From contig NC_091995.1 in NCBI RefSeq assembly GCF_044704955.1, forward strand, positions 99,386,001 through 99,450,000: DNA of 64,000 nucleotides, written 5' to 3'. The notes under the pieces are model-generated. The model did not search any database, was not told the origin of the DNA, and saw nothing but the letters and a program-made list of their open reading frames with translations. Below, one piece after another: positions 1 to 64,000 of this stretch (positions are counted from its first letter, which is position 1; each line of letters opens with the position of its first letter). A program made the translations under genes and the position numbers. The DNA is from Pristiophorus japonicus. Taxonomy: Eukaryota.

Positions 1-73
1 AGTTACCACGTAACCTTGGGCAGCTCGGTTTCTGAACGCTCTTTCGCTCTTTTATTCATACATACAAACATAC

Positions 74-3000
74 CTACATTGCTACTTGTTTCCATTTGTT
101 TCTCTGACACTTCCTCTGGTATTTCACTACTTTTAGGTTCCTCAATTTCCTGGGTATCTTCACCAATGTTCGTTTCTTGAGCTTCTTGGGGAGTTTCATC
201 ATTGTCAGGGAGTAGATTTACTTCCTTCTCATCACTGTCCATCTCGTTCCCTTTTGCAGCTTCTTCACCAGCTGCAGGTTGCTCTTTCTCATCTGCTGAT
301 GCTTCTTCAGGGATCTCTGCAACTCAAAGGAGAAACAAAACAATCACTTTCTTCCCAGTGGGACTTTGGATCGGAGCTACTTGTGGCTGAATACAGCTTT
401 ACTGGTTTGAAAATACAGTGTAGCCCAATAATTGCTCCATGATTATTATCAATGTCTCTCTCTAGCTGGCCAGAATCAGGCAGGATAATGAATCATACCA
501 CTTCTCCCTTCACTCCCCTCCATTCCCCATACACTTCACCAGCCTCTAGTACTCCATCTGGTAAGCTGCAAAGTAACAAAACTAACTCAGTGGATCCAAG
601 GAAAGTTGTGAAATGTGAGTGACAGGCACAGATTTGAACCTGTAACTTCCCTTGTCACAAGTGCCCAGCCACGTGAGTCATGGTGCTCCAACTCTCTCGG
701 AGTTCTTGAGGTTGCTCATTACACACACTCGTCCACATTTCCTTCTTTCACCTGGTTCATCTGGCTTTTCTTCCATCTGAAATTGCACCATGGAGGGAGC
801 TTCAGCTTTCTCGAGAGTTTCTGCAGCCCCATCTTCCTCTTCCTCTTCTTCAATAAGGCCTTCTGAGGTGAGAAAAAGGAAATACAGCACTTTGTATTCT
901 TTCTTGCTGAGGTTTAAAGCTAATGCATCAGGATGGCATTAATCAGCATATGCCTTTTAATAAATTGAGTTGTTATGGCACAATAAAGAATACGTACGAC
1001 ATTAACAATCCCATGATAGATAGAAAGAAAGAACTTGCAATTATAAAGCACCTCATGCCATCTCAACCACTTCACAGCCAATGAATTACTTTTGAAGTGT
1101 AGTCGCTGTTGTAATATAGGGATACTTGCAGATACATATATTCAGGACCGTATACAGTTAGACAGTTCTGCAGCTTTGTGTGGAATTATTAACTGGAACA
1201 GGATCATTCCTTCCTGGAGAGCCTGGGTAGTGGGCTTGGGAGAGAGCCCTTATTTAGTACTGGGCTGAAACCGTGTATCGTAGCTGTGAGAATGGAGGGA
1301 ACAAGAAGATTGTGGGTGTGGGCCCATTACAGACTTTGCATGTAATCTAGGTTGCGACTTTAATATAGTGGAGAGAGTGCTGCATTGTTGGAGGTGCCGT
1401 GTTTTGGATGCAATAAACTGAGGTCCTGTCTGCCTACTCAGATGTAAAGGATTCATCGGCACTATTTGAAGAAGAGCGGAAGTTCCCCTGATCTCTTATC
1501 TAACACGTCTCCCTTAACAATCACCACCTAAACCTGATTATTAGTCATTCATTTTCTGTTTATTGCATCTTGCTTTTGCATAAATTGGCAGCTATGTTTA
1601 CCTACAAATCTATTGGTACTTTGGGATATTGTGAGAACCTATATAAACGCACATTCTTCCCTTCTAGGAGCTGTCTATTCGGTGGTTGGGTTGGTTTCCC
1701 TTCAGAAATTAGGATTTTAATTTGGGGAGGGGGTGGGTGGCATAAGTTGTGGCTTGCAGAGGTTAGCCATACCGGCTGGTGGCTTTCTAATTCCAGATAC
1801 ACCTTGTGCATCATTTGCTCTGACCGGCAAATGTCCTAAATTGTTCAATAGTGGCATGCTGGCGTACAGTGCCACAAAGCAGTTGGATAAGCCTTATATC
1901 TTGGTTCCAAATACAGAGGGATCATCATATTCTTTCTTTTCTATCACATTTTCACAAGTATATACGAACAATGTATTCACAAAACTGCGAACTTAAACTA
2001 GCTCCACAACAATTAAATACGAACACTTTATTGGGAAAGGGTGGTTTCTCGAACCAAGAGACTAGTGTAACCAGTACTAGTCCGACCAGCTCACAAATTC
2101 ATAGGGACAATGTTTCCATGACTATTTCTGTGGCGTAATAAGGTCTGCAACTGTACCTGCTTGCTAGACAATCAGAACTTCCAAAATACATGTTCTCCAC
2201 TAACATTGTACATAGATATCATCAACTTGGCTAATTTGAGAACACTCTGAGACATAAAGCTGTGGGTTTAAGAACATAAGAACATAAGAATTTGGAACAG
2301 GAGTAGGCCATCTAGCCCCTCGAGCCTGCTCCGCCATTCAACAAGATCATGGCTGATCTGGCCGTGGACTCAGCTCCACTTACCCGCCCGCTCCCCATAA
2401 CCCTTAATTCCCTTATTGGTTAAAAATCTATCTATCTGTGATTTGAATACATTCAATGAGCTAGCCTCAACTGCTTCCTTGGGCAGAGAATTCCACAGAT
2501 TCACAACCCTCTGGGAGAAGAAATTCCTTCTCAACTCAGTTTTAAATTGGCTCCCCCGTATTTTGAGACTGTGCCCCTAGTTCTAGTCTCCCCGACCAGT
2601 GGAAACAACCTCTCTGCCTCTATCTTGTCTATCCCTTTCAATATTTTAAATGTTTCTATAAGATCACCCCTCATCCTTCTGAACTCCAACGAGTAAAGAC
2701 CCAGTCTACTCAATCTATCATCATAAGGTAACCCCCCTCATCTCCAGAATCAGCCAAGTGAATCGTCTCTGCACCCCCTCCAAAGCTAGTATGTCCTTCC
2801 TTAAGTAAGGTGACCAAAACTGCACGCAATACTCCAGGTGCGGCCTCACCAATACCCTATACAGTTGCAGCAGGACCTCCCTGCTTTTGTACTCCATTCC
2901 TCTCGCAATGAAAGCCAACATTCCATTCACCTTCCTGATTACCTGCAAACTAACTTTTTGGGATTCATTCACAAGGACCCCCAGGTCCCTCTGCACCACA

Positions 3001-6000
3001 GCATGTTGTAATTTCTCCCCATTCGAATAATATTCCCTTTTACTGTTTTTTTTTCCAAGGTGGATGACCTCACATTTTCCGACATTGTATTCCATCTGCC
3101 AAACCTTAGCCCATTCGCTTAACCTATCTAAATCTCTTTGCAGCCTCTCTGTGTCCTCTACACAACCCGCTTTCCCACTAATCTTTGTGTCATCTGCAAA
3201 TTTTGTTACACTACACTCTGTCCCCTCTTCCAGGTCATCTATGTATATTGTAAACAGTTGTGGTCTCAGCACCGATCCCTGTGGCACACCACTAACCACC
3301 GATTTCCAACCCGAAAAGGACCCATTTATCCCGACTCTCTGCTTTCTGTTAGCCAGCCAATTCTCGATCCATGCTAATACATTTCCTCTGACTCCACGTA
3401 CCTTTATCTTCTGCAGTAACCTTTTGTGTGGCATCTTATCGAATGCCTTTTGGAAATCTAAATACACCACATCCATCGGTACACCTCTATCCACCATGCT
3501 CGTTATATCCTCAAGACTCACTGTCAAACTGGAGCACTATCAGGCTGACACTTCAGCACGGTACTGAGATATCAGTGAATTGTGGAAGGTGCCAGCCTTC
3601 AATTGAGAGATTTTTTTCAGGTGGATGTTAAAAGATCTCCTGATTGAAGAGCAGGGAGTTCTTCTGGCCTACATTCTTCCTTCAACCAACATCCGCCCAT
3701 GACTGGTGAGCTCCGCAGGGCATTAACTGCATCACTGATTATGAGAATGAGATGGTGATTTTGTTTTATTTTGTGAATCTTTAAATTTAATTGGGCTATT
3801 TTCAAGAGTGCCTCACTGCTCAAGTTTTGAGGGCACTCTGTCCCAGTGGGTTACCAGGGTCAATCATTTTGGTCGAATTAAAATAGACCCAACCAACACC
3901 ATGACCATTCATCTTGTTGCTGCTTTTGCCTACTTTACAGCAATCGCTTGTATGTGAAGTGCACTTGGATGTCCCGGGTGATGCAGTAAGTCATTATCCC
4001 AATGCAAAGATGTTTATCTTTGTGCACAAAAAAATTCCGTGAAGGGAATCACATTAAAATATTCATCTTGACATTTAGTGAAGGAATAGGCTGCGAGATG
4101 GTGCGGGAATGGGACAAATTAGGAGCGCCAGAGGTTAGGTGGCTGGCTGGCATGTGAGCGCACCTATGGCTATTAGTAATTCACCAAGTATCGGACTTGG
4201 CTGCTGTATGTTGCACAGTACTATGGAATCATTGTGTGGTAGGGAATGGCATTTCTGCTCAACAATTGAGAACGCACCTTTCCTGTTAAACAATAATGCT
4301 GTGACAGTGCTGGGAGCTCTGGAGGCGCTAACACCACAAAATGTCCTGTTCTCTGAAGGGGGCCTGTGGCGATGGACAGCAGGGCAATCACCAACCAAAA
4401 GCAGCAGTACTGCCTCCTTTTAAAGACACCATGATAAGACACTGGTGGGTTTCTTTATAAAGTTGCTGGCTTGTTACAATTGTTTTCTGCACAGTGTGTA
4501 AAGACAGTATTTGCTGAAAAGACTGTGAGCGGTAGTGAAAGGACAGGTCCAGCACCCACAACCTGGAACGTGTTGCTCAACATTTCACCGTTTCCACGGT
4601 GTATCCCGGCTTTCCGCCAATATTCCGCCGCAGTTACGGCAGCCATTCAAGAGGAACCTCTGAGAAAATTCCTGAGCTTGTTTTTATCTGAATAAGCTAA
4701 CACTGAGTTAAAAACGGAGAACCAATTCTAACAGTTGATGAAAATTATGCTTTTACTGCTCTAACATTTAAAAAATTAAATCAAGCGAATTTTAATTACA
4801 ATTGTACACAAGGACTCACCTTGCTTTCGGTGGGATTGTAGCGCACTTGACAGTTGCTATTAGGGAAGAAAATGAATAAGTGTCAAAGGCTTGGATCATT
4901 CATGCCATCACTATAGGTTGGATTAGGGCCAAAGTTTACAGAGGTGAAAGGTCAGTGCCTAAACCATTGTGCCAGGCAGTGTCAGCCTTCAAACTCCTTT
5001 GAAGGTATGTTGATATGGGCAGCGCCGCTGGAAAGAAACTGAGGCTTTGCCATTGCCATTGTCATGTGAATTATTCATACTGGCTCAGTTACTGGGACAG
5101 CTTCACTGGAACCACTGAAAGGCCCAGACATGGTCACCAGAGCAAACCCCAATGCAACTTCATCAACTTCTAGCCAAACATTTTTTTTAGTCAGTTTTGT
5201 TTAGCTTGAAAACTTCATGGAAGGAACAACTATAAATCTTGATAACAGCACTGTGTGCGTCACTGGTCAAACCTGGCGAAGTGCCTTTCATACCAGGAGT
5301 TGCATTATATGCAAAGAGCTTGGAGATATGATCAGGTGGTATAAAATTCAAGTATTATTTTCTGTCTTTTGCAGCAGAGTAAAACAATGGATATTTAAAA
5401 ACTATTAATTTTCTTCCCAATACCAAAATATCATTTTGCAGAAGCAACCACTGAGTTATAGTTCCAGATTTAACAATATTCGAATACTAAAACTGATAAA
5501 TTAATGTGTTAATGAAATAAACACATTGGGAGATTACTTTCTTTATTCTCTTATGTTCGCACATAATAAGATGTAGATAGACACAGACAGATTGGACCTT
5601 TACTGGGGTAGTGTTGGAGGGATTGCAATTCACCTATGGGCTAGGTAAGGGGAAACTCAGGAAAGGTTTCCACTCCTGTTTCCTGTGTAAAACCCTTCCT
5701 GAAAAGTTGGAGCTGGGGCTGGGGTCAGGGTCTGGGGATTGTGGTCTGGGGTCAGGATCGTGCTCTCCCTATATGTCTGAGGTCCTGGTCAGGGTCTGGG
5801 TTCTGAGTCGGGGGTGAGGAGGCTGGGGTCAGGGCTCTGGGGGTTATGGTTTGGGGTTGGAGGCTAGGGTCCATGGGTCAGAGGTCATGGTCTGGGGTTC
5901 ATGGGTCGGTGGTTAGGATCGGGAGGTTGGGGTCCATGGGGCTGCGGTTCAGGGTCAGTGGACCATGGGTCAGAGGTCGTGGTCTGGGGCTAGAGGCTGG

Positions 6001-7717
6001 GGTCTATGGGTCAGGAGTCTGGGGTCCATGGGTCAGGGGGCTGGGGCCTATGGGTCAGGGGTCTATGGGTCAGGGGTCCATGGGTTAGGGGGCTGGGATC
6101 CATGGGTCAGGGGTCCATGTGTCAGGGGTCCATGGGTCGGGGTCTATGGGTCAGGGGGCTGGGATCCATGGGTCAGGGGTCCATGGGTCAGGGGTCCATG
6201 GATCAGGGGCTGGGGTCCATGAGTCAGGGGTCCGTGGGTCAGGGGTCCATGGGTCAGAGGGCTGGGGTCCATGGGTCAGGGGTCCATGGGTCAGGGGTCC
6301 ATGAGTCAGGGGTCGTGGGTCAGGGGGCTGGGGTCCATGGGTCAGGGGTCCATGGGTCAGGGGCTGGAGTTCAGGGGTCCATGGGTCAGGGGCTGGGGTC
6401 CATGAGTCAGTGGTCTGTGGGTCAGGGGTCCATGGGTCAGGGGCTGGAGTCCATGGGTCAGGGGTCTATGGGTCAGGGGTCCGTGGGTCAGGCGGCCATG
6501 GGTCAGGGGCTGGAGTCCATGGGTCAGGGGTCCGTGGGCCATGGGTCAGGGGCCGGAGTCCATGGGTCAGGGTCCCATGGGTCAGGGGTCTATGGGTCAG
6601 GGGGCTGTGGTCCATGGGTCAGGGGTCCATGGGTCTGCAGTTGGTGTGCACGGGTCGGGCAGGGTGAGGGGGCAGGGGCTGGGGTCCATGGGTCGGGGGT
6701 TGGTGTGCATGTGTTGGGCTGGGTCAGGGGTCCATGGGTCAGGGGGCAGGGTCCATGGGTCAGGGGCTGGGGTCTATGAGTCAGGCTCCCCCTGTGGGGA
6801 ATGCCCTGCTGTCTGGGCCCACACCAACAATGGTCATCTGGTGCAAGAACAACTTGTATTCCTATAGCACCTTTAATGTAGTGAAACGCCCCAAGGCGCT
6901 TCACAGCAGTGTTATAAGACAAAAATTTGATACTGAGCCACGCAAGAAATTAGGGCCGGTGACCAGAAGCTTGGTCAAAGAGGTCGGTTTTAAGGAGCGT
7001 CTTGAAGGAGGATAGAGAGGTGGAGAGGTTTAGGGAGGGAGTTCCAGAGCTTGGGGCCCAGGCAACAGAAGGCACGGCCACCGATGGTGGAGCGATTATA
7101 ATCAGGGATGGTCAAGAGGGCAGAATTGGAGCAGGTGGTGAAGGGCGGCAGGAACCGGCCCCCGGCCTGAGGCCGTGGCTCCACGAGCGGGGCGGTGAGG
7201 ATGGACAGAGGGCCCAACGTTGATATTTCTGAAGCAAGGACATTAAATTTGAGCCACGCTTTAAACTGAATAAAGCGTCCAGTCCGAATCACCAATCAGC
7301 ACACGGTGTGCCGCGTCAATCACAGCAAGCGACCAATGGAGCGGCTCGGAGGGCGGGATCCAGCCTGATGGACAGCTCCACATGACCAATAGAGCGGCGC
7401 GAAGGGCGGGAGCCAGCCTGATGGACAGCTCGAGCGACCAATAGAGCGGCTCGGAGGGCAGGGGCCAGCCTGATGGACAGCTCCACCGACCAATAGAGCG
7501 GCGCGGAGGGCGGGACCGCGGTCGGCGGCCCGGTGGGTGATGGTCATAAATAAGCCGCGGATTTGATTAAACTCGATAAACCGAAGTGGGATACATGGCT
7601 GGAGTTGTTGATTTGCTGCAGGCGTCGCTTTAGTTCCCGGAGGAAGGGACTGTCCCGCTGAAAAGGCGGAAAACGCGGAGCGGCTTAGCCCCTGCTCACC
7701 TCACCGAACTTCACCAT
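74..7717 (-). CDS. 5' part of an unidentified gene with an acidic (Glu-rich) N-terminus; continues off the left edge; candidate ciliary gene
   Basis: Exons 7717-7700 (GCCGCCATGG Kozak, MVKFGE, donor GTGAGC), 4856-4820 (QLSSALQSHRKQ, donor GTGAGT), 862-752 (EGLIEEEEEEDGAAETLEK..) and 316-74 (EIPEEASADEKEQ..METSSNV, donor GTATGT). Intron phases 0/1/1/1 are mutually compatible and the acceptors have polypyrimidine-AG. Identity not recognised. Confidence 0.65.
1020..1615. mobile_element. Degenerate SINE fragments (DeuSINE/SacSINE-like, L2-type tail)
   Basis: Similar to the SINE at 26215-26890 (gcactatttgaagaagagc.., aaattggcagc..); a minus-strand tail fragment lies at ~1020-1120. Confidence 0.5.
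2272..3513 (-). mobile_element. 5'-truncated CR1 LINE (RT domain + 3' UTR)
   Basis: YLDFQKAFDK, GVPQGSVL, KFADDTK and RPHLEYCVQFWSP motifs; (TTCTTATG)n tail at ~2272-2290; frameshifted near 2720. Confidence 0.92.
5715..6785. repeat. G-rich minisatellite (core GGGTCAGGGGTCCAT, ~17/23-bp variants)
   Basis: Directly visible tandem array; it produces the spurious G/S-rich ORFs at 5846-6922. Confidence 0.95.
6848..7132 (-). mobile_element. L2-clade LINE 3' fragment
   Basis: GGRAFCCLGPKLWNSLP motif; shares its 3' end with copies at 24603 and 29954. Confidence 0.75.
7290..7555 (+). promoter_or_regulatory. Array of CCAAT boxes in a ~52-bp tandem repeat within the CpG island
   Basis: CCAAT at ~7292, 7333, 7386, 7438 and 7490; repeated unit GACCAATAGAGCGGC...CCAGCCTGATGGACAGCTC; TAAATAA at ~7547. 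Confidence 0.45.
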
Positions 7718-7729
7718 GGCGGCGCCTCG

Positions 7730-7743
7730 GTTACCATGGTGAC
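7730..7743. promoter_or_regulatory. RFX X-box
   Basis: GTTACCATGGTGAC (minus strand GTCACCATGGTAAC) matches the palindromic X-box consensus and lies just upstream of the ATG, in a CpG-rich region (~7130-7770). Confidence 0.7.
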
Positions 7744-8199
7744 CCAGCCTGCCCCGCGCCGGCCTGGATTTAAAGGGACAGCACACACCCTGAGTTCCAA
7801 GGCAAGGGCAGTGGCTCATTGGGACCTGTCCATCTTCAGCTATTGGGAATATCCCAGCTAAATGTTTAAAATATCTTCCTGTTACCATCCAACTATAAAA
7901 TATAATGGGGAAAAACTGCAAATGCTGGAAATAAAGAGGTCAGGCATCTGAAAAACAAGCCATAAATGTTTAGATGTGTGCACTTTATGGGACCTGAACC
8001 TTGCAACTGTCTGACTTGTTTCTTTGTTGTTGAAATTTATTGGTTTTGAATGTGTGAAAGTTGGATTTTAAAGTAATGTCAAAATTATCAGATCGGTCAG
8101 GTAATGCTAGAAAACTCAATGGACAATCAGGCTCTGTAGTTATAACGGACCAACATTGCTAGAGATTGACTGGATTGAAAGGTCCCTCTTGTTTTTGAT

Positions 8200-8540
8200 A
8201 TCTTTGTTTCCAAATCGCTCCACGGCCTCACCCCTCCCTATCTCTGACTTCCTCCAGCCCCACAACCCTTCAAGATCGCTGCACTCCTCCAATTCTGGCC
8301 TCTTGCGCATCCCCAATTTTGATCACTCCACCAGTGGAGGTCATGCCTTCAACTAGCTACAGCCTAAGCTCTGGCATTCCCTCCCTAAATCTGTTTGGCT
8401 TTCCTCCTTTAAGACACTTCTTAAAACCTACCTCTTTGATCAAGCTTCAGGTCATCTGTCCTACTATCTCAAATTTTGTTTGTTAACACTCCTTTGAAAT
8501 CCCTTGGGACGTTTTATGTTAAAAGTGCTATGTTGTTGAT
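8200..8540 (+). mobile_element. Degenerate L2-clade LINE 3' fragment
   Basis: Reverse complement of the 6848/29954 family (ctccagccccacaaccct.., ttaaaacctacctctttga). Confidence 0.65.
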
Positions 8541-8639
8541 AATCAGGGTATACTCCTAATGATCCCTTCATTCAGCAGTATTTCACAAATGTTGGAAGTA
8601 CAATAAAATCTTCATGTTTTTCTCGTGCTCTTATATTCT

Positions 8640-9420
8640 GTCAAGTGTAGCTCAGTGGTAGCACACGCGCCTGAGTTAGAAGGTTGTGGGTTCAAGGTGC
8701 CCTCTCAGATGAGACGTTAAACCAAGACCTCCTCTTCCCTCTCATATCATCCTAGGCAGTCCCTCAGAATCGAGGAAGACTTGCTTCCACTCCTAAAGTG
8801 AGTCCTTTGGTGGCTGAAGAGTCCAATGCGAGCCACAGACCGTCACAGGTGGGACAGACATTCGTCAGGGGAATGGGACTGATTTGCCGCATACTCCTTC
8901 CGCTGCCTGCGCCTGACCTCTTCATGCTCGCAGCATTGAGATTCGAAGGGCTCAACGTCCTCCCGGATGCACTTTCTCCACCTCGGGCGGTCTTCGGCCA
9001 AGGACTCCCAGGTGTCAGTGGTGATGTTGCACTTTACCAGGGAGGCTTTGAGGGTGTCCTTGTAACGTTTCCGCTGCCCACCTTTGGCTCGTTTGCCGGG
9101 AAGGAGCTCCGCATAGAGCAATTGCTTAGGGAGCCTCGTGTCTGGCATGCAAACTATTTGGCATGCTGTCTGACATGCGAACTTCCCTCTCACAACACTA
9201 TTATCAAAGAGCAGGGGAGTTTTCCTGGTATCCTGCCCAATATTTATCTCTCAACCAACATCATCATCTCATTGCTGTTCGTGGGGCCTTCCTGTGCATA
9301 AATTGGCTGCTGCATTTCCTACATTACAGCAGTGACTCTACTTCAAAATTAATTCATTGGTTGTAAAGTCCTTTGGGATATCCGGAGATCATGAAAGGCA
9401 CTATATGAAAGCAATTCTTT
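8640..9420. mobile_element. SINE (plus) interrupted by an RTE-clade LINE 3' fragment (minus, ~8745-9170)
   Basis: tRNA-like head (gctcagtggtagcac..gggttcaag) at ~8648-8700 and SINE body/tail at ~9190-9420; RTE motif MPDTRLPKQLLYAEL..GKRAKGGQRKRYKDTLK between them. Confidence 0.75.
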
Positions 9421-11628
9421 ATTGTGGCATTCTATTTTACTGTACTCTTGCTGCACATCTTTTTAATGTTGTAAATGTATTATAAATGCAAGTATGTAAA
9501 TATCATGACTTGCATTATTAACCAAGAATATTCTAGTTATTCAAAGCAGATTGTTGGGATGGGGTTAAAACATGAGAACAGCTGGATGTATTATGAATTT
9601 ACTGAGACCACAGGGAAAGATGTTGGGTGTTTCACTTGTGGGCAAACAAACTCGAGATTATCTCAGGTATAAATAAAAGCAATGGATACCATCATTGGAC
9701 CAAATCTGTTTACTTCATCCTGTATAACATTTAAACAAACCCAGAGAAATCAAACAGTACAATAATTCACTACAATGACCAATTTGCAGTGCCTCAATGT
9801 TCAGGTGCATGGAATATTAATTGAATGCGTGTCGTCACCAGTTTCCGTAATTGTGTAAATGGAAAATGTATGAAATATTCATACAATGTCCACTTGAACT
9901 AGGTTGTGTCTGGAAAGAGAATTTTGAGATTTACAACACTGGTGGTACTAGTAACAGCAGAATTTGGAGGCAATGAATTTGCAGTGGCACACAAGAATGG
10001 TATGGCTCATTAATGGCCATTGGCTTACGTGATTTTCCTATAATGTATCGATATACTAAATGTTGCTAAGGACACCAGCATAAAGCCATTCCTATACTTT
10101 TCCCTTCCAATATTTTTCTTTTAAGTTCCATGTTTTCACCGTGTACAATGCAGGATGTAAAAACATGCATGAAAAGCAGGTTTGTATATAGAATTCAATT
10201 CAGCTCCAAATTAATTGCCACAATCAAATACACCACTGTTAGAATGAAAAATAGGTTTGGGTCATTGTTTTAAAGTTATCTTCATTTCCATTAAAATTTC
10301 TTGCTTTTCCACAGAAAAGCTAAATAAAATTCAGCATAAGATTTTTACTTTCACATTGCGTACTTGTAAAAGGTGAAGTATCAAATTACTCTTACCAATC
10401 GGCAAGACAATCTTAAAGAGAATTGTAATGCAGAGCGATAGACTAGTGCCAACTTGTACCAAGTCGGTCCAATTTATCCCCCGAGTATTCACCAGTACTG
10501 AGACAGTGCCATCGAATGGTTATTGTAAAACATGAAAAATAGGAAGAGCAAGAATTCATTTCAAAAAGGACCTCTGCATCTCACCACGTACTACTGGTAA
10601 AGACCTGGTAGCGATACCACTGATACAACTCGAGCATGGTTTCAGAAGTTGAACTAAGTAGGGGTCAACAGAAGGAGAATGCCCCCTCCATCTAATCATG
10701 CTGCCAGTACAAGCCCAATGATTATACCGACTCGTAAAGCCAATGAACTGATCGAACATACTGCACTGAAGAGACACAAGACTACAACTGCATGACCAGC
10801 ATTATCTGCTTTGTTCCTAACCTTTTTATAAATTATTTTTTAACCAATCTGAACTTTGTGCTCATCAAGTTGAGAGATGTTAGTCCTGGGAAATAGAACA
10901 CTTTCCATTTCAGCCACCCAGTGTCAACAACAGGCATTCCTGGAGAAGGTAGACTGTGGTTAGATACAGAGCAAAAGCTCTCTTTATTCTGCCCCAACCT
11001 CAGATTACAACCCACTATGCCCCAGTATAATATTACTCCATTATCCATATCCGCTATCCTGTTTGTCTGACTGTTAGACAATTTAGTGTCAATTTAGGGG
11101 CAGAAAGACTTTGACGACGCGTGAACCTGGAGTTTAAATTATGCACAAGTGCAAGTGATGTTTGCCATGTGCTGTAAAAGTTGTGTAGTGGTTACACCTT
11201 TTAAAAACATCCCGGGCATGTCTCAGTCTTGGAACAGTCATCTTTTTAACCAGGTTGTGGTAACCATACATAATCTAACCAACTACCAAAACAAATGTGT
11301 GTCTCTATATACACGTTGACATACAACGTTTTACTTGAACCCCATTTATTACCCCATAAGTAGTCAACAAGTCTGATCTTCAGCCACAGTGTTTGCAAAC
11401 TCACGCGTGAGGGTCTGTTCTCAGCTACACAACTTCAACCATAACAGGTTATGGAGCTGAGCTTTATCACATGTCCAATGTTTGTCCAGTCAGTGCACAA
11501 GCATTCAGATTTCACTAATGTTTAAAAAAAATACAAAGCAAACTTAGGAATGAATACACACAAAAATCTCAAAAAACCACCGAGCGTTTGGTAGTCTAGG
11601 ACAAGGGGAGGGCAAAAGTCTGGGTTAG

Positions 11629-14600
11629 TTATAAAAGTCCTTCCATTTCTTTCATGAAAGACTCATAGATATCGTCCTTTGTTTGGATAGAGACAGCAGG
11701 TGTGGCTTTTGGTATTGGCTTCATCGGGGCAACAATCTCTTCCTCTCCCTTCTTCACTGGTGCCTGGTTCTTGTTTTCGCGCTTGACACGCAGGGCGGTG
11801 GGCACAAAGCGGGTGATCTCTGCCTTGGGGTTGGTGATTTGTGGCTTTGCGCTGATAGTGGCAATGGCTTTCTTCTCGATGGTGGTCACATTCTCGTCCA
11901 TTTTCGGACGCTGGATGAGACTTGGCGGAGCACTGAGGACACCAGGGTTGGGCACAGGGGCTGGGGGGAACAATCCTGGTGGTGCAGGCCCCAGTGGAGG
12001 GGCCATTGGTGGGCGGATCATACCTGGCCGAGGAGGTGGGATACCTAGGGGGAGAACAAAATGGTTAGCTTGGAGTATATAGTTTCAGAAAATCATTGCA
12101 CAAGCACTTTCCTTCAGGCAACTTCTGCCATGCTATACATAAGGACATAAGAACATAAGAATTAGGAACAGGAGTAGGCCATCTAGCCCCTCGAGCCTGC
12201 TCCGCCATTCAACAAGATCATGGCTGATCTGGCCGTGGACTCAGCTCCACTTACCCGCCCGCTCCCCGTAACCCTTAATTCCCTTATTGGTTAAAAATCT
12301 ATCTATCTGTGATTTGAATACATTCAATGAGCTAGCCTCAACTGCTTCCTTGGGCAGAGAATTCCACAGATTCACAACCCTCTGGGAGAAGAAATTCCTT
12401 CTCAACTCGGTTTTAAATTGGCTCCCCCGTATTTTGAGGCTGTGCCCCCTACCAGTGGAAACAACCTCTCTGCCTCTATCTTGTCTATCCCTTTCATGAT
12501 TTTAAATGTTTCTATAAGATCACCCCTCATCCTTCTGAACTCCAAGGAGTAAAGACCCAGTCTACTCAATCTATCATCATAAGGTAACCCCCTCATTTCT
12601 TGAATCAGCCTCGTGAATCGTCTCTGTACCCCTCCAAAGCTAGTATATCCTTCCTTAAGTAAGGTGACCAAAACTGCACGCAGTACTCCAGGTGCGGCCT
12701 TACCAATACCTTATACAGTTGCAGCAGGACCTCCCTGCTTTTGTACTCCATCCCTTTCGCAATGAAGGCCAACATTCCATTCACCTTCCTGATTACCTGC
12801 TACACCTGCAAACTAACCTTTTGGGATTCATGCACAAGGACCCCCAGGTCCCTCTGCACCACAGCATGTTGTAATTTCTCCCCATTCAAATAATATTCCC
12901 TTTTACTGTTTTTTTTCCCCCCAAGGTGGATGACCTCACACTTTCCGACATTGTATTCCATCTGCCAAACCTTAGCCCATTCGCTTAACCTATCCAAATC
13001 TCCTTGCAGCCTCTCTGAGTCCTCTACACAACCCGCTTTCCCACTAATCTTAGTGTCATCTGCAAATTTTGTTGCACTACACTCTGTCCCCTCTTCCAGG
13101 TCATCTATGTATATTGTAAACAGTTGTGGTCCCAGCACCGATCCCTGTGGCACACCACTAACCACCGATTTCCAACCCGAAAAGGACCCATTTATCCCGA
13201 CTCTCTGCTTTCTGTTCGCCAGCCAATTCTCTATCCATGCTAATACATTTCCTCTGACTCCGCGTACCTTTATCTTCTGCAGTAACCTTTTGTGTGGCAC
13301 CTTATCGAATGCCTTTTGGGAATCTAAATACACCACATCCATCGGTACACCTCTATCCACCATGCTCGTTATATCCTCAAAGAATTCCAGTAAGTTAGTT
13401 AAACATATACAAATCAAATGTATCAGAATCTTTCTCCTTTTTTAATGAATATAATTTATATAAGCAAACTATGTACAAGATACATTCAAGAAATTTAAAG
13501 CCAGATACAATTATGAACTAAAAACAAATTACATTAAAAATGTACAAATTGTATCACCTTTTATGTGCAAAACCCTTCCTTTTATTTGATTGACTGAACA
13601 GTTTGCGCCCACAGATCACTTAACACTTCAAATGGCAAGTTCTGTTTATTGTAACACATGTTCATCAGAGTCGGGGTGTTGTTTCCAATGTAGATAAATT
13701 GCAGCATTTGTACAATCAGAGATTTCAGTCAGGTTCCATGGCTGACCATGAGGCAGGTGGGTTATTATGGCTTCCAAAAAAATTCAATTAAATAATGCTT
13801 AAGACATCACTAGTTCCCAATGTATTACCTGAATAAAATACTTTTTGTTTCCATGCATTTTGCAAAATAATATTCAATACAAATTTCTCCCCAAAAATGG
13901 TTGCAGAGTTTCAGCTAAAGAAAAATACTGATTCTGAACAAAAATCTGATATCTTTAATAAACAACAGGTTGTGTACTAACTGCTTAATTAGGGGGCAGC
14001 GCTGAACACACATTCTGTTGGGGGGGGGGGGAAGGGTCCTAATGTTAAATGCAACTACACTTCCAGTTAGCGCCGTTTTACAGTTTAGGGGCATGCTTTT
14101 ATAAACATCCTAATTCACAATGTCATTGATGTATTTACAGTTCCAGCTCCTCAGAAATGTGTCTATTTGAATGCATGCTCATGGCTGAAAGCTCTGCTCA
14201 TTGGTCCTTTCTGGTCTGCTGTAAAAATTGTCTTTGGACACAGCCACAAGTGTCCTTTCTCGTCAGTTCAACAAGGTTCAAGCTAATTGGAGAATTTCCG
14301 CGGTCATTTGATTGTTTGATAAATGAAGGAGGAAAAAAACCTGTCCCTACTGGACTACTGAAGGAGGGTTGAAGAATACAGCATACGGTCACGTAACGTT
14401 AGGGGGAGTGCCATTGTGTTTAAATGGGTCACACAGGTTATGCTCACAGCCCCACCTACAGGCGCAATACCATTCCAATGTGTTGTGACCACTGTTTATA
14501 AGCATATATATAACAGATATCACTGTAACCATTCTATCTTACCTGGGGGTGCAGGTGGTGGCAATCTGGGAGGAGGTCCCCGAGGTGGTGGGCCTGGAGG

Positions 14601-17600
14601 AAGGCCTGGCGGGGGTCCTGGTGGAGGGCCTGGAGGTCGCCCAGGTGGTGGTCCAGGAGGAAGCAGTCGTGGAATCGGCCCTCTGATGCCAGGTAACCCG
14701 GGTGGTCGTATGAATGGGGGAGCACCTGTAATGAACAGCACACTATTATAATCAGACTGCACATCACCAACCAGAGTGCTGAATCCACACAGTGCTACCG
14801 GATATTTTAGTCCTGTTTTCTTTGTGTTTTTTTAATTGTCAAACTAATCACGAATGTTAAGGTCCCAGAATTGCCCTACACTGCTATTCTAAATATTCCA
14901 ATACACGATTCTCACATTTCTAGGACGTTTCACAGCAGACAAAATTAGAATACCAATTATAAATTGCATTTCCAAGTTTGTGGCACAGCCTGTGAATCAA
15001 GTGATCGATCTATCGCAGATCAAAATCAAATATTTATTAAGGACGGGAGATTGTTGTATAAACCTATGAGAGCTGATCAGTTGTTACTGAGAACAGGAGA
15101 CTGTGTTTCAGGCCCCCAATGACAGGATCGAGCACTCTTACATCATGTACGGTAGTTAGATGCAGAGTACAGCTCCCTCTACACTGCCCCAATAATATGC
15201 CTTGGCCCCAGAGGAACACCCCACAAATGCAACTTAAAAACATTCTAAATACTCTGCTTGCCTTATCTTGCCATCAACTCTCCATTTCATTATTTGGGGT
15301 TGATTTTTCCTTGGCCTCTAATTCTGTATTCCATTGATTCTAACTTCCTTTTCTGAAAGACACAAGTCAAACCTTTTTCCCTTCCTTTCTCAGTCCTTGG
15401 TGGAAGCAACAAGAACAGTTTTCCTTCAGCCAATCAAGCCCCTGCGCTCTGCAGACTGGCCTGGGCACACAGGCTGCATCAAAGGCCCAGTCCTCCTCCA
15501 CAACTGATTTCACCCCCACCATCGGTAGCGAGACTGTGCTCTGACAAGATACTATCCATGGCACAACCACTGGTTAAAGAACTATTCATTTACTGCACGG
15601 ACTGCATCGCTAATTGCCATGAAAGACTCATTACTGCGATGCTCAAAGAGGAAACTCTGATGTGACAGCCGAGCCCCCACTCCCTCCCCATCTCAACCAT
15701 GTGGGTTTTTAAACTGCATTCATTCAGTTCCACCAGAATCAGGTTCAACAACTCCAAGCAAGATCTCCAACAAGGTACAAGCTAATCGCATTTCCTGGTT
15801 AATGTTATTTTAAATAGGCTTGTGGCAACAGGACTCCCTTCAAGTGTACACAGTTTGCTTCATAAATGGTATTATCCCAATAGTCACACCAATTAGAGTT
15901 GGAGGATTACCACTCGAGTTCGGTTTTTTTTACCTGGAGGTGGCCCTGGTGGCAGACCAGACGGTGGTCCCGGGGGTCTCAGTGGAGGAGCAGGAGGAGG
16001 TCCAAGTGGGGGAGGCCCGGGCATTGGTGGGACCTGCATTGGTGGCCTGGGGGGCATCTGAGTTGGTGGTGGGACCTGCGGTCCCTCTGGCCGCGATTCC
16101 TCCCGGTGTCTCTTTTCTCGATTCTGATCTTCTGTATCCATCTTTTCCTCATTTGCACCTCCCTCGGCATTGGCTTCCTCTTCCTCCTCCTCTTCATCAT
16201 CAGGGAAATCTTGACCTATTAGGAGGCAGATACGGTATTAACTTAATTTCAGCATTCTTCACACATAGAGCTCGACATAAACACTGAAGAAAATAAGTCC
16301 TAATGGATTGGCTAGCATAACATAAGAAATAGGAGGAGTCGGCCATTCGGCCCCTCGAGCCTGCTCCGCCATTCAATAAGATCATGGCTGATCTGATCTT
16401 GGCCTCAACTCCACTTCCCTGAGAGTCAAGAGGCTCCACATTAGCCCTAAACTGGGTCAAACAACTGATTCCCCTTAAAGTCAATAGAGCCATGTCATTC
16501 ATCACCAGAGCAACTCAGGAGGGACAAACTAAAACTCTACATGCCAGTCTACACAAGGGTAAGTATTATATTTAATAAGTATGACGGGAAATGTTAACCC
16601 CAGGTTGAATATTGCTGACGAGGTGTGTCCCAGTTGCTATCCTGGTATTCATTGCTAGCTGCTTTACCACATGTGTAAATACCATTGTCCTGAAATTCCA
16701 GTCTCCTGTCATAACTACGGCAAGAGGCCAGTGGAACTCGAGGGGAACATGGTACATGGCTTCTTTAACAATTTATTGGGGGTTCTGCTGGTCTCCTGCC
16801 AATCTTACATAACCTCTGTGGAATTTGGTGCCCATGGCTCCCGATGTCAGCACCATATCTAAATCCCCAGCTATCCGAGGACTATTTGAAATCTCTGATT
16901 CCCTCCCATCTCCCACCCAATTTTCTTCTGAACATAATTTATTTGCTGCGATAGTTACACTGCTGCCAGCAATCCTTTGGCATCGGGCACAGGCGACCAT
17001 TCTCCATGTGAACTGTGGGGAGGAGGGCAGTGTACGTGTTGCCTTAACCAGCATCCACACGTAGGCAATCTCCAACAGGAGTTACTGAGCAGCAGCTGAT
17101 TTTTCCTTGCTGTAATCTGGGGAGCGGAGCCATTTGTAGTGTCATTTATTAGCTCCCATTGTAATCATTGTGGACTTTTATTTTCAGAATCAGAAAAACA
17201 CACAGCACAGAGGGCGACCATTCAGCCTGTCGTGCCAGTGCTGGTTCTTTGAATGATCAGTCGTGCTGAGTCCCACATCCCTGCTTCTTGTCCGTAACCC
17301 TGAGAGTTCCTCATCCTCCAGTACCTGTCTCACTCCCCATTAAAATCATTTATAGAATCAGTTTCCAACACCTTTTCAGGTCGAGCGTTTCCGATCCCAC
17401 CAATAGAGTGAAAAATGTTCTCATCTCCCCTCTGGAACTTTTTCCATGACCTCTGGTTCTTGACCCACGTGCCAGAGCAAACAGCCTTTCTCTATGTATT
17501 CTATACCTACTTTTAATATAATATTTTACTTGCTAATGCTTCATCACTGCTTTCCAGATCAGCATTGTCCTACAGGCCTCTCTTATGAAATGCTTCACCT

Positions 17601-20600
17601 TAGATCAGCTAACTCAGCATACACTGTGGATCAAACTTGGGACCTTTCAGGGCTGCATGGCTTAGCAGGTCAAAGAACCAGCCGTACAGTGACTTGCTAA
17701 GTTACTGGAGGACTAGGCCCCTTGTCTGCACTATCTACTGTCTCCTAATGTGAAATGCCTTGTCCCCTGGGTCAGTACCACTCACACATCACTCGCTCCC
17801 TCCCTCCCTCGGGATCACAGCTCTCTGCTCTGGAGGTGGTTAATCCCGTTACTCACCCGCCATCCGAAGCATCATGGCCTGCAGAGGAGTCAGCTCCTTC
17901 AGGTTTTTCTTTTTCTTCCTTTGTTTGTCCTGCACGTCTGCAAACCGCACAATACGCCCTGCGGAAAGGCAATACACAGAGTCAACATGTATCCGTGTTC
18001 TGGTAACTAGCAACCTACAGAGAAAGGCACAGCTGTCTTGCCATAAACCGTCAATCTCAGTTGTCTTTCGTATGGTTTTTAAATGAATTTACATTTGGGC
18101 TTTAGCAACCTAGTTAGAATGACTGCCTACACATTTGTGCCATCTGCAAAGCGACGCATGCAGGCTCTGCATCAAATAGAAATTGCTTTAACTCAGGTTC
18201 ATAGAAGCACCAACTAGAAAGTACAATATTGGACATACATCCATCTACAGATTGAAAACATGGTTGGCAGACAGTGTGGTGCTGCAGTACATGGGAGACC
18301 AATGCGGGTTATGCGGAGGGCTGGATCATGGTCCAACTCCATCACTCCCACAAACTGACCATGCATTGGAAGGGGCGGGGGAGACGAACTGTCGGGCACC
18401 ACCTTAACTAATAAGAAATTTAAAGAAAAAAAACAGATGGAAGGGTGACTGTGTGACTGTTACATCAGGCAACAACCCAAACAAACTACAACATACCTGG
18501 TTTATCATCATCTAGCCTTGAACCGTCATCATCTTCATCTCGATGCCGAAAATCATCGTCGTCATCATCACTGTCTTTATCTTTTGAGTCATCACTGTCT
18601 TCATCCTGGTCGTCTCGATCTCCATCTTGATCCTGCTCCATGCCCTCAGGGTAATCATCGTCCCCACTGTCGTCCTCCTCCTCATCCTCTTGCATATCCT
18701 GAATTGCTAAATGGCATAAGAAATGTCAGGACAGTGCACACAGTATTCCACATATACTTTGGGAGTCTATTCACAGCATTACACCAACACACACAGCACC
18801 AGAATAACAAACTACTGGAAATACACAGCAGGGCCAGCAGCACCTGTAAAGGATGCCTTACCAGTTTCAGGATCATAAACGTTGTCTTCATCTTTTCCCT
18901 TCAGAGGTAAGCCTGGAGGGGGGCCCATCCTTCGTGCATAAATTGCTAATACCTGAGGAGGGGGTGGCCCCGGAGGTGGGCCAGGGGGCTTCTTGCCAGG
19001 TGGCAATCGAGGAACCCCATGCGAAGGAGGGGGCATGAGTGTAACAGGTTTGGAGGGTGGCCTGGAAGGAAGAATATCCATTTTGAATTTTTTTGCACAA
19101 AAGTTCTGTTTTTTTTTTAAATCACCTCAAATTGCCCCAACACCAGGCATACATCTGTAATCCCCAGTACTGCACCCCAACACGATACATATTATCGAGG
19201 CACAATCCTAATTTCGGAAGATAAAACCCATAATCTAACTGTCTTGTCACGTTTTTCACTGTTGAAGTGATATTAACTTTCCATTACAAATTCCCATATC
19301 TACATTTATACTGGAAACTGCCATGTGAATTTGTCATGCTATAATTACACCCTCCCACCAATGGACAAGCTGGAGTCCCATCACAAGCAGGAAGATATAA
19401 ATAAAGTATGATGTATTTACAGCGGCAGTTCCATCATAAATGCAGATAAAGGAATTTATGTTAGAAACAAAAATAAAGCTGGAATGTATGACTTTAATAT
19501 AGGGACTGGTCTGGTCTAAATTATTCCTCGCCCTTAATGCTGCCTCGTTTTGTCTTGATTCCTCTTGTGTAATGTCACTGGAGACCAGCTAGTAAAATAT
19601 AAACATTTTATATCTGTTCCCTTGTACGCTTAATAAAATCTAGTTTGGAAAATACACCTACGGTCTAACTGTGTGAAAGTTCACAATCACCATTATGTTT
19701 TCCTAAAAATCCAACCGATAACCTTGATAATGTTACTTGCCACTTATCTGTGACACTGAAACTCACCCACAAGCTAATTCCTTTCAGTTCTGGTAGACAT
19801 TACCAGTAGAGGATAAGATCACTAAAATATCTTGTGCGGTGCTTACCCCAAAAGCCAACACCTCCTGTTTTAAATATTCGCTGCTCATGTACATGTCCAA
19901 GGGGCTTTTGGTACAAATGAATTGCTGCTCACCCATAAGCTGATGTTTTTTTCAGTATGGATGGTGGCTGAGCTCCGGGGAGGGGGATATCCTGAATCAT
20001 GATGTTTGATGGTGCGTGAGGCATGTCTGGCAGTGGAATACTCTCCACCTCCACGTGTTGGGCATTCTGTACAAACAAGGAGAACAGGCACATACTTACA
20101 CTGCACAGATGAACCAATAGTATTTTTAGAACATACACCAATAACTTGATCCTTGATACAACTACAATAAGCTCTTCATCTAAAAGCACTTCACGTCTTT
20201 GGGAGTTATGTACTGCAAGGCAGCTGAAGGCAAGCATGCAGAGCCTCTGCCAGCATCTGCACTTGGAATTATAAACGCCCGACGGCAGCAGAGAGCAGTT
20301 CTGGCGAGTCTTGTGAATTGTTGCCAGTCGCACTGTGTTTTTCTCTGATCAGAGAACAGTATGGGTGAAAGAGTACACAGTTCAGATGGGCTCTCCCGAA
20401 ACCAGAGGAATGTAACACTAGCATTAAAAACCGCCAAATACAAGGGATGTAATGTTAAATACATACTAGCAAGCCCACTCATCCACTTCTTACATAGAAA
20501 GAACTGCATATTAAAAAGCACACACATTACAGCATATTTGTCCCACCATCATTTAAAAGCTCCCATTTTATGTCGCTTCATGTTTAGTTTTGTGCCGACA

Positions 20601-23600
20601 CGAGTTTGCTCTCATGCGTTCCACAGCCCTGAACTGCTTTTGTCAGAGCCATTCGACAGAAAGGCTTTTATACTCCATCCCCTTTATTACAAAGGGGATG
20701 GTGTATAAAAGCAAGGAAGTCTTGCTACAGCTATATAAGGTATTGGTGAGGCCACACCTGGAATACTGCATGCAGTTTTGGTTTCCATATTTACGAAAGG
20801 ATATACTTGCTTTGGAGGCAGTTCAGAGAAGGTTCACTCGGTTGATTCTGAGGATGAGGGGGTTGACTTATGAGGAAAGGTTGGGCCTCTGCTCATTGGA
20901 GTTCAGAAGAATGAGAGGTGATCAGATAGAAACGTCTAAGATTATGAGGGGGCTTGACAAGGTGGATGCAGAGAGGATGTTTCCACTGATGGGGGAGACT
21001 AGAACTAGGGGGCATAATCTTTGAATAAGGGGCCGCCCATTTAAAACAGAGATGAGGAGAAATTTCTTCTCTGAGGGTTGTAAATCTGTGGAACTTGCTG
21101 CCTCACAGAGCTGTGGAAGCTGGGACTTGAATAAATTTAAGACAGAAATAGACATTTTCTTAAATGATAAGGGGATAAGGGGTTATGGGGAGCAGGCAGG
21201 GAAGTGGAGCTGAGTCCATGATCAGATCAGCCATGATCTTATTGAATAGCTTGAGGGGCTGTATGGCCTACTCCTGTTCTTATGAAAGCTGTGAGCTGCA
21301 CTCATCCCACTGGTTTCAGTACAGCTCCTCCTGTAAAACACCAAGTCTGTTCAGATCTGCGCCGAATTAAAAGGCAATGCGAAAAATAAGGACAGCACTC
21401 CCAACCTCTAGCACGAAGGTGAAACTCATACCGAATTTCCTTTGTGTAACTCCTGCACTTTCAAAGCAACATCTGGCAGCAATTGAAACAGGCAGTCTCA
21501 CTATGGGGGCGTCTCCTTTCACCAACAAAGTTCTGCATGACTCCTTTTTGGAATCCTCATCTGTATTTTTAGGTCATTTATTACAGAAGATGGCAGCAAA
21601 GGTGGTTAAGCAGCAGCTTCAAAGGGAGGTCAATACTGTCAGAGTAACATGAAAGTGCTGTCGCCCGATATAGATCCAAGAGATACATTGAGCACGTCCC
21701 TTCAGTCAGTGGTCTGCTTTGTAAAAGGCATTTTCTCCATTAATCATTTGTGTGAAACAAAGAGAAAGATAAAGGCAGTGAATTCAGACCATAGCACCAC
21801 ATTCCCTGGCGAGAGCGGGCTTGGAACCAGTGCACTGTGGGAACTGGAAAATTAAACAGCCAGTAAGACAATCAGCTGATCACCAACAATGGGCTATTTG
21901 CCACAAACACATTCAGATGCTTCCCCGCTCGGATGACGTGATAATCTCTGCTCCATGAGCAACACCCATCAGAGGTGCACTTACAGCTGCAAAATTGGGT
22001 TTAAAAAAACTCATTTGGAGAATGACAACAGGGATTGTACACAGATGAACAAGTTGTACACTTTGAGGGAGAGCATTTTTTTTTTTAATAAAGATAAAAG
22101 TTATTTTTCCCGCGGTGTCACATTTATATTGCCAGGTCAGGTGCAATATAGTTAATTGCAGATTAAAACTCCCTGTTCCCTGCCGCAATGTGTCTCAACC
22201 CTGAGAGAGAGATCCCACTGCACCAGTGAGGCACACCAGGTACCCTAGTCTCTGAGTGACAGATTGGAGGCAGTTTTGTGGTTTCGGTCCACACAGGCGA
22301 ACGGACACTGGGAGACCAAAGTCACCACAGATTTGCACTAGGCCAACCAGAGTGACCTTCCATTATCGGACGTTAAATACGAGAATGGCAATGCACCAGG
22401 TAAAGCATTACACCTATCCACTCCAGAATGAGGCAGTTAAGGAACATCACCCATTCTGGAACAGCTTTCCACAGAAATTAATACCTGGAGGAGGAATATT
22501 TTGTTTAACAAAAAGGTTATACACAGAAACATTTCTGTGACACACAATGGCTATTCAACTCCTCCCTCACCTTGACAGCATCGAAGAACTGGCAGAGTTG
22601 AGATCGTTTCTGTTCATATTCAGTCTCAAGCTTCCGTAGCTCCTTATAAAAATCAGTATTTTCCTTCTCGTATAGACGCAGGATCCGCTCAAACGTCTCC
22701 CGTAGCTTTTTCCGCTTGTCTTTCAGCACCTTCTCATTAAGCTGGGGCTGCTGCACGGGATTGAACTCTGTACAAAAAACCATGGAAAAAATCTCAAAAA
22801 CGCAGCGTGCAGAGCAGACGATGGTGACAGCACAGAGCACTCACAGGACGGGGGACAGACGCGGCGACGGACAGCGGGAGGGGCAACGGACACCGGGCGC
22901 GGCGCGGGATGGGACGGCGCCGGACGGTGTCAATACAATCAAAAACCTGCCACAGAATACTTAACATAAGGTGCCCAGACCCCAGTCTCTGTCCCTGGCC
23001 CAACAGTATTACATACCCGTGGCCTCCTTAGTATGAACCAAAGTCAAGCGGATCAGATGTTTACTAATCAGAATTTTGAAATCTACAGATTATTCCCATT
23101 ATAAGCAAACTGGAACAATTGAGAATCTATAGCCAACAAATAAATGAAAATAACTGTTCAGTGAATTCAGACTGAGCAGCATGACAGCTTAGCAGGTAGT
23201 GTGGTGATTGGAATATTGGGTTATCCACCAAGACATCCAACCTAAACACCCAATCGCCCTCTGAGCTTGAACATGACACCTTCAACTGGGAAGCAACGAT
23301 GTTTCAGCACATTTTAAATATAATGGCAACTTTTTTTTATTTAAGAGGTGTTACGCCAATATCGTGAACACTCTTTTAAAAAAAATCAGATAGCTTTATC
23401 CTACATTCTTCTAATTCCTGGTCTTTACCCATTTCATCCAGTTTCTCCATGTCTTTGATTATCTGTTTGGGGTCCTTCATCTTCAGCACAGCAGCCCGCA
23501 CCATCATACGCTGCTTCTTGTTCTGTGAGATACGGAGCACAATGTTACCCAGGAATCCATCGCCGATTCAAATTCACACCAAAAGCATCCAAGTCCAGGG

Positions 23601-25917
23601 AGATGGAGGTCAACTGCTGCCCCAGTTCCAATCAGCTAACTCAGCACAGACATGGGATTCTCCTGGAATCTTCCTGCTGGGGATGGCTCAGAATCCCACC
23701 AGGTTGCTCATTTACCCAGCAAGCCATCAGCAGAAATGGAACGTTATGTGGTTGAAAGGTCAAGGACAAGGGAGCAAAGGCACAAGATTAAACACAAGAG
23801 ATTTAGAACAGCGGGTACGAGAAAGTTCTTCGCAAGGGTGAGATGTTGGGGCAGAAACAATGTCAAGATTAGATCAGATAAGTGGATGAAAGAAAAGGGG
23901 TTGAAGGGATCTGGGTACAGGGTGAGTAAATTATATTGCTCGCATGGAAGAGAAATGCCGACACAGGCTGGTGGGCCAAATGGCCTATTTCTGTGTGGTA
24001 ACTTCTACACATTTCCATGTGTAATGCAAATTACACCCAAGTAACAATTCTCTTACCTTGATATCCAAAGTATTTTTGGCGCACAAGTCACCCAAAAATT
24101 TGCATTAAAAATATTCATACACACTAACTCAAACAGTAACACTTAGACCCTGTGATCCCAAAAAAACACAACTGCCTCACCTTTTTCAGTTCCCGCTTCC
24201 TGGCCTCCTTTCCTGTTTAATAAAAAAGTAAAATTAGATTAGAACTCGGACAGCCCAAAGTGCTTTACAGTCAGAAGTATAATCACTGTTGTAATGTAGG
24301 AAATTTTCACACAGCAAGCTCCCACAAACAGCAATGTTATAATGACCAGATCATCTGTTTCAGATGTTGGTTGAGGGATAAATACCGGCCAAGTTGCCTG
24401 CGCTCTTCTTCGAATAGTGCCATGGGATCTTTTATATCCGTTTAAGATGGAAGGTTTAACGTTTCATCCGAAAGACGGCACTTACTCAGTATTGCACGGG
24501 CCTGGATTTTAGCGTTCAAGTGTCTGGAGTGGGACTTGAACCTACAACCTGCAGGCTCAGAGAACGACCCACTGAGCCACGGCTGATACGTTTTAACATC
24601 AGAACAACAACTTGTATTTATATAGCGCCTTTAGCATAGTAAAACATTCCAAGGCGCTACACAGGAGTATTTTAAGACAAAATAAATTTGACACCGAGCC
24701 ACATAAGAAGAAATTACGGCAGATGACCAGAAGCTTGGTGAAAGAGGTGGGTTTTAAGGAGCGTCTTAAAGGAAAGAGAGGCAACGCAGGTAAAGCCCCG
24801 GCCACCAGTGTTGGAGCGATTATAATCGGGGATGCTCAGGACAGAATTAGAGGAGCGGAGATATCTCGGGGGGTTGTGGGGCTGGAGGAGGTGATACAGA
24901 TAGGGAGGGGCGAGGGTCATGGAGGGATTTGTAAACAAGGATGGGAAAGTTGCTGTACCTGGGCTGGAGATAGGTTCTGTCAGTGACCATGGGAGCGGGA
25001 CTAGCCGCAACCCGCAGTTTGAGAGCAGCAGGTGCCACCGGTTGGTGAGAGGTGAGCGCCAGGCATCAAAACTGCCCCACCCCGGCCCAACACACCCTGC
25101 CCCCGACCCCACACATCCTGCCCCCAACACACCCTGCCCCCCGGCCCCCAGCCCCTGACCCCGGCCCCCAGCCCCTGCCCAACACACCCTGCCCCCCGGC
25201 CCAACACACCCTGCCCCCGGCCCCACACATCCTGCCCCCAACACACCCTGCCCCCCGGCCCCCAGCCCCTGACCCCGGCCCCCAGCCCCTGCCCAACACA
25301 CCCTGCCCCCCGGCCCAACACACCCTGCCCCCGGCCCCACACATCCTGCCCCCAACACACCCTGCCCCCCGGCCCCCAGCCCCTGCCCAACACACCCTGC
25401 CCCCGGCCCAACACACCCTGCCCCCGGCCCCACACACCCTGCCCCCAACACACCCTGCCCCCCGGCCCCCAGCCCCTGACCCCGGCCCCCAGCCCCTGCC
25501 CAACACACCCTGCCCCCGGCCCAACACACCCTGCCCCCGGCCCCACACATCCTGCCCCCAACACACCCTGCCCCCCGGCCCCCAGCCCCTGACCCCGGCC
25601 CCCAGCCCCTGCCCAACACACCCTGCCCCCGGCCCAACACACCCTGCCCCCGGCCCCACACACCCTGCCCCCAACACACCCTGCCCCCCGGCCCCCAGCC
25701 CCTGACCCCGGCCCCCAGCCCCTGCCCAACACACCCTGCCCCCGGCCCAACACACCCTGCCCCCCGGACCCCGGCCCCTGACCCCCAGCCCCTGCCCAAC
25801 ACACCCTGCCCCCCGGCCCAACACACCCTGCCCCCCGGGCCCCCGACACTTACGGGCCTGGTCGGTCGGGTTCATGAATTTGCCGCTCTTGGTGGAGCTG
25901 GTCGATCGCCGCCCCAT
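11629..25917 (-). CDS. WBP11: WW domain-binding protein 11 (spliceosome-associated, proline-rich), 11 coding exons, 637 aa
   Basis: Exons 25917-25854, 24212-24181, 23522-23429, 22767-22571, 20066-19933, 19061-18862, 18706-18497, 17958-17857, 16215-15934, 14725-14543 and 12044-11629 total 1914 nt in frame, all GT-AG. N-terminus MGRRSTSSTKSGKFMNPTDQARKEARKRELKKNKKQR, RIVRF PP1-docking-like motif, PPGPPP repeats, C-terminus TKDDIYESFMKEMEGLL. Confidence 0.97.
12147..13402 (-). mobile_element. 5'-truncated CR1 LINE in the last WBP11 intron, near-identical to 2272-3513
   Basis: Same RT motifs, 3' UTR and TTCTTATG tail. Confidence 0.92.
16317..16420 (-). mobile_element. CR1 3'-terminal fragment
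   Basis: cataagaaataggag..ggccattcggcccctcgagcctgctccgccattcaataagatcatggctgatc, the CR1 3' UTR seen elsewhere in the window. Confidence 0.75.
20685..21283 (+). mobile_element. CR1 LINE 3' fragment
   Basis: YKSKEVLLQLYKVLVRPHLEYC..RRMRGD motif plus 3' UTR. Confidence 0.88.
24250..24590 (-). mobile_element. DeuSINE/SacSINE-like SINE
   Basis: Reverse complement of the 26590-26890 body; tRNA-like head near 24520-24585. Confidence 0.65.
24603..24935 (-). mobile_element. L2-clade LINE 3' fragment
   Basis: SFKTLLKTHLF motif; acaacaacttgtatttatatagcgcc 3' end. Confidence 0.75.
25075..25845. repeat. C-rich minisatellite in WBP11 intron 1 (G-rich on the sense strand)
   Basis: Units such as CCCCGGCCCAACACACCCTG and CCCCAGCCCCTGA, with higher-order repeats; begins just inside the exon 1 donor. 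Confidence 0.95.
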
Positions 25918-26019
25918 CTTGGCGCCGCTTCTCGCTCACTCCTCGCCCAAATAAAGCCCGGGTCTCGGTCTCGGTCTCGGTCTCTCGGCCCGGGGCCCGG
26001 CTCGGTCTCAGACTCCCCG

Positions 26020-26090
26020 CACACCGGCCGCCATCTTCAGCCTAGCAACCACCTTTCACCCGCCGCCGCGCTTCCGCTTCCGGGGCCTCC
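26020..26090 (-). promoter_or_regulatory. WBP11 CpG-island housekeeping promoter (ETS/GABP, YY1, RFX half-site)
   Basis: CCGGAAGCGGAAG (26083-26071), GTTGCTAGG (26049-26041) and AAGATGGCGGC (26037-26027). Confidence 0.65.
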
Positions 26091-26199
26091 AGCTGCGTCT
26101 GAGGGGCTTTGTCTCAAATCATTTCTTCATCCTGGTCCCGGACACACTAATACCGTCCGTGTGAAAAATAACATCACCTCTTGTAAATGCACATAATCC

Positions 26200-26895
26200 A
26201 GGCCGGCCCTCCCCGTGCAGTACTGAGGGAGCGCCGCACTGTCGGAGGGGCAGTACTGAGGGAGCGCTGCACTGTCGGAGGGGCAGTACTGAGGGAGCGC
26301 CGCACTGTCGGAGGGGCAGTGCTGAGGGAGTGTCGCACTGTCGGAGGGGCAGTGCTGAGGGAGTGTCGCACTGTCGGAGGGGCAGTACTGAGGGAGTGCT
26401 GCACTGTCGGAGGGGCAGTACTGAGGGAGCCCCGCACTGTCGGAGGGGCAGTACTGAGGGAGTGCCGCACTGTCGGAGGGGCAGTACTGAGGGAGTGCCG
26501 CACTGTCGGAGGGGCAGTACTGAGGGAGCGCCGCACTGTCGGAGGGGGAGTACTGAGGGAGCACCGCACTGTCGGAGGGGCGTCTTTAAGATGAGACGTT
26601 AAACCGTCTGCTCTCTCAGATGGATGTAAAAGATCTCATGGCACTATTTTGAAGAAGAGCAGGGGAGTTCTCCCCGGTGTCCTGGGGCCAATATTTATCC
26701 CTCCATCAACATCACTAAAACAGATTATCTGGGTCATTATCACATTGCTGTGTGTGGGAGCTTGCTGTGCGCAAATTGACTGCCGCGTTTCCCACATTAC
26801 AACAGTGACTACACTCCAAAAGTACTTCATTGGCTGTAAAGCACTTTGAGACGGCCAGTGGTCGTGAAAGACTCTGTATAAATCGAAGTCTTATT
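26200..26895 (+). mobile_element. DeuSINE/SacSINE-like SINE with an internal 33-bp unit expanded ~11x (26218-26580)
   Basis: Unit CAGTACTGAGGGAGCGCCGCACTGTCGGAGGGG, followed by the typical body (gatgagacgttaaacc..gcactattt..aaattgactgccgcgtttccc..aaagtacttcattggctgtaaagc). Confidence 0.75.
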
Positions 26896-27759
26896 GAAGT
26901 CATGCACAGATAAACTAGACTGCAATCTACCATTCATGTCTAATGTTCATAAGATAACTAAATTAGCTTGATTTTGGACCCTTTCACCTAACGCAATCCA
27001 AATGATACTAATCACAGACAACCCAACACTCTTTGAACTATAAGCTGGTAGATACTGAATGAACTGTAATCCTCTTATTTCCCAGTTGTCACAGATGAAG
27101 GAAGGTACAAAGATGTAGTTGCTAACATAATTTTATTTAAAACCATCTAAAATAACACAACTAATTACATGGCATGGTTAAGCATTGCGAATCATGACAA
27201 GTACTTGATTTTATATTATCAGTCAGCAGTGTGGATCATCAGAGGCACAACCAGAACTTGTATTACAGTTTCTCATCTTGTTCAGGGTTTGATTCATAAT
27301 TTCACAACTGGTACTACGTTCTTATCTTCCTGGTTATGAGCAAGTTAGCAGTTGTGTTCAAGATGTTATTGACAAGGTTCTAGCATTAGGTATTGCTGTG
27401 AAATATACAGATCAAACATCCATCTCTTCCTTTTAGGAGATTGTTAGCTGTAGCCAGTCTCTCGGCTCCGTGAATGAAGGACAGAATGTCAACACTAAAG
27501 GTCAACACACAAACAGTCTTGTTTAGCGAAATGATTAGCCTCATTACTGTGAACAAACCTTGCAAAGAATTAACTTGTTTTCTAACAAGGTTTTGGTTAT
27601 ATTACTGCCACTTGGTATTAACTTGTCAATTGCCAGCAGAGTAAGAATCATACAAAGAGGTTTAATGCTGAGGTTTTTTTTCATGTTACACCCAATTTCA
27701 AGTTAATCCTGTTCACTTGATGTAGGGACATTGATCTGCATTTCTGTGCAGTATCTCTC

Positions 27760-27866
27760 CTAGCCGTCAACATCGCCAAGCCGCCAGCACCACACAGACA
27801 CCACCACCAGGTGGAGCAGGAACACAACCCCCAAACGGAACCCCACAGCCGTGGGCCACACCAATC
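27760..27866 (-). CDS. TM/terminal exon of the activating receptor (not in the ORF track)
   Basis: Acceptor ctcttttctcgcattag; hydrophobic stretch starting ..GFRLGVVFLL..; stop TAG at 27762-27760. Confidence 0.72.
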
Positions 27867-30800
27867 CTAATGCGAGAAAAGAGGGCGTGATTAGCATTCA
27901 GGTCAAGGCAGCAAGATCCCGATAAAATGCTCGCGGTCTGAAATTATTTCACCTCGAATGAGATGTGTTAGGGAAATTGATGGGATTGAAGGCTGATAAA
28001 TCCCCAGGGCCTGATAGGCTGCATCTCAGAGTACTTAAGGAAGTGGTTTTAGAAATAGTGGATGCATTGGTGATCATTTTCTCTGGATTAGTTCCTATGG
28101 ACTGGAGGGCAGCTAATGTAACAGCACTTTTTAAAAAAGAAGGGAGAGAGAAAACGAGTAATTATAGACCGGTTAGCCTGACATCAGTAGTGGGGAAAAT
28201 GTTGGAATCTATTATTAAGGATGAAATAGCAGCGCATTTGGAAAGCAGTGACAGGATCGATCCAAGTCAGCATGGATTTATGAAAGGGAAATCATGCTTG
28301 AAAAATCTTCTGGAATTTTTTGAGGATGTTTCCAGTAGAGTGGACAAGGGAGAACCCATGGATATAGTGTATTTGGATTTTCAAAAGGCTTTTGACAAGG
28401 TCCCACACAAGAGAGTGGTGTGCAAAATTAAAGCACATGGTATTGGGAGTAATGTACTGACATGGATAGAGAACTGGTTGACAGACAGGAAGCAGAGAGT
28501 CGGGATAAATGGATCCTTTTCAGAATGGCAGGCAGTGACTAGTGGAGTGCTGCAGGGCTCAGTGCTGGGACCCCAGCTATTTACAACATACATTAATGAT
28601 TTGGATGAAGGAATTGAGTGTAATATCTCCAAGTTTGCAGGTGACACTAAGTTGGGTGGCAGTGTGAGCTGTGAGGAGGACGCTAAGAGGCTGCAGGGTG
28701 ACTTGGACAGGTCAAGTGAGTGGGCAAATGCATGGCAGATGCAGTATAATGTGGATAAATGTGAGGTTATCCACTTTGGGGGCAAAAACACGAAGGCAGA
28801 GTATTATCTGAATGGCGGCAGATTAGGAAAAGGGGAGGTGCAACGAGACCTGGGTGTCATGGTTCATCAGTCATTGAAGGTTGGCATGCAGGTACAGCAG
28901 GCGGTGAGGAAGGCAAATGGTCTGTTGGCATTCATATCTAGGGAATTTGAGTATAGGAACAGGGAGGTCTTACTGCAGTTGTACAGGGCCTTGGTGAGGC
29001 CTCACCTGGAATATTGTGTTCAGTTTTGGTCTCCTAATCTGAGGAAGGATGTTCTTGCTATTGAGGGAGTGCAGCGAAGGTTCACCAGACTGATTCCCAG
29101 GATGGCAGGACTGATATATGAGGAGAGACTGGATCGACTAGGCTTGTATTCACTGGAGTTTAGAAGGATGAGAGGGGATCTCATAGAAACATATAAAATT
29201 CTGACGGGACTGGACAGATTAGATGCAGGAAGAATGTTCCCGATGTTGGGGAAGTCCAGAACCAGGGCTCACAGTCTAAGGATAAGGGGTAAGCCATTTA
29301 GGACTGAGATGAAGAGAAACTTCTTCACTCAAGAGAGTTGTTAACCTGTGGATTTCCCTGCCGCAGAGAGTTGTTGAGGTCAGTTGGATGTATTCAAGAG
29401 GGAGTTAGATATGGCCATTATGGCTAAAGGGATCAAGGGGTATGGAGAGAAAGCAGGAAAGGGGTACGGAGGGAATGATCAGCCATGATCTTATTGAATG
29501 GTGGTGCAGACTCAAAGGGCCGAATGTCCTACTCCTGCACCTATTTTCTATGTTTCTATGTGCGTGGGTTGGTTCGAGATTCCTGTAATTTCAAACATAT
29601 GACAGCAAAACGAACGGACATGTTTCCGTTTCTCCAGCCACTGAGGAACACCCTGAACCCATTTACAAACAACAAGTTGTTTTTGTCGTGTAGTCATTGT
29701 TAGGTACATAGTGAGATCCCACAGACGGCCAGTAAGATGAGTGACAGTAAAGCTATATTTGGTGATGTTGGAGCATATCAGAGAGCTCCCTGCTCCTCTT
29801 TCAGGCCCATTTCGAGCACCGGAAGAGACTGTCCAGACCCTAGTTTAATGTTTGATCCAAGTGACAGCACTCCCTCAGTACCAGAGTGCAGGGTCACTCC
29901 AGGGGATAGACGCTTCGAACAAACAGACAAGATTGCTGCAGCTGAGCCGACCTAACAACAACAACAACTTGTATTTATATAGCGCCTTTAACGTGGTGAA
30001 ACGTCCCAAGATCCTTCACAGGAGTGTTATGCAATAAAACAATTTGACACCGAGCAGCATAAGGAGAAATTAGGGCAGGTGACCAAAAGCTTGGTCAAAG
30101 AGGTAGGTTTTAAGGAGGATCTTAAAGGAGGGCAGAGAGGCGGAGAGGTTTATGGAGGGAGTTCCAGAGCTTGGGGCCCAGGCAACAGAAGGCACGGCCA
30201 CCAATGGTGGAGCGATTATAATCAAGGATGCTCAGGAGGGCAGAATTAGAGGAGGGCAGAGATCTCGGGGGGTTTTGGGGCTGGAGGAGGTTACAGAGAT
30301 AGGGAAGTGGTGAGGCCGTAGAGGGATTTGAAAATAAGGATGAGAATTTTGAAATCGAGGCGTTGCTTAACCAGGAGCCAATGTAGGTCAGCGAGCACGG
30401 GGGGTGATGGGTGAGTGGGACTCGGTGCGAGTTAGGACACGGGGCAGCGAGCACAGTGGGTGATGGGTGAGCGGGACTTGGTGCGAGTTAGGACACGGGG
30501 CAGCGAGCACAGTGGGTGATGGGTGAGCGGGACTCGGTGCGAGTTAGGACATGGGGCAGCGAGCACAGGGGTGATGGGTGAGCGGGACTTGGTGCGAGTT
30601 AGGACACGGGGCAGCGAGCACAGGGGGGTGATGGGTGAGTGGGACTCGGTGCGAGTTAGGACACGGGGCAGCGAGCACAGGGGGTGATGGGTGAGCGGGA
30701 CTTGGTGCGAGTTAGGACACAGGGCAGTGAGCACAGGGTGTGATGGGTGAGTGGGACTCGGTGCGAGTTAGGACACGGGGCAGCGAGCACAGGGGTGATG

Positions 30801-33800
30801 GGTGAGCGGGACTTGGTGCGAGTTAGGACATGGGGTAGCCGAGTTTTGGATCACCTGTAGTTTACGTAAGATAGAATGTGGGAGGCCAGCCAGGAGTGCG
30901 TTGGAATAGTCGAATCTAGAGGTAACAAAGGCATGGATGAGGGTTTCAGCAGCGGATGAGCTGAGGCAAGGGCGGAGACGGGCGATGTTATGGAGGTGGA
31001 AATAGCAGTCTTAGTTATACTGCGGCTGTGTCATCAAAAGCTCATTTCAGTGTCAAATATAACACCAAGGTCGCGACACATTAACAATGGGCAGAATCAA
31101 GTTATCATCATCATCATCATAGGCAGCCCCTCGGAATCGAGGAAAACTTGCTTCCACTCTTAAAATGAGTCCTTAGGTGGCTGAACAGTCCGATACGAGA
31201 ACCACAGTCCCTGTCACAGGTGGGACAGACAGTGGTTGAGGGAAGGGGAGGGTGGGACTGGTTTGCCGCACGCTCCTTCTGCTGCCTGCGCTTGGTTTCT
31301 GCATGCTCTCGGCGACGAGACTCGAGGTGCTCAGCGCCCTCCCAGATGCACTTCCTCCCCTTAGGGCGGTCTTTGGCCAGGGACTCCCAGGTGTCAGTGG
31401 GGATGTTGCTCTTTATCAGGGAGGCTTTGAGAGTGTCCTTGTAACGTTTCCTCTGCCCACCTGGGGCTCGTTTGCCGTGAAGGAGTTCTGAGTAGAGCGC
31501 TTGCTTTGGGAATCTCGTGTCTGGCATGCGGACATTGTGGCCTGCCCAGTGGAGCTGATCGAGTGTGGTCAGTGCTTCAATGCTGGGGATGTTGGCCTGG
31601 TCGAGGACGCTAACGTTGGTGCGTCTGTCCTCCCAGGGGATTTGTAGGATCTTGCGGAGACATCGTTGGTGGTATTTCTCCAGCAACTTGAGGTGTCTAC
31701 TGTACATGGTCCGTGTCTCTGAGCCATACAGGAGGGAGGTATTACTACAGCCCTGTAGACCATGAGCTTGGTGGTAGATTTGAGGGCCTGGTCTTCAAAC
31801 ACACTTTTCCTCAGGCGGCCGAAGGCTGCGCTGGCCCACTGGAGCGGTTTTGAATCTCCTCATCAATGTCTGCTCTTGTTGATAAGAGACTCCCAAGGTA
31901 TGAGAAGTGGTCCACGTTGTTCAGGGCCGTGCCGTGCCGTGGATCTTTATGACGGGGGAGGGGGGGGGGGGCAGTGCTGTGCCGTGAGGACAGGCTGGTG
32001 GAGGACTTTTGTCTTACGGATGTTTAGCGTAAGGCCCATGCTCTCGTACGCCTCAGTAAATACGTCGACTATGTCCTGGAGTTCAGCCTCTGAATGTGCA
32101 CAGACACAGGTGCCATCTGCGTACTTGAGCAAACACTAACTGTAGTCTAAAAATGGTTACATTGACAACAGCGACTACATTTGAAAAGTACTTCATTGGC
32201 TGTAAAGTGCATTGGGATATCCTCAGATCGTGAAAGATGCTATCGAAATGCAAGAGTTGCTTTGCAGAAACCCATTCCCCGCTTGTTTGTAATCGCTAAC
32301 AAAAACTGACAAGAACAATAAAGCGGGCCTCTGCACCTGTTTAAAAAATCGAAGAATAGGGATTTTTTTTACTCACTAGTGTGAAATATTTCACTTCTGA
32401 GGGATCGGAGTCAGGCTCTCCCAGGCTCGGGGTGTCAGAGATTAATTCCATCTCTTTTTCTCAACCCAAAGGATCTTTTACCAAATCCTCATAACAGCCG
32501 CCCAGCACATTTCCAAATCCCTGACAAGGTAACATTCTGACTCTCACAGGGACGCTGCCAAATTAGCAGTGCATTGTGGGCAGTTTTATCATTTAAAATC
32601 TGGTATTTCGGAGATTGTAGCAAACTCATCAGTTTATTAAGCAGGCAGTTGAGCAAATGGAAGGGACTGCCGTCCCATAAGTCCACCATTCAGAAGTGTT
32701 CCCGCCACATAGCACTGCCCCCCAGTCATCAAGATCCACGGAGCGGCCCTCAACAATGTGGACCACTTCCCATATCTCGGGAGCCTTTTAGCAACAAAGG
32801 CAGACATTGATGCGGAGATTCAGTGCACCAGTGCAGCCTTCGGCTACCTGAGGAAAAGCGTGCTCGAAGATCAGGCCCTCAAATCTACCACCAAGCTCAT
32901 GGTCTACAGGGCTGTAGTAATACCCGCCCTCCTGTATGGCTCAGAGGCATGGACGCTGTACAGAAGTCATAGACAGTCCCTCAGAATCGAGGAAGACTTG
33001 TTTCCTTTCCCAAAGTGAGTTCTTTGGTAGCTGAATATTCCAATACGAGAGCCACAGACCCTGGTACATTCGTCGAGGGAAGGGGTGGGTGGGGCTGGTT
33101 TGCCGCGTGCTCCTTCTGCTGTCTGCACTTGACCTCTTCACACTCTTTGCGTTGAGACTCGAAAAGATCAGGTGGTCTTCGGCCAGGGTCTCCCAGGTGT
33201 CAGTGATGATGTCGCACTTTACCAGGGAGGCTTTGAGGGTGTCATTATAACGTTTCCGCTGCCCACCTTTGGCTTGTTTACCATGAAGGAGCTCCGCATA
33301 AAGCATTTGCTTAGGGAGTCTCGTATCTGGCATGCGAACTATGTGGCCTACCCAGCGAAGCTGATCGAGTGTGGTCAGTGCTTCAATACTGGGGATGTTA
33401 GCCTGGATGAGGACACTGATGTTCGTGCGCCTGTCCTCCCAGGGGATTTGCAGGATCTTGCAGCGACATCGTTGGAGATATATCTCCAGCGACTGAGGTG
33501 CCTTCTATATATTGTCCACGCCTCAGATCCATACAGGAGGGCGGGTATTACTACATCCCTGAGCTTGAGTTTGGTGGTAGATTTGAGGGCCTGGTCTTCA
33601 AACACTCTTTTCCTCAGATGGCCAAAGGCTGCACTGGCGCACTGGAGGCGATGTTGAATCTCCGCATCAATGTCTGCCTTTGTTGATAAGAGGCTCCCGA
33701 GATAGGGGAAATGGTCCACGTTGTCGAGGGTCGCGCCGTGAATCTTGATGATTGGAGGGCAATGCTGTGCGGCGGTGACAGGCTGGTGGAGGACCTTTGT

Positions 33801-36800
33801 CTTATGGATGTTAAGCATAAGGCCCATGCTTTCATATGCCTCAGTGAATACATTGACTATATCCTGGAGTTCAGCCGCAGAATGTGCACAGACGCAGGCA
33901 TCGTCCGCGTACTGTAGCTCAACGACAGAGGTTAGGGTGAACTTGGACCTGGCCTGGAGGCAGCGTAGGTTAAACAGCTTCCCACTGGTTCTGTAGTTTA
34001 GTTCCACTCCAGCGGGGAGCTTGTGGATTGTGAGGTGGAGCATGGCGGCGAGGAAGATTGAGAAGAGGGTTGGAGCGATAACGCAGCCCTGTTTGACCCC
34101 GGTCCAGACGTGGATTGGGTCTGTAATGGATCCGTTGGTAAGGATCACAGCCTGCATGTCATCGTGAAGCAGGCGAAGGATGTTGACAAACTTTTGGGGG
34201 CATCCGAAACTGAGGAGGACGCTCCATAGACCCTCGCGGTTGACGGTGTCAAAGGCCTTTGTAAGATCGAAGAAGGCCATGTGTAAGGGCTGCTCCCTGC
34301 ATTTTTCTTGCAGTCGCGCTGCAAAGATCATGTGTGTTGTGCCCCGTAGGGGACGAAATCTGCGTTGTGATACCGGGAGGAGCTCCTCGGCCACAGGGAG
34401 AAGACGGTTGAGGAGGACTGTAGCGATAACCTTCCCAGTGGCTGATAGCAGGGAGATTCCCCTGTAGTTGTCTCAGTCGGACTTGTCCCCTTTTTTTAAA
34501 GATGGTCACGATCACTGCATCTCTGAGATCTCCCGGCATGCTCTCCTCCCTCCAGATATGAAAGATGAGGTCACGTATCCGCGCCAACAGTGCCTCTCCG
34601 CCATACTTTAGCGCCTCAGCAGGGATTCCATCCGCTCCCTCATTTTTATTCTTGAACTGTTTTATGGCTTTGCCTACCTCAAGTCGCTGGAGATATATCA
34701 CCAACGATGTCTCTGCAAGATCCTGCAAATCCCCTGGGAGGACAGATGCACCAACATCAGTGTCCTCACCCAGGCTAACATCCCCAGCATTGAAGCACTG
34801 GCCACACTCGATCAGCTGCGCTGGGCAGGCCACGTTGTCCGCATGCCAGACACGAGACTCTCTAAGCAATTGCTCTATGCGGAGCTCCTTCACGGCAAAC
34901 GAGCCAAAAGTGGGCAGCGGAAATGTTACAAGGACATCCTCAAAGCCTCCCTGGTAAAGTGCGACATCACCAATGACACCTGGGAGTCCTTGGCCGAAGA
35001 CCGCCCGAGGTGAAGAAAGTGCATCCAGGAGGGCGTTGAGCCCTTCGAATCTCAACGCCGCGAGCGTGAAGAGGTCAGGCGCAGGCAGTGGAAGGAGCGT
35101 GCGGTAAATCAGTCCCATTCCCCCTTTCCCCGACGATTGTCTGTCCCACCCGTGACAGAGTCTGTGGTTCTCGTATTGGACTGTTCAGCCACCAAAGGAC
35201 TCACTTTAGGAGTGGAAGCAAGTCTTCCTCAATTCCGAGGGACTACCTTTGATGATGATGATGATTCAGAGGTGGGGAAAATGTTGGAATCAATTATTAA
35301 GGATGAAATAGCAGTGCATTTGGAAAGCAGTGACAGGATCGGACCAAGTCACCATGGATTTATAAAAGGGAAATCATGCTTGACAAATCTTCTAGAATTT
35401 TTTGAGGATGTAACTAGCAGAGTGGACAAGGGAGAACCAGTGGATGTGGTGTATTTGGACTTTCAAAAGGCTTTTGACAAGGTCCCGCACAAGAGATTGG
35501 TGTGCAAAATCAAAGCACATGGTATTGGGGATAATGTACTGACGTGGATAGAGAACTGGTTGGCAGACAGGAGGCAGAGAATCGGGATAAACGGGTCGTT
35601 TTCAGAATGGCAGGCAGTGACTAGTGGAATGCCGCAGGGCTCAGTGCTGGGATCCCAGCTCTTTACAATATACATCAATGATTTAGATGAAGGAATTGAA
35701 TGTAATATCTCCAAGTTTGCTGATGACACTAAGCTGGGTGACGGTGTGAGCTGTGAGGAGGACGCTAAGAGGCTGCAGGGTGACTTGGACAGGTTAGGTG
35801 AATGGGCAAATGCATGGCAGATGCAGTATAATGTGGATAAATGTGAGGTTATCCATTTTGGGGGCAAAAACACGAAGGCAGAATATTATCTGGATGGCAG
35901 CAGATTAGGAAAAGGGGAGGTGCAACGAGACCTGGGTGTCATGGTTCATCAGTCACTGAAAGTGGGCATGCAGGTACAGCAGGCGGTGAAGAAGGCAAAT
36001 GGTATGTTGGCCTTCATAGCTAGGGGATTTGAGTATAGGAACAGGGAGGTCTTACTGTAGTTGTACAGGGCCTTGGTGAGGCCTCACCTGGAATATTGTG
36101 TACAGTTTTGGTCTCCTAATCTGAGGAAGGACGCTCTTGCTATTGAGGGAGTACAGCAAAGGTTCACCAGACTGATTCCAGGGATGGCTGGACTGTCATA
36201 TGAGGAGAGACTGGATTAACTGGGCCTTTATTCACTGGAGTTTAGAAGAATGAGAGGGGATCTCATAGATACGTATAAGATTCTGACGGGACTGGACAGG
36301 TTAGAAACATAGAAACATAGAAAATAGGTGCAGGAGTAGGCCATTCGGCCCTTCTAGCCTGCACCGCCATTCATAGAAACATAGAAACATAGAAAATAGG
36401 TGCAGGAGTAGGCCATTCGGCCCTTCTAGCCTGCACCGCCATTCAATGAGTTCATGGCTGAACATTCAACTTCAGTACCCCATTCCTGCTTTCTCGCCAT
36501 ACCCCTTGATCCCCCTAGCAGTAAGGACCTCATCTAACTCCTTTTTGAATATATTTAGTGAATTGGCCTCAACAACTTTCTGTGGTAGAGAATTCCACAG
36601 GTTCACCACTCTCTGGGTGAAGAAGTTCCTCCGCATCTCGGTCCTAAATGGCTTACCCCTTATCCTTAGACTGTGACCCCTGGTTCTGGACTTCCCCAAC
36701 ATTGGGAACATTCTTCCTGCATCTAACCTGTCTAACCCCGTCAGAATTTTATATGTTTCTATGAGGTCCCCTCTCATTCTTCTGAACTCCAGTGAATACA

Positions 36801-39800
36801 AGCCCAGTTGATCCAGTCTTTCTTGATAGGTCAGTCCCGCCATTCTATGATAGGTCAGTCCCGCCATTCCGGGAATCAGTCTGGTGAACCTTCGCTGCAC
36901 TCCCTCAATAGCAAGAATGTCCTTCCTCAGGTTAGGAGACCAAAACTGTACACAATACTCCAGGTGTGGCCTCACCAATGCCCTGTACAACTGTAGCAAC
37001 ACCTCCCTGCCCCTGTACTCAAATCCCCTTGCTATGAAGGCCAACATGCCATTTGCTTTCTTAACCGCCTGCTGCACCTGCATGCCAACCTTCAATGACT
37101 GATGTACCATGACACCCAGGTCTCGTTGAACCTCCCCTTTTCCTAAGCTGTCACCATTCAGATAATAGTCTGTCTCTCTGTTTTTACCACCAAAGTGGAT
37201 AACCTCACATTTATCCACATTATACTTCATCTGCCATGCATTTGCCCACTCACCTAACCTATCCAAGTCACTCTGCAGCCTCATAGCATCCTCCTCGCAG
37301 CTCACACTGCCACCCAACTTAGTGTCATCCGCAAATTTGGAGATACTACATTTAATCCCCTCGTCTAAATCATTAATGTACAATGTAAACAGCTGGGGCC
37401 CCAGCACAGAACCTTGCGGTACCCCACTAGTCACTGCCTGCCATTCTGAAAAGTCCCCATATACTCCTACTCTTTGCTTCCTGTCTGACAACCAGTTCTC
37501 AATCCATGTCAGCACACTACCCCCAATCCCATGTGCTTTAACTTTGCACATTAATCTCTTGTGTGGGACCTTGTCTAAAGCCTTCTGAAAGTCCAAATAT
37601 ACCACATCAACTGGTTCTCCCTTGTCCACTCTACTGGAAACATCCTCAAAAAATTCTAGAAGATTTGTCAAGCATGATTTCCCTTTCACAAATCCATGCT
37701 GACTTGGACCTATCATGTCACCTCTTTCCAAATGCGCTGCTATGACATCCTTAATAATTGATTCCATCATTTTACCCACTACTGAGGTCAGGCTGACCAG
37801 TCTATAATTCCCTGTTTTCTCTCTCCCTCCTTTTTTAAAAAGTGGGGTTACATTGGCTACCCTCCACTCGATAGGAACTGATCCAGAGTCAATGGAATGT
37901 TGGAAAATGACTGTCAATGCGTCTGCTATTTCCAAGGCCACCTCCTTAAGTACTCTGGGATGCAGTCCATCAGGCCCTGGAGATTTATCGGCCTTCAATC
38001 CCATCAATTTCCCCAACACAATTTCCCGACTAATAAAGATTTCCCTTAGTTCCTCCTCCTTACTAACCCCTCTGACCCCTTTTATATCCGGAAGGTTGTT
38101 TGTGTCCTCCTTAGTGAATACTTCGGTTAGATGCGGGAAGAATATTCCCGATGTTGGGGAAGTCCAGAACCAGGGGACACAGTCTTAGGATAAGGGATAG
38201 GCCATTTAGGACTGAGATGAGGAGAAACTTCTTCACTCAGAGAGTTGTTGACCTGTGGAATTCTCTACCGCAGAGAGTTGTTGATGCCAATTCATTGGAT
38301 ATATTCAAGAGGGAGTTAGATATGGCCCTTACGGCTAAAGGGATCAAGGGGTATGGAGAGAAAGCAGGAAAGGGATAATGAGGGAATGATCAGCCATGAT
38401 CATATTGAATGGCGGTGCAGGCTCGAAGGGACAAATGGCCTACTCCTGCACCTATTTTCTATGTTTCTATGTTTCTATGAGAACATATACAGGATAAACT
38501 CAGCTTGACACCTTGGAAAGACTAAAGCAAAATACTGTGGATGCTGGAAATCTGAAATTAAAACAGGAAATGCTGAAAATACTCAGCAGATCAGACATAA
38601 TCTGTGGAGGGAAACAGTTAACATTTCAGGTCGAAGATTTCATCAGAACTGGAAAAAGTTGGATATGTAACAGATTTTAAGCAAGTACAGAGGCTGGGAA
38701 AGGGGGAGAGTAGGGAGGAAAGAACAAATGGGAAGGTGGGATAGGGTGGAGAGCAGAAGAGATTTCACTCAGAGAGTTGTTAACCTGTGGAATTCTCTAC
38801 CGCAGAGAGTTGTTGAGGCCAGTTCATTAGATATATAGAAAAGGGAGTTAGATATGGCCCTTACAGCCAAAGGGATCAAGGGGTATGGAGAGAAAGCAGG
38901 AAAGGGGTACTGAGGTTGAATGATCAGCCATGATCTTATTGAATGGTGGTGCAGGCTCGAAGGGTCGAATGGTCTACTCCTGCACCTATTTTCTATGTTT
39001 CTATGAATGACAAAAGGAATGATGGTGCGAGACAATAAGGGATGGTAATGGAGCAAGACACAAACGATGAGTCCAGAGGAGGTGTAAACGGCAACAGAAG
39101 AGTCATTAGCAACGGCTGCCATCTGTCTGAAATTGTTGAACTCGATGTTGAGTCCAGAAGGCTGTAAAGTGCTTGATCGAAAGATGAGGTGCTGTTCCTC
39201 GAGCTTAGAATCATCTTCTTCATAGGCGGTCCCTCGAAGCGAGGATGACTTGCTTCCAAACCAAAAAAGGATAAGTTCACAGGTGTTCCAATGAAGGACC
39301 TAAAATTCCAGGTCCTGAACTACATGTAGAAAGGTGGAAGATGCCTGTGGGTGGATTTTTTTAACGTGGGGTGACCGCTGCACACCAGCCACCACACGGG
39401 CTTGACAGAGCGAGGTCTTGGTCCAGTGGCCAACTGGAGACTTGCTCTGCTGCACGGACCTAGTGCGCACATATCGCAGTGTGGGCTGGTCCGTGCTGCC
39501 CCTGGGCCCCTGGACCCGAACTCATGCCTCTCCTGGGCCCCATCACATCCCTCTACATGCCACCCCTTTGCCCCGACCTCACCGCTCCTGCTGTACCTGC
39601 CCACGCTCTAATAAAATCATAGAATGGTTACAGAACGGAAGAAGGCCGTTCGGCCTGTCGAGCCCATACACGCTTCCATTCAGCTTCGTTGGAACAGTGG
39701 AGGAGGCTAAAGATAGAGAGGTCACTCACCTGTCACAGTTACCTGCACATGATCACTATACAGTGACACAGACTGATTGGACCAATAGCCACAGAAGTAA

Positions 39801-42800
39801 CTTCCCGAATCCGAGATGGTTACACGTTTGAGCTCGAAGAATGTGACAGAACTATTTTCTGCTGCCTGTGTGAGTCGCGGATTCTTGGTGTCTTTGTACA
39901 ACACAAAGTGTGTAGGTGGGTCCGGCCCGGGAGCTGTACATGTAAATCTAACAGTATCTCCTATCGCTGCACCACCTGATGAGGGAGTCACGGCTAGTGT
40001 GGGAACTGGAGCAGGGGCTGGAACCAAGAGATTGTGGAAAACAAAAGCTGGGATGAGTTTGAATCATTTCATATTGATTGTGAAATATCCAACAACGGTC
40101 GGTTAGAATGGGTTTGGAGATGTTCTTTCCAAAGATTAAATACCATGGGATATACAGGAATATACCATGGAATATAGAATCACAGAACCTTACAGCACAA
40201 AAGAAGACCATTCGGCTCATTGTGCCTGTGCCAGCTCTTTAAGAACATAAGGATTAGGAGCAGGAGTCGGCCATTCGGCCCCTCGATTCTGCTCCGCCAT
40301 TCAATAAGATCATGGCTGATCTATCTCAACTCCACTTTCCTGCATTATACCCATATCCCTTGATTCCCTTAATATCCAAAAAATCTATTGATCTCTGGCT
40401 TGAATATCTTCAATAACTGAGCCTCCACAGCCCTCTGGGGCAGAGAATTCCAAAGATTCACCATCCTCCTCATCTCAGTCCTTAAAGGCCAACCCCTTAT
40501 TCTGAGACTGTGACCCCTAGTTCTTTGAAAGATCTATCCAATTTATTCCTACACCCCAGCCTTTTCCCCATAACCCTGCATATCAGTCCTCTTTAAATAC
40601 AGGTCCAATTACCTTTGGAAAGTTCCCACAGAATCTGCTTGCACCACTCTCTTTCAGGTAGCACCCTCTGTGTGAAGAAATTTATCCTCCATTCCCCTCT
40701 AGTTCTTTTGCCAATCATTTTAAGTCTATGACCTCTGGTTACCGACCCATTTGCCAGAGGAAAGTTTCTCCTTACTTGCTCCTTCAAAACCCCTCATCAT
40801 TTTGAATACCCCTGTGGGGTCTCCCATTAAACTTCTCTGCTGTAAGGAGAACAATCCCAGCTTCTGCAATCTCTCCACATAACCGAAGTCCCTCATCCCC
40901 GGTGTCAACCTGTGAACCTCCTCTGCACCCTCTGCAAGGCCTTGACATTCTTTCCCAAGTCTGGTGTCCAGAATTGTCCAGCTAGGCCTAACCAGAGATT
41001 TGTAAAGGATTACCATGACTTCCTTCTTTTTGTATTTAATGGTCTTATTTACAAAGGAATATACCATGGAATGTACAGGAATATACCAGAATGAGAAGAG
41101 AGTGAGTAGACGAGACCTATATTCTCTAGAGTTTAGAAGAATGAGAGGTGATCTCATTGAAAGATACAAAATTCTTACAGGGCTTGACAGGGTCGATGCA
41201 GGGAGGATGTGTAAAGTCCTGTCCCCTCAGTACAGATTCACATGAGGCATGTAGTGAAGTCAAGGTCACTCTGGACCTGCACCTTTTATTTTCCAGCTCT
41301 GGAATGCTGCACTTGCCTGAGACCTGTCCTTATATACCTGTCTCTTGCAAGTGCACCCCTGGTGGTAAGGTATGCTGGTGATTACAGGTCTTATCTTATT
41401 ACAGTCATGTACAGCATGTTAGGATACAGTTATATATAATAATGTAAAATACATGACAGGATGTTTCCCCCCGGCTGGGGTGTCTAGATCCAGGGGTCAC
41501 AGTCTCAGGATAAGGGGTTGGCCATTTAGGACTGAGATGAGGAGGAATTTCTTCACTCAGAGGGTGGTGAATCTTTGGAATTCTCTGCCCCAGAGGGCTG
41601 TGGAGGCTCAGTCGTTGAGTATATTCAAGGCAGATATCGATAGATTTGTGGATATTAAGGAAATTAAGGGATATGGGGACAGTGCAGGAAAGTGGAGTTG
41701 AGGTCGAAGATCAGCCGTGATCTTATTGAATGGCGGAGCAGGCTCGAGGGGTCGAATGGGCGACTCCTGCTCTTAATTCTTATGTTAATGTACAGGAGTT
41801 ACAGGAGGGGGCAGAGTGAGTGGGAAGTCTCCAGCAGACCTCCTCCCGCAGTTACTGATTGATCAGGGAGACTCGGATCCAGTCTCGGGCGGAGGAGACT
41901 GTCCACACGGGAGAAGCAGGGTTCGAGACACAAACAAGGGGAGAGAAACATGGATCTCACTCACCTCTCACGATTACTCTCACATCATTACTGTAACCTA
42001 CCGATGCAAAGCGCTCGGTGTCATACACACAGAAGTAGCTCCCTCCATCCAAGTAGTTCATTACTTTGAACTGGAACACGCCCTCAAACACCTTTTCCAA
42101 TGTGTTTATCACATGCTGCTTTCCAACTTTATACAAATGGAATGTGAGTGCAGTTTGGGGCCCGGGAGCTGTACATGTAAATCTAACCATGTCTCCGGCC
42201 ATCACAAAGCCTGATGGAGGCTCCAGGGTCAGTGTCAGTTTTGACGATCCACCTGAAACAAACAGATTAGATCATTCAATTCTCGCTGCAGTGGATGGAA
42301 CCCGATTCACTAGTGGTGGGAACAGAACTGGTTTCAATGAATTCATTCCCAATCCTGGATTAAACTCTCTGACTGGACAGCGGTGGGATATCCCATCCCC
42401 TCCACCGCCCAGGCACTGTCTCTGCCCATCGGGCACTGGTTCAACCCACTGTATGCCGTCTCTGCCCATCAGATGCTGTCTCTGCCCATCAGGCACTATC
42501 TCTGCCCATCGGGCACTGATTCTGCACATCGGGCACTGGTTCCATCCATCGGACATTGTCTCTGACCATCGGACACTGTCTCTGCCCATCGGGCGCTGAT
42601 TCTGCCCATCGGGCACAGGTACCACCCATCGGACGCTGTCTCTGCCCATCGGATACTGTCTCTGCCCATCGGGCGCTATCTCTGCCCATCTGGTGCTATC
42701 TCTGCCCATCGGGCGCTGTCTCTGCCCATCAGACACCGTCTCTGCCCATTGGATACCATCTCTGCCCATCGGGCGCTGATTCCACCTTTCGGACGCTCCT

Positions 42801-45462
42801 CAGACTGTCAAGAATCCCCGGCATCACGGCTCAACCGTGCCCCGGGTCCATGGCTGTGAGTTTCACCCTTGGAGCCAGTCAGGAGACATAACTGTGAGCA
42901 CCAGCTCGGTGTGATTGTACAATCCGGCAATGGATTCAGAAAAACATTGAACAGACGGGGGGTCCTGATGGCACACAGGAACAGCCTGCCCCATTGGATC
43001 ACGAGGAAAGGAACAAGAGTTGATACACATTGGCCAAGTGTGGCACACGAGATTGTATAATGACACTGTGAAAGGAGAGGCTCAAAAAATGAGTGCTGTA
43101 ACCTGGTGCTTCTGGGGCTGGACTGGTAACCCAGAGATCAAATCCCACCCTTCAGTGGATCTGCTAATGGATGCTCACCAAGGTGCTGGATTATGGTAAA
43201 TACTTAACGACTTCACTAAAATCCTGCAGGGAAGTATATCTCCTACCATACCTAGTCTGGCCTGCATGTGACTCCAATCAAATATCCTCAGGGCGTGAGG
43301 TTACTCAATACTGGCTTGTCGGTGTTGCCCACAGCTCAAGAACCTATGAATGCAAATATATACTGTATTATATCTGGTACCTAGCACATTGGGACATAAT
43401 ATTCCAATCGTCTCATTCTACCCTAAAATGTCTATGTTCCCAATCATGAGTACTGTTCAGATTCCATGGTCTCCACTAACTAACCTAACATCTGTCATTG
43501 GGAAAATGTTGGAGTCCATTATTAAGGAAGCAGTAGCAGGACATTTAGAAAATTAAAATGCAGTCAGGCAGAGTCAGCATGGTTTTATGAAAGGGGAAAT
43601 CATGTTTGACAAATTTGCTAGAATTCTTTGAGGATAAACGAGCAGGGTGGATAAAGGAGAACCAGTAGATGTGGTATATTTGGACTTCCAGAAAGCATTC
43701 GATAAGGTGACACACAAAAGGTTACTGCACAAGATAAGAGCTCACAGGGTTGGGGGTAATATATTAGCATGGATAGAGGATTGGCTAACTAACAGAAAAC
43801 AGAGAGTCAGGATAAATGGATCATTTTCAGTTTGGCAAACAGTAACTAGTGGGGTGCCACAGGGATCAGTGCTAGGGCCTCAACTATTTACAATTTATAT
43901 TAATGACTCGGATGAAGGGACCGAGTGTAATGTAACCAAATTTGCTGATGATACAAAGATAGGTGAGAAATCAAATTATGAGGAGGCTGTAAAGAATCTA
44001 CAGAGGGATATAGATAGGCTCAGGGAGTGGGCAAAAAATTTGGCAGATGGAGTATAATGTGGGAAAATGTGAGGTTATCCACTTTGGTGGGAAAAATAAA
44101 AAAGCAAATTACTATTTAAATAGAGAGATTACAAAATGTTGTAGTACAGAGGGACCTGGGGTCCTTTTGCACGAAACACAAGAAGTTAGTCTGCAGGTAC
44201 AGCAAGTGATCAGGAAGGCAAATGGAATGTTGGCCTTTATTGAAAGGGGGATAGAGTATAAAAGCAGAGAAGTCATGCCACAATTGTGCGTTGGTAAGAC
44301 CACACCTGGAGTACTGCGTACAGTTTTGGTCTCCGTATTTAAGGAAGGATATACTTGAATTGGAGGCAGTTGAGAGAAGGTCCACGAGGTTAATTCCTGA
44401 GATGAGGGGCTTGTCATATGAAGAAAGGTTGAGCAGGTTGGGCTCCTTGAAGTTTAGGGGAATGAGAGGTGATCTTATTGAAACATATAAGATTCTGGGG
44501 GACTGGACAGGGTAGATGCAGAGAGGATGTTTCCCCTTATGGGGAATCTAGAACTAGGGGGCATAGTTTCAGGGCATTGGATTACTGGCGGTATAAACAA
44601 GCTCCAAACGAAACAGAAAGCGAGCCGGGACAGTTGTTATTAAAACTTCGGACTCCGGGAAAGGTATCTCAGCCATCAGTTCTTGCTGCTACTGACTCAT
44701 CCTATCGCTTCTGCTTTGTGGTTCCGGAACTGACCTGCGATTCCGGCCTGCAGGGAGCCGACCACATCAGCTGGAAGAGAAAATTATTGAACAATTTAAA
44801 TCAGAAAGCGTTCTGCCAAGACACAAACAATAGTTTATAAAGTACAGATGTTTTCACTGAGTTGTGATTAAGTTGCAGGATAATGCAAAATGCGACGTTT
44901 TTACTTGTGCCCAATTTTACATAAAACTATCATCTCACACAATTCAACGACCAGCCGTTTGGACTAGCAGTGTCACAAGAAGCCTCAAATACATTGACAT
45001 TAACTCCCCGCTTCTATTCTCAAACAGTATGATGTTATTCTGAGAGTATTCCCTCTCACTGAAAATCCAATCACCTTTTCATACTGGGCTCGACAGCTGT
45101 AGTTGCTAAACAATTGTTCTGTGCATGGCATTGACTGTTACACTTGTTGGGAGTAGGACTTTGCCCAAACATTGCTGCCTGTTGCTAGAATGAAACGTCC
45201 CTCAGAAATCAATGGGAATGTCGAGAGCGAGTGACCTCCCCATTTACTGACAGGTATATCTACCATCCAATCTGCTGATGTGAGAAGAAGCTCACTCCAT
45301 GGTCTGAGGGGGTTAACAGGTGCCCCTCAACACTCCGAGCCTGCCTTCCCCACACTCAGCTTCTTTACCATTCAGCAACACCAGGCCTTCAGCCATAACC
45401 CACTGACAGTTCTTAATGGCGATCCAATACTCACCAAACACGAACATAGCGAAAAACAGCAT
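27760..45462 (-). CDS. LRC-like activating Ig receptor: split leader, two C2-type Ig domains, TM with Arg and His, very short tail (248 aa)
   Basis: Exons 45462-45435 (MLFFAMFVF, donor GTGAGT), 44770-44735 (36-nt mini-exon ADVVGSLQAGIA), 42252-41965 (Ig1, 288 nt), 40017-39730 (Ig2, 288 nt) and 27866-27760 (GLVWPTAVGFRLGVVFLLHLVVVSVWCWRLGDVDG*). All introns are phase 1 and the total of 747 nt is in frame. AATAAA at 27137-27132. Confidence 0.8.
27960..29560 (+). mobile_element. 5'-truncated CR1 LINE (second subfamily, TTTCTATG tail)
   Basis: 459-aa ORF with KSPGPD, NYRPVSLTS, YLDFQKAFD and QGSVLGP motifs. Confidence 0.93.
29954..31075 (-). mobile_element. L2-clade LINE fragment with an internal ~59-bp unit expanded 7-8x (~30390-30835)
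   Basis: (ACA)n end and GGRAFCCLGPKLWNSL motif; repeated RVLTRTKSRSPITPVL segment. Confidence 0.78.
31105..32125 (-). mobile_element. RTE-clade LINE 3' portion (degenerate)
   Basis: YADGTCV, QRCLRKILQIPWEDR, GKRAPGGQRKRYKD and C-terminal CPTC..H..H; (GAT)n tail. Confidence 0.85.
32700..35264 (+). mobile_element. RTE copy (+; ~32700-32965 and ~34676-35264) split by an antiparallel RTE copy (-; ~32966-34680)
   Basis: The plus frame ..LLYGSEAWTLYR| resumes as |KSLEIYHQRCLCKILQIPWEDR. The insert carries the RT core (FFDLTKAFD, GVKQGCVIAP, LQYADD). Confidence 0.82.
35270..38478 (+). mobile_element. CR1 copy (+; 35270-36305 and 38125-38478) split by an antiparallel CR1 copy (-; ~36306-38124)
   Basis: The host reads ..GLDRL|DAGRIFP across the insert, with GGTTAGA on both sides. 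The insert has a 515-aa RT ORF (36472-38019). Confidence 0.9.
38520..39205 (-). mobile_element. Penelope-like element fragment interrupted by a CR1 3' fragment (+, ~38766-39005)
   Basis: Minus strand at ~39130-39205 encodes LEEQHLIFRSSTLQPSGLNIEFNNF, resembling a GIY-YIG endonuclease C-terminus; terminal sequence shared with 59290-59520. Confidence 0.6.
39206..39610 (-). mobile_element. RTE-like element 3' end (different family)
   Basis: cataggcggtccctcgaagcgaggatgacttgcttcc resembles the RTE 3' termini at 8750 and 31118. Confidence 0.45.
39730..40017 (-). CDS. Ig domain exon 2 of the activating receptor
   Basis: PTLAVTP..GDTVRFTC..FVLYKD..DSGSYFCGY..SDHVQVTVTG; phase 1-1; donor GTGAGT. Confidence 0.88.
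40243..41040 (-). mobile_element. Degenerate CR1 3' fragments (two subfamilies)
   Basis: taagaacataag tail with 3' UTR; LGLFSLQQR and TRGHRLK motifs. Confidence 0.7.
41090..41790 (+). mobile_element. CR1 3' fragment hosting a solo LTR
   Basis: LYSLEFRRMRGDLIE..DAGRM|FPPAGVSRSRGHSL..NLWNSLP across the LTR. Confidence 0.82.
41210..41458 (-). mobile_element. Solo LTR (249 bp) with a 5-bp target-site duplication
   Basis: TGTAAAG...ATGACA termini; GGATG at 41205-41209 and 41459-41463; minus-strand TATATAAG (~41336-41329) followed by AATAAA (~41290-41285). Confidence 0.8.
41965..42252 (-). CDS. Ig domain exon 1 of the activating receptor
   Basis: LTLTLEPP..GDMVRFTC..FHLYK..DGGSYFCVY..SNDVRVIVRG; phase 1-1; donor GTGAGT. 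Confidence 0.88.
42410..42785. repeat. 20-bp minisatellite (TCTGCCCATCGGGCACTGTC), about 18-19 copies
   Basis: Directly visible 20-bp periodicity. Confidence 0.92.
43475..44572 (+). mobile_element. Degenerate CR1 RT fragment
   Basis: YLDFQKAFD, GVPQGSVLGP, KFADDTK and RPHLEYC motifs, with frameshifts. Confidence 0.88.
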
Positions 45463-45934
45463 TTTTATGGGTAACTTTCTTCCAAGATGTGCGGAACCGC
45501 TTGGATTTCTCAATCATCTGACATCTGGTCAGAGAATGGACTGACTGACTGTGTTAACAAGAACGGAACTGAACCCTTCAACTATCAGCATGACTCGGGA
45601 TTGGTCAGGGAACTTGCGACTGTTGCGATGGAGAATTTCAGAGGTTCATCTACTTGTAAAGGGCCTTTAGTTGGACAGTGTTTGAAGAAACGATACCTTC
45701 AATACCAAGAAGGAGCTGAGTGGTTCTGTCGGGGTTACTCTGTGACGTGTCGAACACCAGATCTCAGCCAATTTATCAGGAGCAATTCATCCGCTGGAAA
45801 AAGGGTTTGTCACTACACCATTCGTATTGACTTCAGTGTGTCTGAATCTGAACATCATGTGATGGGAGGAAATGGGATGCAGGAGATGCAGTGGATGAGA
45901 TTTCCGATCACTGAGGTCGCTCGCTGCGAGACAT

Positions 45935-46480
45935 GGACCCCGTTCCCCCTTCGCTAACGCTGACACTAACACTAACCCTGACCCTAACCCTCACCCTAAC
46001 ACCAACACTAACCCTAAACCCGTTCCCCCTTCGCTAACGCTGACAGTAATACTAACCTTAACCCTAACCCTCACTCCAACACCAACACTGACCCTAACCC
46101 TAAACCCGTTCCCCCCTCGCTAACGCTGACACTAATGCTAAACCTAACCCTGACACTCCCTAACCCTGACACTGACCCTCACCCTGACCCGAACACTAAC
46201 ATTAAACCCTTCGCTAACCCTAATCCTAACCCCTTTCCTAACACAAACCCTAACACTAACCCTTCGCTAACCCTAAGGCCTTAGCTAACCCTAACCTTGA
46301 ACCTGACTCTAACACTAACCTTAACCCTAACCCATCCCCCCTTCGCTAACCCGAATGCTAAACCCCTTTGCTAACCCTAACTCTAACACTAACACTAACA
46401 CTAACCCTAACCCAACCCTAACCCTAAACCTAGATCTAACTCTAACCTAACCATAAACCTAAATCTAAACCTAACCCACA
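45935..46480. repeat. Degenerate telomere-like (CCCTAA-variant) array between the two receptor start codons
   Basis: CCCTAA/CACTAA/CCCTGA hexamers interspersed with a repeated CCCGTTCCCCCTTCGCTAACGCTGAC unit. Confidence 0.85.
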
Positions 46481-46604
46481 CCTATTCAAGCTGGAACTTC
46501 GATTAATTGGTTAATTTGATCTTCTGTTATTAATTTAAGATCTCGGATATAAAACAATCATTGCATCATTAAAGACACTGTATAAATGCAAGTCTTTTTT
46601 TTAT

Positions 46605-47490
46605 TAGAGGGATTTGGGTGTCTTTATACACGAATTACAGAAAGTTAACATGCAGGTACAGCAAGCAATTAGGAAGGAAAATGGTGCATTTGCCTTTATT
46701 GTAAGGGGGTTAGAGTATACATGTAAGGAAGTATTCATAGTGGCAAAAGGTGGGTAGTGGTGTTCCACAAGGATCAGTGCCGGGACCACTGTTGTTCACA
46801 ATTTATATTAACGGTTTAGACTTTGGAATCAAAAACACAATTTCTAAATTTGTGGATGACACCAAATTAGGGGGGGGAATAGTCAATACTGAGGACTGCA
46901 ACACATTACAGGAGGACATTAATAAACTTGCAGAATGGACATATAATTGGCAAATGAATTTCAACACAGATAAAAGGGAGGTATTACATTTTGGTAGGAA
47001 GAATAGGGAGGTCATGTATTACTTGGAGGGGGCGAGTCTGGGTGGGGTAGAGGAACAAAGGGATCTCGGATACAAATACACAAATCACTAAAGGTTGCAA
47101 CACAGGTTAGCAAGGCCATAAAAAGCAAACCAAGCACTAATAGAGTCTTTAAAATGATGAAAGGTTTTGATAGAATGGATAGAGAGAGAATGTTTCCACT
47201 TGTGGGGAAGAGCATAACTAGAGGTCATCAATATAAGATAGTCACCCAGAAATCCAATAGGGAATTCAGGAGAAACTTCTTTACCCAGAGAATGGTGAGA
47301 ATGTGGAACTCGCTGCCACAGGGAGGTGTTGAGGCGAATAGTATCTAAGGGGAGGCTGGACAAGGATATGAGGGAGAAAGGAATAGAGGGCTATGCTGAT
47401 AGATTTAGATGAGGAAAGACGGGAGGAGGCTCGAGTGGACTGGTTGGGCCGAATGGCCTGTTTCTGAGCCGACTATCCTGTGTGATCCTG
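46605..47490 (+). mobile_element. Degenerate CR1 fragments
   Basis: GVPQGSVPGP, KFVDDTKLGG and RMWNSLP motifs. Confidence 0.78.
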
Positions 47491-47691
47491 TAGAACAGTG
47501 CACAGCTTTTGCCACTGCTGCCAGGGGCAGATGATGAAAGAGGGAGTGTTGGAAATGATTGCATTAGTGTATCCGTTGGTGCAATGATAAAATCCAACTC
47601 TTAACCACTCCCACATCTCAGTCATTTCCCAGTGTTAGTTTTAAAACTGAAACTTGGAGATTTCTTCTTCTTTCTCAACTTTCTTCTGACA

Positions 47692-59600: not shown

Positions 59601-61411
59601 GCGGGTTTGGGAGAATCCTTTCCTTCCCACAATCAACTATCTGATTCAGAAACAGATCATGTTCATCTTGCATCAGAACTGAGTTCCAGACATAGCTCAG
59701 GGAGGTTGCCCTGATTCTTGTCCAGTAAATTGTGCTAAAACATATCGTGTGTGGACATGAGGTGTGGCCGAGATCAGGCTGTGATATCCCCTAATAGTTG
59801 AACAGCCCATTGACACATACATAAAGAATAGCCACTTGGGCGAGGCACCAGTTAACTAATAAGTGCATGGCTTATTCCTAAATATTTATCTCTCTAAGGA
59901 ACTGTACAGTCTGATATTCTTTAGTTTCAGGTTCTACGCTGTAAATATTGTAAGAAACAGTCTGTATTACATGGATCTTTTATTGAAAAGCCTGGGTAAG
60001 GGGATCAGGCCTACAGTGCAGGACATCTCAAAATTTAAAAAAGAGTAGGAGTAAAGAGAAGGCCAGTTGGGGTGGTGATTAGCTACAGTACGCGGATGAC
60101 GATTGCGTCTGCGCACATTCAGAGGCCGAACTTCAAGCCATCATCAGCATCTTCGCCGAGGCGTACGAGGTGGCCTTGGACAACGTGAACCATTTCCCAT
60201 ACCTCGGGAGCCTACTGCCAGCAAGGGCAGACATTGACGACGAGGTCCAGCACTGCCTTCAGTGTGCCAGCGCAGCCTTCGGTCGCCTGAAGAAGAGAGT
60301 GTTTGAAGACCAAAACCTCAAATCTGGCACTACAGGGCAGTAGTGATACCCGCCGCTCAGAGACGTGGACCATATACAGTAGACAACTCAAAGGGCTGGA
60401 GAAGTACCATCAATGCTCCCTCCACAAGATCCTGCAAATCCACTGGGAGGATAGATGAACCAACGTCAGTGTTCTCGATCAGGCCAACATCCCCAACATC
60501 GAAGCATTGACCACACTCGACCAGCTCCACATGCCCGACACGAAACTCCCAAAGCAAGCGCTCTACTTGGAAGTCTTACATGGCAAGCGAACCCCAGGTG
60601 GGCAGAGGAAATGTTTCAAGGACATCCTCAAAGCCTCCCTGATAAAGTGCAACATCTCCACCGGAACGTTGGAATCCCTGGCCAAAGAGCACCCTAAGTG
60701 GAGGAAGAGCATCCAGGAGGGCGCTGAGCACCTCGAGTCTCATTGCCAAGAGCATGCAGAAATCAAGCACAGGCAGCGGAAGGAGTGTGCGGCAAACCAG
60801 ACTCCCTGCCCACCTTTTCCTCCAGCCACTGTCTGTCCCACCTGTGACTGTAATTCCCGTAATGGACTGTTCAGTCACCTGAGAATTCACTTTTAGAGTG
60901 GAAGCAAGTCTCGATTTTGAGGGACTGCCTATGATGATGATGATTACCATGTTTAGGGTTTAAACATCTATAAACTGTTTGGGGAAGGGCAGACTGAGGG
61001 AGTGAATAGTTCCTGGGGAAGAATGTGTTCGAGTCCGATTCAGTGTTAGGAATCTTGTTTTGGACACACTGGGGATGCAGGGAGAGGACAGAATGTGTAG
61101 GATGGGGGTCTGTAGTTTGAGAACAAAAACAGTCTAATCCTAAAACGTACATTAACTTCTATGGCCAAGGGACACAGGACAGGGCTCTTGAGCAGAACTG
61201 GATTCAAAGTATGAGGGAGAAACATAGAAACATAGAAAATAGGTGCAGGAGTAGGAATTCCCCACTCTCAAATTGAGGCTGTTTATTTTTGCCTCCTGTC
61301 TAGCAGTGACTGCCGGGTACAGTACTCTGGCCATAACAGGCATCTGCAGTGGTGTCCTTCTTATCCTCATCCTCCTGGGTTTCAGTATGTGCTTCTGTTT
61401 ATCCAAGAAAG
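47692..61411 (+). CDS. LRC-like Ig receptor: split leader, one C2-type Ig domain, uncharged TM; cytoplasmic exons not identified (partial)
   Basis: Exons 47692-47716 (MILILLLV, donor GTGAGT), 49387-49416 (30-nt mini-exon VQITEHRSAA, donor GTTAGT), 58876-59154 (Ig) and 61304/61307-61411 (TM ..LAITGICSGVLLILILLGFSMCFCLSKK, donor GTGAGT). All introns are phase 1. Confidence 0.75.
48385..49255 (-). mobile_element. Non-LTR retrotransposon RT C-terminal fragment (family unassigned)
   Basis: LSTIYKAQVRSVMEHSPLAW..DTIQDKAA and SWNSLP..FKKAAHHHLL motifs. Confidence 0.7.
50425..54975. repeat. ~4.5-kb C-rich minisatellite, unit (C)nTCACTGACCCA, ~16-20 bp
   Basis: Continuous tandem array with variable C-run length. 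Confidence 0.97.
55150..56900. repeat. Interstitial telomere-like array (CCCTAA/CCCAAA/CCCTGA) with N-runs
   Basis: Perfect (CCCTAA)n stretch at ~55195-55236; N blocks at 55259-55410, 55640-55798, 55911-56305, 56348-56545 and 56736-56900. Confidence 0.9.
56980..58388 (+). mobile_element. Two CR1 fragments (~56980-57270 and ~57390-58388)
   Basis: RFADDTK, RPHLEYC and NLWNSLP motifs; TTCTTATG tail at ~58372-58388. Confidence 0.85.
58400..58815. repeat. Degenerate pentamer satellite (CCCAA/CCCTA/CCTAA)
   Basis: Visible low-complexity array with a repeated CCTACCCAACTTAACTCAACCCAA unit, ending ~60 bp before the Ig exon. Confidence 0.85.
58876..59154 (+). CDS. Ig domain exon of the plus-strand receptor (not in the ORF track)
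   Basis: EILPKPPITTSHAYCTEGDTIFLSCIPPSKSIKYLFYKDEKFLETIQGDANYGILKIEGMTAWNQGNYSCVNEAATNEWSNRSEPVTVYVRLR; LPKP and WS.RSEP hallmarks; tgcag acceptor, GTGAGA donor. Confidence 0.87.
59290..59520 (-). mobile_element. Penelope-like element fragment
   Basis: FEEQHFIFRLGTLQPSGLNIEFNNF*, similar to a GIY-YIG endonuclease C-terminus. Confidence 0.6.
60082..60943 (+). mobile_element. Degenerate RTE-clade LINE
   Basis: LQYADD, MPDTKLPKQALY and CPTC..H..H motifs; (GAT)n tail. Confidence 0.82.
61304..61411 (+). CDS. TM exon of the plus-strand receptor
   Basis: TAGCAG tandem acceptor, uncharged hydrophobic run, juxtamembrane Cys residues and KK, phase-1 GTGAGT donor. Confidence 0.75.
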
Positions 61412-61861
61412 GTGAGTGTGAAATCCATCCCTTGGGAAGAGCTGAACGTTACCGATAGCGACCATTAGACTATCCTGGACAGTGCAGGATGGGGCACTAT
61501 TCAAGCAGGTGCTTCAGGTCATTTCAGACGGTACTCCCTCGGCATGACCTTTTCTCTCAATCTTTAATGTACCCTTTCCTCTTTAATCTTCTCTCCTCTT
61601 CTAAACATACTGACATTTGATAGTTCGCTGTGCAACCTCTCACAAATATTGGGTGTCTCACTCTCGCCACTGAATCAGCAATTTTCTTCCAATAAGTTTG
61701 CAGCTTCTCATGTAAATTGTATCTCCCCATAGACAGGTTGTTCAAATCATGTCTCTGGTATAAACCCTGGCCACTACTCGCCTTTATTTTCGGTGATGAC
61801 ATTGCGAGAGGACTAGATTCGGCTTAACTTGGATGGCCTTCTCATAGTCAAACTTCAGTTA

Positions 61862-62295
61862 CGTGGATAGACTGGAGAAGCCGGGGTTGTTCTTCTTGGA
61901 GCAGAGAAGGTTGAGAGGGGATTTGATCGAAGTGTTCAAAATCATGAGGGGTCTGGACAGAGTAGATCGAGAGAAACTGTTCCCATTGGTGGAAGGGTCG
62001 GGAACCAGAGGACACAGATTTAAGGCGATTGGCAGAAGAACCAAAGGCGACATGAGGGAAAACATTTTTACGCAGCGAGTGGTTAGGATTTGGAATGCGC
62101 TGCCTGAGGGGATGGTGGAGACAGACTCAATCGTGGCTTTCAAAAGGGAGTTGGATAAATACCTGAAGGAAAAAATTGTGCAGAGTTACAGGGAAAGGGC
62201 GGGGGAGTGGGACTGGCTGAGGTGCTCTTGCAGAGAGCCGGCACGGGCTCAACGGGCTGAATGGCCCTCTGTGCTGTAACCGTTCTTTGATTCTA
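61862..62295 (+). mobile_element. CR1 3' fragment
   Basis: LEQRRLRGDLIEVFKIM and RIWNALP motifs. Confidence 0.82.
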
Positions 62296-62590
62296 ACACC
62301 TCACCAAATCCCAGCACGGGGTCAGTGCTGAGCACATACTAGCTGCAGTGGAACCAGGCAGTGGGGTGGGAAGAGAAGAGAACTGGGCTAAGAGGCAATG
62401 TGAACTCATTGGGTTGTACCCCAGGGGCTGTGGGTGACAGTGATTATTCTCCAGGCACACAAGATAGTGGCAAAATGGCCAACCCACTTGAGGGGAAGGT
62501 AAAGGAGATTGGTAAGTAGTTTTTCTTTTTCTTTTCTATTTCACATTTAGCATTGTTGTTGCCAATTTAAGTTAATCTAAGGGTTAAGTC

Positions 62591-63538
62591 ATGGCAGGAG
62601 AGCTCGGACACGTGTTATGCTCCTCCTGTACTATGTGGGAAGTCAGGGATGCTTCCGGTGTCCCTGACGACTACGTGGGCAGGAAGTGTATCCGCCTCCA
62701 GCTCCTGACGGTCCGCGTTGCGGCACTGGAGCTGAGGGTGGATTTACTCTGGAGCATCCACGATGCTGAGAATGACGTGAATAGCACGTTTAGCGAGTTG
62801 GTCTTACCGCAGGAGAAGGGTACACAGCCAGATGGTAAATGGAAGACCAACAGGAAGAGCAGTGCAATGAAGGTAGTGCAGGGGTCCCCTGTGGTCATCC
62901 CCCTGCAAAACAGATACACTGCTTTGAGTACTGTTGAGGGGGATGACTCACCAGGGGAGGGCAGCAGCAGCCAAGTTCATGGCACTGTGGCTGGTTCTGC
63001 TGCACAGGAGGGCAGGAAAAAGAGTGGGAGAGCAATAGTGATAGGGGATTCGATTGTAAGGGGAATAGATAGGGGTTTCTGCGGCCGCAACCGAGACTCC
63101 AGGATGGCATGTTGCCTCCCTGGTGCAAGGGTCAAGGATGTCTCGGAGCGGGTGCAGGACATTCTGAAAAGGGGGGGTGAACAGCCAGTTGTCGTGGTGC
63201 ATATAGGTACCAACGATATAGGTAAAAAAAGGGATGAGGTCCTACGAGACAAATTTAGGGAGCTAGGAGCTAAATTAAAAAGTAGGACCTCAAAAGTAGT
63301 AATCCCAGGATTGCTACCAGTGCCACGTGCTAGTCAGAGTAGGAATCGCAGGATAGCTCAGATGAATACGTGGCTTGAGGAGTGGTGCAGCAGGGAGGGA
63401 TTCAAATTCCTGGGACATTGGAACCGGTTCTGGGGAAGGTGGGACCAGTACAAACCGGACGGTCTGCACTTAGGCAGGACCGGAACCAATGTCCTAGGGG
63501 GAGTGTTTGCTAGTGCTGTTGGGGAGGAGTTAAACTAA
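62591..63538 (+). mobile_element. CR1 LINE ORF1 (Zn-finger-like region + coiled coil + SGNH/GDSL esterase domain), open frame
   Basis: CSSC..RKC N-terminus; esterase blocks VIGDSIVRG, PGA, VVHIGTND and DGLHL. Confidence 0.9.
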
Positions 63539-63699
63539 CATGGCAGGAGGATGGGAACCTATGCAGGGAAACAGAGGGAAATAAAATGGAGACAAAAGCA
63601 AAAGATAGAAATAAGAATAGTAAAAGTGGAGGGCAGAGAAACCCAAGGCAAAAACAAAAAGAGCCACATTACAGAAAAATTCTAAAGGGGCAAAGTGTA

Positions 63700-64000
63700 T
63701 TAAAAAGACAAGCCTGAAAGCTCTGTGCCTCAATGCGAGGAGTATTCAGAATAAGGTGGACAAATTAACTGCGCAGACAGCAGTTAACGGATATGATGTA
63801 ATTGGCATCACGGAGACATGGCTCCAGGGTGACCAAGGCTGGGAACTCAACATCCAGGGGTATTCAGCATTTAGGAAGGATAGGCAGAGAGGAAAAGGAG
63901 GCGGGGTGGCATTGCTGGTTAAAGAGGAAATTAATGCAATAGTAAGGAGGGACATTAGCTTGGATGATGTGGAATCTGTATGGGTGGAGCTGCGGAATAC
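63700..64000 (+). mobile_element. CR1 ORF2 N-terminal apurinic-like endonuclease (runs off the window)
   Basis: LNARSIQNK, DVIGITETWL and FRKDR..GGGVALLVK motifs. Confidence 0.88.

Follow-up and report, generated by a model that had tools for sequence, protein, structure and literature searches.

The stretch of Pristiophorus japonicus DNA analysed here (the window, 64 kb in full, to which all positions refer) contains a short exon that encodes a hydrophobic helix with an arginine and a histidine and then ends in a stop codon. Which kind of receptor does this exon complete, and how could such a protein transmit a signal? The original prediction had taken it for an FcR-gamma-coupled activating receptor that combines two ways of placing a charge in the membrane, the Arg of mammalian receptors such as LILRA and the His ascribed to chicken CHIR-A.

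Gene structure and splicing of the sawshark receptor

The exon is the last one of a five-exon gene on the minus strand (27866-27760), and it carries the transmembrane helix and the stop codon (Table 1). The joined frame of the five exons encodes 248 amino acids that are identical to the UniRef protein P0001, which is labelled Pristiophorus japonicus and bears the automatic name 'Fc receptor-like protein 1'; the P0001 record may come from the same assembly and hence gives no independent support for the gene model. All introns are of the GT-AG type, and the acceptor of exon 5 has a pyrimidine-rich tract, ends in TAG and is in phase 1. The second Ig domain contains two N-glycosylation sequons, at residues 172 and 198. 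After Arg242, the cytosolic tail comprises six residues and no Tyr, so that the peptide, the stop and the lack of a signalling tail that had been read from positions 27760..27866 were borne out. The product is a spliced type I membrane protein whose leader is split and whose two Ig domains join the helix without a stalk; its tail is too short for signalling.

Table 1. Features of the sawshark receptor gene, with positions in the window
Feature	Position	Strand	Basis and remarks
Exon 1, first half of the split signal peptide, 28 nt	45435..45462	minus	ATG at 45462; GT donor, phase 1; joined CDS identical to P0001
Exon 2, leader mini-exon, 36 nt	44735..44770	minus	AG/GT borders; joined CDS identical to P0001
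Exon 3, Ig domain 1, Cys48-Cys96, 288 nt	41965..42252	minus	Pfam Ig_2, E 1.3e-9
Exon 4, Ig domain 2, Cys144-Cys193, 288 nt	39730..40017	minus	Pfam Ig_2, E 3.9e-11; 3' end present in the spliced X1 contig
Coding part of exon 5: helix ~217-241 without a stalk, tail, stop	27760..27866	minus	Joined CDS, hydropathy, AlphaFold; covered by the spliced X1 contig
Arg224 codon	27835..27837	minus	R in 3, K in 1 and Q in 1 of 5 species
His232 codon	27811..27813	minus	Invariant in 5/5 species; Arg position + 8 residues
Stop codon	27762-27760	minus	Joined CDS
3' UTR, putative end at AATAAA 27137-27132	27132..27759	minus	Signal; X1 contigs over 27156-27575 and 27606-27868

The junction between the second Ig exon (39730) and position 27866 had been part of the prediction as well, and it is confirmed by a spliced contig. 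One contig of run X1, 579 nt in length, aligns to 27606-27868; the part that extends beyond this alignment agrees with 39732-39761, where the Ig2 exon has its 3' end, at 29 of 30 positions, with 0 such matches expected by chance. This contig spans Ig2 and exon 5, and thus an intron of 11,863 nt has been removed by splicing. A second X1 contig covers 27156-27575, near the AATAAA at 27137. The library kind of run X1 is not on record, and its contigs were aligned to positions 26900-27950 only, a region picked as free of repeats; the spliced contig implies that X1 derives from RNA, and it gives neither tissue nor level. The support by X1 concerns the Ig2-exon 5 junction; the leader and Ig1-Ig2 junctions are those of the gene model alone. 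We also scanned the 414 YAG sites between 26000 and 39720 for acceptors that open a frame in which the hydropathy over 19 residues exceeds 1.5. Seven of them do so, and among these candidates exon 5 has both the highest hydropathy (2.25) and the acceptor with the richest pyrimidine tract (14/17). Since the spliced contig joins Ig2 to exon 5, the choice of the last exon is settled. The six other hydrophobic candidates are all weaker, and most of them lie within LINE- or SINE-like sequence.

Arginine and histidine in the transmembrane helix

Both polar residues lie within the predicted membrane helix, as had been assumed: the best hydrophobic window of 19 residues covers residues 221-239, with His232 at its position 12, and the AlphaFold helix extends over residues 217-244. 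Eight positions separate Arg224 from His232, a distance of about 12 angstroms at an angle of about 80 degrees. Relatives of the receptor were identified with HMMER among 1.84 billion representative sequences and with a profile, and as far as the proteins are named, the close relatives are all from cartilaginous fish; word-indexed protein searches with single sequences as queries returned nothing beyond P0001 itself. A helix is present in the relatives from the basking shark Cetorhinus maximus (P0022), the manta Mobula birostris (P0041), the stingray Hemitrygon akajei (P0157) and the chimaera Callorhinchus milii (P0037, P0158 and P0156). Three further Callorhinchus models (P0078, P0159 and P0160) and the partial model from Chiloscyllium (P0091) contain no helix. 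All these relatives are automatic gene models. They also differ in their ectodomains: the basking shark protein has an Ig1-type domain only and the two ray proteins have an Ig2-type domain only, whereas both are present in sawshark and chimaera. This loss of Ig domains between the lineages may reflect real shuffling or errors of the gene models.

The helix had been expected to keep both residues in other chondrichthyans, and this was correct for one of them. His232 is kept in all five helix-bearing species, always eight residues past the Arg position. The latter is occupied by Arg in sawshark, basking shark and manta, but by Lys in Callorhinchus and by Gln in Hemitrygon, the Gln coming from one cluster and one contig. 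The tails of the relatives that share this His-bearing helix have 18-26 residues and contain no YxxL/I. Seven of the 28 columns of the helix region are invariant among the five species (W217, A220, L225, H232, V234, V235 and W239), and five of the seven are located within 60 degrees of His232 on the helical wheel. Trp217, Leu225, His232, Val235 and Trp239 form the conserved face of the helix, and Arg224 stands about 80 degrees round from it and two turns outward. A membrane helix is present in 98 of 150 matches. An N-proximal Arg or Lys occurs in 25 of these 98, whereas a mid-helix His was found in four family members and in only 1 of 94 others. These counts indicate that the Arg is ordinary for this class of receptors and that it is the conserved His that sets the helix apart. 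The architecture is a familiar one, which makes the receptor a matter of specialist interest, and what appears to be new is a His-centred helix that is conserved across Holocephali and Elasmobranchii. Our literature search, which covered few of the subscription journals that carry much of the work on fish immunology, returned no description of this family or of a His-centred adaptor interface.

The sole mid-helix His among the 94 others belongs to P0024, an FcRL5-like protein of the sturgeon Acipenser ruthenus. In this protein (residues ~965-992), Arg and His are seven residues apart, and the helix has a similar lead-in (Trp...Ala-Val/Ile-Gly); it may represent the same subtype of helix, here on an ectodomain of the FcRL type.

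The Arg had been placed in the context of the LILRA, OSCAR, GPVI, FCAR and NKp46 helices. The defining NxxR context belongs to these helices, and an NxxR-type helix is defined by NxxR together with an N-terminal DYT and an acidic residue at its C-terminal end (PMC6557307, excerpts). With respect to the register, the likeness holds: Arg224 stands 18 residues ahead of the cytosolic charged flank, as compared to 17-20 residues in the eight NxxR helices among the matches. With respect to the motif it does not, as the Asn three residues before the Arg is replaced by Val or Met in 5/5 species, and the sawshark helix, which ends in WCWR, has neither the DYT consensus nor the acidic residue. NxxR helices themselves were found in gar and grouper proteins and in none of the matches named as chondrichthyan. 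P0059, an FcRL5-like protein of Mustelus asterias, lacks the Asn but has a transmembrane Arg in N-proximal position and, at the C-terminal end, a Glu; it is nearer to the NxxR pattern than the sawshark helix. A search with the transmembrane peptide against solved structures gave no match at E 10.

The register raises the question whether the Arg alone drives a classical coupling to FcR-gamma, as in LILRA and FcalphaRI. The His would then be incidental or tune the folding, and the orthologues with Lys or Gln would be weakened or non-signalling. The Arg is kept in three of the five species, and Arg helices that lack the Asn are common among the relatives (17 of the 25 helices with a basic residue have no NxxR); moreover, activating KIRs of macaques are reported to pair an Arg with FcR-gamma (PMC8102735). 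Even so, we regard this explanation as unlikely: it is the His that is invariant and the Arg that varies, and the conserved columns gather on the face of the His rather than on that of the Arg. A site driven by the Arg alone is hard to square with the Lys and Gln orthologues. For the human FcalphaRI-FcR-gamma pair, an exchange of Arg to Lys leaves about 15% of assembly, a loss of about 85% (PMC1440944, excerpts). The conserved His and the variable Arg suggest an activating receptor that docks on its partner slightly differently from the known mammalian ones.

Relationship to LRC, FcRL and CHIR receptors

The best Foldseek matches of the receptor are LILRB4, NKp46, GPVI, FcalphaRI, OSCAR and KIR, with E-values of ~1e-12 to 1e-10. 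Among the matches listed, ranks 1-24 consist of LRC receptors and of 'protein receptor' entries without a name, and Fc receptors come next with slightly weaker E-values. The TM-scores are low (~0.3-0.35), probably as a result of a differing angle between the modelled domains. The ESM Atlas returned generic Ig-receptor clusters (TARM1, LILRA, MILR1 and others; 0.95) and no family assignment, and FCRL5 is the solved structure with the best sequence match (E 9.6e-17). We calculated a quick tree of 137 domains, without the Ig domain of the plus-strand gene described below, and a careful tree of 43 hand-picked domains (42 of the 137 plus this Ig domain). In the quick tree, the 13 domains of the family stand together at SH-aLRT 88; in the careful tree, its six domains do not form one clade (44% of bootstraps). 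The amniote LRC and the FcRL domains, groups whose labels derive from automatic names, each form one clade in the careful tree (95/96 and 95/93, respectively), and the shark family is inside neither of them. A grouping of the family with the LRC is not rejected (p-AU 0.50), and in the tree the family is sister to FcRL at 43/91.

Exon 2 of the LILR and KIR genes has 36 nt. The sawshark receptor has a split leader in common with the LRC, with 28 + 36 nt over two exons, and a split leader is typical of this complex (PMC3601082). With the NxxR receptors of the LRC (LILRA, FCAR, GPVI, OSCAR, NKp46, TARM1 and Xenopus ILR) it shares two C2-type Ig domains, the two-exon leader, the single exon for helix and short tail and the N-proximal register of the Arg. 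It differs from them by the missing Asn at -3, DYT and C-terminal acidic residue, by the variable Arg and the added invariant His in the middle of the helix, and by Ig domains that fall outside the amniote LRC clade. The resemblance to FcRL (FCRL1-6, Xenopus XFL and the FcRL5-like/LITR proteins of bony fish) lies in the match to FCRL5, in the FcRL-type automatic name and in the sturgeon helix with Arg and His; the basic residue of a catfish LITR is dispensable (PMC4810170, excerpts). In contrast, the leader exons of 28/36 nt do not follow the FcRL rule of 30/21 nt (PMC2413239, excerpts), and the Ig domains are outside the FcRL clade, which they join at 43/91 only.

Chicken CHIR and turkey TILR likewise have C2 domains (one or two), a split leader and paired families, and their activating forms have a single exon for helix and tail (PMC3601082). 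The transmembrane His that had been ascribed to CHIR-A was not confirmed: according to a survey from 2023, every CHIR-A subgroup has Arg, and CHIR3AB is the one subgroup with 'Arg or His' (PMC10764270, excerpts). No report of Arg and His together in one helix was met in the literature search. By analogy, the sawshark receptor would work like an activating LRC receptor with a helix that is not of the NxxR type, and it would be expected to couple to an adaptor.

Probable adaptor coupling, putative paired receptors and neighbouring genes

The relatives of the receptor in the chimaera provide a context for its function. Callorhinchus P0158/P0037 have a helix with Lys and His and an 18-residue tail without Tyr, and in P0156 the helix is uncharged and the tail is long, with a single YxxI. 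The Ig domains of these proteins are nearly identical (branches of 0.01-0.08 in the 137-domain quick tree), and their BLAST identity is 80% over 197 columns, extending into the unlike helices. Judged by these gene models, twin ectodomains with different helices represent the pattern of paired receptors. The ITIM consensus requires an aliphatic residue at -2 (PMC3601082), which the YxxI of P0156 does not have, and the tail is that of an automatic model; the inhibitory role of P0156 is therefore only putative. The sawshark receptor has the features of an activating member, a basic transmembrane residue (Arg224) and a six-residue tail without a Tyr motif, and protein searches found no uncharged-helix twin of its ectodomain in sawshark.

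The exon use, the short tail without motifs, the register of the Arg, the conservation of the helix and the paired context in the chimaera support an activating receptor, and taking all adaptor readings together we consider coupling to an adaptor of some kind very likely. To this extent the original prediction is likely to be correct. Its choice of FcR-gamma fared less well, as FcR-gamma was reported absent from sharks in a screen of 2014 (PMC4016189, excerpts), and its presence in these fish is disputed. The gene cd247 is expressed in the bamboo shark (PMC11372145, excerpts), and one supplement of the elephant shark genome paper (PMC3964593) contains none of six adaptor and receptor gene names. 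Surface expression independent of an adaptor, which had been named as an observation that would speak against the prediction, does not have this power since FcR-gamma is often not needed for NxxR receptors to arrive at the surface (PMC6557307, excerpts).

We propose that the sawshark receptor belongs, as its activating member, to a family of paired C2-type Ig receptors in chondrichthyans and that it uses a zeta-family ITAM adaptor through an interface that centres on the His and is assisted by the Arg, a proposal that in our view has an even chance of being right. The receptor, having no signalling tail of its own, would borrow the ITAM from the adaptor. The conserved His face would pack on a dimeric zeta-family ITAM adaptor, FcR-gamma if sharks have it and otherwise CD3-zeta/CD247, with His232 as the constant polar contact, and the outer Arg or Lys, where present, would pair with acidic residues of the adaptor and be dispensable in some lineages. 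Binding of a ligand by the Ig domains would then result in a Syk/ZAP70-type activation of a leukocyte. We favour this proposal for the following reasons: (i) The orthologues with Lys and Gln are a misfit for a site that depends on Arg. (ii) The His does not behave like a plain second charge. In human systems, the partners of FcR-gamma are marked by an Arg close to where the helix begins and those of DAP12 by a central Lys, and an exchange of Lys to His abolishes KIR-DAP12 assembly (PMC1440944, excerpts); the idea that both charge strategies are combined in this helix was not supported. (iii) In the catfish LITR 2.6b, replacement of the transmembrane Lys by Ala keeps the binding of FcR-gamma-like and CD3-zeta-like partners (PMC4810170, excerpts), and this dispensable Lys is a precedent in fish for looser rules with a non-essential basic residue.

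The His could also stand in for the mid-helix Lys of DAP12/DAP10 partners, and the receptor would then signal through a shark DAP12 or DAP10. In DAP12 partners, the basic residue is nearer to the centre of the helix, at positions 7-12, a range that includes position 12 of His232, but it is exactly the exchange of Lys to His that human KIR-DAP12 assembly does not tolerate (PMC1440944, excerpts). In addition, a literature search found no paper showing DAP12 in sharks, and we hold a role of these adaptors to be very unlikely.

The TCR alpha chain uses two basic residues to recruit two adaptor dimers, and to our knowledge two adaptor dimers on one helix are known only for the TCR. It is tempting to speculate that Arg224 and His232 might similarly serve two different adaptor dimers, each at its own depth in the helix: their distance seems too large for one focused three-helix site (as deduced from PMC1440944, excerpts), and the sturgeon P0024 has a similar helix. 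Such an arrangement is hard to reconcile with the loss of the Arg in one ray, and the literature search found no Ig receptor of this kind other than the TCR, which leaves it highly doubtful. It is also quite unlikely that chondrichthyans keep a His-centred third transmembrane adaptor code, possibly with recruitment of two adaptor dimers (Arg outside, His inside), that would be ancestral in jawed vertebrates. The similar helix with Arg and His in the FcRL5-like protein of the sturgeon would date such a code to before the split of LRC and FcRL. In chondrichthyans, it would be about 400 million years old.

A buried polar residue and a GxxxG-type motif are able to drive the pairing of helices, and a His in the membrane is mostly uncharged. 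The sawshark helix has such a motif (G222-G226) in addition to its polar His, and the motif is present in Cetorhinus, has the form G/S in Callorhinchus and is lost in both rays. The His face might thus bind no ITAM adaptor at all but serve homodimer formation or contact a co-receptor or a trafficking partner, and the protein would be a decoy, adhesion or accessory receptor. This would agree with the possible lack of FcR-gamma in sharks (PMC4016189, excerpts). However, the two rays keep the His without the GxxxG motif, a basic residue occupies the FcR-gamma register in four of the five species, and the paired ectodomain of the chimaera points to activating/inhibitory pairing, so that we regard a function apart from adaptors as rather improbable. 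A homodimer prediction for residues 120-248 scored 0.03 (mark 0.32) and was not counted as evidence.

The helices with Arg and His, Lys and His, and Gln and His form a small natural test panel that can reveal which adaptor sharks use and whether the His carries assembly. In the human system, a His cannot carry DAP12 assembly (PMC1440944, excerpts). In the screen of 2014, bony fish came out as the starting point of the FcR-gamma chain and of the FcRL and LRC-like genes (PMC4016189, excerpts). A receptor that is expressed, is LRC-like in fold and gene structure, extends from chimaera to rays and has a paired form in the chimaera argues that activating/inhibitory pairs of Ig receptors already worked in cartilaginous fish.

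A second Ig-receptor gene is located head to head with the sawshark receptor gene on the plus strand. It has an Ig exon (58876-59154) for one C2-type Ig domain and an exon for an uncharged helix (61304-61411), the open phase-1 donor of which lets tail exons be expected beyond 61411. By its ESM Atlas features it is IGSF1/FcRL-like, in the 43-domain tree it is not a close relative of the minus-strand receptor, and it is a candidate for an inhibitory neighbour. The region between the two genes (~50000-57000) is very strongly GC-skewed and contains long simple repeats as well as runs of N; parts of the plus-strand gene, such as its leader or additional exons, may be hidden in these gaps. At the start of the window, two Glu-rich open frames on the minus strand (3-323 and 678-938), for which no Pfam match was found, resemble coding exons of a further gene that runs off the window. 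WBP11 (25935-11629, minus strand) lies directly downstream of the receptor gene on the same strand, with the Pfam domain Wbp11 at 23430-23522 and other exons seen. It is the only named neighbour within the 64 kb and is not among the LRC synteny markers of 19q13.4, which include TTYH1, LENG8, RPS9 and CNOT3 (PMC6557307, excerpts). WBP11 is usable as a synteny anchor for the locus.
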